DNA of 64,000 nucleotides from assembly GCA_964234715.1 (NCBI GenBank), contig OZ174276.1; one strand, 5' to 3'. Each line of letters starts with the position of its first letter. Position 1 is the first letter of the stretch. This DNA comes from Podarcis melisellensis (taxonomy: Eukaryota). The translations under genes and the position numbers were made by a program. Below, in pieces: positions 1 to 64,000 of this stretch. Below the pieces are notes generated by a model that ran no database searches, had not been told where the DNA came from, and worked only from the letters and a program-made list of their open reading frames with translations.

Positions 1-370
1 TGAACTAAAGCTGAGGTAAAAGAAACTTGCTCTCCTATATTTTCCTTTGCGAATTATGAAGCTCGATATTACCCCAGATGTTCTCTGGGTTCTCAGATAG
101 CACTGCAATAGCGGTGGGGTGCCTGTAATTAAACATGCACTGACCCTGGATTCTGGTATTTTGTAGTATTTGATACTTAGGACTCAGCCACATTGGCAAA
201 GAAAAGGCGCTTTATATGCATTGCTTATGCATTATAACACTGTGACACCAGTTGGCGCTGTAGAGTTGTTTTTGCCAACTCAATTTCTCATACAAAGTTT
301 GCAACGTGTTTAACTGAAATGCTTCTTTGATGTGTCTAAATCCAGCCTTGATGTCTAATGGCCGACAGTA

Positions 371-612
371 CAGTGGTACCTCAGGTTAAGAACTTAATTT
401 GCTCTGAAGGTCCATTATTAACCTGAAACTGTTCTTAACCTGAGGTACCACTTTAGCTAATGGGGCCTCCCGCTGCCACCGTGCCACCACCGCACAATTT
501 CTGTTCTCACCCTGAAGCAAAGTTCTTAACCTGAGGTACTATTTCTGGGTTAGCAGAGTCTGTAACCTGAAGCGTCTGTAACCTGAAGCGCCTGTAACCC
601 GAGGTACCACTG
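371..612. mobile_element. Tc1/mariner (Tigger-like) MITE, family A
   Basis: TIRs CAGTGGTACCTCAGGTTA and TAACCCGAGGTACCACTG, TA target duplication, five near-identical copies in the window. Confidence 0.92.
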
Positions 613-2176
613 TACTGGTAACCGATATATAATGATGTATTTTAAACGTAAAACGTAAAAGCAAAAAAACTTTCTATCTGTCAGAAACATTTCCCAGCCA
701 AATATTTCCATGTCCGACACAGAATCTGTTATCGATGGTACTGGGGGAACATCTAGGTTGCACACCCATGGTTCACACCATTGTCCATTTGTGAATGGAC
801 GGTGTGTCCTAGAATATCAAGGCCAAGACTTTGCCTCCCTTGTCAGGTGTGGCTAAAGGTTCTAGAGGTCACAGGCTAAACGTGTTCCCTTGGTGAGCCA
901 TGATGGGCTTACCTAACAGAAGTGGCAAGCAGTGGCACCCCAGGCAGCAACAGGTAGCTGATGACCATCATTTTCATTTGCTGCAATGCATCAGAGCATC
1001 ACTACATCTGTGGCATTGTGGGGAAATTACATGGCAGCTGGACCCAATGGCCCAATACTACTTTGAGCATTAGGCAGGGGATTAAGCAGGTGCTAGCAGC
1101 CGGCCCTGCCAGGATATTGGTGTCCTGGCAGTTGCCCAAGAATACCTGATGCTGCTGACACTGGTCCAGGGCCTTGCGGCTTGTCATAACAGGTGACGAG
1201 CTGCCATGACCTCACCCCACGCTTTATTACAAGCTCTGTTGAGCTATTGAAGTAACTGAAGTTATTCAGCTGAAGAAATGAGCACAGAATGGCATGCGGT
1301 TGAAGTGATTTACAGATCAGGGAGGAATTGAGTCGGGATGCCTTCATAAACAGAATAAAACTATTTATAGGCACTTCCTAACGCCACTGCCAATTTTATT
1401 TTTAACAAGTTTCCTTGCCACCTTTGCAACATATACCCCTTCAACCTCGATCCATCCTAGGGAAGGTTGTCGTTTTTAGACATCTGCATTTATGACTACT
1501 CTTCTCATGAAGAACTCTTTTTGTACAGACTTAACTGTAATGTTATGGATGTAATTTTTGGGTCCTTGTTCGTTCTGTTGCCCATGGGTAATAAATATGT
1601 ATGTAGTCTACATTGTCGCAAGGGCAGAAACCTGTCCATCACATACATGGCTGGGCTTACATAATCAAACTGTGATACTATGTAGTGGAGTAAAGATTTT
1701 CTGCGGGTGCGAGGGGAGAGGTGGTGGTTCTATGTAAGTGGTACACCTGTCAAACCAATTTACAGACATCTTAAGGTAAATTCAGGGATTCTTTGATTCT
1801 ATGATTCTTTGAGAAGAAAAGCTCCCCACGGAGCATAAAATATGTTTTGCATATCCCATGATTTCATTTGTAGGGATGCACTATCAGGCGTTTGCCTAAT
1901 GCTAAGGACTAGCTATTTGATGCAGTAAATTTGCATACTTTTATTGTAAATACTATGGTAAAAGGGGTGGGGTTTTTCCAATTTAAATGCACCTTCAACT
2001 GGTAAGAGATTGTGTAAATGTATGAACCACATAAAAAGTAATGTGATTATGTGAATCTCTGGCAATACTTTGGAAAGGTTTGATTTCCCTCCTCTGAGGT
2101 TGTTGTTGTTTCAGCAAGCTTTTTGCTTTCCTTCCTTATAAGTTAAATCATGTTTATTGAGAAGTAAGTCTTAATG

Positions 2177-2394
2177 CAGAGGACCTTCTTGGTAGTGGCT
2201 CCTACCCTGTGGAACACCCTCCCATCAGATGTCAAGGAAATAAACAACAATCCAACTTTTAGAAGACATCTGAAGGCAGCCCTATTTAGGGAAGTTTTTA
2301 ATGCTTGAAGTTTTATTCTGTTTTTAAAGTTCTGTTGAAAGCCACCCAGAGTGGCTGGGGAAACCCAGCCAGATGGGCGGGGTAGAAATAATAA

Positions 2395-2439
<45 letters not shown>
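2177..2439 (+). mobile_element. L2 LINE 3' end with (ATT)n tail
   Basis: Encodes FLVVAPTLWNTLPSDVKE..TFRRHLKAALFREVF (L2 ORF2 C-terminus), then a 3' stem-loop region and (ATT)n. Confidence 0.85.
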
Positions 2440-2442
<3 letters not shown>

Positions 2443-3877
2443 TGGGCTTCACTTCCAAGGATGTTTAAGGATGGAGGATTGGAGTGGAAGCTTCCTCTAC
2501 CCCAAAGCTTAGTCCCAGACTAGCCAAACAGCTTGCCCTGCGGTTAAACCAATCTTCCCCAGCTGGTGCTTTCCAGATGTTTTGATTCACAGCTTTCCCC
2601 CAGACCCATCCAGCATGGCTAGTGGTCAGGATTTATGCAAATTGTAATCCAAAAGATCTGAAGGGCCTTCATTTGTGGAAAACTATGTTATCCTTGCTCC
2701 GGGGTTTTACCAATTCATACTGGAAGTAGAGACTCAAACGCTTCAATGTCAGCAATTAATAATTATCATGATGATAGAAACTGCACAAAGAACTGTGATC
2801 TTAGGGTAAAGGGGATTTCCTTCTCCCCAATACATGTAGGCATTTTTTACAAGGATCCTCCATTTGCAGTCTGAAATGTGACATTCTTTATGATAAACTC
2901 GCGTTCTGAGTGTTTAACAAGGAACTCAGCAAGTTTGTGGGAAAGACCCAGAAATCAAAATTGTGTGTGTGTGTGTTTTGTAAGGAATCTCTTGATTATT
3001 TGTAGCTGTCATTGGCCATCAAGGAATTGCATTCTGTACAATTCATACAATTTATTGTTGCAAGCTTATTGCAGTTCCAGTGCACAAGGCAGGATACTGG
3101 AGTCATTTGTAAGCAGTGTTTGGAAGAAGGGAGCTTCAAACACTACAGGGAAGAGGAAGGTGAACTTGGCCAAAAATAGGAGGACTAGGATTTCCTTTGT
3201 TTCTGACAGCACAAATGCAATGGCTGAGTCTTGTAATACTTGAAAACTCTTGTAGCCACAAAAAAGTTTCCTGCATTTATAATTTTCCTTCCTTTTCCCA
3301 GTGGTAACTGTGTTGCAGGCACTGATGGATACATCCTCCTTGCATAGAAATTGAACCTGAGGTCATATTTTGCCACTGCTGATTGCTCAGATGGATCCTT
3401 GGCCCATTCTAAAGTGTGTAGTTTCCCCACTACCTCACCGTAAATACACTTCATAAGATACAGCTGGAAGACAGTGATCATTAAACATTACGCCTTTGTT
3501 TGCTAGGCAGATGGTCTGTGCCCACAAAAACCAAACGTTTGGATTTTTCCATATTTCTTGAATGGATATTTCTTGATCCGCAAAATCACATTTTTCCAAA
3601 AAGCAATGCCTTTGCTTCATCATACATAAGGCAGCAATTTTACTAATAGCAAGCATGTACTCTGCTTTTTAAACTGAGGAAACATGTCTCTTTGCAACAA
3701 CCGGCTTGCTTTGATTGCAGCCTTCTCCATTTCTTGGCTTGGCAGAGACTATGTCATCCAGTGGAGTTTTGCAAGTGGACGTGCAAGTTCGGCAGCAGGG
3801 CAAGGAGGCCAGGACACACCACACTGCCCGTCCTTTCTGTGACCTAAAGAAAACTGAAGCTCTCAATAAAGTTCCTT

Positions 3878-5090
3878 AAATGCCAGAAACAGGTAGAATG
3901 CCAGCAAAAGGGGGGGGGGGTTGTTTGCTTTCCCGTGTTTTGCATTGTGTGTCACCTGTATGATAATCTCCCTGCTGGACAGAAGTCATGGGTGTGTCTG
4001 AGGTGCAAAGAGTTCCTACCTTTCTGGGAACAAGTTCATTCCCTTGAGGCCTATGTAAACAAGTGTAAAGTGATGCATGATGGGGCAAAAGTTAATCTTA
4101 ATTTCACATTTACAGTAATGGGGGACTGAACTGGCAGTGACTGACCAGAAAGGAGACTTTGGGGTTGCAGTAGATGAAGATGTTGACCCAGTGTGCAGCA
4201 GCTGTGAAAAAGGGACCGTTAGAAAAGAAACTAAAAAGAGAAAAGGTTCGGAAAAGGGCAACCCAAATGATCAAGGGAACGGGTGTAACTCTCCAATGAG
4301 GAAAGGTTTTAGCGTTTGGGGGCTTTTTAGTTTAGAGAAAAGACATGGTAGGAAGCGCAGGGCTTTTGTTCAGTCGGAACTCACCGGAACTGTGTTCCGG
4401 CACCTCCCAGCTGGGCCCCAGAAGTGGGGGAGAGACCTGGCCAGCCTCAGCAAAGACCCACTGCATCTCCGGCTTACAAGGAGACCCGCCCCAAACCCCA
4501 AAAAAGGCTCTGCAGAGGGTCTCCTCATGAGCCAGAGGCACAGTGGGACTTTGCTGAGGCTCTTCAGCCGCCCCGCCCCCAGCTAACAGCTGATGTGTGG
4601 GATAGCCGTGCCTCAGCTGGGCAAGCTCCCACGCTGTTCCAGTTCATGCCAGCAGGAGAGGCGAGGGGCCAGGGGGCTCATTAAGCTGCCCAGCTGAGGT
4701 GTAGAAGGCTCCCCTTGCCTCAGCTGAGCACCTTCAACAAGACTGTGGCACAAAGAGATCTTCTTTGGGCTCTGGGGTGGGTCTTCTGAGGGAAGTACAT
4801 TCTGGCGCCTTTTTTGCTCGGAAAAAAGCACTGAGAAAGTGTATAGAGAAATGTGTTTCTCGCATGCTCATGACATGACTTCTTCACACAGCAAAGGGTC
4901 CCACTATGGAATTCGCTTCCCACTGGAGGCAGTGATGGCCACCAACATGGATGGCCTGAGAAGAGGATTGGACAAATTCATGGACAATAGCTACTCACCA
5001 CAATGACTGTGTTCCACCTCCCCTGTCAGAGGCATCATGAGTCTGAATGTCCGTCGCTGAGAACTGCAGGTAGGCGGAGTCTTGCTCTTA
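3878..5090 (+). mobile_element. Internally deleted CR1 LINE (ORF1 zinc-finger start joined to ORF2 C-terminus and 3' UTR), interrupted by a hAT element
   Basis: FPVFCIVCHLYDNLP-WVCLRCKE-QVHSLE is a CR1 ORF1 CxxC/CxxC plus zipper. It is followed immediately by ORF2 motifs NKCKVMH, DFGVAVD, GLFSLEKR, and after the insert by FFTQ..LWNSLP and the CR1 3' UTR. Confidence 0.8.
4358..4833. mobile_element. Non-autonomous hAT element
   Basis: Termini CAGGGCTTTT and AAAAAGCACTG. Degenerate 8-bp TSD AGGAAGCG / AGAAAGTG. Confidence 0.78.
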
Positions 5091-5354
5091 TGTTATTAAT
5101 TTAGCAGGCAGAGTTAATTTTATAGAGTTGTATTAAAACTTCCTTAAGTGCCATCTGTTGAATTCCATGGTCTCTGCTAGATTATCATTAGTGGCTGATT
5201 CTAATCTTTACTAAACTCAGAATACTGGATAACAAATACAGTCGAGGAAGCACTTTGTGAGAGAGAGCTGACAAGGCTGTATTTCAAATCCTAGATTCTG
5301 AACTTTGTTACTTATTCCAAAATAGGATGGTTGAATTGTCAGTATAGAACTACA

Positions 5355-5669
5355 GGGAAGGGCATATACCTCAGTAGCAGAGCTCATGCTTTGCATGCAA
5401 AATGTCCCTTTATTCAATCCCTGGTGTCTCCAGGGAAAGACTAAATCAGGCTTCCTCAAACTTGGCCCTCCAGATGTTTTTGGCCTAAAACTCCAATGAT
5501 CCCTAACTAGCAGGATCAGTGGTCAGGGATGATGGGAATTGTAGTCTCAAAACATCTGGAGGGCCGAGTTTGAGGAAGCCTTGACTAAACCTTGCAGAGC
5601 TGTTGCCGGCCAGTGTCAGCAATACTAAGCTAGAGAGACCAATGTTCTGAGTGGCTGCTTACATTCCTA
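5355..5669 (+). mobile_element. tRNA-derived SINE (Squam3-like), interrupted by a hAT MITE
   Basis: tRNA-like head (CTCAGTAGCAGAGC...TTTGCATGCA...TTCAATCCCTGG) and Squam3-like body resuming at 5583. Confidence 0.75.
5447..5582. mobile_element. hAT MITE (palindromic squamate family)
   Basis: Long TIRs AGGCTTCCTCAAACTTGGCCCTCCAGATGTTTT and AAAACATCTGGAGGGCCGAGTTTGAGGAAGCCT. 8-bp TSD GACTAAAT / GACTAAAC. Confidence 0.9.
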
Positions 5670-6420
5670 TACTCTATTTAAAACCATTTGTGCAAACCAG
5701 AGGCTCGATACTCACCTTAAAGTAGCTGCACTGAAGTCCCAGTGCAAACATTTGTTTAAGAGGTCTGGCATAAACTCTGGCCCTTTGAAGATGGGCATTC
5801 CTCCGGCTTCAAGCAAGGGTGGGTTTGTCCCACCCCATGACTGGAATGAAACACTGCTGGAAGTGGGGGTGGCACAACACACGGGTGTCAGCAGGAAGCA
5901 GGCCTGCACAATCAAAAGCATTATGCCTGTGCATTTGTGCTGACATCTCTTTTATCTGATTTGCTATTTTGCTGCATTGTTTCATTTGCGTTCTAATTTT
6001 TGTCGATCAAATTGCTCTCTGTCACATGGAGATCTTGGTGACTAAGCAACCAATGAATGCTGTTGTTGAACTTTAATGCTTTTACTGGTCTTTGAGTGCT
6101 TGATACCTTCGAGAGCACCTGCTCCCACGTTGACCTTCCGCACCCCAAGTTTAGCAGATGATGCTCTGTTCTGTGATCCATGTTCTACAGTTGTAAAATC
6201 TGTAACGTTCCAGCACAGGACTTTTTGAGCTGAGATGTCCTTCCTTTGTATTCTTTGCTTAGGGAACCTGAAGTGCCCCCCTTTTTACAGTTTTTCCTTG
6301 TAGCTCAAGCCTACTTTTTATTTTCATAAGCCTTTACTGGTTATTGCTTAGCTTTTGAGGTTTTCTGCTAGTGATTATAATTTTTATTTGTTGGCCAGCA
6401 GTTTTAAGGATTCTTCTACT

Positions 6421-6598
6421 CAGTGTGGTGTTTTTTCCTGAGGGGATGCAGAGGTACGCATACCCCTAAACATTTTGGAAATCTTTGTACTTTTGCCCAT
6501 TTACTATATTTATCTTTCCCAATTTGAACTATAAAATGGTGATTTTCTTGAGTCAAAATGAGAGTACCCCTAAACATTTTTAAAGAAAAAAAGCACTG
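6421..6598. mobile_element. hAT MITE
   Basis: Termini CAGTG..TTTTTT and AAAAAAAGCACTG. 8-bp TSD CTTCTACT / CTTTTACT. Internal repeat of TACCCCTAAACATTTT. Confidence 0.82.
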
Positions 6599-8340
6599 CT
6601 TTTACTATATAATCTTTATTTGTATGTCGCTTTGACATACAAATTCTGCTTCTTTTATTCCACATAATTCAAATTGTAAGTGTTCTTCACAGGCATGCTG
6701 CTTGCCTCTTGAATGACTGGTGGTGTGTGGAACAGCAGTTTGGGAACTCCTGTTCTAGAGATTTCTCATCGCCATTCCCCCATCTGCCTCAGCACTATTC
6801 CTTATCTATAGCTGCAAATCAATGACTTAGTTTTGAGTAAAACTGCCTTGTCTAGGTTGCTTAGTCATCTACCTTAAAGAACTAAGAGTTCTAAGATGGT
6901 GTCTTAAGATTACTAATGCTGTAACATAAGGGAACCTAGAAACATTCAGAAAAGTTGTGTCCAGTAGAGGCAGAAGTTCCATTGCTTAGAATAATAGAAT
7001 CATAGAATGTTAATGTTGTAAGGGGCCCTGATTGAGATTCATCTAGTTCAACCCCCTGCCATGCAGAAATCTCAATGCATGGTCTGTTGCTTCTTCCTGT
7101 TCTGAAAATTTCATTAAGAAACCATGTAGCACAGAGGATGAAGGCACAAGTGCTAATATTACTTAAATATGACAGAGCAGATAGTTGCCTTTTTAATGCT
7201 TTTATAAAAGCATGCATAAAATAAGTATATTTGTTACAAAGAATAACTCTAATTTCTAATGTTAGTTTACTTAACATTAAAAAAAACAGCAAAAAAGCAG
7301 TTAAAGTCTCTGTAGTTTTCTTGTCACTCCCGGGAGATGTTTGTTGCAGACTCTCTCCTCGCTCATGGAAAAGCATTTTGGAACTTACTGAATATGGAAA
7401 TCAGAAGCCTGAAACATGGCAATCAAAAGTTTTAAACATAGCTATAGCTGGCAGAAAAAAATAGTAACCCAAAATTTCACAGTTTGTTGAGATGATGAAA
7501 CCTTCAACATTCTGCACAAGAGCTGATATAGTGCTGGCGTAAATTTATTTGCTAAACAACAGGTGGCTGCAGTGCAATTCTGGCTTCTGACTGTTTTATG
7601 TGATGTGATGGCAAAGCATCTTGCTTCCATTTTGACTGAACCTTTGGCCTTGATTGAAATCACTATTTCTTTCACAAGTTTATTTCCTCTCTTTGGATTT
7701 TCCAGGCTTAGGATGGTGGAAATAAGAAATCTGTTCCCTGCACACTGCCATTTCTGTTGTCATTTACCACTTAGTAACACTGGAGCCATTCTCACTGTAC
7801 GTTTATCAAAGAATTTCTGCACCACTGTATGTTGATCTGTCCTTATGGAGTTTCCTTTCTTTTTTTACTCCCCTGTAGTAGGGTCGCTTTCCATTTCTTA
7901 TCCATGTTGTATCTTATAATAAACTTCTATAAGGAGATTTTTTGCTTTTTGGTTTTTTTTTACAAATCTAGATTTGCAAAATAACTACATCTGCATTCGC
8001 TATAATTAAAATATTCTAGATGGAGTGAGATCCAAACTAATTGATTCCCACATAACAGAAACAAGCGCTTGACTCACCTTAAATTCTGTCCAAGAATAAG
8101 GAGTTGAAAAAGCTGAGATAAAACCAATTCTTTTGCTTTTGTTTTTAACATAGATGCTTTCACAGTTCCATACATATGAAAGACCCATTGGTTGCTCAAG
8201 ACTTGCTTAGGTTAGCAAGAGCTGAAACCATTGAGAGCCATGATTATCAATAACACATTCTATAGCTGTACTTTCATTTCCCCCCAGCCTTTTAAAAAAA
8301 ACAACCAATTTCTCCATCCAATCATGTATATATACTTCAC

Positions 8341-8478
8341 TTCATTTGCATCTGATGAAGTGGACTGTAGTCCATGAAAGCTGGTGACATAATACATTTG
8401 TTAGTCTTTAAGGCTCCACAAGACTCTTCCTTGTTTTCAGTGCAAAAGACTAGTACAGCTATTCCTCTGGGGAAACAT
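8341..8478 (+). mobile_element. Penelope-like element terminal-repeat relic with hammerhead ribozyme core
   Basis: GCAT-CTGATGA-A-GTGGAC-TGTA-GTCCAT-GAAA-GCT followed by TTTGTTAGTCTTTAAGG..CCACAAGACTC, the typical reptile PLE repeat. Confidence 0.82.
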
Positions 8479-9994
8479 TTCTACCCAGGTGACAAGAGAA
8501 GTTCTAACCATTTCCTTATACCTTTCCTCTTTTGCTCAACTGTAATAACAACAGGATCTTTGTACATTTCACAATTACAGATGTGTGTTAAATGCAGGCA
8601 AAAGCTAAATCTGTGAGCTGCTTCTGATTTAGCAACAGGGGCGAATTTTATTTGCCTCTCGGGAACTGTTCTCACCACTCCTTGTGGTTGTTCCCTCCAC
8701 TGAGTTACAGTAAGGTCATGGAGCAAACTGCTCAGCTATCCAACTTGAAAGGCTAGTACGTGACTCTTCAGAGCTTGAAATTCAGTGGAGAATCTTGCTC
8801 TTCAGGTTATAGTAAGCAGCTTTTGTCAGCTGAATCTGATCTATTAGCTTTTCCGTGGCCCACATGGCCTTAAACTGCAACAAGGTTTAAGGATTAGATA
8901 AGAAGCCTTCCTTGCTCTGTAGAAAAGAAAGGATTTTAATTACATTTTTGTTGTATCGTTTTAGTGGTTTCATATTCAGCACTCATTTAAGGATTTTAAA
9001 GGCTTTTGTCTCTCTCGTTTCATGTTTGAATTTAATCCCACATTAGAATCTGAAAAGTCAAGGATTAGCTTTTAGGAGCAATGTACCAAACACCCTGCTA
9101 TCTCTGTTGATTCCAGTAGGGACTGCTATGTAAACTCCATTCATTTCAGTAGGCTGCCTGCCAAGAAGCCACATGGGCTTGATCAAAATATCATCTCTCA
9201 AAAACTGGGGGGGACAAATCTGAGTGATGCTTAAGTAGCTTGTAAGGATCAGAAATAAATTTCTGACTTCCAGACTTCCAATCTTAAAGAACCACATCAG
9301 AAAGCTACTTCTTAAAAACACTGCTAGTTTATCCATCAGTGATTCAGAAACTTTCCATACAATCTCATTTTTGTCTGCCCTAGTTATTTACTCTGATACT
9401 GGAACTTTATCTCCACTTACTAAAAATTTGGAACATTATATTCAACTAAAACCGAAAATAGCAAATAGGCATTTCTGAGACACATATCATCATAATGTTG
9501 GGCACTTTCTTTCCCTGTGTACAATGCATGTGCATAAATGCATACATACTCTATGTATTTATGACATGGCTTTCTATGACATGGCTATAGCTCCAGCAAA
9601 GCACGCTAAGCGTGGAGTAGTTTACAATTCTACAACTCCTCTCTTGCTAATCAGTAGTTTGGAGGCAGGGAAAGGGATAGCGTTAGTTAAGGAAAAAGAG
9701 AAGTTCTTTCCTCTGTAGCCCTCCCATAAACTGAGGAAGATGGAGTGTGGTTGAGGAAAGGTCCCAGGGGCCAGACTGGAATTCCCTGAGGATCATGTCC
9801 AGTTCATCAGCCAGAAGGTTCTTTATTCCAAGAACAGTGCATTTGTGATTATGATAACCTTTGCAATAATTCATAGTTACCTTCACACTGAGTGAGCAGT
9901 GTACGTTCAGATTGTGACAAAAAAGCAACTTTTCTAGATAGGATAAATGACTGTCCCCTAGAACAATACATATTGCACATGATGATGATGATTA

Positions 9995-10161
9995 CCGTAT
10001 TTTTCCGTCTGTAAGACGCCCCCATGTATAAGACACCCCCTATTTTGGGTGACTCAGAATTCAGAAAATGGGGGGAGATGACCCTGTGTATGACGCCCCC
10101 TATTTTTTTACATTCTTTTTTAGGAAAAAAAAAACCTAGTCTTATACACGAAAAAATACGG
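9995..10161. mobile_element. Tc2/Kanga-like MITE
   Basis: TIRs CCGTATTTTTCCGTCTGTAAGAC and GTCTTATACACGAAAAAATACGG, with TA TSD. Confidence 0.88.
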
Positions 10162-10221
10162 TAATTTCCAGCCCTTGATTTAGTCCTGAGTGGTATTCAA
10201 GATCTTGTATGAGATACTTTG

Positions 10222-10700
10222 TTATTGGCATCTGTCTGTCTCAGGAGACAATGGAGGCAGAGGCAGATTTAGGGGAACGCGACCAGTTCATTCCCACTGG
10301 GTGTGGAGCCTTGGGGGCATTGCAGGAGGCACCACAACTGTAATGTACAATGGAAGGTGAGAGGTGGGGTACTGAATTTTGGCATCCCACAGATTGCTGC
10401 TGAAATTTGAGACCCCAAGGTCCACCACTGATGGAGGACTGCACCTTTGGGGGCGAAGGCAAACCATTGAAGAGTTGCAGCACCTGCTGTGCCTATGGAG
10501 ACCGACACAGGAGAAACACATTTTATTGTAGGCAGAGTTTTGTTGCTACAGGTGCACCATGGAATTTCTTCTCTCTTTGTGCCTCCCAGTGGTCATTCCT
10601 CCTCTGGTCACTACTGTGGATACGTGACCTGACTGTTTCTCCAGGCACTGTGGTGACCTGCAAGGGATTCCCACAAGGTGGGGTTTATGTTGCCAGCCTT
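10222..10700 (-). mobile_element. RTE-clade LINE 3' end or derived SINE (degenerate)
   Basis: TTGGCATCTGTCTGTCTCAGGAGACAATGGAG resembles the reverse complement of squamate RTE 3' ends; the sequence continues after the insert. Confidence 0.5.
10258..10430. mobile_element. hAT-like MITE inserted in an RTE-like fragment
   Basis: Termini CAGAGGCAGA and TCCACCACTG, flanked by duplicated ATGGAGG. Confidence 0.72.
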
Positions 10701-11136
10701 CATGTCTCATTTGCAAGTGTTGTCAAACCAGCAGTAAAGCGAGATCACAGTACTATCAAATTGAACACATGGAAGAAGTGAAAACTTGCCTGTAGAGTCG
10801 AACCTGGTCTCATTTAACTACAAAAAGAGGAAATATCTAAAAAAATGAGGGGATTGCATAAGAGGAGATTGAAAGGGACAGTAAGATTAGATCTGTTCAG
10901 GATGTTTTGGGGTTTTTAAACCATTCTAGCAGACACTTAGGTAGAATGCATCCATAACACTAAGAGTGTTTAAAACAAGTGTGAGGGAATGCCAGAATGC
11001 TAAACAAGCAGAGTCAACAAAACCATAAAGAGTGAGAAGGCTTCTCAAAGGCATCAGGTTGTAACCCTAGTTGTAAGCAAAATGCTAAACCAGATGGATC
11101 TTTGGTAATAAATAAATAAGTAAACAGTGTAACTTG

Positions 11137-11387
11137 CCATATTTTTTGCTCTATAAGACTCACTTTTTCCTTCCTAAAAAGTAAGGGGAAATGTGTGTGT
11201 GTGTTATGGAGCGAATGCAGGCTGCGCAGCTATCCCAGAAGCCAGAACAGCAAGAGGGATTGCTGCTTTCACTGCGCAGCGATCCCCCTTGCTGTTCTGG
11301 CTTCTGAGATTCAGAATATTTTTTTTCTTGTTTTCCTCCTCCAATAACTAGGTGCTTCTTGTGCGTCTTATAGAGCGAAAAATACGG
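11137..11387. mobile_element. Tc2/Kanga-like MITE with internal hairpin
   Basis: TIRs CCATATTTTTTGCTCTATAAGAC and GTCTTATAGAGCGAAAAATACGG followed by TA. Internal inverted repeat at 11236-11306. Confidence 0.88.
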
Positions 11388-11756
11388 TATTATTCATTTG
11401 GTCCTTTATTCATAAAAGTATTTATATGCCACCATTTCAAAAAAAATGTCGGGGGGATTTATGTCTCCAATTGAAGCATCATTTAAAACAAGCCAGTGCA
11501 AAGAAATAATAATTTAAACAATTGCTTTCTGAGTGGATGTTTTAAACTCCAACTCTCCAGCATTTGAGAGGACACTTAGCATACCATAGAAGAGGAGAGC
11601 TCTCCTGCTGTGTGCTAATCAGGGGTGGTTTACATTGGAAAGCAGTTGCCAAGGGCAGGGGCAGAGCACATTGCCAGCCACCTCAACGCAGCAGCTGGCC
11701 TGTGTCCTCTGCAGTGTTTCCCGTGTTGAAGGCTAACATTTTGCAGGTGGACAAGA

Positions 11757-11838
11757 AAGGAAGGAAGGAAGGAAGGAAGGAAGGAAGGAAGGAAGGAAGG
11801 AAGGAAGGAAGGAAGGAAGGAAGGAAGGAAGGAAGGAA
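11757..11838 (+). repeat. (GGAA)n microsatellite, about 20 units
   Basis: Directly visible perfect tetranucleotide array. Confidence 0.98.
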
Positions 11839-12364
11839 GTCTCAATTCTATTTTTCTTCCAGATAAGCCCATGGAGCTTGCAGTTTCACTCCACTCTGCT
11901 TTAATTTAATGTAAACTGACTGGTTGAAGCATTTCCTTCTCTCTCTCTTTTTGTGAGAGCAATATTAAAGGGATATTATGTGACAAGCAATGCTTTATGT
12001 TCGCGCCAGGGGAGGGGGAAACAGAGGAGTGGGTGGTTCTGATCTGAGCTGCACCTTCTCTTAAGGCAACACCTCCCTTCAGGTATGGTTTTGCAGCTCA
12101 GTTCTTGTAAACAATGGAGCTGGATTGTAGATTGTGATCCTCTGAGCTGGAAAGCTAGGGAGCCCTGAATGCACCCTTGCATTCTGATGCAAGAGTTTTA
12201 AAGCCTGATTTGTCTGTTCTGAAAAAAGAAGAAAGCTGCTAAGAGTGAAAACACAAATAAAACTTGCCAGACTATGCAACTGCCAACATGCAGAGGCTCT
12301 ATTTGTTTTTATACCACCCTCCATCAAAATGGATCCCAGGCCAGTTTACAAGGTTAACAATGTA

Positions 12365-12589
12365 CAGTGGTACCTCAGGTTAAGTACTTAATTCGTTCCA
12401 GAGGTCCGTACTTAACCTGAAACTGTTCTTAACCTGAAGACCACGTTAGCTAATGGGGCCTCCTGCTGCTGCCGCACCGCCGGAAACCAATTTCTGTTCT
12501 CATCCTGAAGCAAAGTTTTTAACCTGAAGCACTATTTCTGGGTTAGCGGAGTCTGTAACCTGAAGCGTATGTAACCTGAGGTACCACTG
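12365..12589. mobile_element. Tigger-like MITE, family A
   Basis: Same TIRs and interior as 371-612; left TA present. Confidence 0.92.
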
Positions 12590-12983
12590 TGTATGGTTCT
12601 TGGACACATTTTCTATTCCACTCTTCTGCTCAGCAGTTTGCAGTAATGACCATGCCACCATCCTGCAGCAAGCCTCAGGGAAGAATTAAGTTAGATGTTA
12701 TATTTCCAATTTGTTTTTACTTCATTTGACATCTGGGCATCACATCACCCCAAATCACCTCAGGACAGTGTCTAATATTCTAGGGTGCTCTCTTTGTATT
12801 AGGTATTAAGAGGTCAAAAATGTGGAGACATGGGGTAATATGAACATCCCCTGAATGAGTGTACAGGTTGCAGCAAGGAATCATCATCCTGCTCAACTCC
12901 TGTTTAGAGTTCCCCAAGCTGAGTGTGGGCACCAGAACAGTACAGAGAATGACAGATTCAATCTTCCTTCTCTGTGTGTAATA

Positions 12984-12985
<2 letters not shown>

Positions 12986-13043
<58 letters not shown>

Positions 13044-13411
13044 AGTGGTACGTCGGGTTAAGAAAATAATTCATTCTGGAGGTCCATTCTTAACCCGAAA
13101 CTGTTCTTAACAGCTAATGGGGCCTCCTGCTGCATGCCACACCGCTGCCACGCAATTTCTGTTCTCATCCTGAAGTAAAGTTCTTAATCTGAGGTACTAT
13201 TTCTCGGTTAGTGGAGTCTGTAACCTGAAGCATCTGTAACCTGAAGCGTCTGTAACCTGAGGTACCACTGTATATTGTTATTATTTATACCCTGCCCATA
13301 TGGCTGGCTTTCCCCAACCACTCTTAACGGCTCCCAACAGAATATGAAAAACACGATAAAACATCAAACATTAAAAACTTCCCTAAACAGGGCTGCCTTC
13401 AGATGTCTTCT
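12986..13411 (-). mobile_element. L2 LINE 3' end (same family as 2177-2439), tail split by a MITE
   Basis: 13275-13411 is the reverse complement of about 2262-2395. (TAA)n at 12986-13042 is its tail. Confidence 0.85.
13043..13270. mobile_element. Tigger-like MITE, family A, inserted in the microsatellite tail of an L2 end
   Basis: CAGTGGTAC...GTACCACTG with TA on both sides, lying between (TAA)n and the L2 3' body. Confidence 0.9.
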
Positions 13412-13550
13412 GTTTATACATGTTTGCATCAATTTCCCTATATCCAACAAACAGAGCTTGTTGTCTCTCACCTCACTGCCCCTGACCAGCATTCCCTGGT
13501 AACACTTTCAGCATAATATGAGCAACCTGACATTCTTCTTTCCCTTAAGT

Positions 13551-13753
13551 GAGCTTTCCAAGCTTTTCATGTTGGTGACACATTTTTTAGACAAGTATCA
13601 TTTCATGACACAGTAATTCAGTTTTACTAGCAAACCAGAGGTTAAACTAACCCCTTTCCAGCCCTGGGAGGAGCATAGGAAACATTGAAAGACATAACTA
13701 CACACTGCAGTCGACACAGAAATGTGTCGTGACGCACAGTTTGGAAAGCTCTG
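13551..13753. mobile_element. hAT MITE (TIR CAGAGCTTTCCAA)
   Basis: GAGCTTTCCAA...TTGGAAAGCTCTG, flanks CCTTAAGT / TCTTAAGT. Reverse copy at 31997-32196. Confidence 0.83.
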
Positions 13754-16700
13754 TCTTAAGTGTTTTATCTGTTTCTTAATCATGAGTGAACACTACAAAT
13801 GCAAGTGGAGATGACTGCCATGACATATAATTACTTGGCTCATGTTTTTCATTAACTGAACAAAGAAAAAAAAAATCTTTTTCTTCTTTTCGTTTTTGTT
13901 ATCTATGACCCAGGAGTGGGGGGTGGGGATCTGTTTTGCAACAAGAATTCTAACTTAGTCTGGAAACTGTCCAAAAATTGCCAATGCACTTAAATTTTAT
14001 TCTTGGAGACCATTTACGCCTTGTACCATTACAGCATTGGGGGGGGTGGAATCAATGAAGCCATTAATCTAGGTATATTTCATTTTCGAAATGCTGTAAA
14101 TTGAAGGCTAATCATTAAAAAGACTTTTTAACTAATCATCTCAGAAAAGGAGTGAATATTAAACTTTTCTGCTTGCCTGACCATTATTCAGTGGCAGTTT
14201 GTGACAGGTGTTTTAAATAATTATTAAGAAGCCACAGACACTTTTCAATAACACAGTTCTCTTATTGGCTGTGAGCAGTTGGGCTGTATTAGCTTCGCAC
14301 CCCAACATAACACTGGTTGGTCTAACATGAGAAAATATTAACAGCAGATTTATGCTGCTTTCTGAACTGATTCTTCTGATACTCTTTGTAGCACACACAT
14401 TTGCAATTCAGCCTCAAGAATGATAGGCTAACTTTTTCTAGGGTTCAGCAACTGCTTGTATGCATTTCTGAATTGTATGGTACATGGCAAATTCAATTCA
14501 ATTTTTAACTTGGTGTTTGGAGGCCCACAGACCAGTGCATGAGCGGCAATCAGCTTAGGGATTAACACTGTCTTCATGTGGCTTGTAGCAGCTAGGCAAG
14601 CTGAATCAGTGCCCGGCACTTGAAACATTTCAATTAGAAATGCTCTAAAAGGGATTCTTAGAACTTGATCCTGTGCATGTTCAATCCCACAGCAAATCCC
14701 ACAGTGTTTAATGAGGTTTACTCCCAACTTGGTTTGTGTGATATCAGAGCCAACCATGAAAACACGAGTTGCCCCTGACAGCCAAAAGAAGAAGAAAAAC
14801 ACCATGTGCTAGAAGCAGGATTTATTCAAGGTCTGATGTATTGCATTTTTAAAAATCTGATCTGTTTCTGAGTCACTCTGTACTCTTTACTCCGATCTGA
14901 GCAATTCTGTGTGCTCAAAGCTCTGTGTTCCTCATTCACTTTAACAGGAAATCTGAAAATAGCTATAATGTTTTTTCCCCATTTGGGCCAAAGTGGATGA
15001 AATTTATGGGCACAGAGACCCCTCCAGAGTGAAACAAACATATCAAATCACAGATAAATAGGTCTAGGGGCTTTTGTGGAGGAACCTTCTTCCATAATCC
15101 ATAGGAATTCAGTGCGTCATAAGCTACACAGACCTGCTCTAGAATCTGTTTTCCTAAAGGCAGGTGCCAATACCTATTTCCTTCAGAATGGGACTTTTTT
15201 TAGTATCATAACTGTTTAAAGCAGTATGGGTTCACTTCCCTTTACCCAAAAAGCCAATTACTGATCATTCTGAGGAAACACTACAGTCATTTATCACTAA
15301 AGCATTTTGTAAACGAATGGCTGTTGCCTTTTAATGGGCATGATGATCATCCTTGATTGCCCAATTGTATGTCTCCCGGTAAAGTCCCCCCCCCAAAAAA
15401 AACAACTCATAAAAGAAGCAATTTGCGCATGAGAAGCCTCCTCCACCCTTCAGCTAGGGAGGGAGATGGAAAGCTAAGCAATTAATTGTATCAATGTTAA
15501 AGAAAAAAATGGATGGGTACTCCTTAGCTTCTTTCTTTCTGCTAAAAATCAAGCAAAAGGAGATTTATAGTGTGTAGTGAGCTGTTATCTATTAGTTCCA
15601 GCTGTGGCTTCCACACAATTAAAGGTGTTCTCCTAATATAATGAATGAAACTCGAAGCAGTGCAGTGACTGTAGCATGTTTTTCTGTGGGTGTGAGATCT
15701 GTAACTGTTCTGTGTTCCTCATGTTTATTTGTTTATTGTTTATTTTAGGTATTCATTCAGTATTGATTGTAGTTGGAACATGTTTTAGGAAAGAAAGAGG
15801 AGGAGAAGGCTAGACTAGAGATCAGGAATGTCCCTGGATGATTTGCTGTGACTGAACATCATCTTTTACACTTCCACATAAGAAAATAATATTCTAGCAT
15901 GTATACCCTCAAAGACCTCAGCTCAGTCTTTAGGGTCAGTACAAGAACACTTCTGAATTAGGTCTAGGTCTATTAGATCTGCTGCCCAAGTTCACACAGT
16001 GAGCTTCACAGCTAAGATAAGGTTTGAACCTGGATTGCCAAAATCCAAGACCAATGTTTAATTACTGCACTTTGCTAGCTTCAGCTGGTATGATGATAAT
16101 ATGCAAATTGCAGTTTGCCTGTAACCCTAAACCATGGTTTAGTACAACTATGATGAGATTCAATAAGCCTGAGCAAAGCACTGGGCTTGCATACTTCCCT
16201 GCTCCCTTCTCCTCTTCCTGGGTACGCTGGGAGAACTTCTGCTAAGGTTATTTTCAATTTCAAAAAATCTCAGGTTGGAATCCCAGTTTTAAACAATGAT
16301 TAGTTAAAGGCCAACTTCATAACCACAGTTTGATTGGCTTGTTTAGCAATTGACCATAGTTTATTTAAAATAAGGATTCCTGGTTTGCATGTCATCCCAA
16401 CTGAGATATTTTTTGAAAGTGAGAGTAGTCTTGGCACAAATTCCTTCTTTTGGGCACAGGAGAGAAGGGAGGAGGGACAAGCACACAAGCCCATTCAGTA
16501 ATACCTTCTGAGATACAACCAGCACCAACTGCTGTCCATTTTAATTTCCAGCTGAAGGCATACTTATTCACCTAGGCTTTTTGCAGGATACTAGTTTCTT
16601 GAAGAACAGTTGTGAAAAGTGGTATTCTTTACTTTAACAAGCAAGCAGGTGAAAGGTATTTTATAAATAAATAAACAAACAAACAAACTAGTCAATTGAA

Positions 16701-19165
16701 TCTGAACCTTAGAATGTTATCATCATCATCAACAAACATCATCATTTATACCCCACACGTCTGGCTGGGTTTTCCCAGTTACTCTGGGCAGCTTACGGCA
16801 TATTAGAAATTGATTGTCAAAGAGATAAAAACTAAACTACCTGTTCTAGGCATGGTCAATCCATCTTTCTTTCTTAGAATGCAATCTCCCTTTTATAAGT
16901 CCTGTAAGAAACATTACTGCAGTACAATTACTTCATGGTATCTAGGACACATTGAAGGCAGCTCTCTTTTTCTACATTTCTTTTTGCCCAATGGGTATAT
17001 CTCCATTCACCTTTGTCTCTCAGTTATTTTAACAGAGCTTTAGCTTTCAGATGAGGGATTAACTGAAGGCCATACAATTAAGTCTCAGAACTGTTCCCAG
17101 AGTACTCATTATGATATAAGCTTATGATCCACTGCACAGTGGGTGTCTCTTTTTTAATACATAACTTTAGGTAAAAATTGATTTTTACATTTGCTCATCC
17201 ATGGTGTCTTGGGTTTTTGTTTTGTTACAGTGACATGCGGGGGGGGGGGCACCACTGGGCAGAAGAGAGCTTCAGATTACAGTGATTTAACTCACAGTGT
17301 CATCTTCTTCAGAAAAATCATGTTCTTCAACCTGTGCATTGATCATGGATTTTTACATTCTAAGGAGTCATAAATTACTTCAATGCTGTCTCACTTTTTA
17401 TTCTGAGCAGGATCGCAGCAGGTATCTTAAGAAAGACGTGCCATTAGAAAATAAGTATGATCATTCTCAACATTCTCTGCAGCAGGACAACTCCCAATCT
17501 GTCTTAAAAACAGAATTAGATGTGTTCATCCAGTCAGCAGCAGCAGCCTTCATCTTCTTTGTCATTTTCTACTATCACAACAAAGTGACTTTATACTACC
17601 TCCATCTGTTCAAATGTTTTGGACTTCAGCTCTTATCAGTCCCAACTGGAATGGCCAGTTGCCAGGGAAGATGGGAGTTCTAGTCCAAACATCTGGCTGG
17701 AGCCAGATGTTGGCTCTCCCTGCAAATATCTGCAAACAATTCTTCAGTTTTTCAGCCTGTGATATGCTGAAATCCACCTCTTAAATATATCAGTGCAGTA
17801 GGAGACAGCCCCTCCTCCTCCTTTTAATGATGAGCTCATTGTGGCAGCAGTGGCTGTGGCAATAGCAGAGATGGTTCTGTTCTTGGTGGCCAAGCCACCA
17901 GGAGCTGAACTGTGTCATTACTGCTGCTGCCACTAAAATAACAAGTGAAGATGTCTCAGCAATTGCTGAGAAAAGCCCCAAAGTACCACACACAAAATAA
18001 AATCCACTCATCTCTGCTCAGGGATCAGCATTTGTCCCCAGCCCATGAAATTTGGGTTGATCTTCATTCTAAGGCTCACTGAATCCAATGGGCTCAACCC
18101 CCCACTAAATATTGATGGAACTGCAGCCTAATGACCTATTATACTGGAATAACCCAGTTAAAACTTCCAGACCAATACTGTTAATCTTTTGGATGTTTCT
18201 GAAGGCATTTGTCCAGCATTATATAGTATTTTAAGCTTGGATGCAAACAAAATTTCATGACCCCTGCTGTGCCAGCATTCCCTTTCCCCACCCAACGGAT
18301 AAAGGGCTTTTTATTGCTAAAGTGCTCTCTGAAACAGCTTGGAAGACTCCATGCTGCCCTAATGTCAACATCTACCGCAGTCAAGAAGCTCCATGCCAGT
18401 AGGGTTAACCCAGGGCTTGGGCCAAATATCTCCATGCCCGAGTGAGAGTTATAATGAGGCTGAAGCAATTATAGCTCAATCAAGTTTAGAATGTGAAATG
18501 AATAAAATGACTCACTATGTTATGCCTGAGGATGCTGTCTGGAGAGTGGCTCTTGGCAGACACATGGATGAACCAGCAAGCAAAAAGAAAACAAGAATGC
18601 ATACTAATTTTGACATTTAAACAACCTCTAACAACACATCACTACAACCATTTAAAAAGGGGATTTCAAAAAAAAAGTTTTAAAAGCTCAGCCTATTGAA
18701 TCATCCGATAAATCTTGCATCTCCAAGACAGCTGTATTGGCAACACTGTGGCCAGCAATGGCATGATGAATTTGGAATAGACACTGCTCACTTTCATCTT
18801 CCTACGTCGTCTTAAGCCAGTTAGCCCAACACAATCAATCACAGCCTGCTTCTTTTCATTGCTGTGGCAGGCAATGTGATTCAGCCTAAGAAAGTGGAGT
18901 TGGATTTTCAGCTCGGCCTAGCAGCATCACAACTTGAATTGCAAACCATTGGCTGCTTATCTTGCTTGCATGACACACCTTCAGTTTCTATAATGATGGT
19001 GCTGATTTGGTTAGAGGCTTCCTCTCATATTGATACAATAAAATTAATTAAACAACCCAAACAACTAATTGAGCTAGAATGCATAAACTCACATGGTATG
19101 CATGCAAATAAACCACAAACTAGTCTTTTACTCTTTAATAAAACAAAGAGCCTTGTGTTTGGCCC

Positions 19166-19417
19166 TTGTTGTTTAGTCGTTAAGTCATGTCCGACTCTTC
19201 GTGACCCCATGGACCAGAGCACGCCAGGCATTCCTGTCTTCCACTGCTTCCTGCAGTTTGGTCAAACTCATGTTAATAGCTTTGAGAAGACTGTCCAAAC
19301 ATCTCATCCTCTGTTGTCCCCTTCTCCTTGTGCCCTCAATCTTTCCCAACATTAGGGTCTTTTCCAGGGAGTCTTCTCTTCTCATGAGGTGGCCAAAGTA
19401 CTGGAGCCTCAGCTCCA
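19166..19417 (-). mobile_element. Bov-B LINE 3' end fragment
   Basis: Reverse complement of the same 3' end as 44560-49830 (LRLQYFGHLMRREDSLEKTLMLGKIEG), with a (CAA)n tail. Confidence 0.93.
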
Positions 19418-19674
19418 TAATAATCAAATCTACGGTGTCATGAGTTGTCATAGGCAAGAGCCTACATTACCATATGCATGAAGAAAAGAAAAGAAAAAGA
19501 TGCTGGAAATATACAATTAGAGGATTAATCTGAATAAGATCTAGATGCAATATGAGGGTGGTGAAGGGGACACTGAGATTTTTTAAAAAATGAATAAACA
19601 CAGGCTGAAAGAAGAGATTCATTTGCAAGAGGTGAACAAGTCTATGAGAACAAATATTTTCTTAATGTGATTTT

Positions 19675-20105
19675 CACTGGCTGTCAATCTGCTACTGGGC
19701 CAAGTTCAAGGTTGTGGTACTAGCATATAAGGCCCTACACAGCTCAAGACCAGACTAGTCAAGAGACCTCCTTATCCCTTATATACCCAGTAGGTCATGG
19801 CATCCTGCAGGAGAGTTTCTCCCTAAAGTCTCCAAAATATCAGAAGCTGCAGTAACCCAGCTTTCAGTGTGGCTGCTCCTATTCTGTGGAACATCATGAG
19901 ATGCAGCAGGTGTTCCTGACCTGTAATTTTTGGTACAGCTTTTCTGGCTGGATAAAATGTCTCTGTCTTAGGAGTTCATTTTGTATTGTTTGAAAGCTAA
20001 TTTCTTTCTTTTTTGTATTGCTTTTAAAATTGTTTTGAGCTGTTTGAATTATGTGTTTATAAATCATCTTAAGGCACATGTAAGAGGCAATAACAATACA
20101 TAATA
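19675..20105 (+). mobile_element. Degenerate L2 3' fragment
   Basis: HWL...FKVVVLAYKAL-like (TTCAAGGTTGTGGTACTAGCATATAAGGCCCTA) and FSVAAP-LWN (TTCAGTGTGGCTGCTCCTATTCTGTGGAAC). Confidence 0.7.
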
Positions 20106-20647
20106 AGCCTTTCTGTTTGAGCTTTAGACCTCACATGAGTTCAGCTATGCTTGGGGAGAGCAGGGGCACACTGACCCTGGCCTTCCCCCACATCCCTTTC
20201 TGGCCTTGTGAGGGAGGGAGCAACCTGAAGTAGGGAGCTGGCTATATGCACACAGGCACCACACATGATTAAGGCTCTATTGCAGATGTTAATGTCGCAC
20301 AGCTTAAAGCAATGGGATGCATAAAAACTGACTTCTCTTGAAATGAAAATTCCTTTTGCCTCTAGATCTACAGTTCCCAGCACCCTTAACATACTACATT
20401 CCCCAGGATGCTTTGGAGGAATGAATGTGCTCTAAGTGTGCATTGTGTGCAGTCAGGCTTGCTAACGACTTGCTGCTACTGGATGGTTGCCCATATGCCA
20501 TAGAGTTGACTATTAGCAGTCTCCTCTCTAGTTAACACTTTTAGGTAATGGTATCTGCTTCCCAAGTTCAAGGGAATGAAACTACAGTACAATGTTGATA
20601 TTGCTCAGGTTGATATTTTCTGTTCAGGCATAATGCTGCAATGTAGC

Positions 20648-20672
20648 TTCTCTCTCTCTCTCTCTCTCTCTC
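20648..20672 (+). repeat. (CT)n microsatellite
   Basis: Directly visible. Confidence 0.95.
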
Positions 20673-20977
20673 GGCATTTTACTTGTTATGCCATAATCTC
20701 TAATGGGCAGTTATATCTTTCAAGGATGCTCCAAGCCTTTTAAGAGAATCTGTGGCATTCAGCTGAATCAAAAGCAAAAGGAGAAGAAATTTCACCTGGG
20801 TTTTGTTCAAAGCTAAGTCAAATATTTAAAAAGCACTCCTCTTTGCCTAAAATGGATTTGATATCACATCAAAACAACACATTGTACATTAAGGGGAAGT
20901 GAGATGTTACACAACAAGAATCCAGTAAACATACACAGACAATACATGCTCGGGACATGTCATTAGAATAGCTAAAC

Positions 20978-21125
20978 CAGGTGTGGGGAAACCTTTAACC
21001 CTTCAGATGTTGTTGGTGGTTCTGAACTGCAACTCACACAATTCCTGGCCATTGGCCATGCTTGCTAGGGCTGATGGGAATTGTAGTTAAGCAACATCTG
21101 GAGAGCCAGAAGATCTCCACCTCCA
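20978..21125. mobile_element. Palindromic hAT MITE (family related to 5447-5582)
   Basis: CAGGTGTGGGGAA..CAGATGTTG..CCATTGGCCATGCT..GATGGGAATTGTAGT..CAACATCTGGAG. Similar decayed copies near 2550-2686, 17595-17722, 24104-24199, 34582-34696, 38458-38592 and 62762-62885. Confidence 0.75.
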
Positions 21126-22229
21126 AGGTTAATGTTAAGGTAGAAAGTGAAGTCACAAGGATGCCCTCCCCTTTTTAAACTTGCAATGTGTTATGGAGAA
21201 TTAGAGGTCAAAATACGCCAGGGAAAATAACATGAAGATGAATGAAGCTACCGAGATTTGGACACAAAGTTCTCAAATAGTGTTATATGAATTCAAAATG
21301 ACCTAATTTTCAAATATTATTTATTATTGGGGAAAGCCCTATTTGTTTTGGCAATAGCTTTGTTACAAAAAAAAAAAAGTGTGTACGGTTCCATTGACTC
21401 CACTGCCTTGGCAGTATCAATCTCATGCCTGGCCAACACGTTCTCCTTTGGAAGTTGACTTCATTTTTCTGGGCAATTTATGTACACTTGCTATTTTGGG
21501 ATGGCACGTATTTAATCTTTTGAAAAAAATATAACCAAATGATCAACTAATTCCCCTCCCTGATTTCAGTTCCATTGGATTTCTTGGTGACAACTATGAG
21601 TCATAAAAAAAATTAAGTGCGTTCGGTGTCTTTCTTTGATTATCTGGCCACACTCCACTGCTATACCATCAAAACTGGAACAATGCACTTGCATCCTATT
21701 TCCATCTGAGAAAGAAGCAAGTCCAAGCAGCTGGGTCCCACCCACCCCCTTTAATACATTTTGAAGCAGAGTCGCAGCTGTTACTCTCTCTCTCAGCTAT
21801 TTTGTGTTACAATATTTGCTTTCTGTATAAATGTAGACTTTATACTTGCTTAAGCGTTGCTTTTATACCCTTACTGACGGATTGAGCTGGAATGATTCCT
21901 TCTATTTCAGTTAAAAGGGAGAGAAAGAGAGAAGACTCTTTCAGGCTGCAATACAAGGACACTGACAAGAGAATAAGCTCTGTTGTTGTTGTTTCTCGCC
22001 TTTGATTTTTGTCAGTAAAAAAACAACAGAATGGGTTCTGCAATATATATATATCGGTGTCAAAAGCCTGGGTAAAGAAGTACATCTTCAGCATGCAACA
22101 AAACTATATAATGAAGAAGCCAGGTGCACCTCTGCTTGGAGGGCATTCCACAGCTTAGGGGCTGCCACAGAGTAGGCCCTCTCCCAAGCCTCCACACACC
22201 TCCCCAACCTTCTGAGGGCAGTGGAATTG

Positions 22230-22488
22230 CCGTATTCTTCGCTCCATAAGACGCAGCAGACCAGAAGAATGCACCTAGTTTTTGGAGGAGGAAAACAAGA
22301 AAAAACATATTCTGAATCTCAGAAGCCAAAACAGCAAGAGGGATCGCTGCACAGTGAAAGCAGCGATCCCTCTTGCTGTTCTGGCTTCTGGGGTAGCTGC
22401 GTAGCCTGCATTCGCTCTATAAGATGCACACACATTTCCCTTACTTTTTAGGAGGGGAAAAGTGAGTCTTATAGAGCAAAAAATACGG
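22230..22488. mobile_element. Tc2/Kanga-like MITE with internal hairpin (reverse copy of 11137-11387)
   Basis: TIRs CCGTATTCTTCGCTCCATAAGAC and GTCTTATAGAGCAAAAAATACGG followed by TA. Hairpin at 22320-22390. Confidence 0.88.
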
Positions 22489-22580
22489 TACCAAGAGCCC
22501 ATCTCTGCCCATCTTAACACTTGACAGAGGCTGTAAGGAAGGAGGACTCAGTTTGTGTAGGACTTAGTTTGTTCCAGGGC

Positions 22581-22703
22581 TGCATTTTAAATTGCATTTT
22601 AAGCTGTATTTTAAATTGAGGTGTCCCCTCCTCCATTATATTTTTACAGGTGTTAGCCGCCCTGAGCCCGGCTCTGGCCAGGGAGGGCGGGGTATAAATA
22701 AAA

Positions 22704-22745
<42 letters not shown>
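22581..22745 (+). mobile_element. L2-type 3' end with (TTA)n tail
   Basis: AGCCGCCCTGAG...GGGCGGGGTATAAATAA then (TTA)n, flanked by CAGGGC on both sides. Confidence 0.7.
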
Positions 22746-22750
<5 letters not shown>

Positions 22751-24873
22751 CGGGATACTGAATCAAAAGCCAGACTTGAACCAAGGAGAGCCTTGTAAGA
22801 AGCACAGGGTACACATGTGAAAATGTGGGGGTTTTGTGTTTCATTTATATATATAAAAAAATTATCCAAGCCCCCTTTCTGCCAAGAATGGTGGATCGCA
22901 CACCCAGTCAATCAAATCATAACAACAATAAACAATTAACGTGGCAAAATCTGAAACGGCTAAGAACCACACAGAGTTAGCATGTGGCAAGTTCAAGGAT
23001 CATAAAAGGACTTGCTTGAAGAGATTCATTTTCAGAAGTCAACAAAAACCAACACTACCAATCAGCATTCTAAAGCAGGGCAGTTTTTGTGATCCATAAT
23101 AGTAATCTGTCTAATCTCTTAGCTGAAGTGTCATCTTGTGTCTGAGTCCTGGAAGTCCAGCTTCCTGCCTTGTAGGCCTTTTTCCACCTAGCTTAGGAGG
23201 GCGGAGCCCTGACTGACTCCAGCTACAAAAACTGAGTCTGCTGAAGATAATCTTGGGCAGGCTACTGATAGGAGTGGGGTTGCTGCTGTTGATGATTTTT
23301 AAATGTTTTTTGGGGGGAGGGTTTCATGATTGTTCGGTTTGGTTGTGCACATTTGATATTTTGTTTATTGCTTATGCCTTTTTGTTATATTTGTAGGTAT
23401 GTAATTTTTTATATACTGTAAGTCACTTTGAGGATGGTTTTAGTTTTGGAAAGGCGGCATACAAATAAAATGATTGATTGATTGAGTTCAATTAATCTAA
23501 TCACATTCTAGTTCGACCTTCCCTTCCCCTGTAATGTAGGATTTACCTTTTTATTTGCATTTGACTCCTATTAGGAAACTGGTCTTTTGTAAATAAAGAA
23601 CTCATTCAGGTAGTAATTTATAAAACCGAAGAAACCCACTCTCACATCACATTAATGAAGTTAATATTCTTCTGGCAGACTAACATCTTGTTATTGTGAT
23701 ATGCATGTCACCAGTACAAAGAAAGGTGACTAATCCATTTGAAACGGCGCTACACAGGATACTTCAATGTACTCTTCCTTAGCAACTGAACATTTTATCT
23801 TTTTAATCCTTAAAGAATTACAGGCCCACATCTCCCATTTTAAAGTCATGAATAATATTCAAAGCCTTTATTAATAAGCATAATAATTTTACAGCTCGGG
23901 GTTGAATTGCACCATCTATTATTCACCTTTCATGCATAGGATATCTAAAGTGGGTTGTCAACATTTAATGGCCTCAAGCATTTTGAACTTCATGTTAAAA
24001 GGATGGATAAAGTTCCTAATGAGCATTCCTGTCTTCTTGGTTGACACACAATCATATCACCTAGCTTAAATACCACTAATAATTCCTCCTAATATTTTGA
24101 ATACTAGCTCCCATCATTCCTTACCATTGGTCATGCCATCTGAGTCTGATAGGAGTTGGAGTCCAAAATATCTGGTGGGCACCAGATGGGAAAGGCTGAT
24201 ATTTGGAGCACCTTCCCTTCTCCCCGACCCTATTGAAAACAGTATGGGAGATCAAGCTGGGATCTGAACCAAAAATGTCATTCTTAATATACACACAATA
24301 CACATGAACTTTCATTCCTCTATCTTAGTCTTCAACTCGGATGAATGGCATCATGCTGTACTTATTTTCTGGCTGCCTTGATAATGGGTGGCAGAGACAA
24401 GCTAGGGCTCATACATAAAACATAAAGTGTTGTCCTAAATACACACACCAACGTTTATTCTGAGATCTCAAATCTCCAAGGCAAATATTGCATTGTAAGA
24501 TCTTGTATCTCTTTCTTGGTCTTCTCAAGAGTGAACGTGGGGCTCCAGCTTGTTTTTTGAACTTTAAAATAAGAATCATCGGCACACCAACATTCATCCT
24601 AATATCTCAGTGTTTGAGGGGCAGATCATGTCCCAACATTTGCTGTGTTTTAATTCCCCCCTTTTAAAAAATGGATGTAAACACCATGCTGGTATTTGGA
24701 CATAGAACGGTGCCCTGTTTTCTGATATCAAAATGTTCAACCAAGGCTTTTCAATGAATCCATTAACTTCCTTCCAAGTGTTTGTGTCCTGATTTCCCAC
24801 TTTGGGGTTTTCAGACCAATGAATAGAATGCCAAATAAGTGTGTGAAACCAAATGGGTAGTTTGACAGGACAT

Positions 24874-24900
24874 TATCATCATCATCATCATCATCATTAT
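24874..24900 (+). repeat. (ATC)n microsatellite
   Basis: Directly visible. Confidence 0.9.
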
Positions 24901-25013
24901 TTTTGTGGAGTCATTGGTGAAATGATCAGCATTTACTTTTGTATCCTTAAAGTGATGTTCTGGGATCAGTTCTTTGGAAACCCCTTCCTCTTTAAATAGG
25001 CCAGGTGCCTATA

Positions 25014-25258
25014 CAGTCATACCTCGGGTTGAATGTGCTTCAGGATGAGCGCGTTTGTTCAGGATGAGCGGAAGTAACGGAGCGCATTACTTCCAGGTTT
25101 CACAGCTTGTACAGATGCTCAAAATGACATCACGCACATGCCCAGAAGCATCGAAAAGTGACGCGCGCATGCGCAGACGTGCCGGCGCTAGTTACGTTTG
25201 CTTCTAGATGTGAACGGGGCTCCGGAACAGATCCCATTTGCATCTAGAGGTACCACTG
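25014..25258. mobile_element. Tigger-like MITE, CpG-rich family B
   Basis: Ends CAGTCATACCTCGGGTT and AGAGGTACCACTG, TA on both sides, GCGCATGCGC-rich interior. Confidence 0.85.
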
Positions 25259-26499
25259 TAATCTTGGTCCCTTGGCATGACGAAGATCTTATTTTCACTG
25301 AGGCTTTCTCAGCATAGTATTATTATTATGATTATAAATTTGTCCCAAAGAAGTCTGTGTTCACACATAAAATGGGGTTGCTTTCCCTTTCTTAATTCAG
25401 CAGCAGCACTTCACATGGCATCCAAGGCTGCTTCTGATGTTCACCAACATTTGGAGTAGGGATGTATTGGGGTAGTTTCTAGAAGAAGGCGGTCACATCG
25501 GAAATCGAAATCCTTTGAAAAGAATCAATCAACCTTCAAACAACCAGTGAACTGCATGACCAGACCTCTCAAACAAGCATCCATTGGTGAGCATGTCCTC
25601 TGTTATGGGTCAATCCTCCCAATGACTTATTGGAAATGTTGTATGTATCTGTCGTCCTCCAGCCACATCTAACCCCCTTCTTTGTATATAGGCTTCAGGA
25701 AAATGGTGGTGGTTGATATTCAAGGTGTGCTCTGTCATGGCTGCAGTCCGAAACTGCAATTCCAAAGATGAAATACATTAAGGGGTGCCCATACGGCACC
25801 AACAACAATATGAGCCTCTGAAAAAATAGATGGTTTTGGTCTCATCATTCCAGGGGAGAGTTTGTTACCTATGAAGCCAATTTCATATCACACCAAGGGG
25901 AGTTTTCTCATCACTAGTTTCTTCTCCCATCTGTCAGGGGCAAGGGAAAAAATGTGATATAGAATTGAATTTTTAAAAATCAAGGAATGTCATACTTAAA
26001 AGGAACACACACAAAATGCATATTCCACACATTTGAGGTTGCTGCTTAACTTTTTTATGCTTCAGATAAACTAAAATGATTTGCCTTTTCATCATTATTC
26101 TTCATTACTAGCTGGCCTCAAATTTTTATCCGTGAAGGAGGACTGGCTGTTCTCCCTCCAATCATATATTTAAGCCAAGTTTGAAACATCTGGTCATTAT
26201 TACAAGGTTTCTTGAATCTACTAGCTAGAGGTTCAGCTCACAGGATTAAACAATAGTCTAGGGATAATATACTGCTACCCTGATTGCATTCAGAGCACAA
26301 GAAGCAGCCTCAAATGCTAATGTTTTTATTTAACCAATGGTTGTCTTTTTATTATTTTATTTTATTTTAATCTCCAGTGTGACATTCCAAATTTCCCAAC
26401 TTTTCATAATTTTATCAAAATCACCAGGGCAACATACAGACCTTTATCTACCTTTTCAAACAAAACAGTGAAGTGAAAAGGTGTGGGCAAAAAAAAAAC

Positions 26500-27608
26500 C
26501 CTATTGTTGAAGCCCATGGTCATCAGCTTTTTGGATCCCTCAGGACTCTGTCTTCTCCCCAGTAGCTTTTAATACTGACATGGAGAGAGCATCCGGATTA
26601 GGAGTTGGGTGCCATCAATATGCTGGTGGCACCCAGCTCTCTCTCTCATTTCAGCTGATCACAAGGAGGCTGTGGAGATCTTGAACCATCTTCTGGAGCT
26701 GTGATGGGCTAGATGTGAGCCAACAAGCTAGCACTTGACTGATACAAGATAGAAGTCCTGTCGGTCATAAAAATGGATTGAAAGTACATGTTATTCTGGG
26801 CGGGACTGCACAGCCTCTGAAAAACTAGGCTGTTGGTGTGTGGGAGCTCCAGGTTCCAGGACTGGTCTTTGATGGCCAGGTGACCATTGTGCCTAGGAGT
26901 GCCTTTGACCAGTTTCAATTGGTGTGGCAGCTACACTCCATTCTAAAGAAAGCAGATCTGCCCACAATTACAGATTCATTCACGCACTCTATATTAGACT
27001 GTTGCATAGCCTCATGTGTGAAAATTCCCTTGAAATGTGTCTGAAAGCTGCAGCTGGTAAAAAAAAAGGGCTGTGACCAGAATGATGTTTGGTGCTTATT
27101 TTTCAGACCATATGTCACCAGTCACATGAGAATTGCACTTACTTCCAGTTTGTTTTCAGGCCATCTCAAAGTGCTAGTTATTACCTAGAAAGATATAGAG
27201 AAGGCTGGTGAGCAGGACTATTTGAAAAACCACCTCTTCCCACATGAATCTACCTGTCGGTTGTGTTCATCTCCAAAGCCCTGCTCTGCATTCCATCACC
27301 AGCTAGGAATGTGACTAAGACACATGTCTGAAAGCGGAGTGGGGTTGGGGGGAGGCAAAGGACCAGACCTTTTGTGACTGAGGAACTCGCTTTCAAGGGA
27401 GGTTAGACTGGCCCTTTTTCTGTTGTCCTTTATACAAGGGGTTGAAATGTTTTCTCTTCCTCCAGACTTTTACCGAGCTATGCTTTTGCTCACCTGCTTA
27501 TTTTTTGCTTTGACTGCTTTTTTAAAAAAAATGTTGATATTTCATTGTTGTAAAGTGCCTTTTTAAAGAACCAAAGGATGGTATAAAAATGTTTTGCTAA
27601 CAAATAAA
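26500..27608 (+). mobile_element. Degenerate L2 LINE (RT core to 3' end)
   Basis: Decayed PQGSVLSP (CCCTCAGGACTCTGTCTTCTCCCC), QYADDTQL-like (CAATATGCTGGTGGCACCCAGCTC), LDYC, KLQLV and LHWLP-like segments, and an L2-type 3' tail. Confidence 0.8.
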
Positions 27609-27627
27609 TGTATGATAGAGGGAAACA

Positions 27628-27740
27628 GCATAAGAAATAAGAAAAGCCTTGTTGGATCAGGCCCAAAGTCCAGTCAGCATCCTGTTCTGACTGAAGACAA
27701 CCAGATGCCCATGGGAAGCCCAGAAACAGGAATGGAAGGA
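27628..27740 (-). mobile_element. CR1 3' UTR fragment
   Basis: CATAAGAAATAAGAAAAGCC..TGGATCAGGCC..CAGCATCCTGTTC; the same end occurs at 43094 and 61981. Confidence 0.72.
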
Positions 27741-29059
27741 TCTGTCACGTTTCGTCTTCACAGCTTCTCAGTCTTAAATTCATTTATCCACATTTCTGCA
27801 GCAATTTACAACTTAAGAAGCAAAACTCATAAGAATTATTCAACATTTAAGTGCAACTTTCTCTTAAGAATCCATCCCCAAGCCTTGATAGCAATGCCAT
27901 CAACACCAGTCAATTTTGATCACAAGTGAATTTGAAGGGGAGGCTGGGAGCTTCCTTACACCATTGCATTCTCTTGTGAGTGCATTTACCAACCCAGGAG
28001 GGAGGAATCTTGTGGAGACTGAGAAAGACACAGAAAGAGAAGCTAAGTTTCACAAGGTGTCTGGCGCTTTGTAACCCCAGTAGTAAGCCAGAAGGGGAAT
28101 ATAAGAAGGAAGCAGCTAAGGGACAGTGGGGGGAGATTATACCCTCAATCTGTAGAATCAAGCCATAGCCACACCATACATTTAAAGGATATGGGTTCAC
28201 CCAAAGAATCCTGAAAACTGTAGTTTACCCCTCACAGAATTATAATTCCCAGCACCCTTAACAAACTACAGTTCTCGAGATCCCTTGCATTCTCTAAATG
28301 GAGCCTCTCTTTTCATCCGCTTCTCTCTGAAGCCTACACTGCCTACACTGACAGTTTATTCAAATTCTACTTAAGATAAGACGATTTACTTTATGTTCAA
28401 CACTTACATTAGTTAGCTGCTGTTTTACTTATTGCCTAAGTTCTGCTTTTCTGAATTTAAGATCCCAATTACACTCTCACAAGGTCTCACAGTGATTTGG
28501 ATATATCCATTTTAAAATTCAGTACAAAATGGTTGACTGACTCAACGGTCCTCAAGACCACCTTTCTCACAGGTTATTGTAAATTTCCAGTATCTTAAAG
28601 TAAAAAGGGGAACAGCACATTAAAGATGCTTCCTTGCAAAGTTCCAGTGGTGTGACCAGACTAAGAGATTACGTATTAGATGCTGAGTAGTAGACATAAA
28701 AGCAGTTAAGCAGGCAGCTCCTCCTCAGAGGAAGTGGGAAAGGGGGCCATTGAAATTCAACCTGAATGATCTTTCATACAGGCAATTAAAGAATGCAAAT
28801 TTTTCACATTTATTGTCCCCTTGAATAAGCTGCATGCCAACACTATTATTCTCCAATAAAAGCTGGATAAATCTTGTTAATTAAATCATTTAATTTTGGC
28901 TACTGCTAAATTAGAAGATATAGTAAGGCTTTTGGGGGAGTGAGGTGGAAAGAGTAAGATGTTTTCTTTAGAGAACACCAGCTTGCAGCAGCCTTCAGCA
29001 AGGCGAGTTGATTGGATCTGCATTTAGCCCAGAGTCCAAAGACACATTAGCAGAGATGT

Positions 29060-29790
29060 ATTTATTTTATTTATTTAAAATATTTTATCCCACCACCACC
29101 ACCATCACAATGTGATCTTGGGGCAGTATATAGAAAAAGAAAGCTAAACCAGACTGTATAATCAACAAAAACACAATTACAGGTAGGAAGGTGAAATCCA
29201 CAAATAATCAATTTGCAGCAGTAATGGTTAAAAATGTGGCCAAGGTATTTAAACCCCCTTAAAAGCCCAATGGACTAGGAGCGTTTTCATCTGGCACCAA
29301 AACCTCATCAGAGCCAACACAAGTGGTACAGCAGGAGGGGCATTCTAAAAGTGGGATGCCATCTCTCCCTGATTGTCACATAACAGAACAACCAACTGAT
29401 CATAATACACAGGCAGGCTGGTATGGAAGGAAGGACTCTTTCAGATGCCTAGGTCCCAAGTTGTTCAGGGATTTTTAAGCAGCAAATTGGCTTGGCAGCA
29501 AACTGGCAGGCAGTGCAATTGTCTCAGGATTGGTGCAATAGGATCCATAGCAGCTGAACCAGTCAAGAACCTAGTTGCTGCATTTTGCAATAGCTAAAGC
29601 TTCTGAACCATCTCCAAGGGCAACCCCACATAAAGGACATGACCTAAATAATTCAATCAAATAAATAATCCATAAAGTAATCCAGTGTGGATAACAATTG
29701 TTAGCCTACCCTCTCCTGAAATATCCGTAGCTAAGGAACCAACCAATTTTTTGAAAAGGCAGTCCACACCACAGAGGCTGAAAAGCTGGT
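29060..29790 (-). mobile_element. Degenerate L2 LINE 3' portion
   Basis: Antisense L2 motifs (GCTGCATTTTGCAATAGCT, AACTGGCAGGCAGTGCA, GGTCCCAAGTTGTTCAGGG) and a TTTA-rich tail. Confidence 0.72.
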
Positions 29791-29824
29791 GTCAATATAA
29801 AAAATGGCCTAGGATTAAAGAGAA

Positions 29825-29965
29825 AGAGAGAATTGTAGAATTGGAAGGGGCCCTTGAGAGTCATCCAGTCCAAGCCCCTGAAATGCAGGAATCCTGCCAC
29901 AGCCATCTCTGGGTGGGCTTGAATCACCAGCCAGCCAGATGCACTGACCATTTGTGCCACAGCAT
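29825..29965 (-). mobile_element. Short SINE-like element with CR1-type tail and decayed tRNA-like head
   Basis: GAATTGTAGAATTGGAAGGGGCCCTTGAGAGTCATCCAGTCCAA (antisense CR1 tail) joined to GGGCTTGAA...GCACTGACCATTTGTGCCAC. Confidence 0.55.
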
Positions 29966-31996
29966 TTGAAGAGAAAGGACAGAACTTAAAGAGTTAGCTC
30001 ATTTAAAACTGCAGTAGTGAGATGGTGAACAAGGTGGCTGCTGCTGGACTACGCATAACACACTGGTGGAAAGGAGAAACAGGTATTCATAGATATTTAT
30101 TTAATTTGTGGTGCTTAGAAATCTGGTTCTAAATAAGCTTGCTAGGGAGCAAGAAGTCAGTGGGACATATATTGCTGAGGAAACATGCAAAATAATGCCC
30201 TGTTGAGAACCCCATCACGGAAGCCTAAGGACTGCTGCACCAGTCCCTATGAATGAAATTCCACCAGTGCTGGAGTGCTCTACACCCTCTGTGGGCTCTT
30301 GGCTTGTTCCTTTCTTAGTCTGGTCAACAAGCAAGGGTTTATAGAGTCAGCTGCATCACCCTTGTGATTTCAGTACAGGCAAGAGAGCTTCCAGTTGCTT
30401 GACTCAGGCTGCCTCCCTGGTTGTTTTGTATGCTAAAATTAGGGGCTAATGTCTGGCTGAGCTGTATAAATGGATCATTTTGTGACATTAATGTGTGAAA
30501 TATGCTAATATTAGCCTAAGAGAATGCCACTTTGCTCCCGTTAAACATTACTCTTTTATCATCCATTTTGATCTGCTGTTGGAATGACCTGTTTCATTCT
30601 TTTCCGAGATGGGCTGCTTTTTTAAGACACAAGGCTCCCCATAAATCACCACCACAATTTTCAGACCCGTTGCTACAAAGCTGATGCAATGCGGCCATCG
30701 TTCTGTTTTGTTTTTCCTCTCAGTTATTCATCCATCTCCTCTGTATTTTTATTACGCACAGGCCAGCGTACAAATACACGCCATGGACAAGCCCTGCCAA
30801 AATACCTACAGAGTGAGACATTCAGTCTTCCATGTGCCAAAAGAAAGTGTTTGGCTGAAGCGGAGTTCCTGTAAATATTCCCACTAGCCTGAATGAGCCA
30901 ATTCATCTGAACCGAGGAACTAGCCAAGGTGTAAGGAGGTTTTCATACAATTTGATCTAGATGTACTGCACCTCCCAAATTTAAACACCATTTGGCCTTT
31001 CTTAGGGGCAAAGAGCGGTGTTAAAGTCAGACCTCCTGTAGGACAGTAGGAACTGCTGGAGTAGCAACTACTCAATTAGATCAGCTTCAATTCACACTTG
31101 AAAAATTTCCCCAAATAAACAGAAAATCTGCTGTACTGTATCAAAGAATAAAGAACGTTTCTTCATTTTAGTAAGGATTGTACATGAGAACTGTCAGCGT
31201 TGCTATGTCAGCTTTGTGCATTGACAGTGTAATTGGCTGTTTCTCTCTCTAGTCCATACCCAGTTGTTTTGTTTTTGTTTGATTTGTTAAAGATGTATCT
31301 GTAGAATGGTTGTTTTCTGACTGAGTAATTGCAGCCAGCCCCCACAAATGTGGGATTAAGAAGGCAGGTGTCTAATTCACATGAATTCTGGATTCTCTCC
31401 CGCCCTCCCCCATATCACACTTTGGAATCCTACTTTGATTGATTATTTGATATAAAGGAAGCTTATATGCCCTTCAAAAATACTTATAAGGTGGTTTACC
31501 AAACACAGGATCTTCCACAGAGTAATTTCTCTCAGCACAAGGACATACATTTCTGATAAGCATAAAGAAGGACCATGGCTCTGGACTTGGCTATTCTACC
31601 CTTCAGTGCTGGCTCCAGCTTTTGGAGGACCCTTGAGAAGGCCCCTCCATGGACTTCCCTCCCTCGAGGAGTCTGCCTCCTTAGAGCCAATGTAAAGCTT
31701 TTGGTCTTCCTCTTACTCAGCATTGCTACCAACTTGGCAGAGAGCCAATGAACAAGGAAGCAGTAGCATCTATTGCTGCTCCTTCTTACCACAGCTGCTG
31801 TCTTGGTCGGGTGCATAACAGATGGGTGCATAAAAAGGCAACAATGGTGAATAGGAGGAGCAAGTCAGGATGTGGGTGCTGTCCATGGTACCCTGTTAGG
31901 GTGTGGACCTTTAACAGGTGCCTGACCATGCTGACCCTTGACGCAAACCCTTCCACCATTGATCAAAGCATCAACCTTAAGGAACTTCTGATAAGT

Positions 31997-32196
31997 CAGA
32001 GCTTTCCAAACTGCCGCAACACGTTAGTGTGTCAGCTGCAGTGTGTAGGTGTTGTGTGAACGCTCCCCACACTCCTCCCAGGGCTGGAAGGGGGTTGGTT
32101 TAACCTCCGGTTTGCTAGTAAAACTGAATTACCGAGTCGTGAAATGATGCTTGTCTAAAAAGAGTGTCACCAACATGAAAAGTTTGGAAAGCTCTG
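31997..32196. mobile_element. hAT MITE (TIR CAGAGCTTTCCAAACT)
   Basis: Perfect 16-bp TIR, degenerate 8-bp TSD TGATAAGT / TGATGAGA, homologous to 13551-13753. Confidence 0.85.
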
Positions 32197-32360
32197 TGAT
32201 GAGACATCTGAAATTCAACAGAATGCCGTGCTGTTGCAATCTGATTAAGTGGACCTGTGCTCCAAGTCACTGACAGAAATGCACAGAAATATTTCCAGTA
32301 AGGCCACAACTTACATGAGGGTTGCATTCTGGGGATTGTGCCTAAAGCCAAAATCGTGTA

Positions 32361-32602
32361 CAGTGGTACCTCGGGTTACATACGCTTCAGGTTACATATG
32401 CTTCAGGTTACAGACTCCGCTAACCCAGGAATATTACCTCGGATTAAGAACTTTGCTTCAGGATGAGAACAAAAATCGTGCTCCGGCGGCGCGGTGGCAG
32501 CAGGAGGCCCCATTAGCTAAAGTGGTGCTTCAAGTTAAGAACAGTTTCAGGTTAAGAACGGACATCAGGAACGAATTAAGTACTTAATCCGAGGCACCAC
32601 TG
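32361..32602. mobile_element. Tigger-like MITE, family A (opposite orientation)
   Basis: TIRs, TA TSD, and interior that is the reverse complement of 371-612. Confidence 0.92.
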
Positions 32603-34127
32603 TATAGTCAAAAAACATTGGTTGGGGTGGCAGGTGGGATTTCCAAAGTCTTTTTTCCCAGATGCCCACCCCCTTTCTACACCCTTCTTTATTTTTTATT
32701 TTTTAATTGCGAAGCATGTAAAGCAGAATGTGCACAAGTTAAATGTGTGTAAGTTGCAGGCTTACTGTAGTCAAGTCAACAGCAAAACAAAACAGAGTGT
32801 AGTCGGTTCTCTATTTCTCTGGAATCATGGTCTCTCAGTGAGATTGACTAAAGTAAGCATTGATAATTCAGTTGGAGAGAAAGCTGCTAAACACTATCTT
32901 GTTCTTTAACGTGTTGTGATGGTTCTGCTAGCTCAGAGCCGTCCCGTCCCCCCATTACTATATGGTTTGTTATGAAACATGACACTGATTCAAGCCACCA
33001 GCTAGCCATAACTGTTGCTAGAGCATCACTAGAGATGGACTATTTAGCAATTCATACTACTGAGATTTCAGCTGGCTGATTGATATTAAAACAGAAAGTC
33101 AATGAAATGCAAATCCTGCTTGCCACAGGTAAAAGAAAGTACTAAGGATTTGTTTTGTTATTTTTGTAATAGCAAAAACAAAGCAACGCTATCAGTACCA
33201 TTACTGTGAGAAGAGGAGGGCATGAGATCCAGTAATATTAACATGGCATGGGTCATTAGTTGAATCCCACCCTTCCCATTCTAAGTTGTTACTTGCACAG
33301 AACAAAGTCCGCCTATGCAAGGGAGATCCCCCACTCTCCTCCCTTCTGTGATGTCTGTGCCCCATAAATCTGCTCTGGTGGGCTGAAGGAACACCAAAAA
33401 CAGGTTTAGGGTGGGCATGGGAGGAAAGTCTCATTGTACAAGCAGACCTCTTTCCATGCATGCATATCCCACTTAGCATTATGTTGAGTTTCACTTGAAG
33501 TATCATGCAGGGGTAGGGAAGCTGTGCTGGACCACAAGTTAACATCCCTGCCCATTGACCCTGCTGCACACCAGCAGGAAGCAAGCCCTTCTTGAGATGT
33601 GAATGCTCTGAACTCTCTCCACAGTAGACTCAGGTGTACAGGTGTGTAAATAAAACCAAATATATTAAAGACACTACCATCCCCGCGTGCCTCATTTTCC
33701 CAAAGGAAACACAAGACTCACACTGCTCAGCAGAGACTGGAGTGGCTCGTAACAGTGTTGTGGAACACTAGGAAAGCAAGTATCTAACCCAAGTATCTTT
33801 AATAAAGAACTGGAAAAGGAACCAGGAAATTGTAAACAAGTAAGGTTTATCTGTTGGTGGGCCCAAAAGTATACAGCCTTAATAAGAGATGAGGTCACAC
33901 AACCTCCTAGTGAGCCTGAAATGATTTTTAAAATGCAAGTTTCTCCCCCAAAAAAGGTGTTAAAACCTGATAAATCTGTGTAGATTTCTAACAGGTGGAA
34001 AAAGGAGAGGTGAAGCCTGAGAAAATAGCCTGATTCTTGTTTTTAAGATAAACAAGAATCTAAAGGCATTGTACTCAATGGGCAGTCTTGCAGAATTCTG
34101 TTAAAATATACTAAGTTTGTGCTAGTA

Positions 34128-34353
34128 CAGTGGTACCTCAGGTTACATATGCTTCAGGTTACAGACTCCGCTAACCCAGGAATATTACCTCAGGTTAAGA
34201 ACTTTGCTTCAGGATGAGAACAGAAACCGTGCTCCGGCGGCGCGGCAGCAGCAGGAGGCCCCATTAGCTAAAGTGGTGCTTCAGGTTAAGAACAGTTTCA
34301 GGTTAAGTACAGACCTCCGGAACAAATTAAGTACTTAACCCGAGGTACCACTG
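34128..34353. mobile_element. Tigger-like MITE, family A (opposite orientation)
   Basis: TIRs and TA TSD. Confidence 0.92.
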
Positions 34354-34932
34354 TACTACTTTTGAAACCCACATTTTAAAGAGGGCGAGTTCTGGTGTTA
34401 TGACATCCCAAGCATCACACACACTGCTCAACTACCTTCAAGATTGCATTGATGTATCCCTGCTGCTGGGGGATGTGCCCTAACAAAGAAGGAGGGAGAG
34501 AGAAATGTGCTTTCAGTTATGGGTTGTGGTAGTCAGGCTGAAGTTCTATTTTTCTTATTATTTTATTTTTACCTGTGAAATGCCAGGTGCTGCCGGACTA
34601 CAACTCCCATCACCCCTGACCATTGGCCATGCTGGCTAGGGCTGATGGGAACTGGAGACAAACTACAATTGGAGGACCACAGGATTGCCACTTTTGTTGT
34701 ATAGGCTGCCACTGAGGTTTTCTTCTGTGTGCATTTAATCTGATTGTAAAAATAGACGGTTTTATTGTCATCTGAACTGCATGTTTATTTCATTGCACAC
34801 TTTTCTAATGAAAACACTTTTTTTTTGTTTTACCCAAAGTTGTTGAGTCTGGGTGTTGTTGTTTTGCAAAATCTCAAAAAATGAAGATTTTGAGCTATTT
34901 TTAAGGGAAATCACCCAAAAATGACACTGCCA

Positions 34933-35041
34933 TTGCCATATGTTTGGATTTTCCCGGACGTTTCAGCAATTTCCACCCAGACACAGCTTCCAACGGCTGG
35001 TTGCCGGATATGTCCGGGAAATTTAGATGTATGGCAACCCT
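34933..35041. mobile_element. Palindromic hAT (Blackjack-like) MITE remnant
   Basis: Inverted arms TTGCCATATGTTTGGATTTTCCCGGAC and GTCCGGGAAATTTAGATGTATGGCAACCCT. Confidence 0.65.
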
Positions 35042-37934
35042 TTGCAGTTTGGGGAGAAAGCTGAGAAAAATCTAGAATAAAAATAAGTAAATTTTAAAAA
35101 CTCTTACTGGTAGGGGCTTCATGTTCTGGTGATCTGGGAGAAGGCGGCTCATACAAACAGTTTTTGCAATATTTATTTCTTATCTTTGAGGCGAACTTGA
35201 AAAGTTTACTAGACCATTCAAAACATTTTAGCCATTCACACCCTCTAAAATGCCATCTCATGAAATTAATGTACTAATCAATGTTTGCCTTTAAGGCTGA
35301 ATCAGAGTGAGGCAGCAAAATGTCTTATTTTACAGAGGCAGCTTCTTTCTGTAATTGGCTGTGTGAATTTTTATTGGGTTGTGAAAGTAAGGACTGGTGG
35401 AGAAAGGGACAACAGACTGGATAATCTGCCAGGTCCAGTGTAGAAGGAGAGGGCAAGATTTTACCCAGTGTAAAAATAACAATAAACAGATGTTAAGGGC
35501 CCCTCCAGTGGTGCTTTCTGCAACATGTCAAAGATGCAATAATAGTGCACTTGTGGTGAGTTAACGCTGGATTGGTGGTATATCATTCTGCATTATTAGT
35601 TGCTCTGCCATGTTTATAGAATGATACCATATTATTTGCCTCTGGAGAGGCAGATTTACATAACGGTGCCATGAAGTTGGACCAAAGAAAAATCTGTGGT
35701 ATGAGAAGTTGCACGATTTTAGCAAGAAGCTATGGGAGATGCACTCTTTGGAAATAAACCCCAAAACTGTTGCAAACATGGGAGGATCTGCAGCCCACAT
35801 CACCACCACAGGTGGTGGTGTGGTATCATGTCCTTCACATTTAATTTTTAAAAAATAGAGACATAGCTATTAGCCGCGAAATGGGACACCCTATATTCAC
35901 TAGCAACATCTCCATTGAGTCCTGAGAGATAATAGGAGAGGGCTGATGTGGACTTCCAGAGGCCTAAGGTTGGCCTCCCATGGATGGAAACAAAATGGAC
36001 TTTTACTGGGAATCCCACAGAACAGTTCTTCCTTTCATTAATGCAGCCTAATGCTAATACTCACCTCAAAGACTCTGCTTCAGTGAATTCTGAGGTAGGT
36101 TTTGATTCTGAGATGTGTTTGGCCATGAACACACATCCCCTGTGCTGTCATGTGTCCTCCTCTTCTTTTCCTTCCTCTCCTCCTCCTCATTGTTTTTCCT
36201 TTCCTGCAACCACTGTCTGTCATGTAGTTGTGAGCCACCATCTTCTGTGGGCTGGAAAGAGAGAGAGAAACCTACAATATTTTATCCATAGATAAAAATA
36301 CAGACATTCTTATCTGATTTTAGAAAATGCACACACTAAAAACAAAATGCATGGTGTATGGACAATTGTTCAACTAGACATTTAATTAAATCATAAGTGT
36401 TGAGAAAGGGAAACATTTTATATCTAAAAAAACCAAAAACCATTTCTGTGTTTGACCAGCTGTACCTCCAGCTTTGCTAGTAACTCAGTTTCACACCAAT
36501 TTCTCCCACTGTTTCTTATGGGCGACCTCTGGCTGAAGTGCACTGAATGCAGCAAATGATTCATGTCCCCTGACACATTTTCTTATTCTTCCCATTGCTC
36601 AGCCTTTATCACTTTTCTGTTCTGGAGAAGCAATTTCCACCAATATTATTTGGCTTTTTATCTTTTTGCCATCTGCTACTTGTCCACATGCAACTTACGC
36701 CAAGAAAAAAAGGAAGAAGTGAATCATTATCAGACTTTAAAAAAAAGTTTTTTAAAAAGTGTTGGCATTCTGAAAAGCTGCTTTCCCTTGCCAGATCTTG
36801 ACACTGTAGTTGGTTGCCTAACTGAAAATGTTTCCTCTTCTGTACAGGGATGACAAAGCAAGGTTCACAAAGGTTGTCTCCTATGGCATCTCTCCACTTG
36901 CCAAACAGGCAAATAAACTTTTACCGGGGTGAGGAGGCTCCTCTGTCCCTTCTGCACCTAGTCTTTACATACTGAAGTTATGAAATGCAGCATTTTGTGT
37001 GTGTACTGTTTTCTAATCAACCCCAAGCAAATGAAAGCTTGCTTCCATCTATCTGTAAAGTGTACTTATCAAGGCAAACACATTTAGTCACGGCGTGTCA
37101 ATAATGGCCGAATAACAAAATGGTTCAAGTAGCAAAAGCAGAAATAAAATAAAATAAAATAAAGCAGTGCAGTAACCAGCTGACCCTTTAAGGTTGTCAA
37201 TAAATTATACTAAAATAAGTATTTTTGGCCTCCTAAAACAGATTCTCAATTCTGGAACTATTGTGATAACTTGATGGTTTGACACTTATTTTGCCTGTAA
37301 CAACTGTGTCTAATAGTTCCTAGGAAAGCTTTTGAAAAAGAATTGAGAGGCACTAATTTACAAATAACCCAGTCATTATCACTGATGTAAGTAAAGAAAG
37401 TTATAAGTTGCCTGCTATGCCTTTTAAGTTTCTCAAGTGGTGACCCTGTATACTACAGGAGACATGGAGGGAGCATTGCTTTGCGATCTTGACTTAATGC
37501 AGGTGACCCTGGTGATGCTCCCTTTGCTGTTCACTGATTTTCTTTGAGTGCGCTCTTAACAAATATTCCTGAGACCTCAGAATCAGTGGATGATGCTGAA
37601 TGCTACTTCTGTTACTGTCTTTGACAGGTTTTGGGCTATTGGTGCCACTGCTGCTAATGCTACAGCCACCACACAGCTGATCAGCAGTCAGAGAATGACA
37701 ATGTCCTAGCCAGCAATGCCATCACCAGACTCCTGGTGAGAATCCTGGCTCTCAAAGTTGTGGATCTGTATGATATGCATGCAGCACTCCTGATTTTGTC
37801 ATATTCAAACTTTATATTTTTATGTGTGTACATAGAGTGGTATGCACCCCAAAAAAGCTTGTGAAGCAGCCCACAGAGGAAACATAACCTAGAAAGGAAG
37901 TGCACAAAGTCATAGCCTGTTTTACCAACCAAAG

Positions 37935-38192
37935 CATGGCTAGGCGAACTAAGGCCTGGGGGCCGGATCCGGCCCAATCGCCTTCTCAATCCGGCCCACG
38001 GACGGTCCAGGAATCAGTGCGTTTTTACATGAGTAGAATGTGTGCTTTTGTTTAAAATGCATCTTTGGGTTATTTGTGGGGCATAGGAATTCATTCATTC
38101 CCCCCCCCCGCCCAAAAAAATATAGTCCGGCCCTCCACAAGGTCTGAGGTACAGTGGACCGGCCCCCTGCTGAAAAAGTTTGCTGACCCCTG
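37935..38192. mobile_element. hAT-Charlie non-autonomous element (OC1/MER30-like)
   Basis: Right end AAAAGTTTGCTGACCCCTG, GGCCGGATCCGGCCC subterminal motifs, 8-bp TSD AACCAAAG / ATCCAAAG. Confidence 0.82.
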
Positions 38193-39514
38193 ATCCAAAG
38201 GATTGCTCTCTATGTACTTCTGAAGGAGCTATTTAAAAAAGAAGCACTAACAGCATCATATCCACAGTTTGATATATTTCTGAGCATCTCAGTTCTGTAA
38301 TTCTACTCACAATTGCACATGATGTTAAGCCTCACTATACAGAGCATCCTAAAAAATATTGACATGGCTTAACTATGATTAGCAGGGCAATTCTACGCAT
38401 GTCAACACAGAAGGTCAATGGGACCTACTCCCCAGTAAAAGATTACAGCCGAATTTATAGTGGGAATGGGAAACCTGTGGCTATCTACATATTTGTTATC
38501 CTACAGTTGCCATCATCCCTGACCACTGGCCATGCTGGCTGAAACTGGTGAGTTCAACAACATCTGGAGGATCACAGCTTCCAACTCACTGATTTATAGG
38601 CAACACAAATCCCCCAGTACTTTATGCAATACATATATTTAGCTATCTCAACGTAAGGGCCTGTGATAAACAGGTGGCTGACCCTGTCTTTATAATCTCT
38701 AGAGTCAACAAATATTAGCTAAGAATATCTGGCTAAGGGCGTACCTCTATATATACATAAACGGCTCTGAAATCATCTTTAGCAAAGCAATATCTTACAA
38801 TTTACAACATGTTGCTGTGTTATGGTCATACTCTATTTTTGCTTCAGGGAAGGGGAGGTGGGGTGGTTTGAGAGCTCTCTGAAATGTGCATGTGGAAACC
38901 TTGCAGCAACTTGTTAGGAGAGAAAGTCACTTGAGAGTTTTGGAGCTGGGGAAGCCAGGCCTGTCCCAACTTGCTTTCCAGCAAAAGACCCTCATCAGCT
39001 CCCAGAGCACACCTCAGTATGAAAGAGAACAAATTTGCTTAAGGCTGACTGAAGGCTGGCTTGGAGTAATGTCTACAGGTATGCAGTCATCAGCCAACAA
39101 ACACAAAGCATCCATCAGCCCCAGGGCTCTCCCATTCTCTCTCCCCCATAAGACACAGTGTTGTGGAAAGTCTCCGCTTCCCTGGAGGAGAGCTTGGTGG
39201 GGGTGGCCCTCCTGCATCTTGTCTAATTGTTTTACAAGTGGTTTCCAACAGATGTAGCTGTGTTTCACAGATGAGTTACTTAGTGCAGTTAGAATGGGGA
39301 AACCCTTACAATCCAATGATAAAGCTACTACAGGGCAAAATGTCATCATGGCATCCCTCAGAAAAGCACACCAAGTTTAAGAAGTGAAAATGACCAAAAG
39401 AACGGAGAAGAATATTCTAGAGAGGTAGTGATGGTGAGCAGTTCTATTATCATGTGCCCCATCCTTAAGTGAGTAAACAGTACAGGAAATCATAACTATG
39501 GATTATTTAATAAA

Positions 39515-40243
39515 TGTTGTGAATTCAAATAAGCTGGCTGCCCAAAGACCTTTAGACTTCAATCAAAAGATCTGACTACCACTCTAGATCCAATTAAATC
39601 CAGTGTGGCTCATATTTGTGGGATATTTACAATGCAGTCAAACCAACGACACATGTCTGCTAGATAGGCACAGGATAGGAGCTGAAGCTCAGAGAGTTTT
39701 TCTGTAAGTTTGCTAGAGAGAACTCTGAGAGCCCCTCCCACCGTGCCCTGGCAGGGGAGGGCGTATCTATATATAATCTCACCTGGTCAGGCACTTCCTC
39801 TTTGTTCTTTGCTCTTTGACCTTTACCTTTCACCTCATTTTAGCAATTTAGAACATCTGCATGTCTGAGCTCCTTTGCTCAGACACCATCTCAAACTAGA
39901 TGTAAGCATGTTTGTGTAACAGAATGACCATTTTAAGCCTGCTTGAACAAAGCTGCTGTTATCTGTTATTCTTCAAGAAGAAATACTGAGTAAATGTTAT
40001 TTTTACCTTTTACAAGACACTTCATGTGATTGTTGTTTTAAGGGGAGAGAAAGGGGAAATACTAGGAAAATCCAGTCTGCGTTAAAGCATCCTGAATTAC
40101 TTAAAGTAAAAGGATGAAACTAGTCTATCTAAGCAGCCTTTTAAGCTGCAAAGGAATGCACTCTGCTGAACTCACAAATGTGAGGAAGGAAGGATAATAC
40201 CTAATAAATATATCCTTTCCTAGCATCTATACACAACCCTACA
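39515..40243 (+). mobile_element. Probable solo LTR
   Basis: Begins TGTTG and ends CTACA. TATA-like TATATATAA near 39767 followed by a pyrimidine-rich R-like segment and AGTAAA. No clean TSD. Confidence 0.5.
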
Positions 40244-40597
40244 ATATTGACACACTTTATTTAAGAGCTCAGCATTCTTCTTCAAGGGCTATATTAGATG
40301 CTATCTGAGAATAAAACTCCAACAGCACTGAGCTCTCTTTCCAAATGTAACAGTAAGTGTACCTGCATCTAGGTGGTCTTCAGTCGACTTTGTTGATAAC
40401 CTGCATAGAATCTGTACTGTGGTGTATTAGCTTTCCCCCAAATGTTTCAGACTACAGTATCAGCCCCAGCAAACATGTCTATTTGTTGGAGATAATGAGA
40501 GTTGCAGTCGGAAACATTTGTAGCACTCGCTTGTGGAAGGCTGCTCTGTATAGACACAAATTATGCTGCTACCTGTCTAGTATTCAAGGCATAATAT

Positions 40598-41092
40598 TGT
40601 TATGAGTTTGGGTGTTAGGCTGTGTGCCAGACTAACTCTTGTATCCAGCAAGTGTTAATTTTTGGAATAGCCAGGCTAGCCTTCTAGTGAGGTTGTAAGG
40701 AGAACAAAGGAAGGGGCTCCGTGGGAGATAGCAAATCGGTGGCAACTTGCAGATAATGAGAAGGACAAAAGTCTTGAGAATTGAGAGTTGGCAGTGATGT
40801 GACCTAGGAAGGAAAGCTGGAGTAAGAGAGGGAGAGCAATGTTAGAGAGCAATGTTTGATTTCTACTGGAATATGAGACTGTGGCTATGGGAAAAGCAAG
40901 ACCATTTGGGGGTGTTAATGCTGCGAGCCCCTCCATTCTAGGCTCAGGTTAAATATGTGTGTAAATAAACCATATATCCTAAAGACACCACAGTCTCTGC
41001 TATGCATCATTCCAAAAGGAAACACAAACCCTGGGTGAGCAACTAGAACCCCAAAATCTCACTCCACTTAGCGATTGGGCTGGTGTGCAACA
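40598..41092 (+). mobile_element. Solo LTR, 495 bp
   Basis: TGTT...AACA termini, 4-bp TSD ATAT (40594-40597 and 41093-41096), AATAAA near 40964. Confidence 0.82.
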
Positions 41093-41351
41093 ATATAGTC
41101 TCATAAGGAGATTTATTCCCTGAGTCAAGCATTTTGCCTGTTTGTCATTATAAAAATGGGAGTATAACTGTTTTAAACTATAAAAGTAGCTTATAAAATA
41201 ACAAACATGAACAATAAAATCCGGATAAAGCTATTTAAAAACCAATCAATGTTTGCTATCCAATTTAAAAGAAATAACAGTCTCAGTAGGGCTGTAATAA
41301 GAAAACAATCATCCATTAAGTACCGGGGGGGGCGGACACCTTTGACTTGGA

Positions 41352-41443
41352 AGCACAATCCTGTGCACATCTACTCAGAAGTAAGTGCCACAGAGTGTCC
41401 TGTGGAGCTCACTCCCTAGTAAGTGGGGAAAGGATTACAGTCT
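41352..41443. repeat. Short palindromic squamate MITE-like repeat (Harbinger/Chompy-like)
   Basis: CAATCCT..TACTCAGAAGTAAG....CTCACTCCCTAGTAAG..AGGATT fold-back. Related relics near 14650-14730 and 38385-38450. Confidence 0.55.
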
Positions 41444-42212
41444 AAAAGACACCAATGACTATTTCTAGGAAAGGTGTTGTGAAATGGGGTGCTACCCCCC
41501 TAATTTCCAAAGGCAGGACCTCTGAAAATGATTTTTTAAAACTAGGCAGGTTCATGCAGGACAAGGCGATCTTTCAGATCCCTGGTTCCAAGCCATTTAG
41601 AGATTTAGAGGAATTCTGCCTTCAGGCATCAGAAGGAAAAGGAACATGGCTCGGCTGTATGTAAGGTTGGTCTGAGGTTGCCAGGAATCCTATTATAAGT
41701 GGTTCTTTCATTCCTTATTTTTGAATACCCCTGATGCATGGAACAGACACCTTAGTTCATACATATGATTTATTCTGTTAGCCATTTGTTGACCTGAAAA
41801 GCATAAATAAGTTACAACACCTGCACAAAAGCCCAGCTTATTTCTACCTCCAAGTGTTCTCAGGTACCCCCAATAGCATATTCTGGTCCTCAAATTTTGA
41901 TTTTCCTCATGAAAACAACATTTTAGAGCTACTTTATTTCTCTTACAGTTAGAGATTTCTCCAACACTATTCTCTCATTCATCTTCTTCCCAATCCAATA
42001 GCCTGTCCCCATCTCTAAACTGTGATTTATTTATTTTTACAAATTAAAATCATCATTATGGGTTCTGTTTCATTTTTTGGTTCATTGACATTAGCCTTGT
42101 TCCAGCAGGAAGAAACATACATCACAGTGGATGCTACGTGTAGGTTTCCCGGGGCTGACAAGGGTGGTCCAAGGACTGGGGCAAGATAACAGCAGAATTA
42201 AAGTGTGGGAAG

Positions 42213-42383
42213 ATAGGAGGCTGCCTTATATTGAGTCAGTATCCATGAAGTTCAGTATCTTCTAGCACAGCAGCAGCTGTCCAGGTTTGAGGCAGGGTTC
42301 TCTCCCAGCCCAACCAGGAGATGCTGGAGATTGAACCTTTGCATGCAATGCAACTGCTCTGCCATTGAACTTTGGCTCTTCCC
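42213..42383 (-). mobile_element. Squam3-like tRNA SINE (degenerate)
   Basis: Reverse complement of the head seen at 5355 (GGAGATTGAACC...GCATGCAA...GCTCTGCCATTGA) and of the ATAGGAGGCTGCCTTATA tail. Confidence 0.72.
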
Positions 42384-43093
42384 TAAGCTCTTCTCCTCCT
42401 AACTTCTCATCTCTACCAATGCCCCGACATTAGTAACTGTCTATCCTCATCTCTGTTTGGATGTTGCCAGAAAGTTGAAGCTGCCACTGCATGTGTCTTT
42501 TTCCTGATACTGTAATGCATAGTTGTATAACACAATGCATAATGTGACGTCTTCTTGTGTGATTCTCTGACCCTATCCCCAACAATGATGTGAGGCTTAG
42601 GCAGGGAAACAGCATGGGGAAACCCAGTGGCTCTTAATATTGAATGAATATGCACAGGGCCATGTACAAGAACCTTGGCAGGGGTGGACTTTGGTAATAT
42701 GGTGTTCTGAGCAAGGAAAACATTTGGCATGCACCCCCATCCAAATATTTCTTATTTTCACAAGAAATCATTTTGGTACAGTTGCCCTTTTTTTGGTACT
42801 TCTCAGTAAGTACCCATATAAATATAGGTTTTATTATGAGGATGATTTTGTGCACCCTCAGCTCTGTGCTCTGGGCAGTTGAACCACCCGCAACACCCTA
42901 AATCTGGTGCTGACCCAGGTTACACAAGGTTCCCAAGGATGTGGAGTGCCTCTGAGTGTATGTGCTGTTGTCAGACTTTCAGAAGTCAGGGACAGGACCC
43001 ATGGGGCACGGCAACATCAAGGATTGAGGCAATGATCATGGTCCTATTTGTTGTGACGTAGGAGCAAGTTGGAGATTAGTGATCAGATAGCAA

Positions 43094-43300
43094 CATGAGA
43101 ACATAAGAGCCATTCTGGATCAGACTAGTGTTCCATTTAGTCCAGCATCCTGTTCTCACAGTGATCAACCAGAATCCTTGGGGAAGGCAGCAATCAAAAC
43201 CCAAGTGTGGACCACTCTCCCCACTTGTGACCCCCAATGACTAGTATTCAGAGGGAAGTAAGAGCCTTCCACTGTAGCCATTGATCTCCTAACATTTTCC
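43094..43300 (-). mobile_element. CR1 3' UTR fragment
   Basis: CATGAGAACATAAGAGCC..GGATCAGAC..TAGTCCAGCATCCTGTTCTCACAGTG. Confidence 0.75.
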
Positions 43301-43869
43301 TTAAAAAAAAAAAAAACCATGAAAAAAACCATGGGGAGAGACACAATTTGGATCTGGCCAGGAACACTTGGGATGATTAAGACCTGTACAGTAGCCATAC
43401 ACATACCCCTGCTGCAAGTTCCTTCCTTTAAAAGAAAAAGGGAAATGAGAGATCTGGCCACAGATATCCTGCATCTTTTCTGTTTGGTCCCAGCTGGATT
43501 GTGACCTATGTGATTGGAAAGTGTAGAGTACTCAGGGTCAGTTTGTCCTTTCCTTTTCTGAAAAATTAACAGCATGCCGTAGTTAGTGCATACAGAGAGC
43601 ATGGTGGTTTCTGGAGAGGGACTCCTGGGTTCTGCAGTGACTAGAAGATGGTGTCTCACATACACACGGTCCTTAATATTCATGAAGAAGAAGAAAGCCA
43701 ATATCTAAGCTGGGATTAATGCTAAAAGGTTTGATTAAAAACAAAACAGCAGGTAATCTCAATTACCTTAGCAGCGGAGAAAATGTAGGTAAACATCCCT
43801 TCTACTCCCCAATACAAATGCAACACACATATATACACACACACACATATATATGTTCCCTTTCCACCG

Positions 43870-44150
43870 TGATGAGTCACTTAAGCAGTTGGCTGAAAAA
43901 TAAATTACTGAGATCTAGAAGTAGTATAAAATTAGGGACTGCAGATGCATGGCTGACGTAAGCAAACTAACAATATAGGCAAAGAACTTAATAGGAACAC
44001 GGGAATTGACTGTATAGCTCTACAAACAAGCTTACAGCAACCAGTCGGCTGCTGCTCCTTGGTTATTGACAAGTTCCGCTTCTTCCAGAGGGTGATGGGG
44101 TGCATCGCTAAAGCAACAGGATTGCTTAGTTACTATTTTGAGTCACGTTT
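43870..44150. promoter_or_regulatory. Candidate enhancer or promoter motif cluster (2 AP-1, CRE-like, 2 RFX X-box-like)
   Basis: TGAGTCA at 43873 and 44139, TGACGTAA at 43954, ATCGCTAAAGCAAC at 44104 and ATTGCTTAGTTAC at 44121, in non-repetitive DNA. Motif evidence only. Confidence 0.3.
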
Positions 44151-44866
44151 TGCTGTGCGCCACCCAGATCCACATTCAAAGCTTATTGAAGAGAAAATTG
44201 CTGTTTCTGCCTAAGAGTTATAAACTTGTTAGATGTGGATGTCTTTTGTGGATGTGTATTACTATCAGGCAGTGAGAGATTTTACTTTCTTGGGCTCCAT
44301 GGTCACTGCAGATGGTGACAGCAGTCACAAAATTAAAAGATGCCTCCTTCTTGGGAGAAAAGCAATGACAAACCTAGACAGCATCTTAAAAAGCAGAGAC
44401 ATCACCTTGCAGACAAAGGTCTGTATAGTTTGATGCTTTTGAATTATGGTGCTGGAGGAGACTCTTTTGAGAGTCCAATGGACTGCAAGAAGATCAAATG
44501 TATCCATTCTTAAGGAAATCAGCCCTGAGTGCTCACTGGAAGGACAGATCCTGAAGCTGAGACTCCAATACTTTGGCCACCTCATGAGCAGAGAAGACTC
44601 CCTGGAAAAGAACCTGATGCTGGGAAAGATTGAGGGCACAAGGAGAAGGGGACGACAGAGGACGAGATGGTTGGATAGTGTTCTCGAAGCTACCAGCATG
44701 AGTTTGACCAAACTGCAGGAGGCAAATCAAATCAAATCAAATCAAAACAAAACTTTATTAGCAAAGCCAACAGGCCACAGCTATACAAGAGTTAAAAGTG
44801 AAAATAGGGATAAAAGGAAGAAAAGAACAAGCAAAAGGAGGTCCGTCAGATGAACAAGTCTGTCAC

Positions 44867-47800
44867 TCAGATGGTGGCCCTCAATTTCGCAGCTCTCTCG
44901 ATGTACCTCGCGACCTTCTCTGTTATCTGACTATCCGTATCAGATAATAGAAAATACAGTGTAATGTCTGGTGAACGGCCGGGGTTGGAGAGAATGAGTG
45001 GAGTAATAATCTCGTTCCTTAGGTCTTTGTAAAGGGGGCAAGATAGAAGGACGTGGGACACTGTTTCCGTGTTACCATCTCCACATGGGCAAAGTCGTTT
45101 TTCAAATGGAGTCTTTTGGTAACGACCTTCGAGTACAGCAGAGGGAAGAACATCCCATCTAGCCAATGTAAAGGCACGTCTGTATTTTGGGATGGTTAGT
45201 TTAAACAAATATGAAGCTGGAGAGTCAAAATGAGAAGGGGGAAAGTAGGTATACCATGGGCACAGTTTCTTTAAGATAATCAGGTTGTTTTGTCGTTCAA
45301 TGTCTTTCAGGCGCTGGCCTATTAGACTCTTTGCTTTAATGAGGCCCATTGATAGTAGGGACTGTGAATGCAGACCGCATGTAAGGAGTTTTTGATGCAC
45401 AGTTTTGAACCACTTGCTTTTGTGAGGGTCTTGCATTACTAGAGGCAGTAGACCAGGTGGATTTAGATTAAGACGAAGCCAATAGTTGAATGTTCTCTGC
45501 CAGGTCTGAGTTTCTACAGATGGAAGGCAGGCCTCGAGTCGTAATGCTGCGTTTGGAACACAGGAGGGGACGCCGAATATCTGCCTTAGAAATTTAGACT
45601 GAACAGTTTCAAGACTGGAGCAGTGGTTCCCCGTCCAGATTTGTGCCCCGTACAGTAACTGCGCCAGAGGTTTTGCTTGAAAAACTTCAAGGGCTGCTGG
45701 GATGTATCTGCCCCCCTTCGTGTAAAAGAAGCGGGACAGCATCTTGATACTTTGAGCTGCTTTTTCTTTGGCACATTTTTGATGGACATCCCAGGACCCG
45801 GTCGACTGGAAAACGATACCCAGATATTTGAAGGCTTTAACCTGTTCAATTGTCTGGTTATCCATCCTCCAGCTGTACTGTCTGTGTTTCCTTGCAAAAA
45901 CCATAATTTTGGTTTTCTGATAGTTTATTGCAAGTTGCTCTCTCCTACAGTATGCTGAAAATTCACCTATGAGCCTATTTAAGCCTATTCTTGTTCGAGA
46001 TAGGAGTATCGCATCATCAGCATACAAAAGCACTGATATTGATTTGTCAGCCAGTTTGGGGGCGTGGAAGTCCGGAGATGACAAACAGTTAACCATATCA
46101 TTGATGTAGATGTTGAATAGAACTGGGGCCAGGATGCAACCTTGCTTGACCCCCTTACTGACAGGAACTGGTCCTATAAGATGGCCATTTAACGAAGTTC
46201 TTACATGCAGCACCGTGTCTTTATATAAACAGCTGATCAGAAATAATAGTCTTTTGTCAATACTTGATGTGCTCAATTTATCCCAGAGTCTTACACGTGG
46301 AATTGAATCGAAAGCAGCCTTTAGATCGATAAAGGCTGCATATAACACCCCACGGGATTTTTTGGCATATTTGTCAATTAAATAGGCTAGGGTGAAGCAA
46401 TGGTCTATGGTGGATCTGCCTTGCCTGAAACCCGCTTGCTCTTCCGCTAGAATAGCTTCAGTTTCCAGCCAGCTAGTTAGCTTGATATAAAGATGTTTGG
46501 CATATAGTTTGCTGGGTATAGGCAGAAGGCTGATTGGTCTATAACTCGCCGGGTCTGTCATCGGTCCTTTTTTATAGATTGGGATAATTATTGCCTCAGT
46601 CCAACCATCTGGGAGTAAACCCATTGAGTCGATCCAAGAAAATAAAGACGCCAGCAGGGGGGCCCACCAGCCAATGTTGGACTTCAGAAGTTCGGCAGGG
46701 ATGTAATCATTCCCTGGGGCCTTGTTGTTCTTTAATTGTGCGATTAAATTCTCAACTTCCTTTGCAGTTACTGGTGGCCAATGAGGTAGGTCCTCCAATT
46801 GAATGCATAGTTTGTAATGTTGGGCTTCCTGGTCATAGAACAAAGATTGAAAATGGCGCAACCACTCCATTGGTTCCACTGTACAGATGGAATTAGTACG
46901 CTCCTGGTCCAGTAGACCAGATATGGTTCGCCAAAAGCAAGTAGTATCTTTCTCGTGCGATGCCTTAACCAAACTGTGCCATGCGGCTCTTTCAGCTTCC
47001 AGTTTCTTTCTCCTTAGTAATTGTTTGTAAGACCGTCTCAGATAAATATAAGCATTAAGTAGGAGGGCAGTCCCTGATTTCCTGTATCTCTGGTAGGCTG
47101 TTCTCGTTTGTCTCCTTGTTTGCCTGCACTCCAGGTCAAACCAGCTAGCTCCGTCCTTTGCCCTCTTTGTAGCGGAGCTATGTATCACTGTTGTTAAATG
47201 GGGTTTCAATCTTTCCAAAAGTAATTTAAAGCGTTCCATAATCGCATCTACTGAATTGCCTGATACAATAGCGGAGCGAATAAGCTTTAACTCCACTGAC
47301 TGAAGAAGGAGGGTTAGATTTTCATTCAGTATTGGGGACCATTTGAGTCTTTTGGGGGCAGGTATATCCAAATTTACAGAAGGTATATATTGTGGCTCGG
47401 CAATAGAATAGTCAAAAGGCCGACCTGCAAGCTCTAAAATTAGAGGTAGGTGATCACTCAGAGTATTGTGGCCCACTTGGAACTTCCTTACAAAGCTGTG
47501 AGCAAATCTTGAGATTAAGATATAATCTATAACGCTTCCCCCAGCCTTGGAGAAATGAGTATATTCCCCGGGGCGGTCCCCCTCTATATTGCCGTTTAAT
47601 ATCAGCAGTTCCCTCCGTCTGGCAGCCTGCACTAAGCAGAGACCTGGGAAATTACTTCTACTATCTTTGGACAGTCATGTCGCACCAATATCCGTCTGTT
47701 CTTCAGGGTCCATAAATAGGTTGAAATGAGTGTATAGACTGTTGTCATCTGTTCCTATACGAGCGTTGAAGTCTCCACACACAATAGTCAGGGCAGACGG

Positions 47801-48277
47801 GTAAGTAGATTCGAGAGGCTCTAAAAACGCCTCTAGCTCAGCCCATGTAGCCTTGACAACGGGGTTTTTTTGGCCTGGGGGAATATAGACATTGACCAGC
47901 AAGAGAGTAGTTCTCTTGAAGCTAAGTAGAGCGGCTGTTGCTAAAGAATTGCAGCTGGGTAGGGCTGTTAGAGAATGCGCCAGCTCCGTGGAAATGAAGC
48001 AAGCTAGGCCACCACTAGATCTGCCGCCCCTTAGAGATGGAGAGGCAGGCAGGTAGTGGCAGTTATACCCATTAAGAAATATAGGGTCATTCTGCCATGT
48101 CTCCTGAAAGAAGATGATGTCAAATTGCTTAAGGTAGCACAAAAATTGTTGATTATTTTTCTTGGCGTGCCAACCCGCGATATTCCAAGACAGCACTTTT
48201 AGGCCCCGGGCCCTTCGGGGAGCTGGATCTATGTCACCACCACGTCCAGCGATTCTTTGGTGTCTAAAAAAACACAC
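44867..48277 (-). pseudogene. LINE ORF2 polyprotein: APE endonuclease + reverse transcriptase + CCHC zinc finger, interrupted by one in-frame TGA (47675-47677)
   Basis: ORFs 47675-48277 and 44867-47632 are in the same frame. APE motifs: LSWNIAGW, FQETW, VNVYIPP, GDFNARIG, SVIDYIL, LSDHLPL. RT motifs: KAPGND, YRPISLL, QAGFR, FIDLKAAFDSI, GVKQGCILAP, LYADD, FKYLG. C-terminal CPCGD-ETVSHVLLSC. The junction reads IGAT*LSKDSRSNFPGLCL. Confidence 0.95.
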
Positions 48278-49735
48278 CCGTTGGCTCTTTTCGAGGATGA
48301 CTGCTTGGAGAGAGTGTAGTGATCCTCTTTTCTTGGTGATTTGGGGCTAGATTTTGGAGTTGGGGGGGAAGCTAATTCATTCGGAGACAATTTAAGATAG
48401 CTGTGCCAGGAGCTTTGAGGTTTCACACCTTGATTTGGTCTTACTTTATTGTACATCACAGGGGGCTCAGATTGTAATTCCACGTCTACACATTTAAAAG
48501 TGCCTCCCACTGTCTTCTTATCCACCAGACATTTGGGAGATATGGGCTGCACATAAGGGTCCTTCATTGTCTCACCTTGATCATCCTTTTTTTCTAGTCT
48601 GCTTCGAAGTAAATCAAGTCTTTTCAGGATCCCAGTTTGAGCTGGAGAATGCAGTGACCAGAATCGCTTTATCAGCGAGAGTTCTTCCTCCAAAGCGGAG
48701 TCCTCACTATCACACGTGAGAGGCCAGACGCCAGTTGGATGTGGGGCTTCTTTTTTTCCATTTGGTACTGTTTGATGGAGATGATCCTGCTGGAACTTAT
48801 GCTTTCTATTTCGATGGTTTTGGTGGTTGGTTTTTTCGCTTTTGTGAACTTCCATTCCTATGCCCTTGGGCCCCATCAGAGAGGTTGCAGGTGCTCTATT
48901 TTCAAATATTCTTAATAGGACTATTCTTTCTTTTTTGAATAGGTTTTTAGCTCTAAAAATGAAACTGGCCAGATTATGATCTAAAAAAGTAATCAATGCT
49001 CGTACCGAGCAATCATCTTGATGTAGATACTCAATAGCGGCTATGTCAGTTGCTTTTACTACCCCCGGTAAAATGCCACTTATAATGGACAAAAAGTGGT
49101 CTATACGGTCCAACCCTGCATAAAATCTAGGCGGTTTAGGGTAATTGGCAAAGACAAGCTTTTGTGGGATTAGGACTAGACTCCATTCTCTTTTGGGACA
49201 CAACATCTGTCGAGCTTGGGAGGAGTGGTTCCCCTCAATAGTTTGGGTCGCCTGCTCACCTCTGTCTACAGATTCTGCGCTGGCCATAAGAGGACTCTGG
49301 GGCGGTATGACTGTAGATGGATTAGTTCCTTTGTCCCAGCTCGGTGTTGATTCTTCAAAACTTGATTTAGATTCTTTTATGGGTGTATCTACTTTACGTG
49401 TCTCTTTGATGGCACTCGAGTTGGATTTGTTTGTTCCACTTGTAGAAGGGGATGGAAGAAGGTTGAAGAGCTTCTGCCAATATTTTTTACAGGTACGGTG
49501 AGTTGTCTTAAGCCGCCTTAGGTTTTTCATATTTTTGCTTTTCTTCATCTTAGGCTCAGCTTTTTTCCTCCGGGGTTTGCTGGGGAGTGGTGGATCCGGG
49601 CTGGCTAGGGGATTTGTATTCTGGTCTGAAGCGCTCACATGTTGTTTGAAATTATCCACTAGGGTCAGGAGCAGCCCGTTTGTTATCGCTAAAAAATTTT
49701 TAACGTTAAGGAGATCCGTAGAAATCTGGTATATC
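48229..49735 (-). CDS. LINE ORF1 (about 500 codons, open up to the element 5' junction; putative RNA-binding/chaperone protein)
   Basis: Uninterrupted frame directly upstream of and overlapping ORF2, lying inside the TSD-bounded element. It has basic and S/P/K-rich disordered segments and a central globular-looking domain (LVFANYP...RALITFLD...VLLRIFEN). The first 19 aa of the listed ORF (49791-49736) are antisense Bov-B/TSD sequence. Confidence 0.8.
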
Positions 49736-50514
49736 CTGCAGGAGGCAGTGGAAGACAGGAGTGCCTGGCATGCTCTGGTCCATGGGGTCACGAAGAGTCG
49801 GACACGACTAAATGACTAAACAACAACAACATTACTATCAGGACCTCCCAATATATTTTGCTGTCTGAGGCAACACATACATACTCACTGGACAGGTAGC
49901 TGTAGTATTTTAATGGCTAGATTAGTGCCATTCAGTCAGTATGTTGCTGCCTTTGGGTTGGGTTTGGATGTTGCAGTTAGTGCCTGGACTTTGAGGTCAT
50001 TGGGAGATTCCCTTCTGATGTTGTCTCAGTTTTGTAGGATACAGTACATGATGACTCTTGAGAGGGCATTCTCATAAATGATGCCCTGACTCTCAAATGC
50101 CCTCCCCTCTCAAGTAGGTGTGAGCAGTATCAACACTGATGGAGTTTTGTTGCCAAGTAAAACTGTAGGCAATTCACCTAAACATTTTACTAAAGCAGCC
50201 CCGCTCACTTGACTGATACACTTTTGTTGTTAATATATTATCCATTCTTAAGGTGCATTTAAATGAAATATTGTTTTAATGTTGTTTCTCACTTTGGGGT
50301 TGTGTGAACCAAGGAGAGTGGGTTATAAATAAAGAATAAAATCCAATAATATGTACATGTTATTGTTAGTTATAGTAATCATAATTTGATTTCTTACCTG
50401 GCCTTCACCTTAAGGTCCCAGTGCAGTTTACATGTAAAAATACAATATTAAAAACAGTTTAAAACAAATTAGTCACCAGAATAGGGCAGAACGTATGAAA
50501 GACACGCATAAGAT

Positions 50515-50899
50515 TAAATTAAAGTTAAAGGACCCCTGACAGTTAAGTCCAGTCGCTGACGACTCTGGGGTTGCGGCTCTCATCTCGCTTTACAGGCCAA
50601 GGGAGCCGGTGTTTGTCCACAGACAGTTTTTCCGGGTCATGTGGCCAGCATGACTAAGCCGCTTCTGGTGCAACAGAACACTGAAATCAGGGCAGCGCAC
50701 AGAAACACCGTTTACCTTCCCGGCGGAGTGGTTCCTATTTATCTACTTGCACTTTTTGACGTGCTTGCGAACTGCTAGGTTGGCAGGAGCTGGGACCGAG
50801 CAACGGGAGCTCACCCCATTGCTGGAATACGAACTGCCAATCTTCTGAGTGGCAAGCCCAAGAGGCTCAGTGGTTTAGACCACAGCACCACCTGCGTAC
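50515..50899 (-). mobile_element. Sauria SINE (Squam1)
   Basis: Reverse complement of the tRNA-like head GGTGGTGCTGTGGTCTAAACCAC, the core GCAAGTAGATAAATAGG and the tail GGGGTCCTTTAACTTTA. Confidence 0.93.
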
Positions 50900-52991
50900 A
50901 GGACTGCAAACAGTTCATGTGTGTACGGTTAATATTGGTCACTGTCATCCCCTGTTGTCTCTAAACTCCATTTTAAGCAACAAACATTTGAATTGTTTCA
51001 TTTCAATCCAATGTTTGTCAGATGAAGAATACAAGAAGATAGTGGTTTAGAAGATGATTCATAAATTGTAATACAGTAATAATATCCATTTTGATCATAA
51101 AACTTGATTTTTCTGATTAGTGCTAAAAAGCTTATTTTATTAATAAATGCATTGAAGGAACAATCTTTTTAGTGCCAAGTTGAATTCTACCTGATGTTGG
51201 AAAATGCCAAACCTTCCACTCCAACCATTGCCACTGCTCACCAAACACTCAGGAGTGATTTTGCCATGCAGGATCACATCCTGCATGCATTGCAGCAGAA
51301 CAAACTGTCCCTGTGCACATTGCATTCCACTACAATTGCCAAGGGGAAGGGGATGTTCACAGTCCCTGCAGCCAGTGAGACTGAGGCCTGACCATTAACT
51401 CAGAATTCAGGTAGCACCAATCTAGACACTTCAGGAAATCTCATGACAGTTTAACGCTATTGGCGGTTATTATTTGTCATATGCGAAATTGCTCTCCCAA
51501 AGTTTTAGCATTTGGAGCTGAGCAACTGTTTGGCACAGACAGCTGGTTATCAAGAATGAAAGATGCCATTTTTCAAACCTGTTGGATGGTGAAGATTATG
51601 TAGCCCTAGAAGTTGCAAGCAGGACCAGTGGTTGGGGACTATGGGAGCTGTAGTACATCAACCACTGCCCCCCGCCAAGCCACACACACTTTATAACCTG
51701 CAGCCTTTAGTGGCTTGTGCCTTGTGTCATGGACACCTAAATTCCAGGCAGCCCAAGACATTTTGGCACTTGAAGCAAACCAGATAAGAGTGCCTCCTCC
51801 TCCACCTGCCTGCCCTCGCCAGGAAAGAAAGAGTAGGTGAAGATCTACACCAGGAACAAGGGGTGAAGACAGACAGACATCAGGATCTGCTGTCCCTGTG
51901 GATCCTTCCACTGGAGGTGCTCGCCTCACCTGGCCTCATGGATTGGCTAGTCCTGCATTGAAATAAGCTATTAAATATTTGGAAGGTATTTAGAAAGTAA
52001 AAGGCAGATGAAATGTTGACTATCTCTCTAAAATGGTCTCCAAAGACCTCCATCTGAGCCATCAATAGTAAGGGCTAATATGATTCATGAGAATCGGCTT
52101 GCATTTTGCCTTCATCAAGCGATCTGATAGTATCCGCAATTTTTATCCTGAGTACATAAAATGGGCTTAATTTTATATAAAGATTCCCTGTTACACAAAT
52201 AATTTATGTTGGTTCCCTTCCCAGATATGTTAATGACAACCTCAATATGCACATGCAGTATTTGCATTTCCCCTTCTAATTATGTGTTTCTAAGAGGAGC
52301 TCTAGAATTGCAGCAGCACATTAGTCAATTCATGGAACTTGGCTTTTCCCAGACTCGCTTGGCTATCTTTTAGGAGCGCTTCAAAGAGTCCTTAAACAAA
52401 CTTTCCTTTCCGAGTTTGGCAGCATGAATTAAATTTGTCAATATAGCTGGCTGTCTTCTGTCTGCTTTAAGCTACATTACTAAAATCTGCATTTCATTGG
52501 AGGATTTCAACTGCTTCCACAATGCAGTCAATATTTCTGTGAATATTACCAGCTGGTACATTCCTTTAGATAAAGAAGAAATGGCCCCATTTTTAATTTT
52601 ACAGAGCACAACCCATTCACAACATTCCAGATGAAATAACTTTTGTCTTCACTGGGAATTTTGCAACCATTCATCTATTTTCAAATGATAAATAAGGATA
52701 ACAGCCATACAAGTTTAGCTACAGCGATCTAACAAAAAGTGGATCCTCATACAGGTATCTGTTTGGAATAATCATACACCTGCTTGGACATTGGCCCTAA
52801 AGACAATACATTTATATGAGAGCTACTTTCACGTACTAGCCTTGATCCAACTAAAGTTAATTGGACTTAATTGCCAGGAAATCAACAATGGGGTTTAAGT
52901 TAAGTTGTTCGATTTGCGAAGGCAGCTAACTTTAGCAGGACTGGATATCCTAGTTTCAGGACAGAGTACACGTCTGTACTGAAATCCATGA

Positions 52992-53638
52992 CAGTGGACA
53001 CTCGGGTTGCGAACGTGATCCGTGCGTGTCAGGGAACTGCCATCAGGGCCGGAGGGAGAGAGCAGGCTCCGGAGGGGTCTCAGAGAGCGTCCCGGGATGG
53101 GGAGAGGCAGCCCATCTTCTGGGGAAGAGAATCAGCGTGGCACCAGTGGAGAAGGGGGGCAGATGGGGGAATCGGCGAGGCAGTCCCATGACTCCTTGCC
53201 AGGGACCAGCGGGGAGAGTAAGGGTCCTCCTTGCACAGAAGGCTTCCGCGCAGGGAGAGTAGGAGGAGACTAGGCGTCAAAGAGCTTCTTTGCTGGAAGA
53301 AGTTCAAGAAATGCCCACTGACGGATACTGCCAGCGATTGAGACAGCCACGGGTGAGTGGCTGTCCGGACAGAAAAGGTTCACTCAAGCAATCCAGCCAG
53401 GTGTTGCACCGTTTTACGCATGAGCAACCCCTAGAACCATTACAGTGCGGGAGGCATGTCTGCGCACACACGGGTCGCGATTTGGCACTTCTGCGCATGC
53501 GCCAAGCACAATTTAGTGCTTCTGCGCATGCGCGAGTGCCGAAACCCAGAAGTAACCCGTTCCAGTACTTCCGGGCTCGGCGTGGTGTGCAACCCGAAAA
53601 CGCGCAACCTGAAGCATCTGTAACCCGAGGTATGACTG
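52992..53638. mobile_element. Tigger-like MITE, family B-related, interrupted by a solo LTR
   Basis: Ends CAGTGGACACTCGGGTTGC and TAACCCGAGGTATGACTG followed by TA. Interior resembles 25014-25258 reversed. Confidence 0.82.
53027..53444. mobile_element. Solo LTR (Gypsy/ERV-type), 418 bp
   Basis: TG...CA termini (TGTCA / TTACA) and a perfect 5-bp TSD GTGCG (53022-53026 and 53445-53449). Confidence 0.85.
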
Positions 53639-55715
53639 TATTTGCACTCTCAAGTAAGAACCAAACTACACATTACATCCATCTGAATGTGAGTAGAGTC
53701 TAAACCCCTCCCTCTTTTTCCTTTGTTTCTTTTTTGACTTGGAAAAGCACTTCACAATTGAAGAGGAGGTGGCAGAGGAAAGGCTAGTAGTAAATGTACT
53801 ACCTATTTCTCATTGTTTTCTACTCCAGTGTGCCATCTGATTTAGTATTATACCTTAGTTGAACTTATATTTATTTACAGTCACTCGGACAGCCAACCTT
53901 ACCCCATATGATCCTTGATACACCAAGGTGCCAAAATAGGCAGTCTCAGAAGGATGCTAGCGGGGTGCGGGGGGAGGTCCCTGTAAAGAAAGATATGTAA
54001 ATGAATGTCTGAGAACTGTGGTTAAATGTGGTGTATTTTCACCTGAATACACTGAATAAGTTACATTTGCAGCATTGTTGGCTCTCTAGAGGGCCTTCTA
54101 ACGTCGTGGTTTGTATGTATTACACTCCTGCATAACTAGTTGTCTGTGTGCCTGGAACATTTTTTCCCCTTATAAATGAAAAGATTTTAATTTCGCACCA
54201 TAGTTGTCTTGCTATTCCAATCTTCTGAGACTGATTTAATCAAGTGACAACAGTTGTGGCGTTAGCTTAGCCTGCTCATCCCAAAGTTCATCCTTTTAAA
54301 TTTCAGTTCCACGGGAATAATACACAGCGAGTTTTTCCCCTACGATGATTTGCCTGTTGCTCAAGTCGGTGACCCTTTGCATGAATGTATTTAGGGCTCC
54401 AAAGATCAGGCAGAGATAAAGGAGAAGCAGGAAATGTAGCGCTCCAAGAGACATTTATACGGAGACAGTTTTTGATTAATAAAACCATTCTGCTGCTGGC
54501 TCGTTATAATTATTTATGGAGCATCTTGAGTATACATAGCACGTTACACAACTTGTAAGAAGACTGAGTTCATGCCCTGAGTAGCTTTCAGTCTAATGGA
54601 AACACAATACAGTACTCAAGGTAATTGATAAAACACAAGAGTGGTGTTGAGATCATCCAGATTTACAAGGGTAGGACATAGGCACACCATGCAACTAACA
54701 ATGGTGGGTGACAGGGAGGACACCATTATCTTGAAATCGGCCAGCAACACAACTTATTGTATTGGGATACTCTAAATGCAGTCCTCTCTGAGATTTGGAT
54801 CTCACAACTTTGGAATTTAATTTTAATGGACAGGAAACATGACAACCCATGTCCAAGAGAGTCAAACAGACAAGAAAACCGCTACTTTTCAATCAACCTG
54901 GCATAGTTTTATCACATAAGCAACATCAGTGGAACATGGTTATAATAGGCCTCCGAGAACCGCATGGCAACTTGCAGGATGAGACCTTCATTTCAAAACC
55001 GAAATGACCAGTCACCCTGGGAGAGGGTGGGGTTGTTGAATATGGGTGGCTGCTTCTTGTACAAATAAGTGAAAACAATGAAATATGTGGGGAGATGGGA
55101 TGTTGCTAGAACTGCAATGTATGGAATATACAGAGCTGGTGGGATAACTGGAACCGAAATCTGCATAGGCCTACCAAGTATGAATTTATTCCTCCAGAAG
55201 ATGCATAGCTTCTAGTGCGTTTTAAAGAATAGAGCAGCTGGACGAGTGAGGTTGTTTAAATAGCACACTTCAGCCAAGAAAACAACACACATCCAAAGAA
55301 AAGAATCCCACTGCAATTCATTCTCGAGTGCAGAGGTTAAACAGGGAAATATTCCAACGTTCACTAGAGGAGGTTTGCTTGAAAGGGGTCACTCGAAGAG
55401 CCAGCTTTGTGCTGTCAAACATAACCGCAACATGGGAAGTAGTGAATCTAACGGCGGGGTCAACAACTGGAAGTCCCCTAGTGACCCTGAACCATTCATT
55501 TCCATTGGGGGCCATTGAATGCTTCCGATTGCTGGCTGCCTGGGATAAATGATAGCACTGCATCGTTCTTAGAGCATGTCTTGCCTGTGAATGTCCAAGG
55601 TCATCACTGGAGATAGATTGCTGTGCTTGATGGATCTTCCTTTTCTAGCTCAGCAGCCTAGTTACTGTGCATTTACTGATACGCTTCACAATGTAGCAGT
55701 TCCCTAATCTGGGAC

Positions 55716-56626
55716 TAGGGATGGAAGCAAAATTCAATTCAACCCACATTTAAGGGGAAATTTACCTAGTTTGTACTTTCTGGAATAATAAATGAACTGA
55801 AACACAGCCGTCCTTCAAAATCTGCACTTCTCCAAACTTCACAGTGCAGTTCTCCAACCAAGTAGCATGTACAAAATGAGTGTGCCTATAAATGCATTAT
55901 TGGTTTAAATAGCATACAGAAATGCTTCACATTAGGGAAAATATGCTTTGTAAGGATGTGTATTTTAGGCAAAACTGCACACAATAAAAGTGTGTTTTAG
56001 GGGGAAATTTACACAAAAATGCTGAATTTTCATGAGGCTTTTTAAAAACAAAAACAAAAAAAACTGATGTGGAAGTGTGGAGAACTCCATTGCTATATTT
56101 GGCTCCATTGCCAAATCCTGGAAGACATTCAGTCTTAATAATCTGGATTGCTGGTACTCCAGGGTTTGGCAAATTGCCCTCCTTGAAAAGACCTCTCATA
56201 AACTAAAAGTATCTAAACACCAATGCTCAAATGACCACTTTTGTGCTATATGACATGATGTTATTTCTTATACAAATATTGAGGCACACAGTCACTCAGT
56301 GTCACCAGTGTATGCAAACCTCTGGTTCATCTAAGATTTTATAAGCCTTTATTTTCAATAATGATGGAACTCACAGGCAGAGAATACTTTTATTTTTAAA
56401 TACCTTTGTTATTTTAAAGGGAATCCTTGTATCAGTTGGTACTATATTATTCCTGTGGAGTTGCACTGTGACTTTTATGGTTGACATATTCAATTCTTCG
56501 TTTTCTTTCCTTTTGTTTCATTTTCACTTCTCAACATGAAATTCAATAAAATCTATTGGGGGGGGAATCTAAAGAAGTAAATTTAAGATCTGAAAAACTG
56601 AGAGAAACCAACATTCTCCCATCCAG
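55716..56626. mobile_element. hAT-like non-autonomous element (TAGGGATGG end) interrupted by an L1 3' fragment
   Basis: TAGGGATGGAAG start and CTCCCATCC end; the body stops near 56086 and resumes near 56570. Confidence 0.6.
56087..56567 (+). mobile_element. L1 LINE 3' fragment
   Basis: Translates IAKSWK..LDCWYSRVWQIALLEK..KLK..F-AI*, typical of a non-mammalian L1 ORF2 C-terminus. It is followed by a T-rich 3' UTR and AATAAA near 56546. Confidence 0.7.
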
Positions 56627-59600
56627 ATTTAAGACTAATGTTTTTGCCTACGGGATCCAGTCCTATCATGAGAGAGTGTGAGGCAGCTGCTTCAGGTGGC
56701 TGATTCTGAGAAGTGGACAATGAACCGAGTTGTGTCTGCCCACCAGTACTAGTTTATATAGCTCGGTTGCAGTGGAGGAGGCTGTCCTGTCACCAGTGTC
56801 AAAGCCAGATTTAGCTGCTAGCCTGGCTGAATTTTGCCTATAGAAGGAAGGTGGGTGGCATCAGTTGCTTCAGGCAACAAAATGTCTTGGGCTGGTCCTG
56901 TTGCACACCTGAAATTTTTTACTCCTCTAGTAGCCAATTGGCTCAAAATGGCTAGTTTCTATTAATAAATACCCAGGCATCTGAATCAGCTACATTATCT
57001 TTGGAGTTTGCTTTAGACAAATAAAGAACTTCCCATCTATCAGGGGCACATGCCAGCTGCAGGTGTCATTCCCAGGCTTCTCATTAGCTTGAAGGCTTTA
57101 TCTCAAATTGTGTCATTTCAGAGAGCATATTAGAAGCTAAGTGGGTGTGCAATTGCTGAAGAAACGTTTGCAAAGTTGTTCAAGACCAGGGTCTTATGCA
57201 AGTTCTTCCCCCCCACTGCCTCTTTCTTCCACCTTTGTTTGGTCAGAGAAGTCAAACCTCTATTCTGACCTGTAACTATTTCCTTGTTGCCTTGAATAAA
57301 CAAAATTACTCCCAAATTCACATCATCTTTTAGCAAAATGCAGATGTGCATGCATGTGCTCCCACACACTTTCATTCTCATATCTCTCCCACAAACTCTC
57401 ATAAAGATTTGACCTTCAGAAGCAGCCTGGGCTTCCAGAGGCAAGCAGGTTTCAGCCTTAGCCTCACAGACAGCTGCACAATTGAGGCAAAGGTCAAGTC
57501 AATGCTATGTGAAACAATATGAGGATTCTCCCAGCATCAGTAAAGCTAAACAAAAGCAGAAGGGATGTTAAAAAAAAAGAGGAAAGAGAAAGGGCCACAA
57601 ACTGGAAGAAATTAATAAAAACAAACAACAAATAAAAGGAGACACAGCAAAACAGAGGTCCTTTTTTCTCCTCCCTGCCCCCTTTATGATATCAGAGACA
57701 TCACCTTGAAAAATTGCCAGTGGCATCACTCACTCATACATCCCATGTATAGGACTAACCATCCAAACCTGTGTATAGTAAATCACGTATTTCACAGTAG
57801 TTTCATATTTTGGTCAAGAGAGGCTGGTTTTGAAATATGCAACTGCATTTCTTCTAATTTTCATGGAATTATTCAGAATGTGCCTTGCCTCCATTGCTTT
57901 ACATGGAGATCCATATCACAGACTTTATATGGAAGAAGAAGGTCCCGTTGGTGAGACTTATGAACTCGATATCTCAATGAGCATCCCAGCACATGACTAT
58001 GAATCTACCCAGTGAGATTTCTTCAAACTAATGGGCAGGGCAATCCGACAGGCAGGGGAAACTTGAGGCTGAGGAACTGCCATATCCAGAGCTCTGCCAG
58101 CCTCGTGGGGGCAGAGCAGAAGGTGGGGAGGTCAGGGGTGTGGTTTCCCTTTGCCTCACTGCCCCTATTTTGGGGACATGTTGCAGGAAAGGGTATGTTT
58201 TGGGTTCAGATATCAGCTCAGAACACCCCTTTTTCTCCCTCTCTTCACCATTGGAGCACCATTGGAACTTGACGCTGTTCTATTGTTCTCTGGGGGGAAG
58301 AACATGTCTAGCCTTCTGGTTATAGTCATAATTATTTTTCCATACAATTCCCTCTGAGGACAATGGAGCATCATCAAGCTCCACTGCTCTCAGGGGAACT
58401 TGCTGTGTTTGCATTCAGAGCAAATGCGCCAGCTGCTCCAGAATGTGGTCAATTGGGTGTCCTGTTCTGAAAAGGAATTGAGGCAGCACATAACCCTCAG
58501 ACCATCTCTTAAGTACTTATTTTTTAAAAAATAAAAAGCATGTGTCTGAATGGATTTTATAGGATCTTCCATGAAAGATCTGCCCAGAAATGGAATGGGA
58601 TAGACTTAGTTCCCTGTATAGTACTGGATTTTAACAGATCCACCTAGTGAGCACCTCAGTTAAATGTCCTTGATTTGTCACTTCACAGGGTTTGTATATT
58701 TTGTTTGTTATTTGTGTTTATTAAGAAAATCATGTTTTTAATGTCCTTGATTCACCCTTCGTTCCCATATACTTTCGACTGAATACACAAACATCCCCTT
58801 GCCTCATAGTTCTGCAACATGATGCTGTACTAAAGCACCATACAAACTGAGTGGAAATAACACTTTGGGTACAACCCTTAGACCGCTAGTTCCAGAGAAA
58901 AATTGAATTAACTGATAGTTTAGGTCAATGCATCTCAAACAGCGTAAAAGAGACTGGGGTTCATGGACTCTATTAGATGTATTTGCTTCATTGAGATACT
59001 TTACCCCCATTGACTCAGTGCTCCTTTTCAATAACGGTAGATCTTTCCGTGAAGAAGAATATTCAGCAATTTTTAACCATGCGCTATAGTCTATTTTAAT
59101 TGTTTGTCAGAACAGTTTGTACTCTGTAAACAAGAAGAATTGCATAATCACCAGCAGGAAAGAAACAATGCATAAATAGGTCCAGCAATGAAAGGTGCAG
59201 GTCTTTAGCCAGAGAAACAGCATGAAAATACATGGTGTGCCCTTTCTCCTACACAGCCGTCTCAATGTACACGGACAGCATAATAAATCTGGTGCTTTGG
59301 GATAATTCTCCATGTCAGCTGCTGAAGGGACTTTGATCTACAGTTGAACCAACACACGATCTGTTAATCAGAAGAAAAGCAGCTGTTGAAAGTATTGAGT
59401 TGGAGTATGTATGAAATCAGGCTATAATGCACCACTGTGCAGGGGATGGAAACAGATTGAGCCCAGGAAGTGAAGATGACGCTTTGCTGAAACAAAGGCC
59501 TTATCATGGACTGGTGTCATCATTCCACCTGCGACTGCTTTTCACACAGAGGAGGAGCAAAAAGGGTACAGATTCAGATCCTTTTCTAATTTATCTATTT

Positions 59601-59814
59601 CATAAAATTTAGACACTGCTTAATTGTAAAAAAGGGGGGGGAATCTCAAAGCAGCTTACAATGACAAAAAACAAAAAAATGGTAAAAGTTAAAAATGATA
59701 AGAATTTAAATCAGCAATGAATCAAAAGCAGATTAAAACAGACATCAGCGTTCTACACATATCTGGGTACACTTGTCTAAACGAAAAAAAATGTTTTTAG
59801 CAGGTGCCTAAAAG

Positions 59815-60150
59815 TTGTGGTCTAAACCACAGAGCCTAGGGCTTGCTGATCAAAAGGTTGGCGGTTCGAATCCCTGTGATGGGGTGAGCTCCTGTTGCTT
59901 GGTCCCTCTTCCTGCCAACCTAGCAGTGTGAAAGCACTTCAAAGTGCAAGTAGATAAATAGGTACTGCTCCGGTGGGAAGGTAAATGGCGTTTCCGTGCG
60001 CTGCTCTGGTTTCGCCAGAAGCAGCTTAGTCATGCTGGCTACATGACCCAGAAGCTGTATGCCGGCTCCCTCAGCCAATAAAGCAAGATGAGCGCCGCAA
60101 CCCCAGAATCATCCACGACTGGACCTAATGGTCAGGGGTCCCATTACCTT
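59815..60150 (+). mobile_element. Sauria SINE (Squam1), slightly 5'-truncated
   Basis: GTGGTCTAAACCAC, B-box GGTTCGAATCC, core GCAAGTAGATAAATAGGTAC, tail ACCTT. TSD TAAAAG (59809-59814 and 60151-60156). Confidence 0.93.
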
Positions 60151-60780
60151 TAAAAGAGTACATACAGTGAAGGCAGCTGTGACCTGATGTCACAGAATCA
60201 AATTGAACCTCAAATCTTTATTGGCATATATGTCACAGAATTACAGAATTGTAGAACTGGATGGGATTCCGAGGGGCATCTAGGTCTATGTTTGGGAACT
60301 GGATGCTTAACCAATTACAGGGTAGGCAGCTGTTGTAGCCCATTGCTCCAAATACCTACCCCCTGGGAGCAATGCCTGGCTTAGGTGGTCGGCCGTTGGG
60401 AAGCTCCTAGGCCAGCTCCTGGGCAGTGGTGGGGTATGAATCCTGGCCGGACCAAGTGCACGGGGCTTGGGATCCAATAAAGGCGATCTGCATTTATATA
60501 TTTTCTAAATAAAAGATTAGGTCTGTGATAGGGAAATGGTCCTGATTGTATCTTCCACGAAGGAGCAGGTGTTCATTTCTCGGTGCTCATTCTGTAATAT
60601 ATATTCATTACATTACACACTGGTGAAACTTAATTTGTGAGCTCCTTGGGACAGATTTCTCATTAGGAATAATACATAATATCAAAACTCCCCATGAAAG
60701 TTTAGAGACTGTGATATTTCTCACAGCATAAGCTTTGGTAGGCAAGGACCTGTTCTGCCAGATGTAAGCTAGATATTTCA

Positions 60781-60910
60781 GCAACTGATGGCGTAGGTGC
60801 TTGCTTACTGAAGCTCATGTCACACAAAACAATTCATAGCCTCTTAAGGTGCCCAAGGATTCCCTGTTGTTCTTTGCGTCTTGCAACATAGCAACATCCT
60901 TCTGGAACTT
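60781..60910 (+). mobile_element. Degenerate Penelope-like terminal-repeat relic
   Basis: GCAACTGATGG-CGTAGG..CTTAC-TGAAGCTCATG...TTAAGGTGCC...TTCTGGAA, collinear with 8341-8478. Confidence 0.6.
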
Positions 60911-61980
60911 ATCCTGCTTTCCTCATTGAGTCTTGCCACTTACCAGCACAAATCAAGGGATGTGTGGTCTTTCAGAATGTAAAATGCGGTATTTCAAAAT
61001 GTAAAAGGATACTCCCACACAAATCAGAAGGACTCGTTACTCTTGCAAAGCAAACTCAGAGAGCTGGTCCTATTGTAGGTATTTGGAGTGAAATGCATCA
61101 AGGTGAAATTAAAGCCACTTGTCATTGTTTTGTGTCTATTATAAACAGCCACTCTTGTGACATAATTTGAATAACTTTAAAAAAAAAAGATGGCCCTAGC
61201 TTCTCAGTGGGAAATATTAATTAGATCTTCCCGCAATGTGCTTGTGATTGCAAAAGTCCGGCACTATTCCCTTTCTTTTCTTGATTTGGTTAGGGATGAT
61301 AAAAACACTGGAGAAGGAGCCAAATTTCACTCAGCCACATAAACTGTATGAATGATTCATAAGTTCTGTCCTTAGTCTTGTACACGGCCACTCTATTTAT
61401 ATGATATGATAATATTATATAAATATCCTGTCCTGTTAATCATACATCTGTATGCATTTCAGCTTAATCAGAGGAACAGCAATTATTCCCCTCTTGCAGA
61501 GATCTCTTTAAAGACCTCCTAATGTGCCAGAGATAAATTACTCAATAAACAAATGTTTAAATACGCTGGCACTGTCCAAGAGCATATTACATTATGTTGA
61601 TCCTCTCATAGCTCTCCTCTGCTTCGGCTGCTGCTGCTGCCACCACCACCGTAAGGCAGAAGGTGGATGCTCTCCAATAGGCTAGCATGCTGATAACAGA
61701 AAATATGCTAAAGATTAAGGTGTGCGTGTGCACATTTGTGCATGCATGTAACATAGGAAGATCTGGTCAATAAGAAGACATCTTTCATTTCCTAGCCAAT
61801 TTAATAGATTAAAAAGAAAGTATTTCTTTGGGCATTTAATGTGATTTTATTTGTTTTATATTGTTTTGTATTTGGCTTATTGGTCTTAGTGACCCTTTCA
61901 ATGGAAAGGAGGGATAAGAAATACCTTAAATAAATAAGAGATTCCACAGTGATGTACTTGCTTGATGCTGTATTGGTACT

Positions 61981-62246
61981 CATAAGAGCATGAGAAGAAC
62001 TTGTTGGATCAGGCCAATGGCCAAGCTAGTCTGACGTGCTGTTCTCACAGTAGCCAGCCATATGCCAATGGGAGGCACACAAGCAAGGACTTTAGTACAA
62101 CACCACCCTTGCCTCCTGTGTCTTCCAGCACCTGGTGTTCAGAAGCATGCTGCCTCCAACCTTGAAGGCAGAGTATAGCTACTGTGGCTAGTAGCCGCTG
62201 ACAGCCTTTACCTTCTTCAAAGCCACCAAGATTGGTGGCCATCACT
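61981..62246 (-). mobile_element. CR1 3' end fragment
   Basis: CATAAGAGCATGAGAAG..GGATCAGGCCAATGGCC..TTGGTGGCCATCAC; partly the reverse complement of 4930-5090. Confidence 0.78.
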
Positions 62247-64000
62247 GTTCTAAGCCTGGTGACTGTCAGGCACCAGGGGTGTGGGGCTTACTGTCAGAGA
62301 TGAGTTGCAGGTAGCAGCTCAAGATGAACCAAGAGACAGGAACTAGAAGTTGAGCAAGGAGCTCCAGGCGAGGGAACAAGTCTGGACTCATAGCCAAGGT
62401 CGCAATTAGACATCAGAGCTGAAGGAAAGGTAGGGGTCAGTGTCAAACAGCAGTCCAACAGACAAAGAAGGAAGAATAGGGGACAAACCACAGAAATGCA
62501 CCAGATCTCAGGAAGATATTGTTGCTTAAGCAAAGCTTGACCCACAAAATGCCCATTTGTGCACCCCCATTTTTTACACTGTGGTCATGGGGGTAGTATT
62601 TTTGCTTTTATCCCTTGTCATTCTTGTATACTACCTTTTCTTAAATGCTTATGTGTTCCATTTTTCATCTGAATATTCCATATCACTTTTTTTTTTTTTT
62701 TCATTTCATGTCAGCCTTTTGGCCAATAAATGGAGTCTTTCCAATCTGAACTCTCTAGAAAAACCTTCCTGGACCTGATGCCCTCACATCAACTCACATC
62801 AGCCCCAACCGACATTGCCATTCGTCAAGGAAGATGGGAGTTGTAGTCCGAAACATCTGTATGGTACTAGGTAGGAAAAGACTGCTTTAGGATAGTACAA
62901 AGAATCTTGGCACTTTATTCTTAGCTCTCTTTTTTCACACATTGCCCTAAGAATTCATCTACAAGGACCTCAGTCCTTGTAGGACTTTCCAGTCAAAATT
63001 ATGTATAAAGTTAGGCTACTGAAGAACTAAATCTTCCTATTAAGCATGCACTTAAATCTCTCTAGCTGGAATCAATGGGCCTTAAAAGTGCTTCAGCAGA
63101 TTGTGTCCTAAATTATCCATTAGTAATAGAATGTACCTCAGAAATGTTACGATAGCATATTCATGTGTACAGACGTTAACACCTTTGTGAGCATGTCTTT
63201 TAAGGCTGTGTATATGTGTATGTGCAGATGTACGTACATGAACACACTGGTGAATGACATGTAAGAAAACAGATTCCTCCCCCCCCCAACATTCCAGAAC
63301 CAATTTAAAGCAATGGGGGGGATGTAGTATTTACAAGAAACGGACAGCAAAGTCCATCACTCCATTTGAGTAATCTCAGTATTTATTTATGGCCTTTACG
63401 TAAATTTATCCTTTCCCTGCTACTGACTTACCTACAAACTCATACATCTTTAAGTCATTAGAAAAGCTCTAGCAGCAATATTTATTTTCCAGGAATCTTC
63501 GGCTGGGTTGACATGTCTAAACAAAATACTAAAATGGTATCACTGTACAGAGAAAAAACAACTGCAGGGTGACTTTAAAAACAACAACACACACACTGAA
63601 GGCCCTGCTTCTGTTTTGGGTGGCACTTCAAAGAGACACACTTGACACCTACACAAAACCCTGCCTGTATGTTTACTGCGTTGCTAACAGGATCAGTATG
63701 CTTCTGTCGAGAGTATAAACTCACCACAAATGTTATTCTGATCATATGCGATTCTACTGTTTTTGCTTGCATTGGCTGAAATCCTGCATAAGGGTGCCTA
63801 CACATAACTGCCATTGATTTCGGTAGAAACTACACGCAGAGCTGTTTTCATTGATTTGTTGTTGTTGTTTTTCTTCAGCTGTCTCTTACAAATTTACATA
63901 ACCTGAAAGACATATCTTCATAGCACAGAGCTTCATAATCTTCACCCAAGCAGTCATGGCTGACAGGTACCATGGGAAAGAAAAAAATCCCCTTTCTCTT

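Follow-up and report, generated by a model that had tools for sequence, protein, structure and literature searches.

ORF2 of the very young LINE family found in this Podarcis melisellensis DNA, family A, is probably made by a programmed -1 ribosomal frameshift at the heptamer U_UUU_UUA, a reading to which we give a probability of roughly two in three on the conservation of the junction. The junction itself is real and conserved, and it is most likely a recoding site, in a class of elements without established recoding. We suggest that a minority of ribosomes would slip by -1 at U_UUU_UUA, giving a predicted ORF1-endonuclease-reverse transcriptase fusion of 1,761 residues (629 from ORF1 and 1,132 from ORF2) beside the 640-residue ORF1 protein, and that this fusion would be the working enzyme; no protease is encoded. 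Frameshifting would explain the slippery codons, their fixed spacing, the open linker and the missing ATG, and it matches the fusion implied by the sister families.

The element in the window and its ORF junction

The element lies on the minus strand of the window, i.e., the whole stretch of 64,000 nucleotides that was analysed. Its features are:

44713..44724, minus: target-site duplication, 12 bp, 3' copy
44725..44760, minus: 3' end with AATAAA and a (TTTGA)n tail
44725..49735, minus: family A copy of an APE-type LINE, 5'-truncated
44867..48346, minus: ORF2 frame, 1159 codons
47675..47677, minus: private TGA breaking ORF2 of the window copy (CGA elsewhere)
48203..48264, minus: linker, -1 frame open in A, A2, A3 and A4, both frames coding up to the ORF1 stop
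48204..48262, minus: stems CACCA/TGGTG, GCTGGA/TCCAGC and CCCCG/CGGGG, present in family A
48229..49735, minus: 3' part of ORF1, 501 codons plus TAG (48231-48229)
48263..48275, minus: 13-nt block GTGTTTTTTTAGA, invariant across four lineages
48265..48271, minus: slippery heptamer T_TTT_TTA, in phase with ORF1 and 69 nt upstream of endonuclease codon 1
48347..48349, minus: stop upstream in the ORF2 frame
49736..49747, minus: target-site duplication, 12 bp, 5' copy

ORF2 contains an endonuclease from 48202, a reverse transcriptase and a C-terminal Cys/His motif. Its Pfam matches, PF03372 (endonuclease) and then PF00078 (reverse transcriptase), identify an APE-type LINE, and the hallmarks of such elements are present: a target-site duplication, a simple-repeat 3' tail and 5'-truncated copies. 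ORF1 has no Pfam match and its Atlas scores are all below 0.8, but a homolog is annotated in Zootoca vivipara, and the motif NG[SC][VI]F[LV]D..G.LD.[VI] at its end is common to the sister families. With two ORFs, an APE-RT architecture, a C-terminal Cys/His motif and a microsatellite tail, the clade may belong to RTEX (RTE-X), which it resembles; the label is tentative, as our trees hold unnamed proteins and ORF1 lacks a Pfam match. The nearest named proteins come from Podarcis, Anolis and Zootoca, and word-index protein searches returned near-identical proteins and one Zootoca ORF1, nothing else. The annotated proteins of the clade begin within the endonuclease, which a recoded fusion, if true, would explain.

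Family A is very young, with at least 40 places at 97-100% identity after scoring 40 of 75 candidates. The window copy ends at 49735 on its 5' side; other copies reach about 1.1 kb beyond this point, and from these the full length is about 6.1 kb, with an ORF1 of 640 aa after a leader of about 700 nt. ORF2 is broken in the window copy by the TGA at 47677-47675, a codon that reads CGA in 29 of 30 copies. The element is inserted in an older repeat, whose sequence flanks it on both sides (44560-44712 and 49748-49830) and carries on from one copy of the target-site duplication to the other; the repeat looks like a BovB/Sauria-type 3' end. Elsewhere in the window, at 52954-53703, GC-rich sequence holds overlapping frames of 100-146 codons on both strands, which have no Pfam match.

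The reading frames at the junction are as an earlier note on this DNA had described them. ORF2 is in the -1 frame relative to ORF1, and the two overlap from the ORF2-frame TAG (48349-48347) to the ORF1 TAG (48231-48229). ORF1 reads GTT TTT TTA GAC, which places T_TTT_TTA at 48271-48265 in X_XXY_YYZ phase, and the -1 frame continues with AGA CAC CAA into LKVLSWNIAGW. ORF2 also starts without an ATG: the first one in its frame is at 47713, codon 212 counted from stop to stop, i.e., about 184 codons after the heptamer and 163 codons inside the endonuclease.

Conservation of the heptamer and of its surroundings

The heptamer alone is within chance, as ORF1 contains two further T_TTT_TTA in phase, from which the -1 frame reaches a stop after 14 and 11 codons. 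In the sequences compared here, the feature that goes beyond chance is the conservation of the heptamer, not its presence.

We analysed 67 distinct family A loci. Five of them lack the site through truncation or deletion; the other 62 cover it, and every one reads TTTTTTAGA and is free of indels between -5 and +70. These loci were picked by similarity, so divergent junctions may be under-sampled, although an endonuclease-only search also fed the list. In a gap-free contig from a second organism, 2,210 nt across the junction show 31 substitutions and 0 gaps.

Protein searches of the genome yielded the older lineages A2 (two copies), A3 (four), A4 (one) and A5. A, A2, A3 and A4 are mutually 59-68% identical in DNA, and in all four GTGTTTTTTTAGA stands exactly 69 nt ahead of the endonuclease. 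With 13 nt it is the longest invariant run in about 1.2 kb, the next longest being 6 nt. Elsewhere in the four lineages, one codon is kept at none of 18 conserved Leu positions, at 4 of 45 fourfold sites and at 21 of 52 twofold sites; a rough multiplication of these site rates gives about 2 in 1,000 for a chance coincidence of the three free codon choices in the heptamer. The counts are based on A and A2-A4, A2 being represented by two copies and A4 by one, both old, and copy L121 is atypical of A5. In the four lineages the heptamer is thus conserved beyond protein constraint, the exception being A5. In the in-frame sister families D and F this protein motif is encoded by the non-slippery codons ATC TTT GTG, which means that protein constraint does not force the heptamer codons. 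The ORF1 end motif NG[SC][VI]F[LV]D..G.LD predates the frameshift layout.

The T7A run, the -1 register and the missing ATG, whose conservation the earlier note had proposed to check, are all kept in the 62 young copies and in the three older lineages A2-A4. The linker of 23 codons is open in the -1 frame in A, A2, A3 and A4, apart from one A3 copy with a stop at the last codon and another with a 1-nt loss at the start of the endonuclease; as a background, the -1 frame of ORF1 is open in 56 of 602 windows of this size. In A2-A4 the ORF2 frame closes 3-5 codons upstream of the heptamer; the open stretch contains no ATG. The ORF1 stop lies at +1 (A2-A4), -14 (A5) or -29 (A) from the start of the endonuclease, and its shift between +1 and -29 has left the heptamer unaffected. 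An AUG close to the ORF1 stop and upstream of the endonuclease core is absent from family A and A2-A4 but present in A5.

A5 is an old, star-like family with branch lengths of 7-10%. At the site, six of nine copies have T5-6 followed by at least three A, two have T6-8AGA and one has T6AAG; the variant with T5-6 and an A run puts a TAA in the -1 frame. In 8 of 10 copies endonuclease codon 4 is an in-frame ATG, which follows an earlier ORF1 stop by about 20 nt. This fits a loss of the shift site with a start codon compensating for it, but the founder state of A5 is uncertain because T/A boundaries are mutable. Together with its place inside the -1 clade, the lack of the heptamer in most A5 copies counts against the frameshift. 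So does the position of the heptamer within a conserved ORF1 protein motif, as do its two further in-phase copies in ORF1.

Two old A3 copies (L089 and L103) encode almost the same protein as an intact Podarcis muralis ORF2, P0154 (tree distance below 0.1), and family C (L069) is likewise nearly identical to the database protein P0009. A close host or horizontal transfer may lie behind this near-identity.

The downstream RNA does not show the same conservation. The stems named in the earlier note exist in the window copy, but they are fully paired in family A only: in A2-A4 the first keeps 1-3 of 5 pairs, and in A2, A3 and A4 the second keeps 1, 2 and 5 of 6 pairs and the hairpin 5, 2 and 3 of 5. 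A check for stem conservation found no conserved helix above a column-shuffle null, with 14 helices of at least 4 bp common to the four lineages against a null mean of 11 (gapless, +1 to +200). Folding z-scores over the first 50-80 nt after the heptamer range from -0.8 to +1.3, and the four lineages have no conserved stimulatory structure 5-9 nt downstream of it. A hairpin over the first endonuclease codons recurs about 65 nt from the heptamer; it may be a by-product of the LSWNIAGW codons. The proposal of an ORF1-ORF2 fusion made by frameshifting therefore keeps its T7A run, register and missing ATG but loses the H-type pseudoknot as a feature of the element. The missing conserved stimulator is the main gap in the frameshift reading, and a stimulator may be lineage-specific, distant, protein-based or absent. 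Protein-assisted frameshift sites with long spacers are described in cardioviruses (PMC7618472).

Recoding in the relatives and in known systems

Seven sister families in the same genome (B, C, C', C'', D, E and F), with about 40% identity in the endonuclease, keep ORF1 and ORF2 in one frame, interrupted by a single TGA. The junction reads UGA CUA in 30 of 30 loci of family B and in 29 of 30 of family E, UGA CAA in 21 of the 27 loci fetched for family C, UGA AAU at two places in family D and UGA AAG in family F (3/3). The other six of the 27 loci comprise one with UGA CUC after a 6-nt loss, C' and C'' (both UGA CAA), one truncated locus and two without an endonuclease start. Five of the seven families thus have C after the TGA, two of them as UGA-CUA. 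UGACUA and UGACGG are type II viral readthrough motifs (PMC13517186), the first of which stands in frame between the ORFs of B and E, and certain retroviruses of fish and frogs have UGA-A contexts (PMC13517186). No ATG precedes the endonuclease in B, C, C'', E and F, where the first Met codons come at +362 (B), +86 (C), +93 (C''), +20 (E) and +85 (F); family D has a Met in the linker. The folding z-score downstream of the UGA is about -2 in B, with no signal in E or most of C. It is likely that the sister families join their ORFs via a single stop in a leaky-type context, for which readthrough is predicted, and the in-frame UGA-C junctions give independent support for an ORF1-ORF2 fusion.

Family B copies, which do not differ from one another over the junction, are strongly concentrated on contig C19, where about 14.5-37.5 Mb holds 19 of the 40 places listed. 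The linker of family D has 59 codons in one of two loci and 89 in the other (L076 and L211), an in-frame difference of 90 nt that leaves the ORFs in frame.

From metagenomes, 80 loci were collected, 43 of them with a locatable endonuclease start. In 35 of these 43 distant LINEs a Met stands at the endonuclease start or upstream of it, in mixed frames. The nearest relatives are in frame, with UGA CUA (L278 and L343) or UGA CUG (L280); their ORF1 ends in a related motif, GDL.[ED]V.D, and their long linkers contain Met. Another relative, L295, is in frame across UGA CGG and has no Met. Readthrough is ambiguous in D, L278, L280 and L343 because of the Met codons in their linkers. In two other loci (L283:480-550 and L299:960-1030) ORF2 is in the +1 frame, its endonuclease is not preceded by a Met, and a TAA overlaps the ORF1 codons CTA AA[CT], possibly a further mechanism of ORF2 entry. 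In two distant LINEs (L279:300-345 and L310:140-172) TAG G or TAG A separates ORFs that are in frame, again without a Met upstream of the endonuclease.

Trees were built with FastTree from a query-anchored alignment, leaving out fragments under 90-100 residues, and rooted on a distant protein. The -1 group forms one clade (support 1.0) nested among the in-frame TGA families, and the metagenome UGA-CU group falls just outside (support 0.90); deeper nodes are weak (0.5-0.8). From its spread across the families we infer that readthrough is ancestral. In the wider clade, readthrough of an in-frame UGA would then have produced this fusion from the start, and the present branch could have replaced readthrough by a frameshift site made from the codons of an older ORF1 end motif. 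We hold it slightly better than an even bet that this active vertebrate LINE clade makes an uncleaved, gag-pol-style recoded fusion, with UGA readthrough (ancestral), a -1 frameshift (this branch) and an AUG restart (A5) all at one junction.

The closest likeness is to HIV-1 gag-pol, which uses the same U_UUU_UUA heptamer in the same phase (PMC7618472), with a structural ORF first and an enzyme ORF in the -1 frame without its own start. HIV-1 differs in having a stem-loop, whereas family A is a non-LTR element with no conserved stem-loop and no protease, so that a fusion would stay whole. Retroviruses are also split between readthrough, as in MoMLV, and frameshifting, as in HIV-1 (PMC13517186), and the LINE clade likewise appears to have both modes at the same junction. 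Type II readthrough viruses such as alphaviruses (UGA CUA or UGA CGG) share the exact hexamer with families B and E (PMC13517186); the two families, however, are LINEs, in which downstream stimulators would be putative.

The earlier note implied that -1 frameshifting lacks a precedent among LINEs, which is too strong. According to a figure legend in a review, Dictyostelium TRE5-A and TRE3-A need a -1 frameshift for ORF2 (PMC5911963). By this statement they are like family A in being APE-RT LINEs with a -1 need, but they are amoebal and target tRNA genes, whereas family A is from a vertebrate and has a conserved canonical heptamer. In Paramecium, consensus sequences led to the proposal of a +1 frameshift or reinitiation for LINE groups 1 and 2 and of readthrough for group 3 (PMC5405496). 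ORF2 entry thus also varies within one clade there, but the host is a ciliate, the shift is +1 and not -1, and the part of that paper at hand names neither a slippery site nor a UGA-CUA context. A review of frameshifting names, in the first 300,000 of its 449,034 characters, only HeT-A and TART among non-LTR elements (PMC5009743), and the accessible parts of PMC11203168, PMC5753468, PMC8310308 and PMC5006619 hold nothing further on recoding in vertebrate LINEs. We found no vertebrate LINE with a -1 frameshift or UGA-CUA readthrough in the literature covered; subscription journals, Repbase or supplements may describe one. A point against the frameshift reading is that rat L1 makes no ORF1p-ORF2p fusion (PMC2241872).

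If true, recoding would physically link the enzyme to the coat protein made from ORF1, with their ratio set as in retroviruses, and would offer a simple route to cis preference. It would also expose the elements to host inhibitors of recoding, e.g., Shiftless (named in PMC13517186). The clade offers natural controls, as one and the same junction exists in versions with readthrough, a frameshift or an AUG, and both frames are open in dozens of near-identical copies, so the question is directly testable.

Other routes to ORF2

To our knowledge, how the scarce production of LINE ORF2 is achieved is settled for only a few elements, all of which use reinitiation into a separate protein. Mammalian L1 and silkworm SART1 use termination-reinitiation (PMC5972666) and thereby provide a precedent for the same route in family A, i.e., a restart after the ORF1 stop at a near-cognate codon such as the CTG at endonuclease codon 4, or a nearby GTG or TTG, with the heptamer incidental or serving another role. 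We regard this as unlikely, although it is the most serious of the alternatives. L1 and SART1 resemble family A in having a bicistronic LINE RNA and a low ORF2 output, and A5 has an ATG about 20 nt past the ORF1 stop; they differ in having an AUG near the stop and separate proteins, whereas the first 163 endonuclease codons of family A include no AUG. ORF1 stops at +1, -14 or -29 are within the tolerance of viral reinitiation (PMC5972666). A, A2 and A3 have CTG at codon 4, where A5 has ATG; this shows that the codon might act as a start and so aids this explanation, but it is CTA in A4 and free to vary in the in-frame TGA families (CTA, TTA, CTG, TGT or ATA), and a start there would presumably leave three residues ahead of the conserved Asn. 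A GTG start at 48277 was considered and rejected, being present in all 62 young copies yet GAG in A2-A4. A restart also leaves unexplained the invariant slippery codons, the fixed spacing of 69 nt, the open -1 linker and the seven in-frame TGA families, all of which the frameshift, with readthrough in the sisters, would accommodate.

Splicing is less probable still. The AG of GTGTTTTTTTAGA doubles as a candidate 3' splice acceptor (TTTTTTTAG/A), from which a spliced subgenomic RNA would supply ORF2 with an in-frame AUG from further upstream. The T run and the AG behind it are indeed conserved, splicing would likewise keep the linker open and free of indels, and A5 keeps the AG at the same place, where its TAA would fall in the intron. 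However, 62 loci cross the AG unspliced and the 5' breakpoints of the 17 loci examined lie elsewhere, A2-A4 have another AG about 14 nt upstream, and the in-frame UGA-C families are left unexplained. Under the cis preference of L1, spliced genomic copies would be common.

RNA reads bear on this as well. In three runs, of which 12-13% each was sampled, 50, 158 and 37 reads matched the element, mostly in the orientation that means sense RNA if the libraries are stranded, with depths of 0.8, 4.1 and 3.7 over the junction bin. At this junction depth of about 1-4, the RNA matches listed for the three runs contain no splice joints and no indels in the ORFs, and 38-54% of the matched RNA sequence runs on into other sequence. 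These data speak weakly against splicing or slippage as the main route. By transcriptional slippage we mean the addition of one U on the T7 run, which would give an RNA with a single ORF; although the homopolymer sits at the change of frame, T8 is found in none of the 62 genomic copies, when such RNAs should be the ones copied, and no insertion is listed here in the reads (at low depth), making this explanation very improbable. Finally, the caveat in the earlier note that T7 could be a copy-specific or assembly indel in one long ORF, homopolymers being error-prone in assemblies, can be dismissed, as the register is kept in 62 of 62 copies, in three older lineages and in the gap-free contig of the second organism, and in the older lineages the -1 frame meets a stop 3-5 codons ahead of the heptamer.

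One young copy (L122, C87:142300-149500) carries an internal deletion of 738 nt that fuses ORF1 in frame to the middle of the endonuclease in an open frame of 1,740 codons. Its ends show microhomology and no GT-AG, and it was rejected as a product of splicing. The RNA reads and the contig of the second organism share substitutions against the young family (L054:5298-5402, 5797 and 5851), so the copies transcribed in those runs come from another subfamily or population.
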